Positions 1 through 64,000 of a DNA stretch of 64,000 bases are shown piece after piece; position 1 is the first letter of the stretch; every line of letters starts with the position of its first letter. The translations under genes were made by a program, and so were the position numbers. Source of the stretch: Candidatus Melainabacteria bacterium SSGW_16. Lineage in GTDB: Bacteria > Cyanobacteriota > Vampirovibrionia > 2-02-FULL-35-15. A model generated the notes under the pieces. The model saw only the letters and a program-made list of their open reading frames with translations. It was not told where the DNA came from and made no database searches. The stretch is from the NCBI GenBank assembly GCA_004769085.1, contig DUDS01000044.1:44670-108669 (forward strand). Direction: 5' to 3'.

Positions 1-1035
1 AGTTAAGCAATCTCCATGAAGCAATCCGGCATCTAATAAAGCTTTTAAAATAACTGGTACACCGCCTATTCTATGAACATCATATGCTACATATCTTCCA
101 CCCGGTTTTAAATCTACAAAATACGGAGTAGCATGAAAAATATTTTCTATTTCTTCAATGGTAAACTTCATTCCTGCTTCATGTGCCATAGCAGGGAGAT
201 GCAAAACTGCATTTGTAGAACCCCCTGTACAGGCAACAATTCTTGCTGCATTTTCAAAAGCTTTTTTTGTCATTATATCTCTCGGCTTTATATTTTCTTT
301 AAGAAGAGCCATTATTACTTTTCCATATGCTTCATGAACTTTTTCTCTCTTTGGATCTATAGCGGGATAGGAAGAGCTTCCAGGAAGTGCAATACCTATA
401 GCTTCTGCTACACATGCCATAGTGTTTGCTGTAAATTGTCCGCCACATGAACCAGCACCAGGACATGCTGTAGATTCAATTTCATAAAGCTCTTTATCTG
501 TTATTGATCCAACATTATGCTTTCCTACCGCCTCATAAACTTCTACCAGTGTTATATCTTTCCCTTCATACTTTCCCGGCATAATAGTTCCGCCATAAAG
601 AAAAATCGATGGAAGATTTAAACGAAGCATTGCCATCATCATTCCCGGGAGGCTTTTATCACAACCTGCAATCCCTACAAGTGCATCATAACAATGTGCC
701 CGCATCATAAGTTCCACTGAATCTGCAATTATTTCCCTGCTTACAAGCGATGCTTTCATTCCTTCATGCCCCATTGCAATCCCATCACTTACAGAAATCG
801 CTGTAAATTCTCTTGGGGTTCCACCCTGCTTAGCAACTGATTTTTTAATATTTTCTGCCTGATCATGAAGGGTAATATTACAAGGGGTAGCTTCATTCCA
901 TGTACTTGCTATACCAATAAACGGCTGCCCGATTTCTTTATCTTTTAACCCCATTGCCTTAAGCATGGCTCTGTGAGGTGCTCTCTCAGGACCCTGAGTT
1001 ACGGTTTTGCTTTGATGTTTAAGATTTGTAGACAT
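1..1035 (-). CDS. ilvD: Dihydroxy-acid dehydratase, N-terminal part. The C-terminus is cut by the window edge and the start codon is at 1033-1035.
   Basis: The reverse-strand translation from 1035 reads MSTNLKHQSKTVTQGPERAPHRAMLKAMGL...CDKSLPGMMMA...CPGAGSCGGQFTANTM, the typical IlvD/EDD N-terminus with its cysteine-ligand motifs. The open frame runs off coordinate 1, so it is not in the ORF table. Confidence 0.85.
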   Translation of the reverse strand, partial: MSTNLKHQSKTVTQGPERAPHRAMLKAMGLKDKEIGQPFIGIASTWNEATPCNITLHDQAENIKKSVAKQGGTPREFTAISVSDGIAMGHEGMKASLVSREIIADSVELMMRAHCYDALVGIAGCDKSLPGMMMAMLRLNLPSIFLYGGTIMPGKYEGKDITLVEVYEAVGKHNVGSITDKELYEIESTACPGAGSCGGQFTANTMACVAEAIGIALPGSSSYPAIDPKREKVHEAYGKVIMALLKENIKPRDIMTKKAFENAARIVACTGGSTNAVLHLPAMAHEAGMKFTIEEIENIFHATPYFVDLKPGGRYVAYDVHRIGGVPVILKALLDAGLLHGDCLT

Positions 1036-1146
1036 TTATTTATGATTATTTCTGCATATACTATTGAACAGTTTGCATGATGTGTTAAATTATAGCTGAT
1101 TATAAGGATTTTAATTTTAGATTCTAGATATTAAGTTAATTAAAAA

Positions 1147-1806
1147 ATGCAAACAATGCAAAAAAGTTTAGATGAGATCTACCAAGAAAATCTCCAGTTC
1201 TGGGATAAAGCCTGGCAAAGAGTAAGCAAACCTCATAAGGAGCTACCAAAGCTTCCTTATATACATGAGCTTACAAGAAAATTGAAAAAATACCAGGTTA
1301 AAAAAGTCCTGGATCTTGGATGTGGTTCTGGATGGCTTTCTATATTCATTTCTAAATACGGTTTTGATGTAACAGGAATTGATGCTTCAAAACCTGCTAT
1401 TGATCTTGGAAAAATATGGGCAGAAGAAGAAAATCTGAATGTAAATTTTCTGGCGTGTGATTTGCTGAATATTCCTTTTAAGGAAAATTCCTTTGATGCA
1501 ATTGTTTGTAATTCAGTGTTGGAACATTTCCGGTTTGATCAGGCAAAGATTATATTTGAAACAATTCATAAAATACTTAGTGAGAAAGGGTTCTTGTTTG
1601 GTTGTTTTGATAAGGTAGGGACAGGAAAAGGTGAATACTTTGAACTTGAAGATTCTACTCATATTTATACAGATGAAATCAGGAAAGGCATGATGCTCAG
1701 AAATTACTCTGATGAAGAGCTAAAAACACTAATGAAAGACTTTGATATACTGTCGTTTGATAAAAATAGCTATGGAAGCAGATTAGTCTGGACAAGGAAG
1801 AAATAA
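1147..1806 (+). CDS. Class I SAM-dependent methyltransferase (small-molecule or RNA type, not a DNA MTase).
   Basis: 219 aa with a VLDLGCGSGW motif (SAM-binding motif I). Start codon ATG. Confidence 0.7.
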   Translation: MQTMQKSLDEIYQENLQFWDKAWQRVSKPHKELPKLPYIHELTRKLKKYQVKKVLDLGCGSGWLSIFISKYGFDVTGIDASKPAIDLGKIWAEEENLNVNFLACDLLNIPFKENSFDAIVCNSVLEHFRFDQAKIIFETIHKILSEKGFLFGCFDKVGTGKGEYFELEDSTHIYTDEIRKGMMLRNYSDEELKTLMKDFDILSFDKNSYGSRLVWTRKK

Positions 1807-1821
1807 TATACAACAAAGAAC

Positions 1822-2799
1822 TTAAAATACAGGTGTAAGCCAGTTTTTATAAACATGTTTTCTGCCCCGAACCACTTCAAAATATATTTCCTGAAGTTTT
1901 TTGCTTATCTGACCAATCTGACCATTGCCAACTTTTCTGTGATCAATTTTTATTATAGGGCTTACCTGCGCACCTGTACCGCAGAAGAAAACTTCATCAC
2001 AGATATAAAGCTCTGTTCTGTCAATTTCCCTGATTTCAGTTTCCAGCTCAAGTTCATTTTTTGCAAGCTGTATAATAGTGTCTCTCGTGACACCTTCAAG
2101 GATATTTGATGTAACAGGTGGAGTAATTAGTTTTCCATCCCTTACAATAAACAGATTCATTGCACTCCCTTCTGAGACATGCCCGTTCTGGGAAAGTACT
2201 ATGGAATCATCAAATCCGTTTAGTAAAGCATCAGTCTTTGCAAAGGCAGTGTTTACATAACTCCCCTGGATTTTACCTCTAGGGGTTAAAGCATTATCAT
2301 CCAGTCTGGTCCAGCTTGATACACAGACATGAAGTCCTTTTGAAATATCTACATAATCACCCATAGGAACGGTATATATAGAAAGTGCTGTAGGATTTCT
2401 GCCATTTGTGTTTAAAAGTGATGGTCCGATTATAAGACCTGCTTTAAATACATTTGGTCTTATGTACATATCGCATGAAGGTTTATTTTTCTTCATGAGA
2501 TCAACTGTCAATTTACAAAGCTCATCAGGTGTTTTTTCCAGTTCAAGCATAAGAATCTTACAGTTGTTTGTAAGTCTCACATAATGCTCTTTCATCCTGA
2601 AAATATACATTTGCTTTTCTTCATTGTTCCAGTAACCACGGATGCCTTCAAAGATTCCTGTACCATACTGAAAAGCATGGGTCATAATATTTATATTTGC
2701 TTCACTAATTGGTACAAACTTTTCATTAAAGTAAGCAATAGAATCAAGAGCTACGCTATCATTTGATACCATTTTTTTCTCCAGAGTTTTTTCTGTCAT
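1822..2799 (-). CDS. ilvE: Branched-chain amino-acid aminotransferase (class IV).
   Basis: 325 aa with AFQYGTGIFEGIRGY and the C-terminal GTGAQVSPI motifs characteristic of IlvE. Convergent with the methyltransferase gene. Confidence 0.85.
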   Translation of the reverse strand: MTEKTLEKKMVSNDSVALDSIAYFNEKFVPISEANINIMTHAFQYGTGIFEGIRGYWNNEEKQMYIFRMKEHYVRLTNNCKILMLELEKTPDELCKLTVDLMKKNKPSCDMYIRPNVFKAGLIIGPSLLNTNGRNPTALSIYTVPMGDYVDISKGLHVCVSSWTRLDDNALTPRGKIQGSYVNTAFAKTDALLNGFDDSIVLSQNGHVSEGSAMNLFIVRDGKLITPPVTSNILEGVTRDTIIQLAKNELELETEIREIDRTELYICDEVFFCGTGAQVSPIIKIDHRKVGNGQIGQISKKLQEIYFEVVRGRKHVYKNWLTPVF

Positions 2800-2818
2800 A
2801 ATTGTATATTATATCAGT

Positions 2819-4009
2819 TCAGTCTTTGGTTTCCACGATTACCAGTGGAATTCTTAGTATTTCATTCTTGTCAAGCGAATCAACTACAACCAAACTGTAA
2901 TTATCAGGTTTCGGTTTTTTACCTCGGGTTAAAAATGCAAGCGTCGTTACTATCTGCTCATATGGTTTAACAGACTTAAATGATTCAGTACCGGATAAAA
3001 AAACATCAGGATGAATTAATACTTCAGGTTCATCACTGTCTACCACAGCAATATTAGAAAGGCTTATTGATCTTTCAGACTTGTTCTCAAGATTAAATTG
3101 CAAAACCAGGTAATTGCCATATATTTCACTGTAATTTCCTGTAATATTTGTCAGTTCAATTTTTATGTCTTCTTTATTTAGCGATGGGTAAAATCTGAAG
3201 CCTTTATAATCCTCTCCCTCGGGAGGTTTTTCATGAACAATATTTTTAGTTTCAGGAATATCGCCCAGTAGTGAAAAATTGGTTTTAAACTTTAATGGTA
3301 AAACCGAAAATAGTCTGGTTTCAGGAATTAATCCTTTTCTTCTGATTGAGCCAATTACACCTGTTGCAGCACCTGCCCCAGCTCCAGCCAGAACACTTAT
3401 TCCGTGAGAAGCTATTGCAAGTGGTATGCCACCATACTGTATTCCTGCTATAGCTCCATGAAATCCGCCGTAAGCTATAAGAGCAGTATCATAAGTTACT
3501 ATGCTAGCAATTTTTTCCTCCGTCTTTTTAACATCAGTAGTTACTGTGCCATAAACAGGAATGAGAGTTCCATCAGGAAGAACTAGTTCATTAAAACTAA
3601 TTTCAAAAGCACCATCCTGACCAAATTTTTTTGGTTTCTTTATAGCTGTAAGAATTCCTTCTACCTTGCTTCCCTTAGGAATTAGAAAATCTTCGCTTAC
3701 AGGAATATCATGTGATATAAATCCTGCGATTTTATCCCCAATCTGACTGTAATAAAGATTAAGTGGTGTATGAATGTTTAATTCAAGATTTTCTCCTTTT
3801 CTGACAATCGTGGTTATTCCACCTTTAAGCAGGGTGCGGGAAAATGATCTCATTTGTAAGAAATCTAAACAAAATATAAAAATCATAAGCACAAAACAGA
3901 TTAAAAATCTCTTCCTGAAAATTCTTTTTAAGCAAAAGTTCAATCTGGAATTCATTAAATAAATAATACTTGTAAGGCTCATATGCATCATACTTAAATT
4001 TACTCTCAC
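2819..4009 (-). CDS. Secreted protein with a TrbI/VirB10-like beta-barrel segment and a glycine-zipper stretch (paralogue 1). The true start is probably internal, around 3955.
   Basis: The segment IPKGSKVEGILTAIKK...GQDGAFEISFNELVLPDGTLIP matches the TrbI-like signature (liPaGs.l.G...g..R..i.w..i..pdG). GAGAGAATGVIGS is a glycine zipper. A hydrophobic RKRFLICFVLMIFIFCL signal/anchor follows M19. Confidence 0.55.
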   Translation of the reverse strand: MRVNLSMMHMSLTSIIYLMNSRLNFCLKRIFRKRFLICFVLMIFIFCLDFLQMRSFSRTLLKGGITTIVRKGENLELNIHTPLNLYYSQIGDKIAGFISHDIPVSEDFLIPKGSKVEGILTAIKKPKKFGQDGAFEISFNELVLPDGTLIPVYGTVTTDVKKTEEKIASIVTYDTALIAYGGFHGAIAGIQYGGIPLAIASHGISVLAGAGAGAATGVIGSIRRKGLIPETRLFSVLPLKFKTNFSLLGDIPETKNIVHEKPPEGEDYKGFRFYPSLNKEDIKIELTNITGNYSEIYGNYLVLQFNLENKSERSISLSNIAVVDSDEPEVLIHPDVFLSGTESFKSVKPYEQIVTTLAFLTRGKKPKPDNYSLVVVDSLDKNEILRIPLVIVETKD

Positions 4010-4194
4010 CCACTATTTTCATTTAGTTCCTCAATAGGAACAATATGCCTTTCAAATACAAAGCATGTATAGTTTGGTAATATGTAATGCCATACATTTT
4101 GTAAAAATAATACACTTTTAAGTTTCCAATATTTAATCAAACTGGTTTAATAAACATCTTAGGGGTTGGAAAAAATTAGAAGGAGCAAAATAGA

Positions 4195-4659
4195 ATGATT
4201 AAATCAAAATTACTTGCATTAACATTAGTTGCAGCAATACTGCTTCCCCAAGCAGCATTAGCTGACGAAGCCAGCTCAGGCTGCAAAAAGAATTCATTTC
4301 TTGCATGGAGCGTAGGGTTACCATTTAAGCTAGTAGGCGCTGCACTTGCCACTACAACAGGTCTTCTTGTTGGAACTACAACAGGAGTTGTTCGTGGTGC
4401 AGTAAAAGGTACAAAAGCAGTTGCAGGCGCACTTGGAGATGAAGATGGTGCAGGCGAAACAGTCGCAGGCCTTGCATTTGGAGCAGCTCCAGGAGCAATA
4501 GTTCATGGTTTAGCTGGTGGACTTCTTTGGAGTGGAAAAGGGTTCCTAGCAGGACTAGAAAAACCATTTAGTTGTGCCACATTCCAGTCTGCATTCGGAG
4601 GCATTGCTGATGCTGTTGAATGGACTGCTGAAGGTGCTTCAAAGGTATTTTCAGGCTAA
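4195..4659 (+). CDS. Small secreted Gly/Ala/Thr-rich protein (glycine-zipper-like).
   Basis: AAGGAG ribosome-binding site 8 nt upstream. Signal peptide MIKSKLLALTLVAAILLPQAALA. The gene is locally GC-rich and is followed by a strong intrinsic terminator. Confidence 0.7.
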   Translation: MIKSKLLALTLVAAILLPQAALADEASSGCKKNSFLAWSVGLPFKLVGAALATTTGLLVGTTTGVVRGAVKGTKAVAGALGDEDGAGETVAGLAFGAAPGAIVHGLAGGLLWSGKGFLAGLEKPFSCATFQSAFGGIADAVEWTAEGASKVFSG

Positions 4660-4690
4660 TTATAATTACGATTATCGTTGAAGATATAAT

Positions 4691-4718
4691 AAAACCAGCA
4701 CTTCGGTGCTGGTTTTTA
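4691..4718 (+). terminator. Rho-independent terminator.
   Basis: CCAGCAC-TTCG-GTGCTGG: a perfect 7-bp GC-rich stem with a TTCG tetraloop, followed by TTTTT. Confidence 0.85.
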
Positions 4719-4732
4719 CTTTAAACAGACCA

Positions 4733-6979
4733 ATGGGCACAAGACTAACAATCTTAATCACGCTTCTTATCGGAATTCTAATAGGGTGTTATATTACCTT
4801 ACCTTTAATTAACAGATACTTAGGGCTCCCTTCTATAGCAAACCTGACAGAATATGAGCCAATAAGCTCTATAGAAATTTTTGACTACAGGGATAATTTT
4901 GTTGGATTTTTACAGGCAGAAGAAGACAGACAGGTAGTTCCACTTGGAGAGATCTCACCGTTTTTAAAGAGAGCCGTGCTGGCTATAGAAGATAAGGACT
5001 TCTACGACCATGCAGGCATTGATCCTATGGCAATAATGAGAGCATTTTTTGTAAATTTGCAGGCAGGAAGAATAGTAGAAGGCGGAAGCACTATTACACA
5101 ACAACTTGTAAAAAACCTTTTAATACCAAAAGAAGAAAGAAAAAGAACATTCGGAAGAAAATACAAGGAGATTTTACTTGCACTGGAAATGGAAAGAAAA
5201 ATAAACAAGGATAAAATCTTAGAACTTTACCTGAATCAGGTTTTCTGGGGAAACAGAGCCTATGGAATACAAAGAGCTGCACAAAGGTATTTTAATAAAG
5301 ATGCTTCAGATCTTACACTAGGTGAGTCGGGTTATCTTGCAGGCCTTTTAAAAGCTCCAAGTCAGCTTTCATCTAATTTAAAACTTGGACAGGAAAGAAA
5401 AAAGCTTGTACTACAGAAGATGCTTGAATTTGGATATATAACACAAAAACAATATAAATCAGCTCTTGATGAAAAATTCAGGTTCAGTTCATCCCCAGGA
5501 CAGTTTGAAGTTTATCCATATTATTTTTCATATGTACTTGAAGAATTAAAAAAAAGGTTTGATGTAAATCACTTGAAAGAAAAAGGATACAGGGTCTATA
5601 CCGGACTTGATCCTGATGCACAGGAAAAAGCAGAAAAAATATTAAACGAAGAAATAAAAAATGCACCTAGTGGTGTAACACAATATGCTATTTGTGCAAT
5701 TGATATTAAGACAGGACAAATAAGAACTCTTGTAGGCGGGGTTGGGGATTTCTGGAAACACCAGTGGAACCGCGCAACAAACCCTCATACCATAGGATCT
5801 GCTTTTAAACCCTTTGTTTATCTGGCTGCTTTTGAGGTTGGTTTAATAGATCCAAACACTAAAATAAAAGATTCAAAAGTAAAAATACCTGATGGCGAAA
5901 ACATGATATGGATACCAAAGAACTTTGATGGGAAGTTCTGGGGAACAATTACAGTCAGGGAAGCTCTGACATTTTCAAGAAATCTGCCTGCAGTAAAAGT
6001 TGCAAGAAAAGTTGGTATGGAAAAAATTGTAGAAATTGCAAAAAACTGCGGAATTGAAAGTGATCTGGAGCCAAACTTATCAGTATCTCTTGGAGCCAAC
6101 GCAATAACTCCTATTGAAGCAGCAAGCAGCTATGCAACATTTGCAAGAGGTGGAATTTATATAAAACCAATTTTAATCAGAAGGATTGAGGATCCGAAAA
6201 AACGCATCATTGAGAACAACTCACCTATTCCACAACGAGCCTGCTCGTCTTATGCTGCTGCAACACTTGTCAATATTTTACAGGATGTAGTAAAAAGAGG
6301 TACAGGCACACTTGCCAGATTAAAAGATCGTCCTGTAGCAGGGAAAACAGGCACTTCAGATAAGTCAAGAGACGTTTGGTTTATTGGTTTTACGCCGGAT
6401 CTATCTGTAGCCATGTGGGGAGGAAATGACAATAACAAACCAATTTTCGGAAAAGGAGTAACAGGAGGTGCAATTGTAGCAAGAGTATGGAAGAGATTCT
6501 GCGAAGATTATTATAAAGATAGAGACATTCCACCCGGACAGTTTCCTCAGCAACCGGATGTTAAAGAACTCCTTGTCGACCCTTTAACAGGATTACTTGC
6601 AACACCATATACACCAAACCCTGTTAAAAAGAGATTTTATCCAGGCACAGAACCTACAGAATTTTCACCAGTTCCAACTGGAGCAAAAAGATTCCTGCCA
6701 TTTGCGCGATTCTTATACGGTCCGTTTATTCATAACAAAAACAGGCTCAATGAAATTAAAGAAGAAATTGAAGTAAGAGAAACTGAAACAAAAGAAGAGG
6801 AAAGTACGGGGGAAGCATCTGCTGAAGACCCCAAAAACCCAGAATTAATAGAAGAAGCAAGAAGAAGATTAAATATTTTCGAAAAAGATGGTTTGGCAGA
6901 AGAGAAAAAGCCACAAATTGAACAAGTACAGAATCAGGAAGATGAATCTTCTGAAGAAGACGATGGTCTTGGACCATAA
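4733..6979 (+). CDS. Class A penicillin-binding protein (bifunctional transglycosylase/transpeptidase, PBP1A-like) with an acidic C-terminal tail.
   Basis: GT51 motifs AIEDKDFYDHAGID and GGSTITQQLVKN. Transpeptidase motifs SAFKPF, SRN and KTGTS. The tabulated start (GTG at 4706) lies inside the terminator stem, so ATG 4733 is preferred. Confidence 0.85.
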   Translation: MGTRLTILITLLIGILIGCYITLPLINRYLGLPSIANLTEYEPISSIEIFDYRDNFVGFLQAEEDRQVVPLGEISPFLKRAVLAIEDKDFYDHAGIDPMAIMRAFFVNLQAGRIVEGGSTITQQLVKNLLIPKEERKRTFGRKYKEILLALEMERKINKDKILELYLNQVFWGNRAYGIQRAAQRYFNKDASDLTLGESGYLAGLLKAPSQLSSNLKLGQERKKLVLQKMLEFGYITQKQYKSALDEKFRFSSSPGQFEVYPYYFSYVLEELKKRFDVNHLKEKGYRVYTGLDPDAQEKAEKILNEEIKNAPSGVTQYAICAIDIKTGQIRTLVGGVGDFWKHQWNRATNPHTIGSAFKPFVYLAAFEVGLIDPNTKIKDSKVKIPDGENMIWIPKNFDGKFWGTITVREALTFSRNLPAVKVARKVGMEKIVEIAKNCGIESDLEPNLSVSLGANAITPIEAASSYATFARGGIYIKPILIRRIEDPKKRIIENNSPIPQRACSSYAAATLVNILQDVVKRGTGTLARLKDRPVAGKTGTSDKSRDVWFIGFTPDLSVAMWGGNDNNKPIFGKGVTGGAIVARVWKRFCEDYYKDRDIPPGQFPQQPDVKELLVDPLTGLLATPYTPNPVKKRFYPGTEPTEFSPVPTGAKRFLPFARFLYGPFIHNKNRLNEIKEEIEVRETETKEEESTGEASAEDPKNPELIEEARRRLNIFEKDGLAEEKKPQIEQVQNQEDESSEEDDGLGP

Positions 6980-6997
6980 CTAAGGAGCTCTATATCT

Positions 6998-7780
6998 TTG
7001 GCTGAAAACATAAAACATGATCAGAATCAAATTGTTTTTGGAAGAAATCCTGTTCTGGAAGTGATTGAAAACAGTTCGGTGCAGGTAAATAAAATATGGA
7101 TTGCTGAAAATTTTAACGATCAGCACCTTAAAAAAACAATAATTTCATTTGCAAAAGAGAAAAAGATTCCTTTCATGTTTGTACCTGATAATAAATTAAA
7201 AAATCTTACTAGCAATCAAAAACATCAGGGTATAGTACTAAGCATATCACCGGTGGAATATAAATCTGTTGGTGAAATTATTGAAAATACATTACAAAAA
7301 CATGATCTGAAAATTGTTTTAATAGCCAATGAAATCGAGGATAATCACAACCTCGGTGCAATAATAAGAACATTTGCAGGAGCAGGCGGAAAAGGCATAA
7401 TACTAACAGGAAAAAGTAATGTAGGAATCAATGCTACAACAATAAAAACAAGTGCAGGAGCACTTTTCCGAACAGAATTTGCCAGAGTAACGAACTGTGT
7501 AAATGTACTAAACCAGCTTAAAGAATCCGGGTTCTGGATTGTCGGAACTGATATAGGTACAGAATCAAAATCAATTTATGAAACTGATTTCCCTGACATG
7601 CTTGCAATTTTAGTAGGGAATGAACATGAAGGATTGGGCAAACATGTTAAAAACAATTGTGACTTTCTGGTTAAAATTCCAATTAATGAAATGGTTGAAT
7701 CATTAAATGTTTCTGTTGCCTTTGGTATCATTTTATTTGAAATATTAAGACAAAATAAATACTTTAAAGCTATATCCTAG
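6998..7780 (+). CDS. rlmB: SpoU/TrmH-family RNA 2'-O-methyltransferase (RlmB-like).
   Basis: 260 aa. N-terminal VFGRNPVLEVIEN (RlmB substrate-binding domain) and the LVGNEHEGL SpoU motif. Confidence 0.7.
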   Translation: MAENIKHDQNQIVFGRNPVLEVIENSSVQVNKIWIAENFNDQHLKKTIISFAKEKKIPFMFVPDNKLKNLTSNQKHQGIVLSISPVEYKSVGEIIENTLQKHDLKIVLIANEIEDNHNLGAIIRTFAGAGGKGIILTGKSNVGINATTIKTSAGALFRTEFARVTNCVNVLNQLKESGFWIVGTDIGTESKSIYETDFPDMLAILVGNEHEGLGKHVKNNCDFLVKIPINEMVESLNVSVAFGIILFEILRQNKYFKAIS

Positions 7781-7907
7781 ACAATCTTCAGGTATTCTCC
7801 CTACGAGATTCGTGACAGATATCACTACCAGGTTAATTAATTCTAAATAGAATTAACTTTCGGAACATTGAAATGTTAGTCTAAAATATATTCAAAGGAA
7901 AATTTAA

Positions 7908-8951
7908 ATGTTAACAACACTACCAGTAACAGCAGCAAGAGTAAAAACAAGAAGACCAGTTGGTCCTCGTCCCAATCTTTCAGACACAATCGTAGGAAGA
8001 GGTGATGTAACTTTAGTAGACGGAAAACTTGTAAAAGAAACTCCATCACCAAAAAACGATGGTAAACCAAATCTTTTAATTGTCCAGCCTAATGTTGTAA
8101 GACTACAATCTGAACAAAAAAGAATACTTGCTGAACAAAGATCAGACTCAAACCCATACAGAAGTGGTGCTCCTATTAACGATCCTGATCTTGCAGATGA
8201 TCCAGATGCAATAAAAGCAAGAAGAAATTTTAAAAGATCTGTTGGTATAGATATTCAACTCGATATTATTAATGAGCCACCACCAAAAGGATTTAACGGA
8301 TTATTTGAAAATCTGCCTGTGTTAAGAATCAGGAGAAATGTTAATCCAAATCAACCTATTGAAAAATGGTTTTATCTTGGACAGGCAAAAGACGATGGCA
8401 GGGAAGGGTATGGTTTTGTAAATGTTATTGAAATGAATGGAAAAAATGCCCTGAATTATTTGTTTCTAAAGAAGAAGGATGAAGAAGGCTTAAAACTAAC
8501 AACAGGTTACACAATAGAAGAAGCAACCAGAACATTTAAAGGTCCAAATCTTAAAAAACTCAACAGAGTAATTTTTATGTCAAGAGACGGTGGAAAACCA
8601 ATAGAATGGCATAGCCTCGGAAAATTTGAAGGGAAATATACTATAGTTCGAAGATCAAATAATGGCATACTTGATATACGAAAAGGGGTTGATGTTGATA
8701 AGTTTGTAAGAGATGGTCTTGCCATCCTTGATGAGATTAGCCCTGCTAAAAAAGCACCTGCAACCCTTCCAGTACCTACACATAAACCAATTCCTGTTTC
8801 AAATGGTACTGGTTTACCAAGTACAAAAAGAGCAACAAATTCTGCTCAATCATCTCCAGCAAGAACTACTCCTACAAGACCTATTAAACAAGAAACTCCT
8901 GACATTGTTACAAGATTTATAAATTTCGTTAAATCATTGAAATTTTGGTAA
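7908..8951 (+). CDS. Hypothetical protein with a Pro/Thr-rich C-terminal tail.
   Basis: 347-aa ORF with no recognisable motif and no signal peptide, preceded by a 127-nt AT-rich 5' region. Confidence 0.5.
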   Translation: MLTTLPVTAARVKTRRPVGPRPNLSDTIVGRGDVTLVDGKLVKETPSPKNDGKPNLLIVQPNVVRLQSEQKRILAEQRSDSNPYRSGAPINDPDLADDPDAIKARRNFKRSVGIDIQLDIINEPPPKGFNGLFENLPVLRIRRNVNPNQPIEKWFYLGQAKDDGREGYGFVNVIEMNGKNALNYLFLKKKDEEGLKLTTGYTIEEATRTFKGPNLKKLNRVIFMSRDGGKPIEWHSLGKFEGKYTIVRRSNNGILDIRKGVDVDKFVRDGLAILDEISPAKKAPATLPVPTHKPIPVSNGTGLPSTKRATNSAQSSPARTTPTRPIKQETPDIVTRFINFVKSLKFW

Positions 8952-9911
8952 TCAACCAGAAAGACTATAATCAAGCTCTTTCATCATTGGTTCAATTATA
9001 GGAAAAGTATTCTGAATTAAATTAATATTTTTCTTCCATTTGTCTTTATGGGGCTTGGTTACATAATTTACAAGTGGTGGTCTATATGACAGTTTTTTTA
9101 CTTCACCGTCAAAAGGGATATCAACGAAATAACATATACTTTTTATAATCTCTGCCGTATTACAACTAAGGTCCTCATAGCTAACTGTCATTCTTCTTTC
9201 ACTATCTATTTTCTTTAAGCCATTCAAGGCAGCAGCATTTGAACTAACCCATTGAAATGCACATACTTCTTCAAGTGTTTTATTTGTGTAATTTTCCCAC
9301 CCCGGAGGCAAAACATATTTCCAGCTTTTCCCATTGTTTTCACTATAACCCTTTATATTCAAAGGGATTCCTGCTGCCTGTCCTCTGGTGTATTTCCCGG
9401 GTGCTTTCCAGCCTTCCATTAGTGAATTAATATTTGATCTTCCATCTCTCTTTAAAAAGATAAAATAACAATCACTGAACAATTTATTTATAAAAGGTAT
9501 ACGAAAGCAGTTTTTTGGAGTTTTCTCAACAATTCTATAATCAGACAAAAAGATATTTTTATATGCAATATTAATTTTTTTTATAATGTCTACTGTAAAG
9601 TTAAGTGGCTTATTTTTTAACAAATATTCTCTTACAATATAACCAAGATAGTAATAGTTCAAAGTATTCATGTGAAACTGATTAATCAGGAATGTTTTTA
9701 ATTCATCATTTAAATCATTCTCACTTAAAACCTCATTATTAAACTTTTTACCTGAGTGCTTAAAATAAGCATTCCATATATCATTGCTTTCCCGGTACAG
9801 TGACCACAAATAAGGACTTGAGCTTAATATTCTAAAAAGCAGGCTGGTACCAGATCTTGGGCATCCTACAATAATTACTGGTTTTTTTATAATTAATGCT
9901 TTTTGCACCAC
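8952..9911 (-). CDS. Sulfotransferase-family protein (PAPS-dependent).
   Basis: The N-terminal VGCPRSGTSLL matches the sulfotransferase 5'-phosphosulfate-binding loop (PKSGTT-like). 319 aa. Confidence 0.6.
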   Translation of the reverse strand: MVQKALIIKKPVIIVGCPRSGTSLLFRILSSSPYLWSLYRESNDIWNAYFKHSGKKFNNEVLSENDLNDELKTFLINQFHMNTLNYYYLGYIVREYLLKNKPLNFTVDIIKKINIAYKNIFLSDYRIVEKTPKNCFRIPFINKLFSDCYFIFLKRDGRSNINSLMEGWKAPGKYTRGQAAGIPLNIKGYSENNGKSWKYVLPPGWENYTNKTLEEVCAFQWVSSNAAALNGLKKIDSERRMTVSYEDLSCNTAEIIKSICYFVDIPFDGEVKKLSYRPPLVNYVTKPHKDKWKKNINLIQNTFPIIEPMMKELDYSLSG

Positions 9912-9981
9912 CCACCTAATTGTATGAAATTGCTTAACCCTCGGAGTAGTAATAATATAACAACAACCTCTTCTAAAGAAA

Positions 9982-10094
9982 GGTTTTGTTCAATTTATTT
10001 GACAAAACCTGTAACCCGTTAAATTTAGTCTATATTAAGTGGACTATGGAAAGGTGGCGAGTCTCATTATGAGCGAGCCACCTGAGTAAAAAAC
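9982..10094 (+). promoter_or_regulatory. GC-rich leader element, copy R1a, upstream of the 113-aa ORF. It has three parts: a hairpin GGUUUUGUC/GACAAAACC at 9982-10009, then CCUGUAAC...AUAUUAAGUGG, then UAUGGAAAGGUGGCG...GCCACCUGAGUAAAAAA containing a 6-codon mini-ORF.
   Basis: Near-identical to the copy at 60490-60534 on the other strand. The mini-ORF ATGAGCGAGCCACCTGAGTAA spans 10069-10089. This is a GC island in AT-rich intergenic DNA. Confidence 0.6.
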
Positions 10095-10216
10095 ACATAA
10101 CATTAAATAGATTTAATCAATAATTCACAAGTCTTTAGAAGTCTAGTACAAATTCACTGTCAAAATATAGACAGATTTTACCTTATATATTCACAAGGAA
10201 GAGAAAGGTTACAAAA

Positions 10217-10558
10217 ATGGATCCAAATCAATCCATACAAAATAATAAGCTAAAAATAGACTCATTTGAGCTGCTAATAAAATTTTTACAAAAATGTAAA
10301 AGCGACTCTGAAGCAAATGAATCCAGGGCATCAATGATTTCATCCTGTGCGGATATTATTGCTGCAGCATATTACTACAGAAAATTCCCAATTGTAAATG
10401 ACTTCATAGAGAAGTATCTTAAAAACGAAGAAAATTATTTTTATCTCCAATGGGCAAGATCAACATGGTCAAAATTTGGCAAAATGACTGATGCTGAATT
10501 AAGTGATCTTGTTATAAATCAAATTCTTACCATTGATAATTTTGAAGAAGACGAATAG
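10217..10558 (+). CDS. Hypothetical small protein (113 aa).
   Basis: ORF with a purine-rich AAGGAAGAGAAAGG tract upstream. No recognised domain. Confidence 0.5.
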   Translation: MDPNQSIQNNKLKIDSFELLIKFLQKCKSDSEANESRASMISSCADIIAAAYYYRKFPIVNDFIEKYLKNEENYFYLQWARSTWSKFGKMTDAELSDLVINQILTIDNFEEDE

Positions 10559-10584
10559 TATTAAAGGAGCCTGAAAAGCACTTA

Positions 10585-10608
10585 AATGGCAGAATGCCAT
10601 TTTATTTT
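10585..10608 (+). terminator. Probable intrinsic terminator for the 113-aa ORF.
   Basis: AATGGCA-GAA-TGCCATT hairpin followed by TTATTTTC. This implies the downstream flippase starts at ATG 10618 rather than 10594. Confidence 0.55.
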
Positions 10609-10617
10609 CATGCTCTA

Positions 10618-12078
10618 ATGAAGAAAAAAGAACCATTATCCAGAAGATTAACATTCGGTATTTTTTACCTACTTGGCAGTTCCTTTGCATCTCTTCTGTT
10701 AAATGTTATAACCATTGGTTTTGTAGCAAGAGCACTTGGTGTTGAAAATTTTGGTTTATATTCAGCAATTCTTTCTTTTGTACAACTGTTTCAGTTTTTA
10801 AGTGATTTTGGATTAAATAAAACCCTTTTGAAATTTGGTTCAAAAGACATTTCAAAAGTACAAATAAGTTTCGGGAATGCTCTTTTCGTAAAGAGCATTC
10901 TTATGCTTCCGACAATTTTTCTTATCATGTTTCTGGGATTACTTTCAGGGTACAGAAATGAAGAGCTTTTTATTCTTTTGTTTTTTGCAGTAAGTCTTAT
11001 ACTGGACAGTTATGCCACTGTTTTTAGTTCTATCAGAAGAATACTTGGAAGCTTCAGATTAATCTCATTCTTCAGAGTTTTAAGAACGGCAATAAATCTT
11101 GTAATAATTTACATTGCTCTCACAATTAAGGATTCAGTATTATCTCTTGCCCTAGCAAACATGCTTTTAAGTCTGGTTATATTTATTGTTTCATTGATAA
11201 ATACTGTTATTCATCTAAAACCAAAAGTAAGAATAAAACTTATTACAGATTTCTTTCAGGACTCAGTGATTTTCAGTCTGAGTGATTTCTTTTTAAATAT
11301 TTACGCAAGAATCAGTATTGTCCTCCTTTCTTTCTATAGCGATCTCCATTCTGTAGGGATTTTCAGTGCAGCAATAAGATTTACAAAGATTGCTAATTTG
11401 CTTCCTGCACAGGTAAAATTTGCCCTTCTGCCAACAATGTATCGTTTTGTAGGAGAGGTTAAAGATAGTAATGAAAACAAGGTAAAAAGAATATTTGAAA
11501 TCCTGTTGAAATACATGGGAATTTTTGCAACTATTGTTGCAATTGGAATATTTTTATTTTCAGATCCTATAATCCATATTGTTTTTGGGGACAAATACAA
11601 CAAATCAATTCCTCTTGTCCAGCTATTCAGCATGTTTATTTATTTAAGATTTGTTGAAACACCATTTAAAATGCTTTTCATTGCTATGGAAAAACATAAA
11701 AATATGGTATTTTTCCAGGGACTTACCAGCTTCTTAAATATCATTTTAAATTTTGCTCTGATACCATCATTTTCTGTATATGGAGCATTTTATTCAACGC
11801 TTATAAGTGAAATTTTCTTTGTTCTAATGCTTGTTTATTCAGGAACCAAACATTCAATCTGGATGCTGAAAGATATTTACAGTCTGACAGTTAAATCTGC
11901 CATTGCCGGGGTTATCTGTCTGTCATTGATTCTGGCATTCAAAGAACATCTTAATATGGTTATTCAGATTATATTATTTATAACCAGTTACATTAGTATA
12001 CTTTTCCTATTTAAAACATTTGACAAATCTGACAAGGAATTATTCTCGAAAATCTTTTTTAAATCTGGTTCATCTTAA
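10618..12078 (+). CDS. Polysaccharide/oligosaccharide flippase (Wzx/MOP-superfamily) polytopic membrane protein.
   Basis: About 490 aa and roughly 12-14 hydrophobic helices in the typical Wzx-like arrangement. Start taken as MKKKEPLS after the terminator hairpin. Confidence 0.6.
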   Translation: MKKKEPLSRRLTFGIFYLLGSSFASLLLNVITIGFVARALGVENFGLYSAILSFVQLFQFLSDFGLNKTLLKFGSKDISKVQISFGNALFVKSILMLPTIFLIMFLGLLSGYRNEELFILLFFAVSLILDSYATVFSSIRRILGSFRLISFFRVLRTAINLVIIYIALTIKDSVLSLALANMLLSLVIFIVSLINTVIHLKPKVRIKLITDFFQDSVIFSLSDFFLNIYARISIVLLSFYSDLHSVGIFSAAIRFTKIANLLPAQVKFALLPTMYRFVGEVKDSNENKVKRIFEILLKYMGIFATIVAIGIFLFSDPIIHIVFGDKYNKSIPLVQLFSMFIYLRFVETPFKMLFIAMEKHKNMVFFQGLTSFLNIILNFALIPSFSVYGAFYSTLISEIFFVLMLVYSGTKHSIWMLKDIYSLTVKSAIAGVICLSLILAFKEHLNMVIQIILFITSYISILFLFKTFDKSDKELFSKIFFKSGSS

Positions 12079-12095
12079 GTGATATCATATTTATT

Positions 12096-12977
12096 ATGCC
12101 AGTTACAGAAAATAAATCGAGAAGTACTATAAGGCTGCCAGAATGGCTTAAAAGAGATGTACTTTTAAATGAAGAATCCAGAAGAGTCCATTCCCTGATT
12201 CATGAATTTAATTTAAACACTGTATGCCAGAGCGCACGTTGTCCTAACAGAAATGAATGTTTTTCAAATAATACTGCAACATTTATGATTCTTGGAAATA
12301 CATGCACAAGAGGTTGTACATTTTGTGATGTGCCTAAAGGGAAACCACAAAATTTGCCTGATACAGAAGAGCCTGCAAATGTTGCTCATGCAGCAAAAAT
12401 GCTTGGGCTAAATCACATTGTAATTACTTCGGTTAACAGGGATGATTTAAAGGATCAGGGCTCAGCACATTTTGCTGAGACAATTAAAAAAATCAGAAAA
12501 ATATTGCCTGAAGCAACTATTGAAGTGCTTACACCAGATTTCAGAGGAGACAAAGAATGCATTAAAACAGTTATAAACGGAAATCCAGATATCTATAACC
12601 ACAACATAGAAACAGTCCCAAGGTTATACAGAGAAGTAAGACCCGGAGCTATATATTCAAGATCCCTTGAGTTAATAAAATATGTAAAAGAAACAAATTC
12701 TGAAATAATCACAAAATCAGGATTAATGCTTGGTTTAGGAGAACATACAGATGAAATTATTGAAACTATAAAAGATTTACACTTATATAAATGTGATTAT
12801 CTTACTCTGGGACAATATATGCAACCTTCAAGGGACAGTTATCCTATTTACAGATATCTTGAACCTTCTGAATTTGAGGAATTAAAACTCATTGGACTAA
12901 AAATTGGTTTTAAAAAAGTGTTTAGCGGTCCCCTGGTAAGAAGTTCTTACCATGCAAAAGAATTCCATAACGATTAA
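12096..12977 (+). CDS. lipA: Lipoyl synthase.
   Basis: CPNRNEC and the radical-SAM CTRGCTFC cluster motifs. 293 aa. Confidence 0.9.
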   Translation: MPVTENKSRSTIRLPEWLKRDVLLNEESRRVHSLIHEFNLNTVCQSARCPNRNECFSNNTATFMILGNTCTRGCTFCDVPKGKPQNLPDTEEPANVAHAAKMLGLNHIVITSVNRDDLKDQGSAHFAETIKKIRKILPEATIEVLTPDFRGDKECIKTVINGNPDIYNHNIETVPRLYREVRPGAIYSRSLELIKYVKETNSEIITKSGLMLGLGEHTDEIIETIKDLHLYKCDYLTLGQYMQPSRDSYPIYRYLEPSEFEELKLIGLKIGFKKVFSGPLVRSSYHAKEFHND

Positions 12978-13006
12978 AAGCCTTTTAACTTTGATAAAAT
13001 CAAACC

Positions 13007-14206
13007 ATGAAATACCGGAATAAAATAATTATTCTTTTTATATCAGTGTTATGCATTTTAAATCTGGGTATTACTGTCCCTTCCAAACTCACAGAAGCAC
13101 CTCAGGAAGACTCATATGAAAAATCTAATTCTAACGATGAAGTAAAAGAAACATTTTGCATTGGTCAGGTTATAAAAGTAATTTCAGAGATCGAGGAAGA
13201 ACTGCCTGGCGGTAATAAGCAACGTTCACAGCAGCTTCTAATAAGAATTGTTTCAGGCCCTGAATCCGGAAAGAAAAGAGCATCACTAAACCTCATTCCT
13301 GACAATCCGGGCTTTGCAATAGTCGGAGAACCTGGAAGAAAATACCTGATCAATAAGATTGAAAATCTAAACACAGGAAATGAAGAGTATTTTGTGGTTG
13401 ATTATTACCGGGCTCCCTTCGTATGGTTTTTAGTGACTCTTTTTGCTCTGCTTCTTTTAATTGTGGGTGGTAAAAAAGGGATAAGAACGATTGTTTCACT
13501 TATAGCCACAATAATATTTATTGGTTTCTTATTAATCCCAGCAATTGAGAAAGGAATTAATCCACTTCTTGCTGCAGTAATAGTATCGTTTCTCGCAACA
13601 GGTTTTACAATGCTTCTTGTTGCAGGTATTAACTTCAAATCTTTATCAAGCACTCTTGGAACTGTAATCGGGGTTACATTCAGTGGGATACTTGCTACGT
13701 ATATTATTAATGCAGCACCATTATCAGGACTAGCTAGTTCAGAAGCAATGATCCTGTGGGGAAATGAAATTTACAAACTTAATTTTAAAGGGCTTCTTGC
13801 AGCAGGCATGATTGTTTCCTGCCTCGGCGCCATTATGGATGTAGCAATATCCATAAGCAGCGCTATACAGGAAATAAAAATAGCAAATCCAAAATATACA
13901 TTAAAAAATCTGTTTACTGCTGGAATGAACGTAGGGAAAGACATCATGGGCACAATGACAAGCACGCTGGTTCTTGCATTTACAGGAATGGCACTGCCAT
14001 TACTACTACTTATAAACCATGAGAAAGATCTTTTAAAATACATAAATCTTGAACTTGTTACATCTGAAATTACTGCTGCAATAGCAGGAAGTATAGGTTT
14101 AATTATCGCTGTACCTGCAACTAGTCTTATAATGAGCTACTTTATGTCAAGGGAAAAAATCCAGCCTGTATCTGATGACCAGAATACAAACATTATTAAT
14201 TTTTAA
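13007..14206 (+). CDS. YibE/F-family polytopic membrane protein.
   Basis: N-terminal signal/anchor, then a soluble about 100-aa segment, then about 8 TM helices rich in small residues, as in the YibE/F architecture. Confidence 0.55.
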   Translation: MKYRNKIIILFISVLCILNLGITVPSKLTEAPQEDSYEKSNSNDEVKETFCIGQVIKVISEIEEELPGGNKQRSQQLLIRIVSGPESGKKRASLNLIPDNPGFAIVGEPGRKYLINKIENLNTGNEEYFVVDYYRAPFVWFLVTLFALLLLIVGGKKGIRTIVSLIATIIFIGFLLIPAIEKGINPLLAAVIVSFLATGFTMLLVAGINFKSLSSTLGTVIGVTFSGILATYIINAAPLSGLASSEAMILWGNEIYKLNFKGLLAAGMIVSCLGAIMDVAISISSAIQEIKIANPKYTLKNLFTAGMNVGKDIMGTMTSTLVLAFTGMALPLLLLINHEKDLLKYINLELVTSEITAAIAGSIGLIIAVPATSLIMSYFMSREKIQPVSDDQNTNIINF

Positions 14207-14860
14207 ATGCAAAAAAGAAAACCAAAAGACATTCTTAAAACCAGGGAAATAACCTCTGAAATATTTCTTGTCAGGCATGGTGAAACAGAAGCAAACAGGA
14301 AAAAACTTTTATTTGGGCACCTGAACTGGGATTTAAATAAAACCGGTATCAGACAGATTAAAAATTGCTCAAAAAGACTAAAACAAATAATAAAAAACAA
14401 GAAGATCAGCTGCATAATAACAAGTAATCTTTTAAGAGCAAAGCACAGTGCAAAGATAATAAGCAAAGTGACAGGGATAAAAAATATAACTATTGCAAAA
14501 GATATCTCTGAAAAATCTGAAGGTATTCTTGAAGGAAAAACATATCAGGAATTTAGGGAGACTAGTTATAAAAACTACATAAAATGGCTGAAAGATCCCT
14601 TAGGTTTCAGACCTGAAAAAGGTGAATCAATAAATGACTTAAACAAACGAGTCAGTAGATTTTATAATCTTCTTAAAAAGAAATCTTATGGTAAAAACAT
14701 AATCATAGTCACTCATTCAGGACCTATTAAAGTTATTCTGCTTAATACATTAGAAAGTAATATTAAAAAATTCTGGAATCTAAGAGTAGATTGTGGCTCA
14801 ATAAGTATTATAACTACCAGTAAAAACCAAAGCATAGTAAATGCTCTGAATATAAAATAA
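14207..14860 (+). CDS. Histidine phosphatase-family protein (phosphoglycerate-mutase-like; CobC/SixA-type).
   Basis: FLVRHGETEAN catalytic RHG motif. The start abuts the stop of the upstream gene (TAAATG). Confidence 0.75.
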   Translation: MQKRKPKDILKTREITSEIFLVRHGETEANRKKLLFGHLNWDLNKTGIRQIKNCSKRLKQIIKNKKISCIITSNLLRAKHSAKIISKVTGIKNITIAKDISEKSEGILEGKTYQEFRETSYKNYIKWLKDPLGFRPEKGESINDLNKRVSRFYNLLKKKSYGKNIIIVTHSGPIKVILLNTLESNIKKFWNLRVDCGSISIITTSKNQSIVNALNIK

Positions 14861-14866
14861 TTGGTT

Positions 14867-15124
14867 TTATAATCTTCTCGATTCTGAAAGACTTCTATAG
14901 TACATTCCAGTTTCCAATGCCATATAAACTACATCAGGAGTAACACTCTGCTCATCTGCAACAGCCTTTAAGTCAGGCTCTATCATATCTTCATCCAGAA
15001 CTATGTGACCTTCAGAAGCAGCCAGCTCTTCTTCAATCAATTCAAGGACTCTTAAAGGATCAATCTTATATCGTCCAGCAAGAGACTCAAGGCTTAGACT
15101 AATTGGAAAAATTGCAGATCCCAT
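14867..15124 (-). CDS. Hypothetical acidic small protein (85 aa), downstream of the M23 peptidase gene.
   Basis: ORF only. Tight spacing suggests co-transcription with the peptidase gene. Confidence 0.4.
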   Translation of the reverse strand: MGSAIFPISLSLESLAGRYKIDPLRVLELIEEELAASEGHIVLDEDMIEPDLKAVADEQSVTPDVVYMALETGMYYRSLSESRRL

Positions 15125-15155
15125 AACAGAATTATTTTACTACAATCTTAAAAAA

Positions 15156-16283
15156 CTATCGCAAAAACTTTAAAGGATTCTGTGGCACACCATTTCTTCT
15201 AACTTCAAAGTGCAAATGAGGACCCGTAGAATAACCTGTCCTCCCTTCATATCCAACAACTTCACCCTTCTGAATATTTGCCCCTCTTGATACAGCAGTA
15301 CTGCTTAAGTGTGCATATAGGGTAGAATATGACATTCCATGATCCAGAATCACTACCTTTCCATACCCACCATACCAGCCATTAAATATAACTCGTCCGT
15401 TATCAGATGCCATAATTGGTGTTCCGTGAGGTGCTGCAAGATCAATACCACTGTGAAAACTTACAACCCTGTGTATAGGGTGTCTTCTCATGCCAAATGG
15501 TGATGTAAGCCTTCCTTGGATTGGATATGAAAATAAACCACTCCCCGGTAAAGAATATCCGCCTAGAGAACCTCTTCCAACCAGTTTATTAATCTCTGAT
15601 ATAAGTTTTTGAGAATCTCTTTCCAGTTCCCTTTCAGCCTGCTCATACGATTGTCTTTCAGTCCTCAATCGATAAACCAAACTAGACTGGGAAGAGTGTT
15701 CTTTTGCTATTTCTCTTCTTTGTTCTTCGATGTCACTTACAATATTTGCTATTTGTATCCTTTGCTCAGCAAGTCTGTCTTTGTATATTGTAATCTCACT
15801 TGATTCTTTATTAAGTTCCTCAAGAAGTTTTTTATCCTGTGCAATAAGAAGTTTCTGGTAATAAAGTAAATCCAGCAAATCAGTAAGTTCGGTAGTTTTT
15901 AAAAGCATTTCAAGAATTTTAAGTCTTTGTCCCTGATATATTTGCCTGATCCTATCTTCTGCATCAACTTTCAAGCCGGAATAACTTTGTTTAACTTTTG
16001 AAAGTTCACCTTCAGTAAGCTCAATATTATTTTGTGTATTTGTCAGTTTTAATTTATTTTTTCTTAAAATATTTTGCGTTTTATACAATCGCTTTTGTAT
16101 TTCTGTAAGTTTACCTATAGCAACCTTTTCTTTTTGTTTGGTCTCTTCAATCTTTCTTCTTATATTTTGACTTTTTGCTTCAATTTCTCTAAGTTTGCGC
16201 GATTTATCTGCACTAAAGACGGGATGAAAACACAAAATAAAAACTGCAATAACCAGAAAACACAAATTAATTCTTAGCTTCAT
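15156..16283 (-). CDS. M23-family metallo-endopeptidase with an N-terminal coiled-coil (EnvC/NlpD-like).
   Basis: Signal peptide, then a long heptad-rich region. The C-terminal LysM-less M23 domain carries HSGIDLAAPHGTPI ... HLHFEV (HxxxD and HxH zinc ligands). Confidence 0.85.
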   Translation of the reverse strand: MKLRINLCFLVIAVFILCFHPVFSADKSRKLREIEAKSQNIRRKIEETKQKEKVAIGKLTEIQKRLYKTQNILRKNKLKLTNTQNNIELTEGELSKVKQSYSGLKVDAEDRIRQIYQGQRLKILEMLLKTTELTDLLDLLYYQKLLIAQDKKLLEELNKESSEITIYKDRLAEQRIQIANIVSDIEEQRREIAKEHSSQSSLVYRLRTERQSYEQAERELERDSQKLISEINKLVGRGSLGGYSLPGSGLFSYPIQGRLTSPFGMRRHPIHRVVSFHSGIDLAAPHGTPIMASDNGRVIFNGWYGGYGKVVILDHGMSYSTLYAHLSSTAVSRGANIQKGEVVGYEGRTGYSTGPHLHFEVRRNGVPQNPLKFLR

Positions 16284-16436
16284 AATCAGAACCTGTTTTA
16301 TTAAAATCTATTCACAAAAACTGATACTATTGGACCAAGCGACACAAATAAAAAAGCAATTAACATAATTATTACAATTACTTTGGAATATTTTCTAAAT
16401 AAATCAAGCATGATGCATTATTTTAACATGTAAATA

Positions 16437-18479
16437 TTATTGTCTGGTTGCTTTTAGTTTTTTAGCCTGTTCTCTTAAAACAAATAATTCATCCCTGAGT
16501 TTTGCTGCTCGCTCAAAATCAAGTAGTAAAGCTGCATTTTTCATTTGTGTTTCTATTTTCTTTAATATTTTTGGTAATTCCCTTATATCAAGCCTTTCAC
16601 TGGCAAGTTCTGCTGCTGCTATCTCCTGAACATCTTTGCCTGACCGGAGAGCCTCAAGCAGAGGATTTGAGAATCCTTTTGAAATTGTCTTTGGTGTTAT
16701 ATTATGTTTTAAATTAAATTCAATCTGTAATTTTTTTCTACGCTCTGTTTCATCCATTGCTTTTCTCATGGAATTAGTAATTTTATCAGCATACAGAATT
16801 ACAGATCCTGCCGCATTCCTTGCTGCCCTCCCAATAATCTGAATAAGAGAACGTTCAGCTCTTAAGAATCCCTCTTTGTCAGCATCCATGATACAAACCA
16901 GAGATACTTCAGGGAGATCAATACCTTCCCGCAAAAGATTAACCCCAACCAATACATCAAATTCCCCAAGCCTTAAATCTCTTAAAATTTCAATTCTGTC
17001 CAGTGCAAGAACCTCACTATGTAACCAGCGAACTTTTAAGTTCAAACCAGTTAAATATGCTGTAAGATCCTCAGCCATTCTTTTAGTAAGTGTAGATATT
17101 AAAACCCTTTCTTTCTTTGCAATCCTGATCTTGATTTCATGAATAAGATCATCTATTTGTCCTTTTGTAGGTCTTACTTCAATGGAAGGATCTATAAGCC
17201 CTGTGGGTCTGACTATCTGCTCAACTATTTGTTCGCTTGCTTTTAATTCAAAATCACCAGGAGTGGCACTGACAAAAATTACCTGTCCAACTCTGTCCCA
17301 GAATTCATCAGGCTTTAAGGGCCTGTTATCAATTGCACAAGGAAGCCTGAATCCATACTCAACCAGTGTGCTTTTTCTCGAATAGTCACCATGGTACATT
17401 CCACCTATCTGTGGGATAGTTGCATGTGATTCATCAATAATACAAATCCATCCGTCCTTACCAAATTTTCTGTCAAAGTAATCAATCAATACTTTAGGCG
17501 GCTCACCTGGTTTCCTGCCTTCGAGAATTCTGGAATAGTTTTCTACACCTGTACAATAACCAACCTCTTTAAGCATTTCCAGATCAAATTTTGTTCTCTG
17601 CCACAGCCTTGCTGCTTCAAGGTCTTTCCCTAATAATTTAAGCTCATCATATCTTTCTTTTAATTCAATTTCTATCTGTTCACATGATTTTTCTATACTT
17701 TCTTCATCAGCCACATAATGCTTTGCAGGATAAATATTTATTTCATCAATGGTTTTTATAACTTCCCCAGTCACAATATCAATAACAGAAATATTTTCAA
17801 TAACATCGCCAAAAAATTCTACTTTTAATGCACTCTCTTCATAAACAGGAAAAATATCAAGGATTTCTCCTCTTACACGAAACTTGCCGCGATTAAAATC
17901 AATGTCATTCCTTTCATAATAAATTCCTACTAAATCACGAATCAGCTTATCTCTTTCAATTTCCTGACCTTTTTTTATACTTAGCGCAGATTGATAATAA
18001 AGCTCAGGAACACCAAGTCCATAAATACAACTTACAGATGCTACTACCACAACATCATCTCTCTCAAAAAGAGATCTCGTAGTGGAGTGACGAAGTCTGT
18101 CTATCTCATCATTTACATTTGCAACTTTTTCAATATAAGTATCTGTTTGGGGAATATATGACTCCGGCTGATAGTAGTCATAATAACTAATAAAATATTC
18201 AACTGCATTATCAGGCATAAATTCCCTGAACTCATTACAAAGCTGTGCAGCAAGTGTTTTATTATGTGCTATGACCAGAGCAGGTTTCTGGGCTTTTTCA
18301 ATTACATTTGCAATAGTAAATGTTTTCCCTGAGCCAGTTACACCCAGAAGAGTTTGTTTTTGAAATTTCTTTTCAATACCACTGTAGAGTTCGTCTATTG
18401 CTTTTGGTTGATCCCCGGCAGGCTGAAAGGGGGCTTTTATAATAAATTTTTTATTTTCTTCAGACATAACAATATACAC
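16437..18479 (-). CDS. uvrB: Excinuclease ABC subunit B.
   Basis: 680 aa. Walker A GVTGSGKT, helicase motifs, and the C-terminal UVR coiled-coil LLDFERAAKLRDE. Confidence 0.95.
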   Translation of the reverse strand: MYIVMSEENKKFIIKAPFQPAGDQPKAIDELYSGIEKKFQKQTLLGVTGSGKTFTIANVIEKAQKPALVIAHNKTLAAQLCNEFREFMPDNAVEYFISYYDYYQPESYIPQTDTYIEKVANVNDEIDRLRHSTTRSLFERDDVVVVASVSCIYGLGVPELYYQSALSIKKGQEIERDKLIRDLVGIYYERNDIDFNRGKFRVRGEILDIFPVYEESALKVEFFGDVIENISVIDIVTGEVIKTIDEINIYPAKHYVADEESIEKSCEQIEIELKERYDELKLLGKDLEAARLWQRTKFDLEMLKEVGYCTGVENYSRILEGRKPGEPPKVLIDYFDRKFGKDGWICIIDESHATIPQIGGMYHGDYSRKSTLVEYGFRLPCAIDNRPLKPDEFWDRVGQVIFVSATPGDFELKASEQIVEQIVRPTGLIDPSIEVRPTKGQIDDLIHEIKIRIAKKERVLISTLTKRMAEDLTAYLTGLNLKVRWLHSEVLALDRIEILRDLRLGEFDVLVGVNLLREGIDLPEVSLVCIMDADKEGFLRAERSLIQIIGRAARNAAGSVILYADKITNSMRKAMDETERRKKLQIEFNLKHNITPKTISKGFSNPLLEALRSGKDVQEIAAAELASERLDIRELPKILKKIETQMKNAALLLDFERAAKLRDELFVLREQAKKLKATRQ

Positions 18480-18612
18480 AACAACCTAAATACTTTAACA
18501 ATCTTTAAAAAGTCTTTCTACAGCATTGATGTAATGTAATATATTATATTAATCATGCAACGCAACTACTCAGCTACCACAATAATCTATTAGTAAACAG
18601 TCAACATGGAAA

Positions 18613-18719
18613 GGTTTTGACGATTCATTCGTCAAAACCTGTATAATATTACAAGTGGCAGACCGTGAGCACTTTGCAAAGCCGACAAGCGAAGAATGAG
18701 CGAGGAAGGCGGTGAGTAA
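18613..18719 (+). promoter_or_regulatory. GC-rich leader element, copy R2a, upstream of the aldolase-like gene. It contains, in order: a hairpin GGUUUUGACG-AUUCAUU-CGUCAAAACC; an extended -10-like TGTATAAT; AUUACAAGUGG; then UUUGCAAAGCC...GCGAAGAAUGAGCGAGGAAGGCGGUGAGUAA.
   Basis: The hairpin spans 18613-18639. A possible sigma-70 promoter is TTGACG (18617-18622), a 19-nt spacer, then TG-TATAAT (18640-18647). The mini-ORF ATGAGCGAGGAAGGCGGTGAGTAA (18696-18719) ends 5 nt before the main ATG. The element is paralogous to 34723-34833 on the minus strand. Confidence 0.6.
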
Positions 18720-18724
18720 TTACC

Positions 18725-19648
18725 ATGCAACAAATAACAGAACACTCTTCTGAAACAAAATGCAGAGAAGATTTAACTAAGGTCTGTAACCTTTTATATA
18801 TAAAGGGCCTGATTTCCGGGTTTGATGGAAACATAAGTTTAAAGTCTGATGAAAGAACAATTCTTATCACACCTTTAAACACACATAAAGGGTTAATAAA
18901 ACCTGAGCAATTCACAAAAGTAGATATTAGCGGAGAAATCATATCAGGTGGAAAACCATCCTCAGAACTTGACATTCATCTTGAAGCATATAAAAAAAGA
19001 CCTGATATAAACGCAATTATTCATGCACACCCCCCAACACTTATTTCACTTACTGTAAGCGGAATGAACCTGGATGAGCCTTTAATTCCTGATGTTATTA
19101 ATAATCTTGGCAGTATACCAACAGTACCTTACCCTGGGACAGATAAAGAAAAAGAAAAATCACTTATAGTATCAAGTTTAGAAAATCATGATGCAATTAT
19201 TCTGGAACGTCACGGTGCAGTTACAGTAGGAAGTGATATTTACAGAGCTTTGCACTATACAGAGTTGCTTGAATTTGCTGCAAAGATCATGTTCAATGCA
19301 AAGATTGCTGGTGAGATTTTTCCACTTGATAAATCACAAATAAAAGAAATTTTAAATGAAAGAGAGAAAGCCTGTGGCAGAAATATTGATACAAAATCAG
19401 AATTAAATAATTACTGTAAACATAAAAATAAATTTAATTTAAAGAATCTATTTGCAAAATTATTTGAAGGAAACTCACTGGTATTTCAGAGAATTCTATG
19501 TCTTATAAATGAACTTAATCTGTCAGTCATTTCAAGGACAAGCTATGCAAGTAAACTTACCCATCTGGAAAGAGAAGAATTATCGAGAGAACTGACAGCC
19601 TCATTTATTGGAATGCTGATTGGAAGATTTACAGGTAAAAAGCTTTAA
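18725..19648 (+). CDS. Class II aldolase/adducin-family protein (MtnB/fuculose-phosphate-aldolase-like) with an about 100-aa C-terminal extension.
   Basis: The metal-binding pattern of the aldolase II fold (E...H.H ... IIHAHPP ... ERHGAVTVG) is recognisable in the first 210 aa. Confidence 0.6.
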   Translation: MQQITEHSSETKCREDLTKVCNLLYIKGLISGFDGNISLKSDERTILITPLNTHKGLIKPEQFTKVDISGEIISGGKPSSELDIHLEAYKKRPDINAIIHAHPPTLISLTVSGMNLDEPLIPDVINNLGSIPTVPYPGTDKEKEKSLIVSSLENHDAIILERHGAVTVGSDIYRALHYTELLEFAAKIMFNAKIAGEIFPLDKSQIKEILNEREKACGRNIDTKSELNNYCKHKNKFNLKNLFAKLFEGNSLVFQRILCLINELNLSVISRTSYASKLTHLEREELSRELTASFIGMLIGRFTGKKL

Positions 19649-19654
19649 AGTATA

Positions 19655-19680
19655 TAAGTCCAAAAGACTTACTTTCTATT
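19655..19680 (+). terminator. Possible intrinsic terminator after the aldolase gene.
   Basis: TAAGTC-CAAAA-GACTTA hairpin followed by CTTTCTATT. The stem is weak and AT-rich. Confidence 0.4.
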
Positions 19681-19744
19681 AAAAACAAGCAATAAAGACT
19701 AATATACAAATAATCAACGTGCTAGAATTCATTACTGAAAAATC

Positions 19745-21061
19745 ATGGTAGTAAAAAACTTAGTATTAAAAAGTAACTACATTAAAGAAGTTTTCACTGC
19801 AAAAGAAGTTAAGGATCTTTATCTTTTTACTGTAAACCATAATACTGCACCTGTTGCTGTAAGGGAAAAATTTGCAATACCGGAATACAGTCTAAAGGAA
19901 TTAATTAAAACTTTAAAATCTCTCAGATTGTTTGATTCATTTTTTGTTTTGAGTACCTGTAACCGTACTGAAATATATTTCATATCTTCAGATGAAGATA
20001 ATTCACTTAGAAACTTATACAAGTTCTTTGCATCACACATCGGAATAGAAGAAAAACTAGTAAAAGAATATAGTTCAATTTTAAAAAATATTAACGTTGT
20101 AAATCACTATTTCAGACTTGCATGCGGGCTGGAAAGTCTTGTTATAGGTGAAAAACAAATACTTTCCCAGATAAAATCTGCATATGCTGTTGCACAGGAA
20201 GAGCACATATTGGGAAACATTCTTGAACTTATGTCCCAATATGCATTAAAATCTGCAAAAGAAGTCCATAAACAAACAAATCTTTCAGCAAACAGCCAGT
20301 CTATCAGTTCAGCAGCAGTAGACCTGGCAAACAATATTGCAGGTCCATTAAAAACAAAATCAGTAATGGTACTTGGTGCAGGGAACGTAGCAAAACTAGC
20401 ACTGGAACATATTGTTAAAACAGGCGGGGCAAAAGAGACTATAGCTTTAAACAGATCACCTCATAGAGTCATAGAATTTTCAGATAAATATAAAATCGAC
20501 AGAACTATTGCATTTGATGATATTTATAAAGAGCTAAACGATGTTGATATTTTAATTTGTGCTGCAGGTGCCCCACATTTTATTATTTTTGCTGAACAAT
20601 TTAAAAACTACAGAAAAGATTCTTCAAAGAGTCTTTATATCTTTGATTTATCTCTCCCAAGAAATATTGATTCTGAATTCGGGAAATTACCAAATGTTCA
20701 GCTAGTAGATATCGATTCTATTCAGTCAATTTACAGTAAGACAATCCAGACAAACTATAAAGATATAAAAAGTTCTGAAGAACTTGTATCAAAACACATA
20801 AAAAGCTTCTTTTCCAGCCTGGATAATGAAGATACAAACAAATTAATCAGAGAAATAAGAGAAAAAGCAGAGAATATAAGAAAACTAAAGTTTGAAAAAC
20901 ATAGTAAAAGCAAAAAACAGTTTACAAAAGAAGAGGTTGACTACATTACAAAAAATATAGTTAATTCAATCCTGCATAAACCAATTAAACTACTGAAAAA
21001 AACACATCCCGAAATTAATTATAGTAAGGTTGTTAGAGAGATCATGGACCTGCTTGTATAA
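19745..21061 (+). CDS. hemA: Glutamyl-tRNA reductase.
   Basis: VLSTCNRTEIY active-site Cys motif and NAD-binding GAGNVA. 438 aa. Confidence 0.9.
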   Translation: MVVKNLVLKSNYIKEVFTAKEVKDLYLFTVNHNTAPVAVREKFAIPEYSLKELIKTLKSLRLFDSFFVLSTCNRTEIYFISSDEDNSLRNLYKFFASHIGIEEKLVKEYSSILKNINVVNHYFRLACGLESLVIGEKQILSQIKSAYAVAQEEHILGNILELMSQYALKSAKEVHKQTNLSANSQSISSAAVDLANNIAGPLKTKSVMVLGAGNVAKLALEHIVKTGGAKETIALNRSPHRVIEFSDKYKIDRTIAFDDIYKELNDVDILICAAGAPHFIIFAEQFKNYRKDSSKSLYIFDLSLPRNIDSEFGKLPNVQLVDIDSIQSIYSKTIQTNYKDIKSSEELVSKHIKSFFSSLDNEDTNKLIREIREKAENIRKLKFEKHSKSKKQFTKEEVDYITKNIVNSILHKPIKLLKKTHPEINYSKVVREIMDLLV

Positions 21062-21989
21062 ATCTATTACAATTGGTACTCGCTCTAGTAAGTTAGCTCT
21101 ATGGCAGGCAAAACATGTCAAAGAAGAATTGTTAAAACATTTTCCTGATTTAGAAATTGAACTGAAAGAAATTAAAACAAAGGGTGATCACATTACAGAT
21201 GTTGCACTTTCAAAAGTTGGGGGGAAAGGGCTTTTTACAAAAGAAATAGAAGATGCACTATTAAAAGGAGGCATTGATCTAGCTGTTCATAGTCTAAAAG
21301 ATCTGCCTACTAAGCTCCCAGAAGGATTAAAAATCGGTGCTGTGTTAACCAGAGAAAATCCATGCGATGTTTTAATTTCAAAAAATAAAGTTAAATTTAA
21401 AAAACTTACAAGTGGTGCAAAAATCGGCACCTCCAGTCTGCGGCGCATTGCCCAGCTTAAAGCAATTAGAGCAGATCTTGAATACATGGATCTTCGCGGG
21501 AATCTGGATACAAGAATAAAAAAACTTGAATCTGGAGAATACGATGGAATCATACTTGCTTACGCAGGAGTAAAAAGACTTGGTTTTGAAAATTTAATTT
21601 CTGAACACTTCAGCACAACTGAAATATTTCCTGCGGTAGGACAAGGCACCCTTGTAGTTGAAATCAGGGAGAATGATTTAGAAATTGAAGGAATTATTTT
21701 TAGTTTAAACAATTATGAATCTCATATATCTGCACTTTGTGAAAGGTCATTTTTAGAAAGACTTCAAGGCGGTTGTCAAGTACCTATAGGTGCAATTTCT
21801 GAAATTAAAAATGATGAGATTATTATAAAGGGAATAGTTACAAGCCTTGATGGAAAAAGAATTATTAAGGGTGAAAACAATGGAAAAATTGAAAACTCCA
21901 GACAAATAGGTATACAGCTTGCTGAAAAGTTATTACAAAATGGCGGCAATAAAATTCTTATGGAAATCTTAGAAACAAGTACTCACTGA
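21030..21989 (+). CDS. hemC: Hydroxymethylbilane synthase (porphobilinogen deaminase). The start is uncertain: it overlaps the hemA 3' end by 32 nt.
   Basis: ITIGTRSSKLALWQA N-terminus and the dipyrromethane cofactor Cys region. The true start could lie a few codons downstream. Confidence 0.85.
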   Translation: MLERSWTCLYKSITIGTRSSKLALWQAKHVKEELLKHFPDLEIELKEIKTKGDHITDVALSKVGGKGLFTKEIEDALLKGGIDLAVHSLKDLPTKLPEGLKIGAVLTRENPCDVLISKNKVKFKKLTSGAKIGTSSLRRIAQLKAIRADLEYMDLRGNLDTRIKKLESGEYDGIILAYAGVKRLGFENLISEHFSTTEIFPAVGQGTLVVEIRENDLEIEGIIFSLNNYESHISALCERSFLERLQGGCQVPIGAISEIKNDEIIIKGIVTSLDGKRIIKGENNGKIENSRQIGIQLAEKLLQNGGNKILMEILETSTH

Positions 21990-22023
21990 TGCTTTTAAAA
22001 CATATGATAATGTTTTCATATAA

Positions 22024-23589
22024 ATGAATAGCAAAGAAAAAAATAAATCAACAGTTTATATAACAGGAGCAGGTCCCGGAGATCCTGATTTGCTTACCTT
22101 AAAGGCCAGGGAAATTATAAGCAAAGCTGATGTTATTGCCTACGACAGCCTTGTTTCAAATGAAATACTTGAGCTTGCATTAGTTATAAATCCGCAAGTC
22201 AAACTTATTTATGTTGGGAAATCAGGCTTCGGAAAAAATAAATCTATTTCACAGGAGCAAATAAATAAATTACTTCTTGAGCTTTCAGCAGATTATAAAA
22301 TCATATGTCGTTTAAAAGGTGGGGACCCAAATATATTTGGAAGAGGTGGGGAAGAAGCTTCATTCCTTCATGAAAACAATATAAATTTTGAGATCATCCC
22401 TGGCGTTTCAAGCATTACAGCAGTTCCTGCATATGCAGGGATTCCACTCACTCACAGAGATTTTACAAACTCTTTTACAGTAATAACAGCTCATGAGGAT
22501 CCATTTGATTCAGAAAGCAAAATTAAATGGGAAAGTTTTGATGCTATTAACAGTACGCTTGTGCTTTTAATGGGAGTAAAGAATCTTCCTAAAATAATTG
22601 AAAAACTTTTAACTCTGGGCAGAAGCTCTGAGACACCCCTTGCAGCTGTCTTCTGGGGTACCATTGGAAAGCAAAAAACAATAATCACAAAACTCAAATC
22701 TGCACTTACAGATATTAAAAAAGAGGGGATTAACTCTCCATCAGTTATAGTAATAGGAGAAGTGGTTAACTGCAGAAATACTATGAACTGGTTTGAATCA
22801 AAGCCTCTTTTTGGAAAGAAAATTCTTATTACAAGAACCAAAGAACAGGCTTTACCTTTCGCATCAAAATTAATAAAAGCAGGTGCAAGTCCTGTAGTAG
22901 TTCCGGTTGTAAACTACCATATTACAGAACAGGAAATCTATAACAAGCAGGTAATTAATAATTTTCCTTCATTTGACTGGATATTTTTCACAAGCCAGAA
23001 TTCTGTCAGATTTTTCTTTGAAATTTTAAGCAAAAACTATTATGACTCCAGAATTCTTTTTAAAACAAAAATTGCTGCGGTAGGAATAAAAACAAAATCT
23101 GAGCTTCTAAAATACAATATAAAAGCTGATTTTATTCCTAAAAGGTTTTCACTTGAAGATTTAATTAGCGAACTTTCTGAGAATGAAGATTTGAAACAAA
23201 AAAAGATTTTACTACCCACTCAAAATTCATCAGGACATAGGTTTTCAAGAGGGTTGGATATAACTGAATGGGGTATTTATAATGCTGTTTTCCTTGAAAC
23301 ATTTGATGAAATCACCTTGAATAAAATTAAAGAAGGTCTTGATGTAATAACACTCTTTAGTTCAAACACTGCTGAACATGTAATGAAGCTGTTTGAAAAA
23401 CATGATCTTTTCAAATTTCTAAACAGCACAAAAATAGCTACAATAGGGGGTGAAACTGCAAGAACTGCTAAAAAGCTTTTTGGAAGAGTTGATATTATAG
23501 CAGAATCCTTTACAGAAGAAGGTTTGATTTCCTCAATAGAGAATTACTACACTATCAAAGATCTTGCCCTTGAAAAACTAAACCAATGA
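22024..23589 (+). CDS. Fused uroporphyrinogen-III C-methyltransferase / uroporphyrinogen-III synthase (CobA-HemD).
   Basis: N-terminal VYITGAGPGDPDLLTLKA (SUMT/CobA). The C-terminal about 250 aa has the HemD-like repeat architecture. 521 aa. Confidence 0.8.
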   Translation: MNSKEKNKSTVYITGAGPGDPDLLTLKAREIISKADVIAYDSLVSNEILELALVINPQVKLIYVGKSGFGKNKSISQEQINKLLLELSADYKIICRLKGGDPNIFGRGGEEASFLHENNINFEIIPGVSSITAVPAYAGIPLTHRDFTNSFTVITAHEDPFDSESKIKWESFDAINSTLVLLMGVKNLPKIIEKLLTLGRSSETPLAAVFWGTIGKQKTIITKLKSALTDIKKEGINSPSVIVIGEVVNCRNTMNWFESKPLFGKKILITRTKEQALPFASKLIKAGASPVVVPVVNYHITEQEIYNKQVINNFPSFDWIFFTSQNSVRFFFEILSKNYYDSRILFKTKIAAVGIKTKSELLKYNIKADFIPKRFSLEDLISELSENEDLKQKKILLPTQNSSGHRFSRGLDITEWGIYNAVFLETFDEITLNKIKEGLDVITLFSSNTAEHVMKLFEKHDLFKFLNSTKIATIGGETARTAKKLFGRVDIIAESFTEEGLISSIENYYTIKDLALEKLNQ

Positions 23590-24572
23590 CAAAAATAAAC
23601 TTAAAAATCAGACCAAGAAGACTAAGGAAAAATGAACTAATAAGATCAATGTTTCAGGAGACATACCTTTCGCCTGCACAGTTTATTTCCCCGATTTTTA
23701 TTCATGATGGCAGTAGCCCGGAAGTCAAAATCAACTCAATGCCTGGGATTTTTCAATTTTCATTAGACAGAGCATTAAAATATATAGAAGAGCTTAAAGA
23801 AAATAAAATAAATTCTGTAATTCTTTTTGGAATACCAGATTCAAAGGACAATACAGCAACTTCAGGGTGGGAAAATGATGGGATAATTCAAAAAGCAAAC
23901 AGAAAGATTAAAGAACATTTTCCGGATATTCTGCTTATAAATGACACCTGTCTTTGTGAATATATGGATCATGGACACTGTGGAATAGTAATGGAAAAGG
24001 AAATCTTAAATGATCCTACTCTGGAAATAATCCAGAAGACTGCTCTTTCACAGGCAGAGTCAGGAGCAGATATCATTGCACCGTCAGGAATGATTGATGG
24101 AATGGTATCTGCCATAAGAAGTGTGCTTGATGATAATGGTTTTCAGGATAAAGCAATAATGAGCTATGCAGTTAAATATGCAAGCAGTTTTTACGGACCG
24201 TTTCGTGAAGCAGCACAGTCAACACCGCAGTTTGGTGACAGAAGATCCTATCAGATGAATCCTGCCAACAAAAGAGAAGCAATAAGAGAAGCATTATTAG
24301 ATGAAAAAGAAGGTGCAGATATCATAATGATAAAACCTGCTTTGCCTTACCTGGATATAATTTCTGAAGTAAAATCCAAAGTAAACCTTCCTATAGCTGC
24401 ATATAATGTTTCAGGTGAATATTCTATGGTAAAAGCTGCTTCAGAAAAGGGTTGGATTGATGAAGATAAAGTAGTTCTTGAAATGCTTACAGGCATAAAA
24501 CGAGCTGGAGCAGATGTAATTATTAGTTATTTTGCAAAGGATATTTTAAAGTTATTAAAGAAATTCTATTGA
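23586..24572 (+). CDS. hemB: Porphobilinogen synthase (ALA dehydratase).
   Basis: RPRRLR N-terminus, zinc-binding DTCLCEYMDHGHCG, and the active-site Lys region. Overlaps the cobA-hemD stop by 4 nt. Confidence 0.9.
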   Translation: MTKINLKIRPRRLRKNELIRSMFQETYLSPAQFISPIFIHDGSSPEVKINSMPGIFQFSLDRALKYIEELKENKINSVILFGIPDSKDNTATSGWENDGIIQKANRKIKEHFPDILLINDTCLCEYMDHGHCGIVMEKEILNDPTLEIIQKTALSQAESGADIIAPSGMIDGMVSAIRSVLDDNGFQDKAIMSYAVKYASSFYGPFREAAQSTPQFGDRRSYQMNPANKREAIREALLDEKEGADIIMIKPALPYLDIISEVKSKVNLPIAAYNVSGEYSMVKAASEKGWIDEDKVVLEMLTGIKRAGADVIISYFAKDILKLLKKFY

Positions 24573-24615
24573 AACCCTAGGTTACACTTTAAGGAAATCT
24601 TTAATATATTAGATA

Positions 24616-24870
24616 TTGAAAGACTTTGATAAATACAGTAATCTCATTAATATGGTTGCTGAAGCACAAAAGTATAGGGCACAGTTTTTCCAAATTGTAG
24701 GATTTTCCTTATTTACACCTTTTGGGAAAATGATGATGGATATATTTGATTTGAAATTTGAAAAATTATCAATGATTTTTTTTATTTTCTTAAGCATTTC
24801 AGCAATTATAGGATTTGTAGGTATAATATTAATTACTAAAGGATTGGAAGTTTTAGAATTAAATGACTGA
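24616..24870 (+). CDS. Small single-TM membrane protein (84 aa), the first of three tandem mini-genes.
   Basis: ORF with a C-terminal hydrophobic helix. Its stop overlaps the next start (ATGA). Confidence 0.4.
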   Translation: MKDFDKYSNLINMVAEAQKYRAQFFQIVGFSLFTPFGKMMMDIFDLKFEKLSMIFFIFLSISAIIGFVGIILITKGLEVLELND

Positions 24871-25031
24871 ACCTGGAGAAAAATTATTAATTCAAATTCT
24901 GTGTATTATTACAGCCCTTACTGGAATAATCACATTACCCGGATATATGCTATGGAAATGGGGAGATCCAAAGAGAGACAGGACATTAAAAGAATTATTT
25001 GATAAATTATTCAAGTCAAGGACAACATAAA
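24867..25031 (+). CDS. Small single-TM membrane protein (54 aa).
   Basis: MTEPGEKLLIQILCIITALTGIITLPGYMLWKW... Below the ORF-table cutoff. Translationally coupled to the upstream mini-gene. Confidence 0.35.
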
Positions 25032-25036
25032 GAAAA

Positions 25037-25216
25037 ATGTGCCCAAATTGTATATTAAATAAAGCAAGTTTAGGAGCAGCATATTATGGTGCATTCACTA
25101 TATGTATTCTGTTTGCAGTAGTAGCATTAGCACTATATATCTGGGGTAAAAAGTCAGGTGAATTTACTGGAGATGAAGAAGAAGCAAAATACACAGTTTT
25201 TGACAATAAAAATTAA
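25037..25216 (+). CDS. Small single-TM membrane protein (59 aa) with a CPNC motif.
   Basis: MCPNCILNKASLGAAYYGAFTICILFAVVALALYIW... Overlaps the start of the VWA gene in another frame. Confidence 0.3.
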   Translation: MCPNCILNKASLGAAYYGAFTICILFAVVALALYIWGKKSGEFTGDEEEAKYTVFDNKN

Positions 25217-26033
25217 AATTATTCTTCTTTTTATTCTATTTCTGTTCACAGGAATAGTTGCTTTTTCACAAACTACAAACCCATTTTTAAAAAGCTCAAG
25301 GCCAAAAGGAAATGTTTATTCAGATGATAAACGAACGGTTTTAATTGTTTTTGATGCATCAGGCAGCATGGAAGATAAAATCCAGGGTGAAACAAAGATC
25401 CACATAGCAAAGAAAGTACTAAAAGAAGTTCTTGAAAATGCTGACTCTGATGCAAATATTGGACTTAGAGTATATGGTTCAGGAAAACCTACAGGAAGCC
25501 CCAGATATGACTGTCTCGACTCAAGACTAGTTGTTATTCCTGATACAAATAACAGAAGAACCATTATTAATGAGATTTATAAAATTCTTCCCCAAGGATT
25601 TACACCTATTACATTCTCACTTTCACAGGCAATTCAGGATATTCTTCCATACAAAGGTGAAAAATCAATAATCCTAATCAGTGATGGACTTGAAACCTGT
25701 GGCGGAGATCCCTGCTTATTAGCTAAAAACATTGCAGATACAAATATAGATTTAAAAATAAATGTTGTTGGTTTTGGGGTAAGAGATGACTGGGAAGCTC
25801 AGCAACAACTTATGTGTGTAGCATTAAACACTCACGGCAGATATTACTCAGCAGATAATTCAGATGAGCTTGCTCAGGGTTTAAAAGAAAGTATAAATAA
25901 AACTGTTACAGGAAGGATAATTTTAAAGGGTAGTATGGAAACTGAAGTTAGCACAGAAGAAACAGAAGGATATGAAAATCTGCCAAAACTTCAGTCAGAA
26001 AAGTTAATTCTAAAAAGGAAGAAACAAAAATAA
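25173..26033 (+). CDS. von Willebrand factor A (VWA) domain protein with an N-terminal membrane anchor.
   Basis: VLIVFDASGSMED is the MIDAS motif (DxSxS), with downstream T and D ligands. Start chosen at ATG 25173; the table's 25158 is a GTG. Confidence 0.7.
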   Translation: MKKKQNTQFLTIKIKIILLFILFLFTGIVAFSQTTNPFLKSSRPKGNVYSDDKRTVLIVFDASGSMEDKIQGETKIHIAKKVLKEVLENADSDANIGLRVYGSGKPTGSPRYDCLDSRLVVIPDTNNRRTIINEIYKILPQGFTPITFSLSQAIQDILPYKGEKSIILISDGLETCGGDPCLLAKNIADTNIDLKINVVGFGVRDDWEAQQQLMCVALNTHGRYYSADNSDELAQGLKESINKTVTGRIILKGSMETEVSTEETEGYENLPKLQSEKLILKRKKQK

Positions 26034-26035
26034 TT

Positions 26036-27127
26036 TTATCTAACTTGTTTTGGTCTCATTACAATATAATTTCTGTCCTCATGAACAACTCTTTGTATCC
26101 TTCTTCGTTCAATATCAATTAATATTCCTAATTCAGAAACTATTGGTTGGTAGACCATATCATGTATCTCACCTTCTAAAACCCTGTCCCATATTTTTGG
26201 TAAATCTTCCGCATACAACTCTATATCACAATCCACCATCACTGTTTTCCCTGCTCTTAAATAATACATAGCAAGTGATTTAAAAATATCCCTAAAGTGA
26301 TTTTCTGTCTGTCCATTGAGATTAAAAACAACCTCACCGTTATCAAATTCTTTTTCAAGAAACATACCAAGCTCTTCAACCCTTCCAGTCTGATTCCTTC
26401 GTTTAATTTGAACAATACCTCTTTGATCCAGCCAGTAATCAATCTGGCTTACTAAGTTATAAATATCATTCTCATCTACAATAACTGTTGGTGCATTGGA
26501 GTATCTACTTCCTCCATTGATTAACTCCCAGCCTGCCTCGTCAATTTCTGTACTTAAGCCATTATCAGGTTCTTGAGCAGGATCAAAATCAGGATCAGCA
26601 TAATGTAAATTAGGATACTCTACTTCTGAACCAATATAAGGTTCATTTGGAAGGAAGCCGGAATAATCAGGACTATCCAATACCTGATTATTTCTTTGAA
26701 CCTCATTCCGTAATCTCGCAAATGTAACAAAATTATGCTTTGTACCAAACAAACTAAAAAAATGATGCCTAATCCGTCTTGTTTCTAGTTCTGCTTTAGT
26801 ATTTTGACCATCCTGGCTTTGAACTCTTTTTACAAAATCATCCTGAGTAAGCTCTCCTGCAGCATAATTTGTTTTTAAATCTACAGGACCACAATCTATT
26901 TCAATACCTTTTCTTTGGACTAACCCAGAAGAAATAACTGAGACAAGTTCTTCCTTTTCTGCTTCTAAGTCCTTCTTAAATGTAAGTTCAGGATTTATAA
27001 TCTTAATTTTTACATATAAAGGTCTCTGCACATAAGAAAAACTCTTTCCCGGGGAAAATTTTTCCTCAAATACTGGCCTAGGGATATATGTCCTAAGACT
27101 AGGTTGAACTGGTTCTGTCCTATACAC
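26036..27127 (-). CDS. Hypothetical protein (363 aa), last gene of the apparent purC-purS operon.
   Basis: ORF 37 nt downstream of the 222-aa ORF. No recognisable motif. Confidence 0.5.
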   Translation of the reverse strand: MYRTEPVQPSLRTYIPRPVFEEKFSPGKSFSYVQRPLYVKIKIINPELTFKKDLEAEKEELVSVISSGLVQRKGIEIDCGPVDLKTNYAAGELTQDDFVKRVQSQDGQNTKAELETRRIRHHFFSLFGTKHNFVTFARLRNEVQRNNQVLDSPDYSGFLPNEPYIGSEVEYPNLHYADPDFDPAQEPDNGLSTEIDEAGWELINGGSRYSNAPTVIVDENDIYNLVSQIDYWLDQRGIVQIKRRNQTGRVEELGMFLEKEFDNGEVVFNLNGQTENHFRDIFKSLAMYYLRAGKTVMVDCDIELYAEDLPKIWDRVLEGEIHDMVYQPIVSELGILIDIERRRIQRVVHEDRNYIVMRPKQVR

Positions 27128-27164
27128 AAATTTACCTTTTACAATTGCCTTACATTATATCAAC

Positions 27165-27833
27165 TCATTCAGGGTTAAAAAGGACAAAAGGTCTTGTTAC
27201 AGATTTTAACCACAAAAAACCAAACCTTTCTTTTCGTATTTCAACTTTATGGGGATACACCCCTGTTACGAGCTGCACTGACTCTAAAATATCCCTATCT
27301 ATATGATCCTCTGGTAATTGAACTTCATTGTCACCAGTTTCATATGCTTCTTTTAAATCGACATCTATCCCCTGATTAAACTGTTTATTTAAATCATCTT
27401 CTCCATCAATAATAACAATATCTTCTTTTTCTTCAAGAGACCAGGACACAGCAACTTTACAACCATTATTTAAAAATCCAATCAATGCAGCTGTTAAAAG
27501 TTCTGCACATTCTATAAGTCCTCTTTTTAAGAAAATTACTATTTCATTATTTGTTTTATCAAAACTAATTTCTAACTTTGGTATTTTTTGTTCAATCCCT
27601 AAAGGACTTTTATGCTGTAAAGTAACAGTCTGACCTTTTGAAACCAGATCTAAAACATAATTAATTACTTCTTCATTGTCAGAGTATCTAAAAGAATATC
27701 CTTCTAAATCTATAAGAGCCTTGCCACCAACAAATCCTCTAAAAATAAACGAATCAGAAAATCTTTTCTGCACAGGTTTATGTGGTGCTGGTGCGCCAAT
27801 AAAATACTCAGCAATTCTTCCAATACCAAACAT
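27165..27833 (-). CDS. Hypothetical protein (222 aa), immediately downstream of purC-purS.
   Basis: ORF 22 nt after the purC-purS stop, on the same strand. No recognisable motif. Confidence 0.5.
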   Translation of the reverse strand: MFGIGRIAEYFIGAPAPHKPVQKRFSDSFIFRGFVGGKALIDLEGYSFRYSDNEEVINYVLDLVSKGQTVTLQHKSPLGIEQKIPKLEISFDKTNNEIVIFLKRGLIECAELLTAALIGFLNNGCKVAVSWSLEEKEDIVIIDGEDDLNKQFNQGIDVDLKEAYETGDNEVQLPEDHIDRDILESVQLVTGVYPHKVEIRKERFGFLWLKSVTRPFVLFNPE

Positions 27834-27855
27834 AAGAGGTACTAAATATAATAAC

Positions 27856-28863
27856 TTATTTTATTTCAATACTAAAATCTTCTATTACAGGGTTTGCTAA
27901 AAGCCTCTCACACATTTCATTAACAATTTTCTTGACTTCAGCAGGCGAATCTGCATCAATTTTAAAAACAACTTCTTTTCCTATTCTAAGTTCCGATATA
28001 TCCTTATAACCAAGCGAGCTTAAAGCTTTTTCAACAGCTTGCCCCTGTGGATCAAGGATATCTTTTTTAGGAAGAACCTGAACTTTAACTGAATACTTCG
28101 TACTTTTGTTATTCCGAACTGAAGGGGAGGCAATAAGACTTTTAGAACCTTCTTTTACTCTTTTAAGCATTTCCTGATAAGCACCTTCTACATTTCCCAG
28201 GTCCTGCCTGAAGCGGTCCTTATCAAGTTTTTCATTTGTTTTTGCATCCCAGAATCTAAAATTATCGGGAGATAATTCATCTGCTAATAACAACTCTCCA
28301 TTCTTATCCGTACCAAATTCAAGTTTAAAATCAACAACCTTTATTCCAACTCCAATAAAAAACTCCTTAAAGATTTCATTTGCTTTTAGTGCAAGACTTG
28401 TAATTTCATCGAGTATTTTGTCATCAGCCACTTCAAGTGCATCTTTAATATATGCACGGGTAAGCAATGGATCACCAAGTGCATCATCCTTATAACTAAA
28501 CTCAACAATAGGATTTTTAAGTATTTTACCTTCTTTTATACCTAATCTTTTACACAAACTCCCTGCAGTAATATTTCTAACAATAACTTCTAGAGGAATA
28601 ATTTTTACTTTTTTAATTAAAAGTTCATTCTCTGAGATTTGTTTTATAAAATGTGTTTTAATTCCACTTTTTTCACAAAGCTCAAAAAGATAAGCAGAAA
28701 TAGTAGCATTTACTTTTCCTTTGTCGTGAATTTCGCCTTTTTTCTGGGCATTAAAAGCAGTAGCGCTGTCTCTAAAGTAGGCCCGCATAACAGAAGGATC
28801 ATCAGTTTCAAATAAATCCTTTGCCTTGCCTGAATAAACTGGTTTTGTGGAAACAACTGGCAT
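27856..28863 (-). CDS. purC: SAICAR synthetase fused to a C-terminal PurS domain (FGAM synthase PurS subunit).
   Basis: N-terminal about 235 aa has PurC motifs (YSGKAKDLF, ...EVIVRN...). The C-terminal about 80 aa, VKVQVLPKKDILDPQGQAVEKALSSLGY...MCERLLANPVIEDFSIE, is a clear PurS sequence. Confidence 0.85.
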   Translation of the reverse strand: MPVVSTKPVYSGKAKDLFETDDPSVMRAYFRDSATAFNAQKKGEIHDKGKVNATISAYLFELCEKSGIKTHFIKQISENELLIKKVKIIPLEVIVRNITAGSLCKRLGIKEGKILKNPIVEFSYKDDALGDPLLTRAYIKDALEVADDKILDEITSLALKANEIFKEFFIGVGIKVVDFKLEFGTDKNGELLLADELSPDNFRFWDAKTNEKLDKDRFRQDLGNVEGAYQEMLKRVKEGSKSLIASPSVRNNKSTKYSVKVQVLPKKDILDPQGQAVEKALSSLGYKDISELRIGKEVVFKIDADSPAEVKKIVNEMCERLLANPVIEDFSIEIK

Positions 28864-28892
28864 AAGAATATTTTATCTCCATGCATCAACAG

Positions 28893-29030
28893 GTGTGTAA
28901 ACAAACCACAGATGACTTAAGTAAGCTCATTTACCCATCAGGCTGAGCGACGAAGGGTGGTCCGTCAGTTCTTGGATAGAGGAGCGAAGCCGGATGCAGG
29001 TAAATGGGCTTACCCTTAAAGAATTTACAC
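28893..29030. promoter_or_regulatory. Conserved GC-rich structured element R3a in the 5' region of purC-purS. It is paralogous to 41937-42058.
   Basis: Nested inverted repeats: GTGTAAA/TTTACAC, CTTAAGTAAGC/GCTTACCCTTAAAG and CATTTACC/GGTAAATG. The core CCCATCAGGCTGAGCGACGAAGGG..TCCGTCAGTTCTTGGATAGAGGAGCGAAGCCGGATGCAGG is shared with the second copy. Confidence 0.6.
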
Positions 29031-29038
29031 AATTGCCA

Positions 29039-30262
29039 TCAACGATCAACATCAGGAAGAATAACATCAAGACTACTAAATATTGCTACTACATCTGCAA
29101 CAGGATGTCCTTTAATTAAATCAGGTAATACTGAAACATTGTTAAAAGAAGGTGAACGCCATTTAATACGATAAGGAACTGAAGTACCGTCTGCTATTAA
29201 ATGCACCCCGAGTTGTCCTCTTGGAGATTCAACTGCTGTATAGGCTTCTCCGGGGCCACATTTAAAACCCATTGGGACATTTTTCCCTTTAGCTATAGTC
29301 ATTAAATCTTCTGCTTTATAAACAGGGTTTGTACCACTGGTAAGCTGAGCTTTGTTCTTTTCTAAGTCCTCAGTATCACCACCAGGAAGTTTATCAATTA
29401 TCTGAGTAATAAGTTTGGCTGATTCTCGCATTTCTTGTATTCTGCATTTATATCTCGCATTAGTATCACTCACAGTAGAAACAGGGACTTCAAAATCAAG
29501 CTTGTCATAAACAGAATAAGGTTTGTATTTTCTTAAATCAATATTTATTCCTGATGCTCTAAGACTTGGTCCAGTTACACCACGATCTATTGCAAGCTCA
29601 GGACTTAAATAACCAACACCTTGTGTTCTAACTAAAAATATTGGATTTCTTGTTGCAAGTGATTCATATTCATCCACATATTTGGGGAATTCTGTAGTAA
29701 TCCATTTTTTCACTTTTCTAGTCCAGCCTTTTGGCAAATCCTTAAATACCCCACCAATCCTGATGTAATTAAACATCATCCTTTGACCTGAAACTTCTTC
29801 CAGAAATCCAAGTATTGTTTCCCTGTCCCTGAACGTATAAAAAGGAAATCCAAACATTGCCCCAAGATCAAGCATGAAAATTCCAAGCCACAGTAAATGT
29901 GAAATTATTCTGTTTAATTCTGAGCAAAGGGCCCTTATATATTCAGCCCTTAAAGGAACCGTTATGCCAGCAATTTTTTCAACAGCCATAATATATGCAT
30001 GACTGTCTGACATTCCTGCCAGATAATCTACCCTGTCAACAAGAGCCTGATACTGAACATAAGTTCTGTTCTGCCCAAGCCATTCCATTCCTCTATGAAG
30101 ATATCCAATAACAGGTTCACATTTTCTGACTATTTCTCCATCAAGATTTAAAACAAGTCTTAAAACACCGTGTGTTGAAGGATGCTGGGGCCCCATGTTA
30201 ATAACCATTTCATCTGTCTTAAAACCTTTTTCAGCTTGTTCAGTATCTCTTACAATTGACAA
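29039..30262 (-). CDS. nuoD: NADH-quinone oxidoreductase subunit D.
   Basis: 407 aa with MGPQHPSTHGVLRL and the C-terminal Ni-Fe-hydrogenase-like fold motifs. It is separated from nuoABC by two intervening genes. Confidence 0.9.
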   Translation of the reverse strand: MSIVRDTEQAEKGFKTDEMVINMGPQHPSTHGVLRLVLNLDGEIVRKCEPVIGYLHRGMEWLGQNRTYVQYQALVDRVDYLAGMSDSHAYIMAVEKIAGITVPLRAEYIRALCSELNRIISHLLWLGIFMLDLGAMFGFPFYTFRDRETILGFLEEVSGQRMMFNYIRIGGVFKDLPKGWTRKVKKWITTEFPKYVDEYESLATRNPIFLVRTQGVGYLSPELAIDRGVTGPSLRASGINIDLRKYKPYSVYDKLDFEVPVSTVSDTNARYKCRIQEMRESAKLITQIIDKLPGGDTEDLEKNKAQLTSGTNPVYKAEDLMTIAKGKNVPMGFKCGPGEAYTAVESPRGQLGVHLIADGTSVPYRIKWRSPSFNNVSVLPDLIKGHPVADVVAIFSSLDVILPDVDR

Positions 30263-30462
30263 TTCTTTAACCTCTTTAAATCCCTGTTACATTAACAAAG
30301 TTATTTTATCAGCCAAAAGTAAACATAAACCAGATTGTACAAATAAATCCCAGATCACACTTTAGCAATTAAAAATATATACTGATTTTTAATTTGAGTG
30401 ATGATATTTAACCATTCAATATGTTAGACTTTACTTAATTTATTAATTAACCATGGAGTTAA

Positions 30463-31593
30463 ATGTCTGTAGAAAAACTTCAACCTCAGGCACAAGCTAA
30501 TCTTGTTCCTAGAATATTGTTGATTTATCCGGGTACTACCTTACCATCGGTCTTAGATACTGCTCCCCCTGAAAATGATCAAGCAGATGTATGTATAACA
30601 CTGCCAATACATGAGACCAGAAACTATGATCTAGTACTTCCGGAACAACAATTTACTCAATATTTTTCAGACCTAACTAACAGAAGAAAAGTACTTGAAG
30701 GGATAGATCAGATTTGGAGATCAGGAAATTTATTTTCAAGAAACGGTCAGGACACTGAGTTTTTCAAAGGATATATAGACGTACTCTCAGGGATAGTAAA
30801 TGCAAACACAGAATATTTTTCAGGATTTACTTATCCATGGGCAGTAAGAAACGGGACTAAGTCAACCTCATTTGACAAAGAATTCAAAAGGCTGGTAACA
30901 AAAGATGGAACAAATTCACTTACAAAAGCTTTAATCCTTACACAATTAGTTGAGCTTGGGCTTTTAGGAATAAATCCAACCCGTGTACTTACCAGAATTA
31001 ATCAAAACGGTGGTGTTCATGCAAATGGTTTCATAAATGAAATACTTGCATCCTGGTTTCTGGCAAAATTTGTTTACAAAATTAATCCTGATGAAGGACC
31101 ATCCCGCTTTCACCTGTCGGTTGAACTGCCTGCTTATAAAAAACATTCTGGTAAACAAGGAGAGGGTCCGTTTCTTAAATTAATCACCAGGGAAATAGAT
31201 ATTGTTAATTGCAATGCACTGGGTTCAGTTAAATCTACTGAGCATACTTTTAGCACTCAAGCCAGGGATTTATTCTTTACAGTAACAGCCGATAATACAG
31301 GTGCATTACAGACCAGAACAAGGAAATTACTTTTATTAAAAACTGCTGATAGTGCGTATCAATTTTCACCTGATTACCCAGGTTCTCATGAACATAATGA
31401 GATTAGAAGAGAGACAATTATTGATGCCAGAAAAAGCATACGAGAAGTTAAATTAAGCGCTGATGACTCTGCTTTATTAACCAGACTTGTCTCTGAAGAA
31501 GGAATTGATATTTATTTCTTACCTCCTGTTAATAACAATACCGGAATAAGAAACTGGATTGAACAAAATTATCAACATTTGGATGAGCAATAA
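30463..31593 (+). CDS. Hypothetical protein (376 aa) lying between nuoD and nuoC on the opposite strand.
   Basis: ORF only. No TM segment or signal peptide. Confidence 0.5.
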   Translation: MSVEKLQPQAQANLVPRILLIYPGTTLPSVLDTAPPENDQADVCITLPIHETRNYDLVLPEQQFTQYFSDLTNRRKVLEGIDQIWRSGNLFSRNGQDTEFFKGYIDVLSGIVNANTEYFSGFTYPWAVRNGTKSTSFDKEFKRLVTKDGTNSLTKALILTQLVELGLLGINPTRVLTRINQNGGVHANGFINEILASWFLAKFVYKINPDEGPSRFHLSVELPAYKKHSGKQGEGPFLKLITREIDIVNCNALGSVKSTEHTFSTQARDLFFTVTADNTGALQTRTRKLLLLKTADSAYQFSPDYPGSHEHNEIRRETIIDARKSIREVKLSADDSALLTRLVSEEGIDIYFLPPVNNNTGIRNWIEQNYQHLDEQ

Positions 31594-31602
31594 ACTGATT
31601 TT

Positions 31603-33030
31603 CTAAAGATTTCTCACATCAATAAACGGAAAGCGTTCACTGGTGACAAAATCGCCTCTTTTTTTAAATCTTCCAATCCCCATTAGTTCAAGAATTGTTT
31701 CTCCAACCATAGAAGCATGATAAGCATCACCAACTATTTCTCCTTTATTATTAGTTTGACCTATTAACTTTCCCTTCTTAATATCATTGCCAAAAACAAC
31801 CATCCCGAATGCATTAGTCCAATGTTGACGCCCAGCCGCTTTGTAAAGCGGTTCACCAGTTTCAACATCTCTGTCTACTTCATATCCTGGCGTCCTACCA
31901 AATTCAGTCACCATTACAACATACACTTTCTCATTCATACGATTTATATCATCTAGTAAAGCACTTAATGCTTGAGCAAACGGAGGAATCATAAGCCTCA
32001 TATTGTTCTCTAAACCACCATGATGGTCATAATTACCATCATTTGCAACTACAATCCTGGCACCCCTTTGAAGCATTCGTCTTGCAAGCAGCAATTGTTT
32101 TCCTACTTTACTATCTCCATATTTTATTATTTCTTCAGGTGATTCATTGTTTAAATCAAAAGATTTGTAGAAATCTCCACCGAGTAAACTTCTAGCCTTC
32201 TCATATGATTTTCTATGTTTATCTACTGATGCTCCAACAAGTTTATGCCCATTTATAGCTTCCATTTGGTCAAGAAGTTCCAGCCTAGCCCTTAGTTCAT
32301 TAATTGGAATACCATCTGTATCATTAAACGGGTTTGTAAATGCTCCTGTATTGGTATCATATGCTGAATAAATAGTTTCTGGATCTCCTGACTTTACAGC
32401 ATCCCATGGACTTCTAAATAACCTATCATCACCATGTATATCTTTTGTATTTTGATGAAGGACTACATAACCAACATCTTTAGTAGCTTGCTTAGTTAAC
32501 GTCCTTGAGAACTCTACAAAAGGATTTGTATTTGGCGTTGGTGAATAAAAATCTGAACCTTCTACTTTTGGACTTGAAGTAAAAACAATTGCACCACCAA
32601 CATGATGGAACCCATCACCACCATATAAATTGTTAACCACAACTGCATTGTTCATGTGTCTTGCAATTGGATTAAGAATGTCAGTAACTTTAATATCACT
32701 ACATGCAGTATCAATTGGTTTAAATGGTCCAGCTATGCTTGAATGTGTTTTTGGATCAAAGGTATCAAAAAAACTAAGCCCTCCTTGCATAAAAACAATA
32801 ACTACCTTATGCCCTGGATCTTTACCATTTCTTGTTGTAAACCTTAACTCATGCTCAGGAATGATATCGCTAACCTGAACTCCAGCTCCAGATGCATGAC
32901 TTGGAAGAAGGGAAGGTAAAAGTGTTGCTGCAATAGGCATACTAAAAGCAGTATGCAAAAACCTTCTACGTGTAAGTTGAGGGTTATATACAAAATTAGC
33001 TTGTGGAATATTTACAGGAAAAATCCCCAT
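31603..33030 (-). CDS. DUF1501-family protein (sulfatase/alkaline-phosphatase-like superfamily) with a twin-arginine signal.
   Basis: The N-terminus has TRRRFLHTAFSMPIAATLL (Tat motif). The FMQGGLSFFDTFDPK signature is typical of DUF1501. Confidence 0.65.
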   Translation of the reverse strand: MGIFPVNIPQANFVYNPQLTRRRFLHTAFSMPIAATLLPSLLPSHASGAGVQVSDIIPEHELRFTTRNGKDPGHKVVIVFMQGGLSFFDTFDPKTHSSIAGPFKPIDTACSDIKVTDILNPIARHMNNAVVVNNLYGGDGFHHVGGAIVFTSSPKVEGSDFYSPTPNTNPFVEFSRTLTKQATKDVGYVVLHQNTKDIHGDDRLFRSPWDAVKSGDPETIYSAYDTNTGAFTNPFNDTDGIPINELRARLELLDQMEAINGHKLVGASVDKHRKSYEKARSLLGGDFYKSFDLNNESPEEIIKYGDSKVGKQLLLARRMLQRGARIVVANDGNYDHHGGLENNMRLMIPPFAQALSALLDDINRMNEKVYVVMVTEFGRTPGYEVDRDVETGEPLYKAAGRQHWTNAFGMVVFGNDIKKGKLIGQTNNKGEIVGDAYHASMVGETILELMGIGRFKKRGDFVTSERFPFIDVRNL

Positions 33031-33116
33031 AAAAGTCTTAAAATTGTTACACTAAATTATTAGCAATGATAATACTATAAAAAGTTTGGCTACGCAATAT
33101 TGGAAACTAGTAACAA

Positions 33117-33689
33117 CTAACTTTCTTTAGAAAGAGTTTTTTCAGCAAATTCTGTTTCTGTTAAAGGATGCGGTCCATTAAGCGAATCTGCAGGTGGAAT
33201 ATAGTCTTTCCTAAGTGGATACCCTTCCCAATTCTCAGGATTTAATATTCTTTTGAGATTTGGGTGACCAGCATAAATAATCCCCATCATATCGTAAGCT
33301 TCTCTTTCATACCAGTTTGCTGCTGACCAGATATGGGTTACGGTAGGAACAATAGGATTATCCTTAGGGACAGTAATTTTTATTCTAAGAAATTTTCTGG
33401 TCTTGGTAGAACTGAGTGTATAGATTGACTGGTAACCTTTTTTTAAATCTAAAGTAGTAATAAGGACAAGGGAATCAATAAATGTTTCAGTATTGCTTTT
33501 TAAAAGTTGACAGGAATTTACAAGATCTTTTGTTTCAATTTCAAGCGTCTCAATTCCGCTTGCATCATTTCCAAGAGGGATAGAATTAACTCCTTTATCC
33601 TTCAAAAAGACACTAAACTCGCCAGGCAATAAAATCTTTTCTTCCTCTTTTTTCTCCTGAGCTTCCAGTGAAAGTTGTTCTGTTGACAT
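33117..33689 (-). CDS. nuoC: NADH-quinone oxidoreductase subunit C.
   Basis: 190 aa, 30-kDa subunit fold with ERE..DMFGI..GHP motifs. Confidence 0.85.
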   Translation of the reverse strand: MSTEQLSLEAQEKKEEEKILLPGEFSVFLKDKGVNSIPLGNDASGIETLEIETKDLVNSCQLLKSNTETFIDSLVLITTLDLKKGYQSIYTLSSTKTRKFLRIKITVPKDNPIVPTVTHIWSAANWYEREAYDMMGIIYAGHPNLKRILNPENWEGYPLRKDYIPPADSLNGPHPLTETEFAEKTLSKES

Positions 33690-33691
33690 GG

Positions 33692-34312
33692 TTAAACCTT
33701 TCCTGTTGTTTCTTTTTGTTCAGTATATGGATATGGCAATCCTGTTAATTCATTTACATATGTAACAGGGTGATGATCTTCTGTATATCTTCTTCTTGAA
33801 GCCAATGATTCATTTCTTATTTTTCTTTGTAATATCATAAGACCATGCAAAAGTCCTTCTGGCCTTGGCGGGCAGCCAGGAACATAAACATCCACTGGAA
33901 TTATTCTGTCAACTCCCTGAACAACACAATATGAATCATGAAACATTCCGCCTGTAACGGTACAAGCACCCATAGCAATCACATATTTAGGTTCAGGCAT
34001 CTGTTCATAAAGTCTGATAAGTGCAGGGGCCATTTTTCTGGTGATAGTACCTGCAGTAATAATCAAATCAGCCTGACGAGGAGTAGCCCTGAACACTTCA
34101 GATCCAAATCTTGAAATATCAAATTTACTCATACCAACAGACATCATTTCAATTGCACAACATGAAGTCCCAAATGTCAGGGGCCAAACAGAATTTGAAC
34201 GAGCCCAGTTATAAATCACATCCAAAAAGCCAGACAAACCAGCAACAATAACATTTCCTTTTAAATCGTCAGGAACAGGTTTTGAGGGAAGTTTTATTAA
34301 AGGCTCACTCAT
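33692..34312 (-). CDS. nuoB: NADH-quinone oxidoreductase subunit B.
   Basis: CCAIEMM, GxCT..GG and VPGCPP iron-sulfur cluster N2 ligand motifs. Confidence 0.9.
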
Positions 34313-34341
34313 TTTTTATCCTTACAGATCAATTATAACCA

Positions 34342-34719
34342 TTATTCATCAAAATCCAGCACACCTTTAGTCCAGGCATAATAAAGACCAAGTGCCAGCA
34401 TAAATACAAAAATAAAAGCTTCAATAATTAAAAACATTCTGTTTGCTGTAACATCAAATATTACTGCCCACGGTACAAGAAAAACAAACTCAACATCAAA
34501 AACAATAAATATCAGTGCATAGAGATAGTATTTAATATCGTATTGGATTTTTGTTTCATGAAATACCTTTATTCCACATTCATATGGCTCAGTTTTTACC
34601 TGTGTAGGACTGTAAATCCCAAATATTCTTTGTATAACTGCTGAGAGAAGTAATAATGTTAAACCAAGTAAAAATCCAACTACAGTAAAAATTCCTATTT
34701 GCATAAGTTGGGATGACAT
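34342..34719 (-). CDS. nuoA: NADH-quinone oxidoreductase subunit A.
   Basis: 125 aa, three TM helices, PYECG motif. Confidence 0.85.
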   Translation of the reverse strand: MSSQLMQIGIFTVVGFLLGLTLLLLSAVIQRIFGIYSPTQVKTEPYECGIKVFHETKIQYDIKYYLYALIFIVFDVEFVFLVPWAVIFDVTANRMFLIIEAFIFVFMLALGLYYAWTKGVLDFDE

Positions 34720-34722
34720 TTT

Positions 34723-34833
34723 TTACCTACCGCCTTTCTCGCTCATTCTTCGCTTGTCAGGCTTTGCAATGTGCACTTAAAAGATACCTCTTTTCACACC
34801 TTTCAGATTTTACCGAATGAATCGGATAAAATC
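34723..34833 (-). promoter_or_regulatory. GC-rich leader element, copy R2b, directly upstream of nuoA. It has a hairpin GAUUUUAUCCG-AUUCAUU-CGGUAAAAUC, then UUUUAAGUGCACAUUGCAAAGCC, then GCGAAGAAUGAGCGAGAAAGGCGGUAGGUAA.
   Basis: The mini-ORF ATGAGCGAGAAAGGCGGTAGGTAA (34746-34723) stops 3 nt before the nuoA ATG. The hairpin stems differ from copy R2a but keep pairing, and the loop is identical. Confidence 0.6.
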
Positions 34834-34908
34834 TTCCTGCATAAATAGTCAAACCTGATATTGTTACCTAACCAGGTAGTAACAACAATTAATTTATATC
34901 ATACCTTA

Positions 34909-35625
34909 TCAGTCTCCACCAAAAATCCTACCTACATCAGCCAGTGGTCCACTGCTGGTACTACCACCGGTAATTACATTTGCAAATCTGGAAAATGGTA
35001 ATGATTGCAGAATTATTTTACCTGGACCCTTAAGTTCTGTCAGAAATAGCCCTTCGCCCCCAAAGATAGCAGTCTTGAGATTTCTAACCATCTTAATGTC
35101 ATAGTGTACACCTTCTTCAAATGCTACAAGACAGCCAGTATCTACAAGAATTTTCTGGTCCTGAGCTAATTCTTTATGAATTGCTATACCTCCGCAATTT
35201 AAAAATACTTTTCCATTACCAGTAAACTTTTCAAGCACAAATCCTTCACCACCAAAAAAACCAACCTTGAACTTTTTTATAAAGCTAACATTTATTGACA
35301 CTGAACCAATAGAAAATAAAAAGCTTCTCTTTTGTGCCTGCCAAGTTTTACCCTCACCAACCTCAACTTCAAGGATTTTAGCCGGATAAGAAGGTGCAAA
35401 TGCAATCCTACAACTGTCTGATTTTGCTTTAAACACAGGCAGCATAAAAGATTCACCAACAAACATTCGTTTAAGTCCTCCTACCCAGCCACCAGGCATT
35501 CTAAGATCCATGTCAATGTCACCTTCCATAAAAAACATACTGCCAGCATCTGCCTGAACAAATTCACCGTTGTCCATGTCAACAACTGCAGTCTGCATAT
35601 CATTACCAATTATTTCGTACTTCAT
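34909..35625 (-). CDS. AIM24/DUF124 (TIGR00266)-family protein.
   Basis: Repeated GFFGGEGF / AIFGGEGLF motifs. Start placed at MKYEIIG, 16 nt after the upstream TPR gene. Confidence 0.65.
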   Translation of the reverse strand: MKYEIIGNDMQTAVVDMDNGEFVQADAGSMFFMEGDIDMDLRMPGGWVGGLKRMFVGESFMLPVFKAKSDSCRIAFAPSYPAKILEVEVGEGKTWQAQKRSFLFSIGSVSINVSFIKKFKVGFFGGEGFVLEKFTGNGKVFLNCGGIAIHKELAQDQKILVDTGCLVAFEEGVHYDIKMVRNLKTAIFGGEGLFLTELKGPGKIILQSLPFSRFANVITGGSTSSGPLADVGRIFGGD

Positions 35626-35641
35626 TAATACTCCTTTATTA

Positions 35642-36841
35642 TCAATATTTTGCTGTATATTCCTTGACAAATTCATCGTTTAAAAAAAGCTTTGCCATTA
35701 TTTCACCTGTATTTTTTACAGGATTTCTGCACGTTACTTCTACCGCCTGGGTTACATCGGCTTCTACAAAGTCTGACTGATAAATATCAATTCCGTTTTC
35801 ATATTCATCAAAAAACTCTATCCTGTAATTTTTAACAGGTACTTCCGTAAGAGACTGAACTCTAAACATCAGGGACGGATAAAGGAACTCACCTACTGGA
35901 GCAATTTCCAACAATTCATTTGATATTTTATATTTTGCATTCAGGGCAATTATCCTTTTCAGAATACTTGTTTTTCTCGGATCATCCTGGCTGCCTGCAA
36001 GAATCAATTTTACCTTCTCAATTATTTCTTCCCGACTTGCTCTGTCTTTTTCCTTTTCAGCAGCTTCCCTGAGAACATTTGCAAAGGTAATTTTATAATT
36101 ATAGTTCTCAGGATCAATGTGAAGTGCCTCTTCAAAATCTCTCTGTGCAGAGTCAATGTCACCAAGCTCGCTTAGTAAAAGTGCCTCCTGGTAATATACT
36201 TCGGCATTCTTACCAAGCAATTTAGCTTTCTTTAACACCTTAAGTGCCTCGTTAATTTTGTTTTCGGATTTTAATTCACTTACAAGCCGAAAATATTTTG
36301 GCAGAAGAAGTGCTTTAATGCTTTCCTTCATTTCAGTTTGTCGCAGCTTAGATGCTCCGAAAAAAGCTTTCTCCCATAATTCAAGAGACTTTTCCGGAAT
36401 TATATGACCACTGGTTATATAGTGCTTTACAAGCCGTTTTGTAATCTCATTTTCATCATGATTCTTCAGATAATCAAGTATATAAAGCTTTGCATACTTT
36501 TTATTTCCGTTATTGTAATTTGATTCAGCAAGACTTACAAGAAAATTCTGATAATTAGGATTCTTAATCAGAATTTTAGAAAGTTTGTTTACTGCTATAA
36601 GTTTGTTTGCTTCATCAATTTCCCCACTTAATAAATAACTCTTTGCAAGAGCAAATGAAATCTCAATGTTTTTGGGATACATCTTGTGTCCTTCTTCAAG
36701 GACAGAAAGTGCTTTTGCAACCTTTCCACTTCTAATGCTTGTATCTGATTCAAAAATGTATCTATATGGTGAACTGACAAAAAAATAAAACAATCCTAAA
36801 GATGTAAGAAAGATACCAGTAAAAAATAAAATTCTTTTCAT
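35642..36841 (-). CDS. Tetratricopeptide-repeat protein with an N-terminal signal/anchor.
   Basis: Multiple 34-residue A/Y/L-periodic repeats (ALSVLEEGHKMYPKN..., YQEALLLSELGDIDSAQRDFEEAL...). Confidence 0.65.
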   Translation of the reverse strand: MKRILFFTGIFLTSLGLFYFFVSSPYRYIFESDTSIRSGKVAKALSVLEEGHKMYPKNIEISFALAKSYLLSGEIDEANKLIAVNKLSKILIKNPNYQNFLVSLAESNYNNGNKKYAKLYILDYLKNHDENEITKRLVKHYITSGHIIPEKSLELWEKAFFGASKLRQTEMKESIKALLLPKYFRLVSELKSENKINEALKVLKKAKLLGKNAEVYYQEALLLSELGDIDSAQRDFEEALHIDPENYNYKITFANVLREAAEKEKDRASREEIIEKVKLILAGSQDDPRKTSILKRIIALNAKYKISNELLEIAPVGEFLYPSLMFRVQSLTEVPVKNYRIEFFDEYENGIDIYQSDFVEADVTQAVEVTCRNPVKNTGEIMAKLFLNDEFVKEYTAKY

Positions 36842-36924
36842 TTAGGCTTAATCGTATGTTAGATATTGTACACTCAATTAGGAATACACTATGTAGTGCA
36901 AGAAAGAACAGATCCATAAGTCTA

Positions 36925-37500
36925 ATGCCAGCTATAAAAGGAAAAGTTTTTGTAATTACCGGCCCATCAGGGGTAGGAAAGGGCACTGTAGTTGAGCAGG
37001 TTTTAAAAAAAGTTGACAATATATATTTGTCAATTTCAGCTACAACAAGATCAAAAAGGAAAGGGGAACAAGAGGGGGTAAATTACTTTTATAAATCAAG
37101 AGATGAGTTTGAAAAAATGATTAAATCTGAAGAATTTCTTGAATGGGCAGAATTTGCAGGTGATTTTTACGGTACTCCAAAATTTCAGGTAAATAATTAT
37201 TTATCCTGTGGGAAGGATGTACTTCTTGAAATTGAGGTACAGGGTGCAAAACAAATCAGGGAAAAATGTCAGGATGCTGTACTAATTTTTCTGGCACCAC
37301 CATCTTTTGAAGCACTTGAAGAAAGACTAATTAAAAGACAAACTGAAACAATAGAAAAGGTCAAGGTAAGGCTGAAAAAAGCAAAACAGGAGATGAAAGA
37401 AATTAAACTTTTTCACTATATAGTTATAAATGACAAGCTGGATGAGGCTATAGATAATGTAATAAGCATAATCAGGGCAGAACGTTGTAAAATTAAGTAA
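36925..37500 (+). CDS. gmk: Guanylate kinase.
   Basis: GPSGVGKGT P-loop and the ISATTR motif. The table start at 36856 adds an implausible 23-aa extension. Confidence 0.9.
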   Translation: MPAIKGKVFVITGPSGVGKGTVVEQVLKKVDNIYLSISATTRSKRKGEQEGVNYFYKSRDEFEKMIKSEEFLEWAEFAGDFYGTPKFQVNNYLSCGKDVLLEIEVQGAKQIREKCQDAVLIFLAPPSFEALEERLIKRQTETIEKVKVRLKKAKQEMKEIKLFHYIVINDKLDEAIDNVISIIRAERCKIK

Positions 37501-37515
37501 TGGGAGAATTTAAAT

Positions 37516-37713
37516 ATGTCAATGAATAAACTACTGGGAGATTTGCTTGAAGATGCAGAAAACAGATACGGATTAATTATAAAAGTTGCACGGCTTGCAA
37601 AACAAATTAAAGAAGAAACAAAAGAGCTTGAAGGAACCACAAATCCGGTTATTCAGGCCCTACAGGAAATTGCTGCTGAAGGTGATGGAACTCTTCTTGT
37701 TGACAGTAAATAA
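37516..37713 (+). CDS. rpoZ: DNA-directed RNA polymerase subunit omega.
   Basis: 65 aa, NRYGLIIKVARLAKQI, in the conserved gmk-rpoZ-coaBC neighbourhood. Confidence 0.85.
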   Translation: MSMNKLLGDLLEDAENRYGLIIKVARLAKQIKEETKELEGTTNPVIQALQEIAAEGDGTLLVDSK

Positions 37714-37728
37714 CCAGAAGCTTTTTTA

Positions 37729-38949
37729 ATGCCAAACCAATCAAAAAACATAATACTAGGTATAAGTGCAGGCATAGCAGCATATAAAATGTACGATCTG
37801 GTAAGCGATCTCAAAAAGCTTGGTCATAATATAAATGTCGTTTTAACAAAAGATTCAATTAATTTCGTAAATGAACTGACACTTAAAGTACTATCTTCTA
37901 ATCCTGTTTTCTGCAACATGTTTGCTCCTGAACTACAGACAAAACCAATACACATAGATCTGGCTGATAGTGCTGACCTTATACTCGTGTCGCCAGCAAC
38001 CGCTGACATTATTGCAAAAATTGCAAATGGTATCTGTGACGAACTCATAACAAATATACTTCTTGCTGCAAAATGCCCTGTTTACATTGCACCTGCAATG
38101 AATACAAACATGTGGGAGCATTTTACTACCCAGAAAAACATTGAAACACTTGTAACAAAACTTGGATACAAAATAATACCTCCTGAGCAAGGCGATCTTG
38201 CATGCGGTTATACAGGTGTGGGTCACATAGCATCAAATGAAAAGATTCTGAATGCTGTCTTGAATATTAAAAAAGATAAAACAAGAGGACTGGGTACCAA
38301 AAGAGTTATCGTAACAGCAGGTGGAACAAGAGAGGCAGTAGATCCTGTAAGGTTTATAGGTAACAGAAGTTCCGGGAAGATGGGTATAGCACTAGCAGAC
38401 ATTGCATATGAAATGGGGGCCGAAGTAGTTCTTGTTTCAACCGTACCATGTGACAAACCATATCAGGTAATAGAGGTAGAATCAGCACAAGAAATGCAGG
38501 AAGTAATTGAGTCAGAATTTGACAAATCAGATGCACTTATTATGGCTGCCGCTGTAAGTGATTTCAGACCAATTACAGCTTCAAAACAAAAAATAAAAAA
38601 GAAAAATGAGGATATTGTAATTGAACTTACAAGAAACCCGGACATTCTGGAAATACTTGGAAGAACAAAACGGGATAAACAGGTCATTATCGGATTTTCT
38701 GCAGAATCAGAAGATACAGAAAAAAATGCCTGGGAAAAATTACAGAAGAAAAAAATTGATATTATCGTGGCAAATGACATAACAGTCCCGGATATCGGGT
38801 TTGGTTCTGATGAAAATGCAGTTATGATACTTACAAAAGATAAAGAAAGAGAAGTTCTGCAAAGGCAGCCAAAAACTCAGATTGCCAGACACATCTGTAA
38901 AAAACTTGCACAGATGCTAAATGAAGTAAAAGAAGCTAAAAAAGTATGA
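37729..38949 (+). CDS. coaBC: Bifunctional phosphopantothenoylcysteine decarboxylase / phosphopantothenate-cysteine ligase.
   Basis: N-terminal flavoprotein domain (ILGISAGIAAYK...PAMNTNMW) and C-terminal CoaB domain (GGTREAVDPVRFIGNRSSGKMG...AAAVSDFR). Confidence 0.9.
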   Translation: MPNQSKNIILGISAGIAAYKMYDLVSDLKKLGHNINVVLTKDSINFVNELTLKVLSSNPVFCNMFAPELQTKPIHIDLADSADLILVSPATADIIAKIANGICDELITNILLAAKCPVYIAPAMNTNMWEHFTTQKNIETLVTKLGYKIIPPEQGDLACGYTGVGHIASNEKILNAVLNIKKDKTRGLGTKRVIVTAGGTREAVDPVRFIGNRSSGKMGIALADIAYEMGAEVVLVSTVPCDKPYQVIEVESAQEMQEVIESEFDKSDALIMAAAVSDFRPITASKQKIKKKNEDIVIELTRNPDILEILGRTKRDKQVIIGFSAESEDTEKNAWEKLQKKKIDIIVANDITVPDIGFGSDENAVMILTKDKEREVLQRQPKTQIARHICKKLAQMLNEVKEAKKV

Positions 38950-39560
38950 TAAAAAATAAAAAGTTAAATTATTTAATTGTTTTTACTTTAACAATAAGTC
39001 TGTTTACATTTTCTTCTTCACAAGTTGTCCATAGTGAACTCCAGAACAAAATAACAAAGAGAAACAAAGAAAACAAAAAAGAGGATGATAAAAAAGAGGG
39101 GAAAACAAAGAAAGAACCTATAAATGAAAATGAATTTGAGCCTATACTCATTGGGATATTGCTTAATAAGCCTTCAGACTTTTTAGAAAAAAAAATTAAG
39201 TTCAGAGGGAAATTCAGCTCCTTTACAACGCTTGCCTTAGACTATAAGCCTGCTATGAGAAGTTCAAAGGACCATATTTCATTATGCCTGTTCAGACCAG
39301 ACAGTAATATTCCCTTGTCAGAACTAAAATTAGCATATGAAGTAAAAGAAGCAAAAGAAGATCCTGTAATAAAAGAACTTGAAGAGGGGGATGTGCTTGA
39401 AATATACGGAAAAGTCTTTAGTGCTGCTCTTGATGAACCATGGGTTGATATCCTTTCAATAAAAAAGATACAGTCAGCCAAACCAAAAGACTCAGATGCA
39501 AGCATAACAGAAGAAGTTAAAAAAGAAGACAAAAACACCAATTCAAAAAAGAAAAAATAA
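38946..39560 (+). CDS. Secreted Lys/Glu-rich hypothetical protein (204 aa).
   Basis: Signal peptide, then low-complexity K/E tracts. Overlaps the coaBC stop by 4 nt. Confidence 0.5.
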   Translation: MIKNKKLNYLIVFTLTISLFTFSSSQVVHSELQNKITKRNKENKKEDDKKEGKTKKEPINENEFEPILIGILLNKPSDFLEKKIKFRGKFSSFTTLALDYKPAMRSSKDHISLCLFRPDSNIPLSELKLAYEVKEAKEDPVIKELEEGDVLEIYGKVFSAALDEPWVDILSIKKIQSAKPKDSDASITEEVKKEDKNTNSKKKK

Positions 39561-39563
39561 TAA

Positions 39564-39956
39564 ATGACAGAACAGGAGCAAAACCAGCTAATAGGTGAAG
39601 TTGTTGCCAGATTAGAAAAACTTGGTGGTATTAATTACATATACTTCCTGGACAATCACAAACAAATCATCAGTGATAAGAAATTGACTGGTAATAATAA
39701 TTACCTTGATCAGGTTAAAAATATACTTGCTTCAGAAGAACTATTTAAAAAGGCAGAAAGTGCTTTTTATGAAAAAGAGTTTCACACTTATACCTTATTA
39801 AATGAAAGCGGACTTATTATCATTTCAAAATTTGGAGGGCATTTGTATATGGTAGTTATAGCAGGAGAGAATGAACCGGTAGATCTGATGAATTTATTAA
39901 AGACATGTAAAGAGTATAGGAAGAAGTTCAGCAATGTTTTAAACGAGAAGGTATAA
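39564..39956 (+). CDS. Roadblock/LC7 (MglB-like) domain protein.
   Basis: 130 aa with an alpha-beta pattern LEKLGGINYIYFLDNHKQIIS...SGLIIISKFGGHLYMVVIAGEN resembling the roadblock fold. Confidence 0.45.
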   Translation: MTEQEQNQLIGEVVARLEKLGGINYIYFLDNHKQIISDKKLTGNNNYLDQVKNILASEELFKKAESAFYEKEFHTYTLLNESGLIIISKFGGHLYMVVIAGENEPVDLMNLLKTCKEYRKKFSNVLNEKV

Positions 39957-40016
39957 CTGGATATTATTCAGATATTCTGTCATGTAATATAATTATTTAA
40001 ATAGAGGTGTAAACAA

Positions 40017-40796
40017 ATGAGCAAATCAAACACAAAACAAATTAAAAATCTTGTGTTAGTTTTAATTTTCGGTTCACTATTAACAAATTTTATCCCAGTA
40101 TTTTCACAAGGATACCAACAGCCAATACTTCCACAGGACGAATCATATGATAATGTACTTCAGCAGGATAACAATTTTCAAGATCCTGGAATAGGAACAG
40201 CTGCTCGCCCATTAAAAGGAAGAGTGGTCGTTGCACCTGCCGGATCAAAGTTTGAAGCAACACTGGCTTCTACATTAAGCTCAGGTATTAACCGCGTGGG
40301 TGATATAGTTTCAGCCACAGTTTCAGTACCACTTGTAGTAGGAGCTGATGTTTTAATTCCTGCAGGCAGCCAAGCAATAGGTCAGGTTGTAAGTGCAGTG
40401 CCAGCAAGAAGATTTCGTGCAGGCTCAGGTGGTGTTCTTGAAATTCGATTCACAGCAATTCAGACACCAGACGGACAAAGATACCCTTTAAGTGCATCTG
40501 TTGATACCACTCAGTTTAAATTACAGGCAGAAACCGGCGGATCCAGGCTGGCAAAAGGAGCAGGGAAAACAGTAGTCGGCGCAGGACTTGGAGCAGCACT
40601 GGGAACAGCTATCGGTGCAATTGCAGGCGGCATGCCAGGCCGTGGTGCATGGTCAGGTGCAGCAATCGGCGGTGGTACCGGGGCACTTACAGCACTTGCA
40701 TCAAAAGGTGCTGAACTAGTTTTAAATGGTGGCACAAGGATCCCTATACTTTTGGATCAATCACTGCAGGTTGTAGTACCACAAAGAAATCGTTAA
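40017..40796 (+). CDS. Secreted protein with a TrbI/VirB10-like beta-barrel segment and a glycine-zipper (paralogue 2).
   Basis: Signal peptide. The stretch VVAPAGSKFEATLASTLSSGINRVGDIVSATVSVPLVVGADVLIPAGSQAIGQVVS...LEIRFTAIQTPDGQRYPLSA fits the TrbI C-terminal signature. GAGLGAALGTAIGAIAGG is a glycine zipper. The 3' half is GC-rich. Confidence 0.6.
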   Translation: MSKSNTKQIKNLVLVLIFGSLLTNFIPVFSQGYQQPILPQDESYDNVLQQDNNFQDPGIGTAARPLKGRVVVAPAGSKFEATLASTLSSGINRVGDIVSATVSVPLVVGADVLIPAGSQAIGQVVSAVPARRFRAGSGGVLEIRFTAIQTPDGQRYPLSASVDTTQFKLQAETGGSRLAKGAGKTVVGAGLGAALGTAIGAIAGGMPGRGAWSGAAIGGGTGALTALASKGAELVLNGGTRIPILLDQSLQVVVPQRNR

Positions 40797-40813
40797 TTCT
40801 AACCACCCAATAA

Positions 40814-41959
40814 TTAGAATCCTAAGATCTTAGCAATCTTATCAATATCTGCTTCAACTTCATGTTCAGCAGTACCTGCATATTTAATAGCAGAATCAGG
40901 ATCTTTTAAACCATTACCAGTTAAGACGCAAACTACGGTTGATTCAGGAGCAATTTTTTTTGCTTTTGCACTTTTAATTAATCCAGCAACAGATGCAGCA
41001 CTAGCAGGTTCACATGCAACACCCTCCATTTGATGAAGGATTTTATATGATTCTATAATTTCCTCGTCTGTTACTACATCTATAAAGCCACCTGAATCTT
41101 TAGATGCCTGAACTGCCTGTTTCCAGCTGGCAGGATTTCCTATCCTGATTGCAGTAGCAATTGTTTCTGGTTTCTCAATAATTTTATTCTGAACAATTGG
41201 CGCTGCACCACTTGCTTCAAAACCAATCATCCTGGGTTTATCTTCTTTTATATATTCACAAAAACCTTTCCAGTAAGCAGTAATATTTCCTGCATTACCA
41301 ACAGGAATAGAAAGTATGTCAGGAGATCTGCCAAGCTGCTCACAAACTTCAAACGCTGCTGTTTTCTGTCCTTCTATTCTGAAGGGATTTAATGAGTTAA
41401 CCAGTGTCACTGGATATTTACTAACAATTTCTTTTACTAGTTTTAATGCTTCATCAAAATTACCTTTTACTTGAATTACTTTTGCACCATAAATCATTGC
41501 CTGAGATAGTTTACCTAAAGCAACATATCCTTTTGGTACAAGAACAAAACATTCCATCTTAAAACCATTTGCTCTTGCCCTGGCTGCATATGCAGCTGCA
41601 CTGGCACTGGTATTTCCTGTGCTTGCACAAATTATTGCTTGTGATTTTTCTTCTACTGCTTTACTTATTGCAACAGTCATTCCACGATCTTTAAAACTTC
41701 CTGTTGGATTTGCACCTTCTACTTTTAAATATACAGACAATCCTGGCACACCACATAATTTTGAAATATGGGATGCAAATACAAGCGGTGTATTTCCTTC
41801 ATTTAAAGTAACTATTGGTGTTTTGTTTGTGATAGGCAAATATGTCTGATAACAGTCAATTATGCCATTCCATGGCTGTGTAAAAATTGTGGATTTGGAT
41901 ATCACAAAGAAATATTTTAGCAGACTGGGCATGGATGAGCATTTAATGTGTGAGCCCAT
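40814..41959 (-). CDS. thrC: Threonine synthase (short, Bacillus-type). The annotated 5' end runs into the R3b element, so the real start is probably internal and may be non-ATG.
   Basis: [31 protein letters not shown] followed by the PLP-lysine [12 protein letters not shown] motif. Confidence 0.85.
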
Positions 41960-42058
41960 TTACCTACATCGGTCTTCGCTCCTCTATCCAAGAACTGACG
42001 GACCCTTCGTCGCTCAGCCTGATGGGTAAACGGCCTCACTTGTAATTTGTTTACACCC
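41937..42058. promoter_or_regulatory. Conserved GC-rich structured element R3b between the divergent thrC and purQ. It is paralogous to 28893-29030.
   Basis: It shares an about 80-nt core with R3a. The closing helix GUGAGCC-CAUUUACC ... GGUAAA-C-GGCCUCAC covaries relative to R3a (GUAAGC/GCUUAC becomes GAGCC/GGCCUC). The 3' tail UUUGUUUACAC.CC is conserved in purQ/purC sense. Confidence 0.6.
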
Positions 42059-42065
42059 CTTAAAA

Positions 42066-42767
42066 ATGCTAAAATTAAACTGTATGAAATTCTCAGTAAT
42101 AATATTTCCAGGTTCAAACTGCGATGAAGACTGTATTCATGTGCTAAAAAATGTGCTCGGTCAGGAAGTAAATAAAGTTTTTCATACTGAAGAAAAGCTC
42201 CTAAAGACAGACTGTGTAGTTATACCAGGAGGATTCAGCTATGGCGATTATCTAAGATCAGGAGCTATAGCCAGGTTTTCAAATATTATTAATCCAATAA
42301 TAGATTTTGCTAACAAGGGCGGCTTAGTAATTGGTACTTGTAACGGTTTTCAAATTTTGTGTGAGGCAGGGTTATTACCTGGTGCGCTCACAACCAATAA
42401 ATCTCTAAGTTTTATTTGCGATGAAGTGTATCTTAAAATATCAAACAGTAAAACAAAATTTACAAGTGAATACAGAAATAATGAAATAATCAGACTACCA
42501 ATAGCGCATGGAGATGGACGTTATATTACAAAAGATTTAAACAAAGAACAAATCATATTTCAGTACTGCAGCAAAGATGGAATTATCAATGATAATTTTA
42601 ATCCGAACGGATCTACTGAGAATATTGCAGGAATAATAAATAAAAAAGGGAACGTGCTTGGAATGATGCCACATCCTGAAAGAGCATGTGAATCCATATT
42701 AGGGAATGAAGATGGAAAAAAACTATTTGCAAGTCTAATTAGCTCATCTATTGCCCTTGTACATTAA
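42066..42767 (+). CDS. purQ: Phosphoribosylformylglycinamidine synthase subunit PurQ (glutaminase).
   Basis: 233 aa. [14 protein letters not shown], the catalytic GTCNGFQIL cysteine motif, and the C-terminal MMPHPER. Confidence 0.9.
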
Positions 42768-44133
42768 AGAACAGATTTTTTTCAATTTGAATGTTATTGG
42801 CATATTTTGCTTTTGCAAGATTTACAGCAGCTTCTGTATTGAGAAGTCCATTACCAAACACAAAATCTTTTCCTGGCTCTCCTAAATCTTCTGCAGACTG
42901 AAACAGTATTTGCCTGACATCCTCAGAAGAAATATCCGGAGCAACAGACCAAATTAATGCTGCTGTTCCAGCTACCTGTGGAGCAGCAAATGATGTTCCT
43001 GAAACTGAGGAATACCCTGAATAAAGTGAAGTGGTATAAATAGATGCTCCAGGTGCTACAAGGGAAACATGATCTCCCAGGGTACTATATGATTCAATTT
43101 TCTTACTGGAATTTACTGCACCAACACCTATAACACCTTCAAATGCTGCCGGGTACCTAACTTCTCTCTCACCTGTATTTCCCGCAGTGGATATAATGAG
43201 TATCCCTCTTTCATTTGCTTCCTGAACTGAATCTTTCAAAACCTGTGAGAACTGACTTGTACTTAAGCTGATTTGTACAATTTTAACTCCTTCAGTATAT
43301 GTACGGTCTAACGCTTCAACCACTGTTGAAACCCTGGCCTGACCATACTCATCTGTTACCTTTATAGGTAATATTTTTGTATTCCATGAAACTCCAGCTA
43401 TACCCTGTTTATTATTTGTATTTGCTGCTATTATTCCGGATACTTCAGTTCCATGACCGATAGCATCGTTTTTGTCTTCCGGTAGAAGATTTTCACTCCC
43501 AAATATTTTTCCTTCCAAATCAGGGTGATTAGCATCAACGCCTGTATCCAGCACACCAACTACCAGCGAATTGCCTTTTGTTGTACCCCATGCTTTTGGT
43601 GCATTTATTTGTCTTAAATAGTATTGGGATGAAAAGTCACTGTCATTTGGTGTTATTTCAAGTTGATCATTCAAAACATCTCCCTCTTTTATATCATTTA
43701 CATTTTCTGCAATGTTGTTACTTTCTCCCTGTGCATTTTCATCTCTTATATTTATCTTTATGTAATTTCTCTCGTCAGAAATCTCATCCAGATAAAATTT
43801 ATAATCAGGTTCTACTGTTTTAAACAAACCGCTATTTTTTAATTCCTGTATCTTAGCAACTTTATCTTCTGAGCTGCTTAAAGGAATAACAAAGAGATTA
43901 CTTTTTACTTTTCTGTAACCAACAATTCCTGCTCTGTACATAAGCCTGTCAAGTCTCCTTCCTCGTTGAGCTTCACTAGAAGGAACAACAATCAATGAAT
44001 CATAATCATCTTCAGAATTTTCTTTTGCACTAACAGCTGAAAAACCAGGTAAAAAAGAAAAAGCAAGAAGTAAAAAGCACATTAATACCCTTAGTGCCTG
44101 TAACTTCCTGCCTGTTACTTTGTAATTTGTCAT
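42748..44133 (-). CDS. Secreted S8-family (subtilisin-like) serine peptidase.
   Basis: Catalytic triad motifs [17 protein letters not shown] and [11 protein letters not shown]. Signal peptide after the [25 protein letters not shown] start. The table's start at 44190 lies inside a GC-rich leader. Confidence 0.85.
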
Positions 44134-44260
44134 TGTTTTGATTCGGTAACCCAGCTGCCCGTTCCGGGCCTGTAGCTTTGCGTCCTGCAATTCCTTGCAG
44201 TTTGCCCTTTCGTCAAAGGCTTAAAAATTAAGCCAAAAAAAACAAAAGTTACTTAAAGTA
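44134..44260 (-). promoter_or_regulatory. GC-rich structured 5' leader of the S8 peptidase gene.
   Basis: In gene sense it shows three hairpins: GGCUUAAUUUUUAAGCC, CUGCAA-GGAA-UUGCAG (GNRA-like loop), and GCCCG-GAA-CGGGC. It is purine-rich with GCAAAGC and GACGAAAGGG motifs shared with the other leaders. Confidence 0.45.
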
Positions 44261-44462
44261 ATCGGCTTCAAATGCGGTTATCTTGACTGTTAAATAAGCA
44301 CCAGTCTTAAAAGCGACAAAGGTAATCTGGTAGCAACCCTTAAAATCTGAAGGCTACTATGTGTAAAGTAGGGATACCCTCTGGTAAGAATCAACTAAAT
44401 TATCTAGATGAAATTTTTTACCGATTTGAGTTAAACTAATTTATATTAGAAAATTAATAAAA

Positions 44463-44957
44463 ATGCCACCGGAGGTAATTATGCTAGAACTTGAAAAAGA
44501 TCCAGAATTAAAACTTAAAGAGTTAGGGCTAACTCTACCCACTGCAGCAAAACCAGTAGCAAGTTACATTCCAGTACTTATTTATTCAGATCTTTTACTT
44601 ACCTCTGGAACCCTCCCGTTAAAAGACGGAAAAGTGGCTTACACAGGAAAAATGGGAGAAAAAAACAATCCTATTGAAATAGGTTATGAAGCGAGCAAGC
44701 TTGCTGCACTAAATTCATTAAGCGTGGTAAGAGATACTCTTGGCAGTTTATCAAAAGTAAAAAGAGTAATAAAAGTAACAGGATTTGTAAACAGTGCCTC
44801 TGGATTTACTGATCAGCCAAAAGTAGTAAACGGTGCATCAGAACTTCTTGTAAGTATTTTTGGGGAAGCAGGAAAACATGTAAGATCGGCACTGGGGGTA
44901 GCTGAGCTCCCATTAAACGCACTTGTAGAAATAGAGTTTATTTATCAGATTAAATAG
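44463..44957 (+). CDS. RidA/YjgF-family protein (reactive-intermediate deaminase-like).
   Basis: 164 aa with the pattern ...PVASYIPVLIYSDLLLTSGTLP...GVAELPLNALVEIEFIY, typical of the YjgF fold. Confidence 0.7.
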   Translation: MPPEVIMLELEKDPELKLKELGLTLPTAAKPVASYIPVLIYSDLLLTSGTLPLKDGKVAYTGKMGEKNNPIEIGYEASKLAALNSLSVVRDTLGSLSKVKRVIKVTGFVNSASGFTDQPKVVNGASELLVSIFGEAGKHVRSALGVAELPLNALVEIEFIYQIK

Positions 44958-44975
44958 AAGTGATAAAATTTATCC

Positions 44976-45494
44976 ATGAACAATTCCTTCTGCCCAATCA
45001 CATATATTAAACAAAAACCTCAGTTGTTTTTTATATTACTAACTCTTATAATTGGAACTTTATCTCTTTACGGATATTCCCAATACTACAAGAAATCATT
45101 CCTATCAGCAATTTTAATAAATAAGATAGATCTTTCTAATCCTCCTGATTCGATTCTTGCAATATCAAGCCAGGACCAGAAACTATCTGAAGGAAAAATT
45201 CTTCCAAGAGGTACAAAATTTACCGGTAGACTTGTGAAAGAAGGGAATAACTATTTAATATATTTTGAAGACATACAAACATCAGCAGGTAATAAACTTG
45301 GACTTTCCGGAAAAACAAATTTAAATATAAGCCTATCCCAATATACCGGTGGTGTTTCAGCAAAAATCAGCAAAACAATACATCAGCAAACCCAGTCCAA
45401 TGTAATAGGTGCAATTTTTAAAAACTCCGGGACATCCAATAGCCCAGGAAGTATTTTAGAAAGAGGTACCCTGCTAAAAATAGAAGTTTACTAA
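44976..45494 (+). CDS. Secreted TrbI/VirB10-like segment protein (paralogue 3, short).
   Basis: Signal/anchor, then ILPRGTKFTGRLVKEGNNYLIYFEDIQTSAGNKLGLSG matching the same liPaG..f.G motif as the other two paralogues. Confidence 0.5.
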   Translation: MNNSFCPITYIKQKPQLFFILLTLIIGTLSLYGYSQYYKKSFLSAILINKIDLSNPPDSILAISSQDQKLSEGKILPRGTKFTGRLVKEGNNYLIYFEDIQTSAGNKLGLSGKTNLNISLSQYTGGVSAKISKTIHQQTQSNVIGAIFKNSGTSNSPGSILERGTLLKIEVY

Positions 45495-45547
45495 AAATAC
45501 CCTAGTCTGGTTTGTGGTTTACTATAAAATGATATTATTAGTTTAAA

Positions 45548-46924
45548 ATGACAAGTGTTTTATTTGAACAAAAAGGCAACAAAAAAAAATTCGAACCGGT
45601 TATTATTGCTTTTTATTCAATAGTTCCCGGGGTAGGACAACTTTACAACGGAAAAACAACAAAGGGTATTCTTTTTTTATTTGCAACCTTAATAAGCCTT
45701 TCAATGCTCTTCGGCTCTATTCATCCTTCATCAACATTGGAATTCACATTGGTAATTCTTTCTATTCTGAAATTTCTCACAGGATTTATATTTAAGTTTA
45801 ACTTCAAGCCGTCTCCTGGTGCTGATTTCCTTATGGATTCAATAAGGTTCGGGGGCACATTTTCAACTCTTCTTATTTTCACAATTATAAGTTTCATAAT
45901 CTACAGCATGGTAGATGCTTATATGGATGCAGATAAAATGTTACAGGAACAGGAACGTGAATATGACTATAAAATTATCAGCACTGACTCCACAAAATTC
46001 CGATTCTCAGAATCCACTGCTAGTTCATATATTCTCCACTCAGTATTTTTTGGACTTTTATTTATCACAAGCTTGTTTCTTGTAATCCCGTCAAAAGATA
46101 AAGAGCAAATTACTGAGATTGAATTTATCCTGCCGCAGATTGAATCAAAGAAACCACCTCCACCAGAAACAAAAAGAAGATCGACTGTTCAGTCTGTAGA
46201 TCAGGGAAAACATATCCCTAACAAACCTGTCACTCCTTCGCAGCCATCAAGACCCGCAAATCCACCACCTGCTGTGCCCAGAGTAGTTCAGCAAATGGTT
46301 GCACTTCCCAAGCCAATTGCACCACCACAACCAAAAGCAGTTCCAAAACCAGTTCCAAAAATTGCAGACAGACCAGCACTTATTCAGTCTAAACCAGCCC
46401 CGATACAAAATATTGCACCTGAGTCTGCAACACAGCCTCAACCAGCAGCACCTGCACCAGAAGCACCATCTTCAGAATCATCTTCACCAGGAACTGTTAC
46501 TGCGGTGGCAATAATTCCAAAAGTACCTGGAGTTCCGGGCAGGGGAGGAATCGGAGAAGTAGGAAACCCTCCACCAAATGCAAGACCAAATGCACCAAGC
46601 AGCATTGCTGCAAAAAAAGATATTGATTTTGGTCCATATATGAATGAACTTCAGAGAAGGATCAAACGCGCATGGAAACCACCACGTGGCAATGAATCAA
46701 AAAGAGTTATTGTAACTTTTATGATAGGTAAAAATGGTGAGCTCTCAGGTTTGACAACTAAAGGTGGAAGTAATTTTCCATTAGCCGACAAAGCTGCATT
46801 ACTTGCTGTTCAGACCGCCGCACCTTTTGCAAGACTGCCTGAAGGAGCACCTCCATCAGTGGATATTGAATTTACATTTGACTATAATGTATTTGGTTCA
46901 GGTAGCAGTTACAGAAAATACTAA
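45548..46924 (+). CDS. tonB: TonB-family energy transducer with an additional N-terminal TM2-like membrane module.
   Basis: The C-terminal TonB domain is ...KRVIVTFMIGKNGELSGLTTKGGSNFPLADKAALLAVQTAAPFARLP. A long Pro-rich spacer precedes it. The N-terminal IIAFYSIVPGVGQLYNGKTTKGILFLFATL resembles the TM2-domain motif (G.HRFYLGK..GI.QL). Confidence 0.75.
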   Translation: MTSVLFEQKGNKKKFEPVIIAFYSIVPGVGQLYNGKTTKGILFLFATLISLSMLFGSIHPSSTLEFTLVILSILKFLTGFIFKFNFKPSPGADFLMDSIRFGGTFSTLLIFTIISFIIYSMVDAYMDADKMLQEQEREYDYKIISTDSTKFRFSESTASSYILHSVFFGLLFITSLFLVIPSKDKEQITEIEFILPQIESKKPPPPETKRRSTVQSVDQGKHIPNKPVTPSQPSRPANPPPAVPRVVQQMVALPKPIAPPQPKAVPKPVPKIADRPALIQSKPAPIQNIAPESATQPQPAAPAPEAPSSESSSPGTVTAVAIIPKVPGVPGRGGIGEVGNPPPNARPNAPSSIAAKKDIDFGPYMNELQRRIKRAWKPPRGNESKRVIVTFMIGKNGELSGLTTKGGSNFPLADKAALLAVQTAAPFARLPEGAPPSVDIEFTFDYNVFGSGSSYRKY

Positions 46925-47010
46925 GAGTAAAAAAGGAGAAAGACTAGTTATAAAATCAAAAGTATTAAGTCAGAATATGTTAAAGTTTTTTCGAGAGGAT
47001 TTAAGAATAC

Positions 47011-47694
47011 ATGGAAGCTACAACAGTTCACGGTAATAAGTTCCTTGAGTATTTTTTTGCATTCATGGTTCAGGACTGGTTTGCATTCTGGCCAATTACA
47101 ATTTGTTCAATACTTACAGTCGCTGTTGTCATTGAAAGATCTTTATATTACTCAAGAAACAAAAGAGACATCGCAACTTTTATCCAGAGACTACAAAGAG
47201 AACTTGAAAGAGGAAACCTGGAAGGAGCACAGTCATTATCAAGCCAGCTTGGGGGAGTAGTGGGAGAGATTGCAGAAGAGGGAGTAAGGCTTATTGCAGT
47301 TGAAAAAGAAGATTTTTCCAGAGCATTTGATATTACAGTAAATATAGTAAGCAGAAAACTTGAAAAATATCTTTCAATTCTAGGAACTATTGGTGCCACA
47401 GCTCCATTTCTTGGATTATTTGGTACTGTAGTTGGTGTTATTGTTACACTCCAGGTGCTGGGTGAAGCTGGAGGTCAGACACAGGAAGTAGTTATTGGAA
47501 TTGCAAAAGCATTAATTGCAACAGGGTATGGTCTTATCGTGGCAATCATTGCAGTTATTATGAACAATTACTACAACAACATTGCCAGAAGATTCGAAGA
47601 AGATTTTCAGCTCTTAAAACTTCTTTTCCTTAGTTTTTCAAATATTGCAAATCGTTCGCCCCAGGGCGGACCTCAGCCAGGTTACAAAAGATAG
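47011..47694 (+). CDS. exbB: MotA/TolQ/ExbB proton-channel family protein.
   Basis: Three TM helices with the conserved TIGATAPFLGLFGTVVGV segment. Confidence 0.85.
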   Translation: MEATTVHGNKFLEYFFAFMVQDWFAFWPITICSILTVAVVIERSLYYSRNKRDIATFIQRLQRELERGNLEGAQSLSSQLGGVVGEIAEEGVRLIAVEKEDFSRAFDITVNIVSRKLEKYLSILGTIGATAPFLGLFGTVVGVIVTLQVLGEAGGQTQEVVIGIAKALIATGYGLIVAIIAVIMNNYYNNIARRFEEDFQLLKLLFLSFSNIANRSPQGGPQPGYKR

Positions 47695-47711
47695 ATTCTA
47701 GGAGTACTTAA

Positions 47712-48167
47712 ATGGGATTATCAAGCGGGTCAGGTGGCAGACAGACTTTCAGTGAAATAAATATTACCCCTCTTACGGATGTCTTCCTTGTGTTGCTAAT
47801 TATTATGATATTAATTGCTCCTCTTATTAACCAAAGTTCATTAAAAGTTGAACCGCCTGTAGCACAGCATGGAAAATCAGAACAACAAAACAAAACAATT
47901 ACAGTAGAAGTAAGTAAAGAAGGTATAATCGCTGTAAATGGTCAGAAAGTTTCAGATCAAAATACACCAATAAACAGAATTCAAAATCTTGTAAGTGATG
48001 CATTAAAAAGAGAGTTTGATAAGTTTGGGACAAAAGATGTCCCAGTTGCAGTAAGAGCAGATCAGGAATCAAGACAAAAATACGTAGTCTCTGTTTTGGA
48101 TGCAGCAGCAGGTGTCGGGGTTAAAAAACTAAGAATAGTTACTTTACAGCACGATAGCAGATTTTAG
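47712..48167 (+). CDS. exbD: ExbD/TolR biopolymer transport protein.
   Basis: INITPLTDVFLVLLIIMIL N-terminal anchor motif. 151 aa. Confidence 0.85.
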   Translation: MGLSSGSGGRQTFSEINITPLTDVFLVLLIIMILIAPLINQSSLKVEPPVAQHGKSEQQNKTITVEVSKEGIIAVNGQKVSDQNTPINRIQNLVSDALKREFDKFGTKDVPVAVRADQESRQKYVVSVLDAAAGVGVKKLRIVTLQHDSRF

Positions 48168-48187
48168 TTCTATATTTATAACCAGAT

Positions 48188-48457
48188 TTAGTCTTTCAAT
48201 GGCAGCACAGTTAATTCTTTTATTTTTCCAACATGTTCCATAAATCTGATGGCTTCCTGTCTTGCTCTAAGCTTTTCCTCTTCAGTCATCTTGCCAAGAT
48301 CAATATTGATTCTTATTCCATCTGGATTTTCTGCTTTAGGTGGATTTATAAATTTGTCATTAACAAAACTTCCACCCCACAAGACAAATACACTGGCAAG
48401 AGCCCAGTCTTTAATTTCCTTAGCAATGGTATATTTTGATACTTTATTTACTGTCAT
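48188..48457 (-). CDS. Hypothetical small protein (89 aa).
   Basis: ORF only. Convergent with exbD. Confidence 0.4.
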   Translation of the reverse strand: MTVNKVSKYTIAKEIKDWALASVFVLWGGSFVNDKFINPPKAENPDGIRINIDLGKMTEEEKLRARQEAIRFMEHVGKIKELTVLPLKD

Positions 48458-48653
48458 TTTTTTACATCCCTATTTTCAATTAACTGCTAATACTAAAAAT
48501 ATATGCAAACACAAATGATGGAATAACAACCGCTGGTCCTATCCTGAACACTCCTATATTGAACTATTGATTCACATTATATGACATATAAGAACTAAAT
48601 CTCAATATTTCATATCTTAACCTACACAAAGTTATGAGAAAATAGAAAGCTGA

Positions 48654-49775
48654 ATGACAAAAATCAAAGAAATAATCATAATCAAAATTGGTACAACAAC
48701 CCTGACACCAACAGATTCTGACAAGGGTATAAACACATCTGTTATTGAAAACCTATCTGACGTCATCTCCAGACTAAGAAAACAGGGTAATAAACTAATT
48801 CTTGTCACATCAGGTGCAGTAGCACTTGGTGTAAAAAAATTAAATCTTTCAAAAAAACCAAACACAATATTGGGAAAACAAGCTGCCGCTGCAATTGGTC
48901 AGGCACTTTTAATGCAGACTTATGAAAAATATTTCTCAGGACTGGGTATTCCTATAGCTCAGATTCTTCTGACAAGAGAAGGATTTGTACAAAGAGAAAC
49001 CTACATAAATGCCAGAGAAACAATACTGGAGCTTCTGGATATGGATGTGCTGCCAATAATAAATGAAAATGATGCTGTTGCAAGCGAAGAAATCAGATTT
49101 GGTGATAATGACATGCTTAGTGCAATGGTAAGTGATTTAATCTCCGCAGACAGACTTATAATTCTCACAGACGAAGAAGGCTTATATGACAGCAATCCAA
49201 AGGAAAACAAAAACGCAAAATTAATACAAACTATAGAAAAAATTACTCCTGAGATTGAAAAAATGGCTTCCGGTACAGGAAGCAGATTCAGCAGCGGTGG
49301 AATGGCTTCAAAAATCCAGGCTGCAAAACTTGCAACTTCAGTCGGGATAAAAACACATATTATTCATGGCAAAAAAGTTGAGTTAATCCCTGAGCTTACT
49401 GACGGCAAACAAATCGGAACTGTTTTCCTCGCGCATTCAACAAAAGCTGAAAAAAGAAAAAGTTGGATTACACACAGTCTGGTATCTTCAGGAAAAGTAA
49501 TTGTAGATGCTGGTGCAAAAAATGCAATATTAAATACAGGAAAAAGTCTTTTACCTGCAGGAATAAAAAAAATAACAGGAGATTTTCAAAGGGGTTCTGC
49601 AATCGATGTTCTAAATACTGACGAAAACCAACCTTTTGCAAAAGGAATTACAAATTACGGAAGTTCAGAACTGGAAAGAATAAAAGGTTTAAAGAGCAAT
49701 GATATAGAAAAAGTGCTTGGTTATACCTATGGAGAAACAGTCATTCACAGAGATGATCTGGTGCTTTTAATTTAG
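48654..49775 (+). CDS. proB: Glutamate 5-kinase with a C-terminal PUA domain.
   Basis: IIIKIGTTTLT, the amino-acid-kinase fold (VTSGAVALG, NENDAV), and the C-terminal PUA region (GKVIVDAGAKNAI...). Confidence 0.9.
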   Translation: MTKIKEIIIIKIGTTTLTPTDSDKGINTSVIENLSDVISRLRKQGNKLILVTSGAVALGVKKLNLSKKPNTILGKQAAAAIGQALLMQTYEKYFSGLGIPIAQILLTREGFVQRETYINARETILELLDMDVLPIINENDAVASEEIRFGDNDMLSAMVSDLISADRLIILTDEEGLYDSNPKENKNAKLIQTIEKITPEIEKMASGTGSRFSSGGMASKIQAAKLATSVGIKTHIIHGKKVELIPELTDGKQIGTVFLAHSTKAEKRKSWITHSLVSSGKVIVDAGAKNAILNTGKSLLPAGIKKITGDFQRGSAIDVLNTDENQPFAKGITNYGSSELERIKGLKSNDIEKVLGYTYGETVIHRDDLVLLI

Positions 49776-49788
49776 TTAAGTTTTAAAA

Positions 49789-50553
49789 ATGAAACCTACA
49801 TCAACAAAAGAATTAGAATTATATCCGGAGAAACCTCTACAGAACACTGAAAATGCTCATTCTATGCCGCTTGGAGAACATTTAAATGAATTAAGGAATA
49901 GAATAATAATCTGCAGCATATCTATAATGTTAGGGATTGCAATAGGATTCTTATTTAGCAGGCAATTTATTTATGCATTAACCAGCATTGCTCCAAGTGA
50001 TACATTGTTTTTTCAGATTAAACCTGGTGAATTCTTTTTTACATGCTTCAGGGTAGCAACATTTCTGGGTATCTTATTGTCTTCTCCTGTTCTCCTCTGG
50101 CAACTTGGAACATTTATATTACCTGGATTAACTTTAAAAGAAAAAAAGATTGCAATTCCTATACTTGTTGGTTCACCTATTTTATTCCTTATTGGCTCTG
50201 TTTTTGCTTATTGTTTTGTTGTTAATTCAATGCTTGATTTTCTTTTTGGTTTTGGAAAAGATGTAATATCAACAAGCATCAGTATTGAAAATTACACATC
50301 TTTTGTATTGCTTGTCATGGCAATATGTGGATTTACATTTTTGCTTCCAATAATTATCCTTACGCTTAGTGGTGTTGGTATAGTTAACTCCTCCATGCTG
50401 ATGAATAAATGGAGATATGCTATTTTTCTCAGTGTTGTTCTTGGTGCAGTACTTACACCCACTCCTGATCCTTTTAATATGAGTATTGTCAGTGGTATAC
50501 TAATTGCATTGTATTTTTTAAGTGTTTTAATTTTAAGAATAATAAATAAGTAA
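49789..50553 (+). CDS. tatC: Sec-independent (twin-arginine) translocase subunit TatC.
   Basis: Six TM helices. The conserved MPLGEHLNELRNRII N-terminus is typical of TatC. Confidence 0.85.
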   Translation: MKPTSTKELELYPEKPLQNTENAHSMPLGEHLNELRNRIIICSISIMLGIAIGFLFSRQFIYALTSIAPSDTLFFQIKPGEFFFTCFRVATFLGILLSSPVLLWQLGTFILPGLTLKEKKIAIPILVGSPILFLIGSVFAYCFVVNSMLDFLFGFGKDVISTSISIENYTSFVLLVMAICGFTFLLPIIILTLSGVGIVNSSMLMNKWRYAIFLSVVLGAVLTPTPDPFNMSIVSGILIALYFLSVLILRIINK

Positions 50554-50563
50554 AGGTAAAAAT

Positions 50564-51325
50564 TTGGGTTTTAATGGAGTTAGTCGAAGAGGATTTCTTA
50601 GCTCAACTGGAGGTTTTTTTGTTTTACCTGTTCTTAACAGGCTGAGCACTGTTGCTGCAATTGCAGGAGGAACTTTAGGCGTATCTGGGCAAGTTCAGAT
50701 CACTACACCTCTTGCAAAACAACTTGTTGCATGCATAGGAAGTGCTACTCCTGCCTTCAGATTTCCTACCACAAGTGTAGATCAATGGAGAATTATTATT
50801 TTTAATGAAATGACTGATAGAGCCTATACTGATCTTTCAAGAAATATTCCTCCTAATCTGCAACAATATCCAAAACCATATGTAGAAACGACTTTAAGAG
50901 AACAGGTTGAAAAGCAAGTACAGGCAAGGCTAGGGGATCCAGATGTTATTTTAACAAGTGATATGCCTGAACAGGTAGCTCAGAGAACTGTAAGCACTGT
51001 AAACAGAGACATAACCACAAACTGGACCAGAGTAGAATCTGATGTTAGAAAAAGAATTGAAACTGATGTAAAAGCAAAACAGGAGGAAAGGCGAAAGGAT
51101 GCCTTACTAAGAAAAGTAACTGAACGTGATCAGATTGCAAGAGCTTGTTTTTTTGCAAGAGAACAGCTTGTTCATTCTGAAGTTAGCGGAAATACCCTTG
51201 AAAGGATATTTGATTCCCTCCCAATAGAATTACCCTCTTATGCAAGGAAATGGACAGTAAATCAACTCTATGAAAGTGCAAGAAAAATGGGGATTATTGG
51301 TTCTTCATTAATCAGGGAGATTTAG
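50564..51325 (+). CDS. Hypothetical protein with a twin-arginine-like N-terminus (SRRGFLSS), immediately after tatC.
   Basis: MGFNGVSRRGFLSSTGGFFVLPV matches the S/T-R-R-x-F-L-K consensus followed by a hydrophobic stretch. The gene is locally GC-rich. Confidence 0.5.
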   Translation: MGFNGVSRRGFLSSTGGFFVLPVLNRLSTVAAIAGGTLGVSGQVQITTPLAKQLVACIGSATPAFRFPTTSVDQWRIIIFNEMTDRAYTDLSRNIPPNLQQYPKPYVETTLREQVEKQVQARLGDPDVILTSDMPEQVAQRTVSTVNRDITTNWTRVESDVRKRIETDVKAKQEERRKDALLRKVTERDQIARACFFAREQLVHSEVSGNTLERIFDSLPIELPSYARKWTVNQLYESARKMGIIGSSLIREI

Positions 51326-52130
51326 TCATAAGAAGTTTTTTTGTAGCATTTTCAATATTTTCTTCTCTCATTAAGCTCTCACCCACTAAAAACGTAAAAA
51401 CATTGTATTCAACTAATGATTTAATATCGTCATTTGTAAATATTCCTGATTCACTTACTACAATTTTATTCTGAAGATCACGTTTATATTTTGCAACAAG
51501 GTTTTTTGTTGTGTTTAAATCTGTTTCAAAGGTTTTTAAATTCCGATTATTAATGCCCAGTAGGGACAAGTCTCTATGGACTTCTATGACATCTAATGCT
51601 GTCTCCATTTCTTTCTCATTATGAATTTCAATCAATGTGTTAATTTCATTTTCACATGACATTTCAAATAACCTTTTCAACATATCTTTTTCTAATGCAC
51701 TTACAATAAGCAAAATACAATCTGCCTGATTATAAACAGATTCATATATCTGATAAGGATCAATAATAAAATCTTTTCGTAAGACAGGAAGATTTACTTC
51801 TTTTTTAATTTCACTGATAAATTGTAAATTTCCCTTAAAATATTTTTCATCAGTTAAAACAGAAAGGCAGCTTGCACCACCTTTTTTATAAGATCTGGCA
51901 ATTTCTATATGATTAAAATTCTCCCGTATAATACCTTTTGATGGAGAAGCTTTTTTTACTTCTGCAATTAATGCAATTTGTTTTTTGTCAGCTTTTAATT
52001 TGATTGTTTTTACAAACTGATTTTCTGCATAGCTTCTTTTAGCTTTCTTTAGTTTTTCAAGAGGTAGCTTGTCTTTGTTCTTTTCTACTTCAAGTCTTTT
52101 ATAAGAAACAATTTCTTCAAGAATATCCAT
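51312..52130 (-). CDS. trpC: Indole-3-glycerol-phosphate synthase.
   Basis: LIAEVKKASPSKG, LSVLTDEKYF and the C-terminal GESLM motifs. No other trp genes are nearby. Confidence 0.85.
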   Translation of the reverse strand: MDILEEIVSYKRLEVEKNKDKLPLEKLKKAKRSYAENQFVKTIKLKADKKQIALIAEVKKASPSKGIIRENFNHIEIARSYKKGGASCLSVLTDEKYFKGNLQFISEIKKEVNLPVLRKDFIIDPYQIYESVYNQADCILLIVSALEKDMLKRLFEMSCENEINTLIEIHNEKEMETALDVIEVHRDLSLLGINNRNLKTFETDLNTTKNLVAKYKRDLQNKIVVSESGIFTNDDIKSLVEYNVFTFLVGESLMREENIENATKKLLMTKSP

Positions 52131-52137
52131 TTCATTT

Positions 52138-53310
52138 TTATGTTTTTACTTTTTCTTTCATACTCTCAATAAGTATCTTTGCAATTTCAGGTCTTGTAAA
52201 CTCTTCAGGAAGAATCTGACCTGCTTTAAGCATTTCCCTTACCTTTGTACCACTTAATATAAGATGTTCAGATGAATCATGCGGACACGTTTTATAAGAT
52301 GCCATTGAATTACATGCTCTGCAATAAAAGCTGTGTTCAAAGAAAATAGGTGTTATCCCAATCTCTTCAGGCTTAAATTCATCAAATATCTTCTGGGCAT
52401 CATAAGTACCATAATAATTGCCCACTCCGGCATGATCCCTCCCTACAATAAAATGTGTGCAGCCATAATTCTTCCTGATGATTGCATGAAGAATTGCTTC
52501 TTTTGGACCTGCATATCTCATGCTGGCTGGCATCACCACAAGCATAGTCCTGTTTTTAGGAAAATATTTATCAAGTATTTCCCTGTAACATTTCATTCTA
52601 ATATCAGCAGGGATGTCATCATCTTTTGTTTCACCCATTGTAGGATGCAGTAAAAGCCCATCAACTGTTTCAAGCGCAACTTTTAAAAGATATTCATGTG
52701 CTCTGTGAACAGGATTTCTGGTCTGAAATGCAACTATTCTTTTCCAGCCTTTTTCTTTAAAAGCTTTTCTTGTACCTTCACAGCCAGTGTTATACTCAGT
52801 GAACTCATCATATGTATGTTTTAAAACTTTTACTTCTCCAGCTATACAATAATTCCCCGATTCAAACAGATACTTTACCCCAGGGTGTTTTAGTTCATTT
52901 GTTTTAAATACTGAGAGTGCTTCTTTTTCAAGGTCAGCCTTATATATTTCAGTAATTGACAGTACAGCAACAGACTCTCCTTTTTCATTTTTAAGCACAA
53001 TTTTATTTTTATTTTTAATGTTATTGTAAGTTTCTTCATTTACCTGTAAGGTAATTGGCACAGGCCATATAAGCCCGCTAGAAAGTCTCATGCTTTCAAG
53101 TATTGATTTGTAATCCTTTTCACCAGTAAATCCTTTTAAAGGACTGAATGCACCAATTGCAAGCATTTCTAAATCACAAAGAACCCTTTTTGTAACAGTA
53201 ATGCTGGTTAATTTGTTTGCTTCCTGGGATAACCCGTCTAAATTATCAGAAAAACAATTAATTAAAGTACCGCCATGGGGAGAAATGGAACATTTATTGT
53301 TAGACATCAT
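52138..53310 (-). CDS. sat: Sulfate adenylyltransferase (ATP sulfurylase, monofunctional).
   Basis: VAFQTRNPVHRAHEYL (QTRNPxHRAH) and GRDHAGVG motifs. 390 aa, with no fused APS-kinase domain. Confidence 0.85.
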   Translation of the reverse strand: MMSNNKCSISPHGGTLINCFSDNLDGLSQEANKLTSITVTKRVLCDLEMLAIGAFSPLKGFTGEKDYKSILESMRLSSGLIWPVPITLQVNEETYNNIKNKNKIVLKNEKGESVAVLSITEIYKADLEKEALSVFKTNELKHPGVKYLFESGNYCIAGEVKVLKHTYDEFTEYNTGCEGTRKAFKEKGWKRIVAFQTRNPVHRAHEYLLKVALETVDGLLLHPTMGETKDDDIPADIRMKCYREILDKYFPKNRTMLVVMPASMRYAGPKEAILHAIIRKNYGCTHFIVGRDHAGVGNYYGTYDAQKIFDEFKPEEIGITPIFFEHSFYCRACNSMASYKTCPHDSSEHLILSGTKVREMLKAGQILPEEFTRPEIAKILIESMKEKVKT

Positions 53311-53373
53311 AATTTAATTGCTCTAGAATCAAGAAAAGACCAAATAATTCTAGCATTTATTAGTAAGTCCTAG

Positions 53374-53503
53374 CGAGGATTTTCTGACTTGAAAATCCTC
53401 GCATCGTAAAGTAATGTAGAGAAATAGCTGAGGAGTCATCGTAGTTCCTTATAAAATATAACCAACGAAGATGCGACGAAGCGTAAAAAAAAATTATGTC
53501 TAA
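53374..53503 (+). promoter_or_regulatory. GC-rich structured 5' leader of the Mce/MlaD gene, with a 10-codon overlapping mini-ORF.
   Basis: Perfect hairpin CGAGGAUUUUC-UGACUUG-AAAAUCCUCG (53374-53401). A GAUGCGACGAAGCG motif. The mini-ORF ATGCGACGAAGCGTAAAAAAAAATTATGTCTAA (53471-53503) ends 5 nt past the main ATG. Confidence 0.45.
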
Positions 53504-54785
53504 ACAGGAAGATCTTACAAAAGTATCTATAATAACTCTCATTGCATTGTCTATATTTATATTTAGTCTCTTCTGGCTAAAAGGTTATAAGCTTCAGAAC
53601 CTTCAAAAAATACATCTTTATTTTGAGGATGTAAGTGGGCTTGAAGAAGGTGCAATAGTCAGATGGAGCGGCTTAAGGATTGGGGTTGTTGAAAGTATAA
53701 AACCTATCCTGAAAACTAACATTAGCATAACAAATCAAATAAATGAGCTTTTTGAAAAAGGAAACAGTGAGCTTAAAAAAGCAGATGAATTAAAACAAAA
53801 ACTTGATAAAACAAAAGATCCAAAAGAAGCAGAAAAATTAAAAAGTGAAATTTCCATATTAAAAGATGGAGCAGAAGTACATATCAAGCAGGGATTAGCT
53901 TACCAGCAACAGAAGCTTAAAGAAAGCAGAAATCATGTTGAAATAACCATTGTGATTACAAAAAAAGATGTTCCATTTGGTCCTCTATCTGAGGTAAGTA
54001 TAGTTACTTCAGGATTAATCGGAGAGCATTATGTAGAAATAGTTCCGACAATTACAAGAAAAGCAATTGATAGTGATTTCAAACCTGTTTTTATAACACG
54101 TGAGCCTATTCGTTTTGAAAGATTCCTCAGAGCTAATATAGAATCTGCCGAAGCATTCAGGGAAGCAATTCAAAAAGTAAATAAACTCCTGCAGGATGAA
54201 GATGTTGAACTTTTAATTGCAACAATTCAGGATGTAAGAGAAGTAGTTAAAAGTGTAAATGGCCTCGTTGATAATGCAAGTACGCTTTTAAGCAGCACCA
54301 GTGAAAGACTAGAACAATTAGCTACCAGTTCAAATCTCTTATCCTCCAGTGTTGTACAGGTTGGTGAAAATATAAATAAAATTATTGGAGATGAACAGGT
54401 AAGAAAAGACTTAAAAACAACTACCTCATCTCTAAGCACAATTACAACCCAGGTAGCAAAAATCCTTGATGAAGAAGGGTTAGCAAAAGATGTTCTTCAG
54501 ATTGGTCAGACAGCTAATGAAACCTCAAAAGAACTTTCAAATTTTATAAAAGATCTAAGACAAACACAGGAAGAGCTTGAACTCCCAAAGACAGTATCAA
54601 ATTTAAATTCGCTTTCTGAAAAGCTGGACAAATTAACCGGTGAGTTAAATGGGATTGTTGCAGATAAAGAATTTAAGGACAACATTAAAGTTACAGTAGA
54701 AAAAGCAAGAGAAACGAGTGAAAATCTTCAAAAGCTTACCAAAAAATTTAATAAGCGGTTTCTTTTATTCAGACTGCTTTTTTAA
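53496..54785 (+). CDS. MlaD/Mce-family protein with a long C-terminal coiled-coil.
   Basis: N-terminal TM anchor. The MCE domain is QKIHLYFEDVSGLEEGAIVRWSGLRIGVVESI. The C-terminal about 250 aa are heptad-rich. Confidence 0.7.
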   Translation: MSKQEDLTKVSIITLIALSIFIFSLFWLKGYKLQNLQKIHLYFEDVSGLEEGAIVRWSGLRIGVVESIKPILKTNISITNQINELFEKGNSELKKADELKQKLDKTKDPKEAEKLKSEISILKDGAEVHIKQGLAYQQQKLKESRNHVEITIVITKKDVPFGPLSEVSIVTSGLIGEHYVEIVPTITRKAIDSDFKPVFITREPIRFERFLRANIESAEAFREAIQKVNKLLQDEDVELLIATIQDVREVVKSVNGLVDNASTLLSSTSERLEQLATSSNLLSSSVVQVGENINKIIGDEQVRKDLKTTTSSLSTITTQVAKILDEEGLAKDVLQIGQTANETSKELSNFIKDLRQTQEELELPKTVSNLNSLSEKLDKLTGELNGIVADKEFKDNIKVTVEKARETSENLQKLTKKFNKRFLLFRLLF

Positions 54786-54951
54786 TTTAAAAATTATCAG
54801 TAAATACATTTAGTGTTATCATTGTCTTAAGAATTTCAAAATATAATAAAACAAGGTATAAAAAGCATCTAATTCCTTAATTAAAAATTAAATTGTTAAT
54901 CTGAAGGCTATGTTTTAGGAATAATCAGCTTAGAAGGCAGTTTATTTAGTT

Positions 54952-55905
54952 ATGAAGACAAGTTTTAAAAAACCAAAAAAAGAAATAAATGAATTTTATT
55001 CAAATCCATTCTGTGATATTGAAATTCAGGCAGAAAATTTTGAAGGTAATGAAAACAAAAAACAGCCTTATATAGAAGATACTGATTCAATAAAACTCTA
55101 TCTAAAGCAATTAAGCTCAATATCTCTGCTATCACAAGAAGAAGAAATTAAGCTTGCAAAAAAAGTAAGAAAAGGTGATCTGAACGCAAAAAGAGAACTT
55201 GTGAAAAGGAATCTCAGGCTAGTTGTATCAATTGCAAAAAGATACATGAACCATGGTCTTTCTTTTCTGGATCTGATTCAGGAAGGGAATCTTGGGTTAA
55301 TAAAAGGGGCTGAAAAATTTGATCCGACCAAAGGATTTAAATTCTCTACTTATGCTACATGGTGGATCAGGCAGGCAATAACCAGGGCACTAGCAGATAA
55401 ATCAAGGACAATTAGAGTACCTGTGCATGTTTCTGAATATATAAACAAACTTAAAAAAGCTGTCAGAGTTATTTCCCAGGCAATAGGCAGAGAGCCAAAA
55501 GAAGAAGAAATTGCACAATACCTCGACACAAATATTGAAGAACTGCAGAATATGATTAATGCAACCAGGATACCAGTGTCAACAGACTCACTAATAGGAA
55601 CTGATGAAACATTTGAACTACAGGAAGTAATAGAAGACAAATTTATAAACAGCACGTATGATGAAATGACAACTAAAGATCTGAAATTTAAAATTGAAGA
55701 CACTCTTGCCCATCTTAATAAGAATGAAAAAGACGTTATTGAATTAAGATATGGACTAAATGATGGCGCAAAATATACTTTAAGAGAGGTAGGAGAATCT
55801 CTGGGAATAAGTTATGGCAGAGCAAGGCAACTTCAGGCAAGTGCTCTTAAAAAACTAAGAAACAAAGAAATCACAACTACTTTAGAACCTTATCTATATA
55901 ATTAA
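54952..55905 (+). CDS. Sigma-70-family RNA polymerase sigma factor (compact RpoD-like, regions 1.2-4).
   Basis: Region 2 [57 protein letters not shown]. Region 4 [28 protein letters not shown]. Confidence 0.85.
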
Positions 55906-56831
55906 ACCCCTGCACCTATTTTTTCTTTTAGCCTTTTATATATATCAGGCATTTCAGAAAGTTGCACATTTTTTTCTTTTGCTTTTCCTATAACTACTCC
56001 TACGAGCTCCTCAAGTTCAATTGGTTTACCTTGTTCATAGTCCTGCAGTGTAGAGGTTTTAAACCCTGGGAAACCTTTTGATCTTTTAATATTAAACTCA
56101 ACCGTATCTGGTCTGATTCTTATACCATGAGCCAGTGCAACATCCCTGACTTCACACATAATATTCTTTACCTGCTCAAGGTTTTCTTCAAGTATCTTAT
56201 CTACTGTTTTCCCTGTTAAAACACTGATTGAATTAAATGCTGCATTCCAGACTAATTTATTCCAGAGTTCACCTCTCATATCATCTGCAATCTTACAATC
56301 AACTTCAGACTCTCTCATTATCTTCTGAAGATTAATTACTCTTTCTGTCACTTCATTTTTATATAATTCACCAATCATCCCGCCGTTATATCCAAACTGC
56401 TCTATTACACCAGGTTTCACCATTCTGGATGCCACAAAAACAAGTCCGCCTAAGACATGTTCTTTTCCAACAATTCCAGCTATTATGTCCTCATTTTCAA
56501 CACCATTCTGAAAAGAAACAATAGTAGTATTTGGTCCGATGGAGGATTTTATACTAACTGCAGCCTGCTTAGTATCTTTTGATTTTACACATATAAAAAT
56601 ATAATCAAATCTGCCAAGCTCTGAAGCATTCTGAAAAACCTTAACAGGGAGTATTTCCTTTTTTCCTTCTATTATTAAAGTTAGTCCATTTTCTTTCAAT
56701 ACACGATAATTCTCACCACGAGCAATAAAAGTAACGTCAAATCCAGCTTTTAAAAGCACTCCGCCATAGTAACCACCTACAGCCCCGGTGCCAAAAACAA
56801 GTATTTTTTTACCCTTTAAAAGATCACTCAT
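55902..56831 (-). CDS. panE: 2-dehydropantoate 2-reductase (ketopantoate reductase, ApbA/PanE family).
   Basis: N-terminal Rossmann motif [15 protein letters not shown]. 309 aa. Confidence 0.75.
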
Positions 56832-56846
56832 TTTTTAAATTGCAAC

Positions 56847-59800
56847 TTATCTAAGAGCAGCCCTCCTTAATGCTGCAATGTTTTCAACTATAATGTCTTC
56901 TTCCGCTTGTCCTATAAATTGTTTCAATGGTACTCTGTCACCAATTATCTGCTTATAACTATAGTTAGGAATAAAAAGACTTTTTAGATTTGCCCAGCTC
57001 CCGGGATTTACAAACCTAATTTCATAATCACAGTCTTTAATGTTTTGATCCAAATAAGATCTTAGTTTCCCTAGAGGAGATTGAGCATCATTTTCACCAG
57101 CTTTAAGCACATCAGGTACTGCAACATATAAGACATTATTACAGTACAAGACAGGAATTGCTTCTGGTTCATTTTTTCTTATAGGCCAATAATCAGGCAG
57201 CAACGTAAACAGCTCATTATCTATCCTAGTTAAATCTATAATATTTCCTGTCTCATCAATTATTGAATCTATATGCGTGTAATTAAGTGGTTTTGCTCTT
57301 AAAGAACCATAATCAAATCTTTCATGATGGCGCATTTTTGATCGTTCATAGATCTGACGCAGCATGCGAATCTGTACAAGTAAATCACCTGTATCAGCTC
57401 TACGCAATAAATCCATTGTGTGCTTTCTACTCTGAGTTCTATCTTTAGAAGTTTCTACTAAGGCTCTTAAAATTTCCGGCTTTTCTTCTATTCTCCCTTC
57501 GCAGATTTTTCTTGTTTCAATTAAAACTTCTTCCCAGTCTTTTCCAAGTACTTCTGAATCATCCGAGTCATCAAATGGATCAGGTTTCTTTTCCGGTTCT
57601 GCTTCATCAACAACTACTGCCTCTTCAGCAGATTCTTCAATATCAGCTACTGGTTCATCCTCAATCTTATCTTCTGTAATATCAATACCAGCAACAATTC
57701 TGTCAAAATGTTCTGAGTACTGCCCGTATATTCTTTGGTATCTAATTTCATGTACAGTAACAGCTTCAAAAACAAGTTCAACAATAGAATTTAAAATCCC
57801 AAGCACATTTGTCCGCATACTGTATTTTTTATCTGTTTCACATGCAGATAAAAGCAGTTCTCTCGGGTTTCCACCTGGTCTTTTAATTTTCCTTACCTCA
57901 TTAATAGAATCTTTTAACTGGGATTTTAATTCATCATCCAGATTTGTTTCATCTATAACCACATCCCTTATCGTCCTTAAAAAATGACTTAGCTTTCTAT
58001 CAGATAAAATTAATTGTCCTTTATTTACCCCAGATGGATATTTTGCAATCAATATTTTTTCAAGAGCAGTGCATCTGTCTTTTTCTCTGGTTTCTTTATC
58101 AGAGGTAGGTGATGGCAAAACAGCAGCAGCAAGTGCCTCATATAATGCATCTGTCTGTTCAAGAATATTGCTTTGCGGTCTGTGTGCCAGTAAAGGTTCC
58201 AGGCAGGTCCCTTCAATACCTGTCGCATGCTCTTCATATCCTTTTTCCCTTAAGCCCGTTATTTTAATATTATCTGGTTTAAATTCAGTGTCGACATCCC
58301 TTAAAAGTGAAACAATCAGTGCGGTTCTTGTAGGATGTCTGTCAACTACATCATTAATCTGAATATGAGAACTACCAAAGCATTCTGTCTTTGAATTTTT
58401 CTCTCCAAAAAGTATTATAAATGCATTTTCAATTGATTTTGCTACATCAGAGAATCCCCCTGTTAATCCAAATGCTACAAAGTGATCATGCCACTGAATA
58501 GCATGTGACATATAATAATTTTTCAAATTTATAAAATCTTTTCTTGGAAGTCTGAGTGGAACCCCAAGATGAGGATGGAACTCTACTCCGTGATCTTCAA
58601 ACCCCTCAACTTTTTGTTCTTTTAGTTTCTCGAATATAGTATAAATGCTTCGTGCAAATCTTAACTGGAATAGCCTTCTTCCTGCTTCTCCATCCCACAT
58701 ACCGGAGAACCTTATATCACCAGGTGCTATCTTTCCAACTTCCCAGCCAAAATGCTGAGGATAGACTCGTTTCAGCGCATCATAAGCAGTACCAACACCA
58801 GAACGTCTCAGACATCCTGTACATTCATCGTTATACTGAACACTCCAGTCTTTTATAGCTTTTAATCCTTCCAGATTTATATTCCCAACTTCATCTATAA
58901 GTTTCAATTTCTTCTCAACAATATATTTAGTAGTTTCATCTATAACAGTTAATTTATTTTTATCGTCCCATTTCCCGGAATATTTAAATCTGTGTTTAGG
59001 GAAAAAATCAAAAACCCCTGGAACTGCAAGTTCAAGTGCCCCCAGTGTCCCATCAAGAAACTCACATATACCAAGTCCTCCTCTTAAGCCATATTCCTGT
59101 TTCCAGAATACGTCAGTCCAGTCAACATCAATAAATTTTTCTACATTTATTGTGTTATCAGGATTTATTACTCCTTGGGCATAAACTGCATCCTTTACAG
59201 TTCTTTCAGCCAGTGTTTTTATTCGAGGCATGTCAGCTGAATCATCAGACTGCCACTTACCAGGATAAGCTATTTTAGCTTCTCGTATAGGTGGGTTTGA
59301 TCCGTCTAGGTATCCGGGCTGAATAATCTTCAACAGTTCAGGCACAGAAATTAATTTACTGTATTTTTGTAATCCTGCTTTAACAAAAGCATTGGTCCAT
59401 CCACTAAAATCCTCAACCTTTCGTGCTGTATCCAGCCCAAGCAAATCAACTACAAAATATTTTCCAATTGTTTCAATTTTTTTCACCAGGTCCGGATCAT
59501 CATGGTTTAAAAAACCATGTGGTGCAGCTTTTAAAAATCCTCTCTTATTAAGACCAGATTTTATACATAGATATGTAACCAATGCTTCAAAATTCTTATC
59601 ATCTCTTAGTTCTTCATCTATTCTTCCATCTGTAATAAGAGCATCAATTTTCTGGTCATATACTCCTTTTAATGACTCACCTGAAACAGTTGAATTTTTT
59701 CCATAAATGCTTCCAAAAGGATGATCCTGACACTGCTGTTTTACCTCCAGAAGTAATTTTCTAAGCTGTGTCTTTTCTTCAGTTTGCTTGTACCTGATTT

Positions 59801-60458
59801 TTGTTTTCTTTGTTGCTGAAAAACCACCTTCAGGTGCTTTCACCTTATATTTAAATGAGCTTTTTAACTCTGCACGATAACTTCTGTTAATTGCCCTATA
59901 TTTTCTTTTTAAATCCTGTGCAGTATTCCACTCTTCTTTAATTTCATTTACTACAAGCCTGGCTTTTTTAAGCAAAGCAGGACTAATGCCTTTTAGTTTT
60001 ATTTCAGCTCTAGGAGTTTCTACAGGTTTTGGAATTGTTTCTGGAATATATGTAACAGTTACATAAGCATCATCACCAGAGCCTTTACCTCTAATATGAA
60101 CTTTTGTCTGACCTGGTGTTGGATTAGCATAAGGAATAAATTTAATTGTTGTTTCAGACTTAGGTGCTACCTCAGCATCACTAAAAAATGTTTGAGTAGA
60201 AGTAGCCACCTCATTAATATTTGGGGTTGCATTAACAATAAATGATTTATTTTCACCTCCTACAGTTGTAGTAAATCCTGTGTAACTTAATACCCCTGCA
60301 AGTGCTGGATTTAAATCCGGTGCATTTCTTCTTTTGGTAGTGGCAGGAATTGTAGCATCACCAGCTAACTGACCATCACCATTTGAAGGCGGAACCATAT
60401 TTGCTGAACCGCCTGTTGCAGGTATCCCTACTGGTATTGTTGCTTCATGAACTCGCAT
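56847..60458 (-). CDS. Large orphan multi-domain protein (1203 aa) of unknown function.
   Basis: A single uninterrupted ORF with no signal peptide. It has four parts: an N-terminal about 150-aa Gly/Thr/Pro-rich beta-like region; a Lys-rich linker; an about 700-aa central region; then an acidic linker (EDEPVADIEESAEEAVVVDEAEPEKKPDPFDDSDDSE) and an about 230-aa C-terminal domain. No motif I can assign. It is preceded by a conserved leader. Confidence 0.7.
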   Translation of the reverse strand: MRVHEATIPVGIPATGGSANMVPPSNGDGQLAGDATIPATTKRRNAPDLNPALAGVLSYTGFTTTVGGENKSFIVNATPNINEVATSTQTFFSDAEVAPKSETTIKFIPYANPTPGQTKVHIRGKGSGDDAYVTVTYIPETIPKPVETPRAEIKLKGISPALLKKARLVVNEIKEEWNTAQDLKRKYRAINRSYRAELKSSFKYKVKAPEGGFSATKKTKIRYKQTEEKTQLRKLLLEVKQQCQDHPFGSIYGKNSTVSGESLKGVYDQKIDALITDGRIDEELRDDKNFEALVTYLCIKSGLNKRGFLKAAPHGFLNHDDPDLVKKIETIGKYFVVDLLGLDTARKVEDFSGWTNAFVKAGLQKYSKLISVPELLKIIQPGYLDGSNPPIREAKIAYPGKWQSDDSADMPRIKTLAERTVKDAVYAQGVINPDNTINVEKFIDVDWTDVFWKQEYGLRGGLGICEFLDGTLGALELAVPGVFDFFPKHRFKYSGKWDDKNKLTVIDETTKYIVEKKLKLIDEVGNINLEGLKAIKDWSVQYNDECTGCLRRSGVGTAYDALKRVYPQHFGWEVGKIAPGDIRFSGMWDGEAGRRLFQLRFARSIYTIFEKLKEQKVEGFEDHGVEFHPHLGVPLRLPRKDFINLKNYYMSHAIQWHDHFVAFGLTGGFSDVAKSIENAFIILFGEKNSKTECFGSSHIQINDVVDRHPTRTALIVSLLRDVDTEFKPDNIKITGLREKGYEEHATGIEGTCLEPLLAHRPQSNILEQTDALYEALAAAVLPSPTSDKETREKDRCTALEKILIAKYPSGVNKGQLILSDRKLSHFLRTIRDVVIDETNLDDELKSQLKDSINEVRKIKRPGGNPRELLLSACETDKKYSMRTNVLGILNSIVELVFEAVTVHEIRYQRIYGQYSEHFDRIVAGIDITEDKIEDEPVADIEESAEEAVVVDEAEPEKKPDPFDDSDDSEVLGKDWEEVLIETRKICEGRIEEKPEILRALVETSKDRTQSRKHTMDLLRRADTGDLLVQIRMLRQIYERSKMRHHERFDYGSLRAKPLNYTHIDSIIDETGNIIDLTRIDNELFTLLPDYWPIRKNEPEAIPVLYCNNVLYVAVPDVLKAGENDAQSPLGKLRSYLDQNIKDCDYEIRFVNPGSWANLKSLFIPNYSYKQIIGDRVPLKQFIGQAEEDIIVENIAALRRAALR

Positions 60459-60489
60459 AAATTAATTAATTTAATTCTCAAATATTTTT

Positions 60490-60595
60490 TTACTCAGGTG
60501 GCTTGCTCATAATTCGCTGCGCCACCTTTCCATACTACTCCTGGTAAACCAAATCCTCCACAATTCAGGTTTTGCGGAATGAATCGGTCAAAACC
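60490..60595 (-). promoter_or_regulatory. GC-rich leader element, copy R1b, upstream of the 1203-aa ORF: a hairpin GGUUUUGACCG-AUUCAUU-CCGCAAAACC followed by the UAUGGAAAGGUGGCG...GCCACCUGAGUAAAAAAA module.
   Basis: In minus sense it reads tatggaaaggtggcgcagcgaattatgagcaagccacctgagtaaaaaaa, which matches 10045-10094 with the differences concentrated in the hairpin loop. The mini-ORF ATGAGCAAGCCACCTGAGTAA spans 60510-60490. Confidence 0.6.
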
Positions 60596-60740
60596 TTCTC
60601 TAATTAATTAGTTTATTTTAATTACCATCGACATAACTGAGTAATTATTTAAAACATTAAACTCAAAACATTCTATATCCTGTTATAAATTAAAATGTTA
60701 AAAACGAATCACACATTAGAAAGAGCAATAAAGATTAAAT

Positions 60741-61811
60741 CTAATTTATAAACATAGCATCGCCATAGCTAAAGAATCTGTATTTTTCTTTAATTGCTTC
60801 TTCATAAATTAATTTGACATTTTTCCAGTCCATAAATGCACTAACCAGAACTAACAGGGTTGTTTTTGGAAGATGAAAATTTGTAATTAAAGAATCAACT
60901 ATTTGAAATTTAAAATCTGGCTTTATAAATAAATTATTTAGGCCGTGGATCTTCCCGGTCATGGCAGCATATTCCAGTGTTCTAGCAACTGTAGTTCCAC
61001 ATGCAATAATCCTTTTCCCTGATTTTTTTGCATTCTGGATTTTATTCCATATTTCTTCAGAAATATTAAAGTATTCAGACATAAGACTGTGCTGACTAAT
61101 ATCTTCTGTTCTAATAGGAAGAAAGGTACCAGGACCAACATGAAGGGTTACAAATAAGACCTCAACTCCTTTTTGTTTAATTTTCTCCAGAAGTTCTTCT
61201 GTGAAATGCAATGCTGCAGTAGGAGCTGCAACTGCACCTGGTTCTTTTGCAAACACTGTCTGATAGCGATTTATATCCAGCTCTTCAGAATCTCTTTTTA
61301 TATAAGGAGGAAGAGGCATTTTGCCAGCTTTCTCCAGTACAAACTTTAGATCATCATGACTTTTAAATCTTATTGTTTCGGGATCAATTATTTCAATTAA
61401 AATGCCTGAGTTCACATCAACATATGAGTTATTCTTCAAATACTTCTTCGGGCTTGCTAAAACTTTCCATGTCAAATTATCAGAACTTACTGCACTGACA
61501 AGTAATATTTCAACCTCTTTTCTATTGTCTGTCTCTGCAAAAAATCTTGCAGGAATTACTTTTGTATTGTTTAAAACAAGTACATCATTCTTGGTTAGCA
61601 TATGTTGCAAATCGCGGAATACATGATGTGTAATTTTCGAGCTTGTCTTTGAATAGCAAAGTAATCTGGATTCATCTCTCTTTTGAGCTGGATATTGTGC
61701 AATTAACTCTTTTGGAAGAGAATAATTATAGGTATCAAGCTTAAAAAGCTCATTTTTTATGGAATCCTCAAAACAACAAATTGAATTATCCGCCATAGTT
61801 AGTACCCGCAA
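60741..61811 (-). CDS. queA: S-adenosylmethionine:tRNA ribosyltransferase-isomerase.
   Basis: N-terminal ...YNYSLPKELIAQYP, the QueA fold, and the C-terminal GTTVARTLE motif. The exact start is uncertain (61811 or 61796). Confidence 0.85.
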   Translation of the reverse strand: MRVLTMADNSICCFEDSIKNELFKLDTYNYSLPKELIAQYPAQKRDESRLLCYSKTSSKITHHVFRDLQHMLTKNDVLVLNNTKVIPARFFAETDNRKEVEILLVSAVSSDNLTWKVLASPKKYLKNNSYVDVNSGILIEIIDPETIRFKSHDDLKFVLEKAGKMPLPPYIKRDSEELDINRYQTVFAKEPGAVAAPTAALHFTEELLEKIKQKGVEVLFVTLHVGPGTFLPIRTEDISQHSLMSEYFNISEEIWNKIQNAKKSGKRIIACGTTVARTLEYAAMTGKIHGLNNLFIKPDFKFQIVDSLITNFHLPKTTLLVLVSAFMDWKNVKLIYEEAIKEKYRFFSYGDAMFIN

Positions 61812-62823
61812 CAGGGCTAAACAACTCTCAACTATTATTCAGTGCCTTGGTTCACAAAGTGGCATTGAAAACCTGAAGTGGGAAATTGTCATAGTTGATA
61901 ATAACTCAGATGACAACACAAAAGAAGTTGCATATGCATTTTGTGAAGGCAGTAACTTAAAAATAAATTATATTTTTGAACCTAAAACTGGTCTCGCTAA
62001 TGCAAGAAATACAGGTATTTTATGCTCAAAAGGTTCTTACCTTTTATTCATAGATGATGATGTGCTTATTCCAAATGATTTTATAAACAATACTTTAATA
62101 GGCATACATGAATATCCCGAATTCCATATGTATGGATTCCGCATACTTCCTGACTGGGATGAAATGAAAATTAAAAATCCAAAGTTTAAAAAACCCTACT
62201 GGTTAAATTTTAAAAAACCCTTTAATTTAATTCAGAGTTTTATCCCTATTCATGATTTAGGAATTGAAACCCTCCAATACCCAAACAGGATTGCAAAGAA
62301 TCCAATTGGCGCCTGCTTTGTGGCTAAGAAAGAGGTCTTTGAAAAACTTGGACCATTCAGGGATGATCTCGGTGCAGGTCAAAGTGGCGTATGTGAAGAT
62401 ACTGAGTTTTTCTGGTATGCCATGATTAATGGCTACAAAATCCTTTATTGGCCTTATTCAGTACTGTATCATCCAGTGATTCCAGATAGATTAAATCCTG
62501 CTTACCTCCACAAGTGGTATTTTAAGCTGGGCAAATCACTAAGTCTTATAAAAAACTCAGGAAGAATTTATAACAGAAATAAAAAACCAGTTCTTGGTTT
62601 TGAAGGATTTATAGCAAACAAAATGCCAGGGTTTGTTAGAAAGATATTTCTTGATACAAAAATATTTAACATCTCAATATTTTTATGGTTAAAACTTTTT
62701 GTTTTAGTTTTACTTCTGCCAATATCTGTTTTTCTGGTATTTATCAAAAAGCCTTTTTATATAACATCACTCATTGCAAAAACTTTTGGTGAGATTAAAC
62801 AGCAAAACCATATTTCAACTTAA
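61759..62823 (+). CDS. Family 2 glycosyltransferase with a C-terminal membrane segment.
   Basis: LSAIVSTRNRAKQL ... IVDNNSDDNT ... LLFIDDDV (DXD). The 5' end overlaps the divergent queA 5' end. Confidence 0.7.
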   Translation: MESSKQQIELSAIVSTRNRAKQLSTIIQCLGSQSGIENLKWEIVIVDNNSDDNTKEVAYAFCEGSNLKINYIFEPKTGLANARNTGILCSKGSYLLFIDDDVLIPNDFINNTLIGIHEYPEFHMYGFRILPDWDEMKIKNPKFKKPYWLNFKKPFNLIQSFIPIHDLGIETLQYPNRIAKNPIGACFVAKKEVFEKLGPFRDDLGAGQSGVCEDTEFFWYAMINGYKILYWPYSVLYHPVIPDRLNPAYLHKWYFKLGKSLSLIKNSGRIYNRNKKPVLGFEGFIANKMPGFVRKIFLDTKIFNISIFLWLKLFVLVLLLPISVFLVFIKKPFYITSLIAKTFGEIKQQNHIST

Positions 62824-62955
62824 CCTGATTTTAATTTTCAATGAATTATGAAAAATATTTAATTTAAAACCAGACAAAACAACTAATCCATGACTGTCAA
62901 ATAGGCTATATAAAGAGCTTTGTAAATTTTAGATTGAATTATATAAAGGAGTAAA

Positions 62956-63324
62956 ATGTTTGTTTTAGATCTTATAACTGGCTCAATAATTCCAACAATA
63001 AATATTAGTGGAACTCTTCGCGGACTTAGAACAGGTTCTTTTCAAACAATACAACGAGAATTAATGAATCAAACACCAAATGAAGAACTAATAAATCGTA
63101 ATCTTACTTTCCTGAGAGCTACACAAAAAATAGGCTTTGCACCACCAGCTAATACCAGAGATTACTTTCAGAATATTATAGTGAATGGGCAGTTAAATAT
63201 TGGTACACTACAAGGTAGAGTAAATCGTCAGCCTGAGTTAGCTGGTGAAGTTGCACCTATAATCGGTCGTATTCAAAGGCAAGTTCAATATGCTCAAGAA
63301 TTTCAACCTGCTGGAAGACCCTAA
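62956..63324 (+). CDS. Hypothetical protein (122 aa).
   Basis: ORF with AAAGGAG 8 nt upstream. Confidence 0.45.
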   Translation: MFVLDLITGSIIPTINISGTLRGLRTGSFQTIQRELMNQTPNEELINRNLTFLRATQKIGFAPPANTRDYFQNIIVNGQLNIGTLQGRVNRQPELAGEVAPIIGRIQRQVQYAQEFQPAGRP

Positions 63325-63428
63325 TACTGCTGGAAAAATTATTAGCGAAATTAACAAATTACAACACATTGATTTAATTTAATTAGTATGCTTGAATTAT
63401 TTCAATTACTAAAACAATTTGATTTATT

Positions 63429-63749
63429 ATGTCAGCACTTCCTATTAGAAAGACTGGAACTGAGCAGCCATTAGCTGTTAGTATTAATACTCCTAAAACA
63501 AGATTGAAAATAAGAAAAGGAGAAGATTCAGATACAACTCCTTCAGTATCTTTTGAAGCTCATGCAAAAGCTAATTTCCCAGACAACCCACGCGCTCAGG
63601 AGCTTGAAATAAAACTGAGAAGAGGATTGGGACTTACTCCTGAAGAAAAAGCAGAGTTTAGAGAAATTGTTGTTAGAGACAGTGATAGACTCACAGATAT
63701 ATTGTGCTGGAGAATGATTGATGGGATTTTTAGATCGGGGAAAAAGTAG
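63429..63749 (+). CDS. Hypothetical protein (106 aa).
   Basis: ORF only. Confidence 0.4.
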   Translation: MSALPIRKTGTEQPLAVSINTPKTRLKIRKGEDSDTTPSVSFEAHAKANFPDNPRAQELEIKLRRGLGLTPEEKAEFREIVVRDSDRLTDILCWRMIDGIFRSGKK

Positions 63750-64000
63750 TAAAAAACAAACAGACCTAAATTCTTTGGATTTAAATTATTGAGAAAACAT
63801 TAATTTCACTAAAATTGCTTAAATACAGTATTTAGTAATAATAAGCCTGTTAGAAAGCCTTTTAAACCAGTTCTATTTGTATTAATAAAGGCATATAAAA
63901 CCAATTTAAAACAATTCCTTGACCATGAGATACCTCACTGATAGCATTATTATCCGCCATTTAATTTCCCTATTAGAATTACTGATAGGGGCTAATTAAA

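What the first reader, a model, noticed from the sequence alone, without database searches (positions are those of the whole stretch)
56847..60458. A 1203-aa orphan multi-domain protein with a conserved leader and no recognisable domains
A 3.6-kb uninterrupted ORF lies between queA and panE. It has four sections: an N-terminal Gly/Thr/Pro-rich beta-strand-like region (TIKFIPYANPTPGQTKVHIRGKGSGDDAYVTVTYIP); a highly basic Lys-rich linker; an about 700-aa central body; and an acidic linker followed by an about 230-aa C-terminal domain.

It has no signal peptide, no Walker motifs, no HExxH, and no repeat units (YD/RHS or Ig-like) that I can see. It is driven by one of the conserved leader cassettes (R1b plus the AUUCAUU hairpin).

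Size, modularity and absence of housekeeping motifs fit a polymorphic toxin or effector, a phage-derived structural protein, or a novel enzyme. It is the largest uncharacterised coding feature in the window.
Basis: seen in the sequence. Interest (0 to 1): 0.6.

Follow-up and report, generated by a model that had tools for sequence, protein, structure and literature searches.

The report
Undescribed Melainabacteria repeat protein, sigma-linked family
The 1203-residue gene is real and intact, and it belongs to an unnamed protein family, so far seen only in Melainabacteria (non-photosynthetic relatives of cyanobacteria), whose confidently predicted fold matches nothing solved and whose repeat core is fused to complete sigma-70 transcription factors in sister genes.

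Summary
The ORF (56847-60458, minus strand, 1203 aa) is real. The identical protein is encoded on 7 contigs, and colinear orthologs lie in the same queA...ApbA-MlaD slot in other Melainabacteria.

It is not an orphan: an exhaustive search finds 94 cluster representatives, none with an informative name. No Pfam, NCBIfam, PHROGs, PADLOC or PDB-sequence match exists.

Relatives carry tandem arrays of 2-5 paralogs. In at least 8 proteins the repeat core is fused to a full sigma-70 module, sometimes in the same syntenic slot.

Family-wide conserved residues are W/P/G/L/A/F/R/E, so an enzyme is unlikely. Nothing supports a toxin or phage origin.

Best reading (inferred, about 0.35): a cytoplasmic regulatory scaffold sharing its body with "giant" sigma factors and docking a partner through its C-terminal domain.

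The parts
56847..60458 (-). Complete ORF, 1203 aa plus stop codon
   Evidence: ORF listed. The identical protein is encoded on 7 contigs. Colinear orthologs P0002-P0008 share 34-48% identity.
60159..60458 (-). Residues 1-100: disordered, Gly/Thr/Pro/Ala-rich N-terminal tail with a short conserved motif DLNPALA (about residues 48-54)
   Evidence: pLDDT is 31-62 and only a short helix is predicted at the motif. N50 and L53 are invariant among 8 orthologs.
59709..60158 (-). Residues 101-250: small beta unit (FxPYxxPTPG...), the RxEIKLxG motif, and long basic helices (net charge +14 over residues 156-250)
   Evidence: pLDDT is >90 for most of the segment, with strands and 40-residue helices. P109, R150, L155 and A166 are conserved in 76-83 family sequences. 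Charge computed.
59562..59708 (-). Residues 251-299: helical connector into the repeat core
   Evidence: Model secondary structure. Family coverage rises from about 25 to about 80 sequences across this stretch.
59265..59561 (-). Repeat R0 (residues 300-398), partial copy of the Trp-rich helical repeat
   Evidence: hhalign R0 vs R1 gives 93.2% (E 3e-7) and R0 vs R2 gives 94.1% (E 1.3e-7).
58977..59264 (-). Repeat R1 (residues 399-494)
   Evidence: hhalign R1 vs R2 gives probability 98.5%, E 3.2e-15, over 84 columns. W402 and W447 are conserved.
58701..58976 (-). Repeat R2 (residues 495-586)
   Evidence: hhalign comparison. W497, W538, P567 and G571 are conserved in 75-83 sequences.
58389..58700 (-). 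Repeat R3 (residues 587-690), the most divergent copy
   Evidence: hhalign R1 vs R3 gives 93.7%, E 1.9e-7. W588, G593 and F597 are conserved.
57684..58388 (-). Residues 691-925: helical C-terminal part of the body ('X'). It is present, often diverged, in most family members and is replaced by sigma-70 in the fusion paralogs.
   Evidence: pLDDT is mostly >90. Coverage and architecture counts. Tail sequences.
57534..57683 (-). Residues 926-975: disordered acidic linker (22 D+E, net charge -18)
   Evidence: pLDDT <50 over model residues 927-966. Charge computed.
56850..57533 (-). Residues 976-1203: C-terminal domain, a helical bundle followed by a beta-beta-alpha-beta-alpha unit with a T2SSE_N/GSPII-like fold and a conserved terminal helix (EN.AALR.A)
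60490..60605 (-). 5' leader element shared with two other genes of the window. Hairpin 1 is at 60568-60595 (loop CGAUUCAUUCCG). Hairpin 2 is at 60497-60526 (GGUGGC...AGCGAAUUAUGAGC...GCCACC).
   Evidence: Sequence. Three-copy alignment has 59 invariant columns. Exactly three copies of both boxes occur in the window. RNAalifold finds 12 pairs in hairpin 1 with compensatory changes. There is no Rfam match.

Best explanation
The gene encodes a soluble, cytoplasmic, probably non-enzymatic multi-domain protein. It belongs to a previously undescribed paralog family so far seen only in Melainabacteria (Vampirovibrionia).

Architecture:
- Residues 1-100 form a disordered tail carrying one short conserved motif.
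- Residues 101-925 form a compact 'body'. It consists of a small beta/basic-helix unit, four tandem Trp-rich ~95-residue helical repeats (R0-R3, residues 300-690) and a helical cap.
- Residues 926-975 form a ~50-residue acidic, disordered linker.
- Residues 976-1203 form a C-terminal domain whose alpha/beta part has the fold of the N-terminal docking domain of type II secretion and type IV pilus ATPases (T2SSE_N/GSPII). It lacks that domain's c-di-GMP motif and the ATPase itself.

Proposed mechanism (inferred, not shown): the repeat body is a ligand- or partner-binding platform that the lineage also uses as the N-terminal extension of 'giant' sigma-70 factors. In this ortholog group the sigma output is replaced by a tethered docking domain. 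The protein would then act as a regulatory adaptor or decoy. The body would engage the same signal or partner as in the giant sigmas, possibly RNA polymerase or a regulator of it. The flexible acidic linker would present the GSPII-like domain to a second protein, as EpsE-N1 docks onto EpsL or PilB-N onto PilZ.

The gene is preceded by a structured leader shared with the nuoA operon and an aldolase-hemA-hemC cluster, which suggests common post-transcriptional control.
For: Shown:
- The gene is intact and conserved.
- The family has 94 representatives. The shared core maps to residues ~280-600, seen in about 85 of them.
- The model is high-confidence (pLDDT 86.9; 905 of 1199 residues at >=90).
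- Internal repeats are supported.
- Five representatives (P0043, P0047, P0052, P0059, P0080) plus three further genes in loci L007 and L009 carry the repeat core followed by complete Sigma70 r1.2-r4 as single continuous ORFs. P0057 and P0056 carry a degenerate region 2/region 4-like tail.
- In L009 two such fusions occupy the slot upstream of PALP-ApbA-MlaD-ATP-sulfurylase-IGPS. In the window and in L004/L007 that slot holds the CTD-type ortholog.
- Tandem arrays of 2-5 paralogs occur in L004, L006, L007 and L008.
- There is no TM segment.
- Conserved residues are structural (W/P/G/L/A/F) plus a few R/E.

Inferred: cytoplasmic location and a transcription-linked role (from the sigma fusions, by domain-fusion logic), and the docking role of the C-terminal domain (from the known roles of GSPII domains; PMC5013675 for MshEN).
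Against: - No direct evidence links this particular protein to RNA polymerase.
- Only about 7% of family representatives are sigma fusions. Most are body-only proteins, so the body may have a function unrelated to transcription that sigma factors merely borrowed.
- The neighbouring 317-aa sigma-70 (54952-55905) is not the counterpart of the fused sigmas. It is 37-43% identical to them, against 57-92% to stand-alone sigmas of similar size. It lies between ApbA and MlaD only in this lineage. Its proximity therefore cannot be used as support.
- The tool does not report which residues of the C-terminal domain were aligned.
- The AlphaFold database could not be searched, so a structural relative among predicted structures is not excluded.
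Confidence: 0.35

Rival explanations
1. It is an adaptor or regulator of a type IV pilus or type II secretion-like machine, or another membrane platform, and is unrelated to transcription. The GSPII-like C-terminal domain docks onto a GspL/PilM-type platform protein or a PilZ-type protein, as in the secretion ATPases. The large body recruits cargo or acts as a spacer.
For: The only recognisable fold in the protein is the GSPII/T2SSE_N-like unit. GSPII domains are known docking modules (the hit list includes the EpsE-N1 complex 2bh1 and the PilB-N/PilZ complex 7lkm). The organism uses c-di-GMP signalling, as shown by a c-di-GMP-I riboswitch in the window.
Against: No pilus or secretion genes lie in this neighbourhood or in any of five related neighbourhoods. 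The protein has no ATPase domain. The c-di-GMP motif is absent. Most family members lack this C-terminal domain altogether. The sigma fusions are left unexplained.
Confidence: 0.2
2. It is a novel enzyme whose active site lies in the repeat body or the cap region.
For: It is a large, well-folded globular body with no known relatives. A few conserved polar residues exist (R150, E349, R392).
Against: No conserved His, Cys or Ser, and no nucleotide-binding or metal motif, is found across the family; the only Asp at >=80% (D1080) lies in the C-terminal domain and is seen in only 29 sequences. Conservation is dominated by Trp/Pro/Gly/Leu in a repeat pattern, which is typical of binding scaffolds. 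Orthologs share only 34-48% identity while the neighbouring enzymes share 58-76%.
Confidence: 0.1
3. It is a polymorphic toxin or secreted effector. A conserved N-terminal body would carry variable C-terminal modules, expanded in tandem arrays.
For: The family shows variable C-terminal modules on a conserved body, and tandem paralog arrays. The N-terminal 100 residues are disordered. Evolution is faster than in neighbouring genes.
Against: The variable modules are sigma-70 factors and a GSPII-like domain, not toxins. There is no signal peptide or TM segment. There are no RHS/YD, PAAR, LXG or other trafficking domains. There are no immunity-like small ORFs and no secretion loci nearby. PADLOC gives no hit.
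Confidence: 0.06
4. It is a phage- or mobile-element-derived structural protein, or an assembly or frameshift artefact that fuses two genes.
For: Only its size and its lack of annotation.
Against: There are no PHROGs hits and no relative in 2.9 million viral contigs. It occupies a conserved syntenic chromosomal slot. Its composition matches its surroundings. The identical ORF appears on 7 contigs, the places shown coming from three samples, and orthologs are colinear.
Confidence: 0.02

Closest known systems
T2SSE_N / GSPII domain (Pfam PF05157): the N-terminal domain of GspE/EpsE/XpsE, PilB, PilF and MshE ATPases; its c-di-GMP-binding subtype is MshEN
   Different: It sits at the C-terminus of a non-ATPase protein. 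It does not reach the Pfam model even at E<=1. It lacks both the strict and the relaxed 24-residue c-di-GMP motifs of MshEN (motif taken from PMC5013675). Sequence identity is 9-19%.
Sigma-70 family factors with N-terminal extensions (region 1.1 and lineage-specific N-terminal domains of group 1/2 sigmas)
   Same: In paralogs (P0043, P0047, P0052, P0059, P0080, and genes in L007 and L009) the same repeat core sits directly N-terminal to sigma region 1.2, separated by a short acidic stretch. That is the position canonical sigmas give to acidic region 1.1.
Alpha-helical repeat scaffolds (ARM/HEAT/TPR solenoids)
   Same: It is mostly helical, built from tandem repeats, and conserved mainly at structural positions. 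A binding-platform role is plausible.
   Different: The repeat unit is ~95 residues with about five helices and a beta-hairpin-like loop, not a 34-45-residue helix pair. Foldseek alignments to importin, beta-catenin, separase and others have TM 0.05-0.1 and E>0.2, which is no real match.

Membership tests
T2SSE_N / GSPII (PF05157) | Significant match to the family's sequence profile | tested here: not met
   Pfam scan of the full protein at E<=1 gives 0 families. A profile of 14 C-terminal domains against PDB sequences finds no GspE/PilB/MshE hit.
T2SSE_N / GSPII (PF05157) | The GSPII fold (helical subdomain plus a beta-beta-alpha-beta-alpha subdomain) | tested here: met
T2SSE_N / GSPII (PF05157) | Location N-terminal to a GspE/PilB-type AAA+ secretion ATPase | tested here: not met
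   The domain lies at the C-terminus. No ATPase domain is detected by Pfam or NCBIfam.
MshEN c-di-GMP receptor subtype | Two tandem 24-residue motifs RLGxx(L/V/I)(L/V/I)xxG(L/V/I)(L/V/I)xxxxLxxxLxxQ, or the relaxed form [RKPN]hGxxhhxx[GAS]hhxxxxhxxxhxx[QNKRYWST] | tested here: not met
   Motif taken from PMC5013675. Regular-expression scans of all 98 family proteins give 0 matches to the strict core or to the relaxed motif. Binding itself is not testable here.
Sigma-70 family | Regions 2 and 4 (Pfam Sigma70_r2, Sigma70_r4) | tested here: not met
Polymorphic toxins (RHS/YD, CDI, LXG and similar) | N-terminal secretion or trafficking domain, repeat shell (RHS/YD or filamentous haemagglutinin), C-terminal toxin domain, adjacent immunity gene | tested here: not met
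   No Pfam hits and no TM or signal-like hydrophobic segment. The downstream gene is ApbA/panE and the upstream gene is queA. The variable C-terminal modules in paralogs are sigma-70, not toxins.
Phage structural proteins | Similarity to a PHROG family, or presence on viral contigs or in a prophage context | tested here: not met
   PHROGs gives 0 hits. The IMG/VR scan gives 0 relatives. The chromosomal context is syntenic.
Known anti-phage defence proteins | Match to a PADLOC model | tested here: not met
   0 hits at E<=0.1.
New family defined here (Trp-repeat body family) | RxEIKL motif and basic helix, then R0-R3 repeats with conserved W402/W447/W497/W538/W588, P389-P390-x-R392, G571 | tested here: met
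   The query is the seed. 94 representatives have E<1e-3 and 76 have E<1e-10. Conservation and repeats.

The most novel reading that the evidence does not exclude
The Trp-repeat body is a new sensory or docking module of the bacterial transcription apparatus. Fused to sigma-70 it makes 'giant' sigma factors of 900-1170 residues. As sigma-less paralogs such as this 1203-aa protein, it makes decoys or adaptors that compete for the same signal or RNA-polymerase surface and relay it through a GSPII-like docking domain. This would be a lineage-specific layer of transcription control in the non-photosynthetic sister group of cyanobacteria, encoded in an expanding paralog hot spot.
Probability: 0.2. 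Interest if true: 0.8.

Novelty: categorically new. Interest (0 to 1): 0.58.

Why it matters
Melainabacteria are the closest non-photosynthetic relatives of cyanobacteria, and almost nothing is known about their regulation. This gene leads to a whole family: 94 clusters, with up to five paralogs side by side. Its ~800-residue body is predicted with high confidence, yet it matches no sequence family and no solved structure.

The same body has repeatedly been joined to complete sigma-70 factors. Sigma factors with a 600-700-residue structured N-terminal extension did not turn up in my two literature searches. If the body controls sigma activity, for example by sensing a ligand, tethering or auto-inhibiting, it would be a new way of regulating transcription initiation.

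"New" here refers to the family, its fold and its domain architectures. The function is inferred, not shown.

The recurring, Rfam-unknown leader RNA upstream of this gene, of nuoA and of an aldolase-heme cluster is a second candidate regulatory element worth testing.

Tried and rejected
1. Direct sequence annotation: Pfam, NCBIfam, PHROGs, PADLOC and PDB sequences, using the single sequence and three profiles (A1, A4, A6). Nothing was found.

2. The A2 profile hit RpoD in the PDB. I rejected this as evidence about the window protein because A2 contains the sigma-fusion paralogs. The ortholog-only and core-only profiles give no RpoD hit.

3. Rosetta-stone link to the neighbouring 317-aa sigma-70. 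I rejected this. That sigma is 37-43% identical to the fused sigma domains but 57-92% identical to stand-alone sigmas of similar size, and it is absent from the ApbA-MlaD junction in four other genomes.

4. The idea that the C-terminal tails of body-only paralogs are degenerate sigma domains. Iterative searches recruit only the true fusions. Only P0057 and P0056 have a weak region 2/4-like tail. Inspection shows that most tails are diverged copies of the 691-925 cap.

5. c-di-GMP binding by the C-terminal domain. The motif is absent.

6. Widening the C-terminal domain family with a profile search of 5.8 billion proteins. Only two near-identical fragments were found.

8. The first genome scan with exact peptide patterns found nothing. 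The alignment-based scan found two Melainabacteria MAGs.

10. Literature searches for Melainabacteria sigma factors and for sigma factors with large N-terminal extensions returned nothing relevant.
Full report
**1. The observation**

An ATG-started ORF of 1203 codons lies on the minus strand at 56847..60458. Its GC content (0.35-0.38) matches its surroundings. Upstream on the same strand is a Queuosine_synth (queA) gene. Downstream, 15 nt after the stop, is an ApbA/panE-type gene, followed by a convergent 317-aa sigma-70 gene, MlaD, ATP-sulfurylase and IGPS.

The identical protein is encoded on 7 contigs read. The three places shown come from a JGI sample and two sequencing runs. Eight full-length relatives align colinearly from the first Met to the C-terminus. 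The ORF is therefore not a frameshift fusion. The rest of the window is ordinary chromosome: UvrB, PBP1A, NDH-1 subunits, heme synthesis and CoaBC.

**2. Organism and family**

The window matches a 128-kb metagenome contig. The two GTDB genomes that encode relatives are Candidatus Melainabacteria MAGs from groundwater. Relatives of the neighbouring sigma factor are also named Melainabacteria or Obscuribacterales.

The word-indexed search found only 8 proteins. The exhaustive HMMER search of 1.84 billion representatives found 94 with E<1e-3, 76 with E<1e-10 and 45 with E<1e-30. Of the ten clusters looked up, nine carry no name and one is called 'hypothetical protein'. The gene is therefore not an orphan, but it belongs to an undescribed family.

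Coverage of the query differs by region:
- Residues ~280-600 are shared by about 85 sequences.
- Residues 600-900 are shared by about 40.
- The N-terminal 100-280 and the C-terminal 930-1203 are shared by about 20.

**3. No sequence-level annotation**

Pfam and NCBIfam (E<=1), PHROGs and PADLOC (E<=0.1) and PDB sequences gave nothing for the protein. Profiles of the orthologs (A1), of the repeat core (A6) and of the C-terminal domain (A4) also gave nothing against PDB sequences. No relative exists in IMG/VR.

**4. Structure**

AlphaFold2 with a 93-sequence alignment gave mean pLDDT 86.9, with 905 of 1199 residues at >=90. The pTM of 0.54 reflects the flexibly linked parts. Model numbering is ORF numbering minus 4.

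- Residues 1-100 are disordered, except for a short helix at the conserved DLNPALA motif.
- Residues ~101-925 form a confidently predicted, mostly helical body.
- Residues ~926-975 are disordered and acidic, with net charge -18.
- Residues 976-1203 form a separate domain. Modelled alone it reaches pLDDT 88.5 and pTM 0.83.

**5. Cryptic repeats**

Family-wide conserved residues are dominated by Trp, Pro, Gly and Leu. The tryptophans W402, W447, W497, W538 and W588 are periodic. Profile-profile comparison of sub-alignments confirms tandem repeats of about 95 residues:
- R1 (399-494) vs R2 (495-586): probability 98.5%, E 3.2e-15.
- R0 (300-398) vs R1 and R2: 93-94%, E about 1e-7.
- R1 vs R3 (587-690): 93.7%, E 1.9e-7.

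A plain BLAST of R1 against R2 already shows 24% identity over about 100 residues. No His, Cys or Ser position reaches 80% conservation in the family alignment, and the only such Asp (D1080) lies in the C-terminal domain. This argues against an enzyme.

**6. C-terminal domain**

From the sequence pattern (LIPxWWP...AIPLLYxNNxLYIAxP...SWxxL) I suspected a T2SSE_N-like unit. This was a lead from memory.

The MshEN c-di-GMP motif, strict and relaxed forms as given in PMC5013675, is absent from all 98 family proteins. The domain therefore resembles the non-nucleotide-binding, protein-docking GSPII domains.

**7. Genomic context and paralogs**

The order GT2-queA-[family genes]-...-ApbA-MlaD-ATP-sulfurylase-IGPS is conserved. 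What varies is the family content of the slot:
- Window: one gene.
- L004: an 828-aa paralog plus the ortholog.
- L006: a 628-aa paralog, the ortholog and an 874-aa paralog, followed by PrkA-SpoVR-DUF444.
- L008: at least four members, interleaved with a PrkA-domain protein.
- L007: a 1173-aa and a 914-aa core-sigma-70 fusion, a PrkA-domain protein, and the ortholog.
- L009: two fusions of 992 and 914 aa.

By phmmer coverage, the 98 proteins held sort as follows:
- About 17 have the window's architecture (core + cap + C-terminal domain).
- About 17 have core + cap.
- About 43 have the core with more diverged tails. On inspection most of these tails are diverged caps.
- 5 have the core plus a full sigma-70 module.

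The fusions are continuous ORFs. They contain Sigma70 r1.2, r2, r3 and r4 above Pfam thresholds. In them the core ends around query position 600-700 and is followed by a short acidic stretch and region 1.2. P0057 and P0056 carry a short, degenerate region 2/region 4-like tail.

**8. What the sigma link does and does not show**

The fusions show that the repeat core works in the cytoplasm and is compatible with, and probably functionally coupled to, a sigma factor. They do not show that the window protein binds RNA polymerase.

I tested whether the 317-aa sigma two genes away is the split-off partner, and it is not. Its closest relatives are stand-alone sigmas of 289-333 aa at 57-92% identity. 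It is only 37-43% identical to the fused sigma domains. It lies between ApbA and MlaD only in this lineage.

The orthologs share 34-48% identity, while the flanking housekeeping genes share 58-76%. The family therefore evolves comparatively fast.

**9. The leader**

The 282-nt region upstream contains a ~115-nt element that recurs exactly three times in the window, always just 5' of a start codon. The three genes are this ORF, nuoA (followed by nuoB and nuoC), and a class II aldolase followed by hemA and hemC.

Hairpin 1 (GGUUUUGAC-CGAUUCAUUCG-GUCAAAACC) is supported by compensatory changes. The second hairpin keeps the loop AGCGAA..AUGAGC while its stem differs: GCC/GGC in two copies and GGUGGC/GCCACC here. 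Neither Rfam's gathering thresholds nor permissive E-value scans recognise the element. The exact boxes were not found in the orthologous loci of other species.

What the element senses is unknown.

**10. Interpretation**

Shown:
- The gene is real and conserved.
- It belongs to a new family restricted, as far as seen, to one lineage.
- Its body is a confidently predicted repeat structure without a PDB relative.
- Its C-terminal domain has a GSPII-like fold behind an acidic linker.
- Paralogs occur in arrays, and the core is fused to sigma-70 in some of them.

Inferred: the protein is a cytoplasmic, non-enzymatic regulatory scaffold. Its body engages the same signal or partner as in the giant sigma factors, and its tethered C-terminal domain docks a second protein. 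I put about 0.35 on this.

The rivals are:
- about 0.2 on a pilus- or secretion-type adaptor unrelated to transcription
- about 0.1 on an enzyme
- about 0.06 on a toxin or effector
- about 0.02 on phage origin or artefact

The remainder is something not yet imagined.

**11. Novelty and score**

Nothing in the libraries I could search describes the body or the giant sigma architecture. I therefore rate the family, its fold and its architecture as categorically new, and I stress that the function is inferred. Interest is 0.58. The object is unusual and opens a testable question about sigma-factor regulation in Melainabacteria, but for this specific protein the mechanism remains a hypothesis.

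Noticed in passing
window 60490-60605 (-), 34722-34838 (-), 18608-18722 (+): A ~115-nt structured leader recurs three times, each directly upstream of a start codon: the 1203-aa ORF, nuoA-nuoB-nuoC, and a class II aldolase followed by hemA and hemC. It has a conserved hairpin with loop CGAUUCAUUCG and a second hairpin with loop AGCGAA..AUGAGC whose stem differs between copies. It is not in Rfam. In two copies the 3' arm of hairpin 2 abuts a GGCGGUGAG sequence 8-12 nt before the AUG, so it might occlude the ribosome-binding site.
   Followed up: partly
L007 4572-7316 and 1-1704; L009 10001-12979 and 13074-15818; proteins P0043, P0047, P0052, P0059, P0080: 'Giant' sigma-70 factors of about 880-1170 residues. 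The Trp-repeat core of this family (~600-700 residues) is fused N-terminally to complete regions 1.2-4. In L009 two of them sit in the syntenic slot that holds the 1203-aa ORF in the window.
   Followed up: partly
L007 1699-4347 (-); L008 13502-16315 (-); L006 11831-16802: PrkA-domain proteins of 882-937 aa, with no AAA_PrkA hit on record, are interleaved with family paralogs. A canonical PrkA-SpoVR-DUF444 (YeaG/YcgB/YeaH-like) trio follows the array in L006. This may be a functional association with a stress or starvation module.
   Followed up: no
window 54952-55905 (+): A 317-aa sigma-70 (r1.2-r4) is inserted between ApbA and MlaD, overlapping the ApbA stop by 4 nt on the opposite strand. 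This insertion is absent in L004, L005/L007 and L009. Its closest relatives are stand-alone sigmas of 289-333 aa (57-92% identity), distinct from the ~340-aa Melainabacteria RpoD (about 52%).
   Followed up: partly
window 44142-44216 (-): A c-di-GMP-I riboswitch (65.4 bits, E 1.5e-10) lies immediately upstream of a subtilase (Peptidase_S8) gene. The mechanical ORF 42748-44190 starts inside the aptamer, so the true start must be further downstream.
   Followed up: partly
window 60297-60317 (-), residues ~48-54 of the ORF: A short conserved motif, DLNPALA, is embedded in the otherwise disordered and variable N-terminal 100 residues (N50 and L53 invariant in 8 orthologs). It looks like a linear docking motif.
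   Followed up: no
proteins P0057 (residues ~640-847) and P0056: Family members whose tail looks like a minimal, degenerate sigma: a region 2-like FIQEGREAIW...EFSTHAFWNIRGKIAR, a region 4-like ...LRLRLFEDKTFDEIATVFG..., and a sub-threshold Sigma70_r2 hit (E 0.0017).
   Followed up: partly
window 62956-63324 (+) and 63429-63749 (+): Two small ORFs (122 and 106 aa) have no Pfam match. They are called as genes in the same order on two contigs that encode the identical protein (L001, L002).
   Followed up: no
window 31603-33030 (-) and 34909-35676 (-): A DUF1501 protein directly follows nuoA-nuoB-nuoC, and an AIM24-family protein lies just upstream of the nuoA leader. These are unusual neighbours for an NDH-1 operon.
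   Followed up: no
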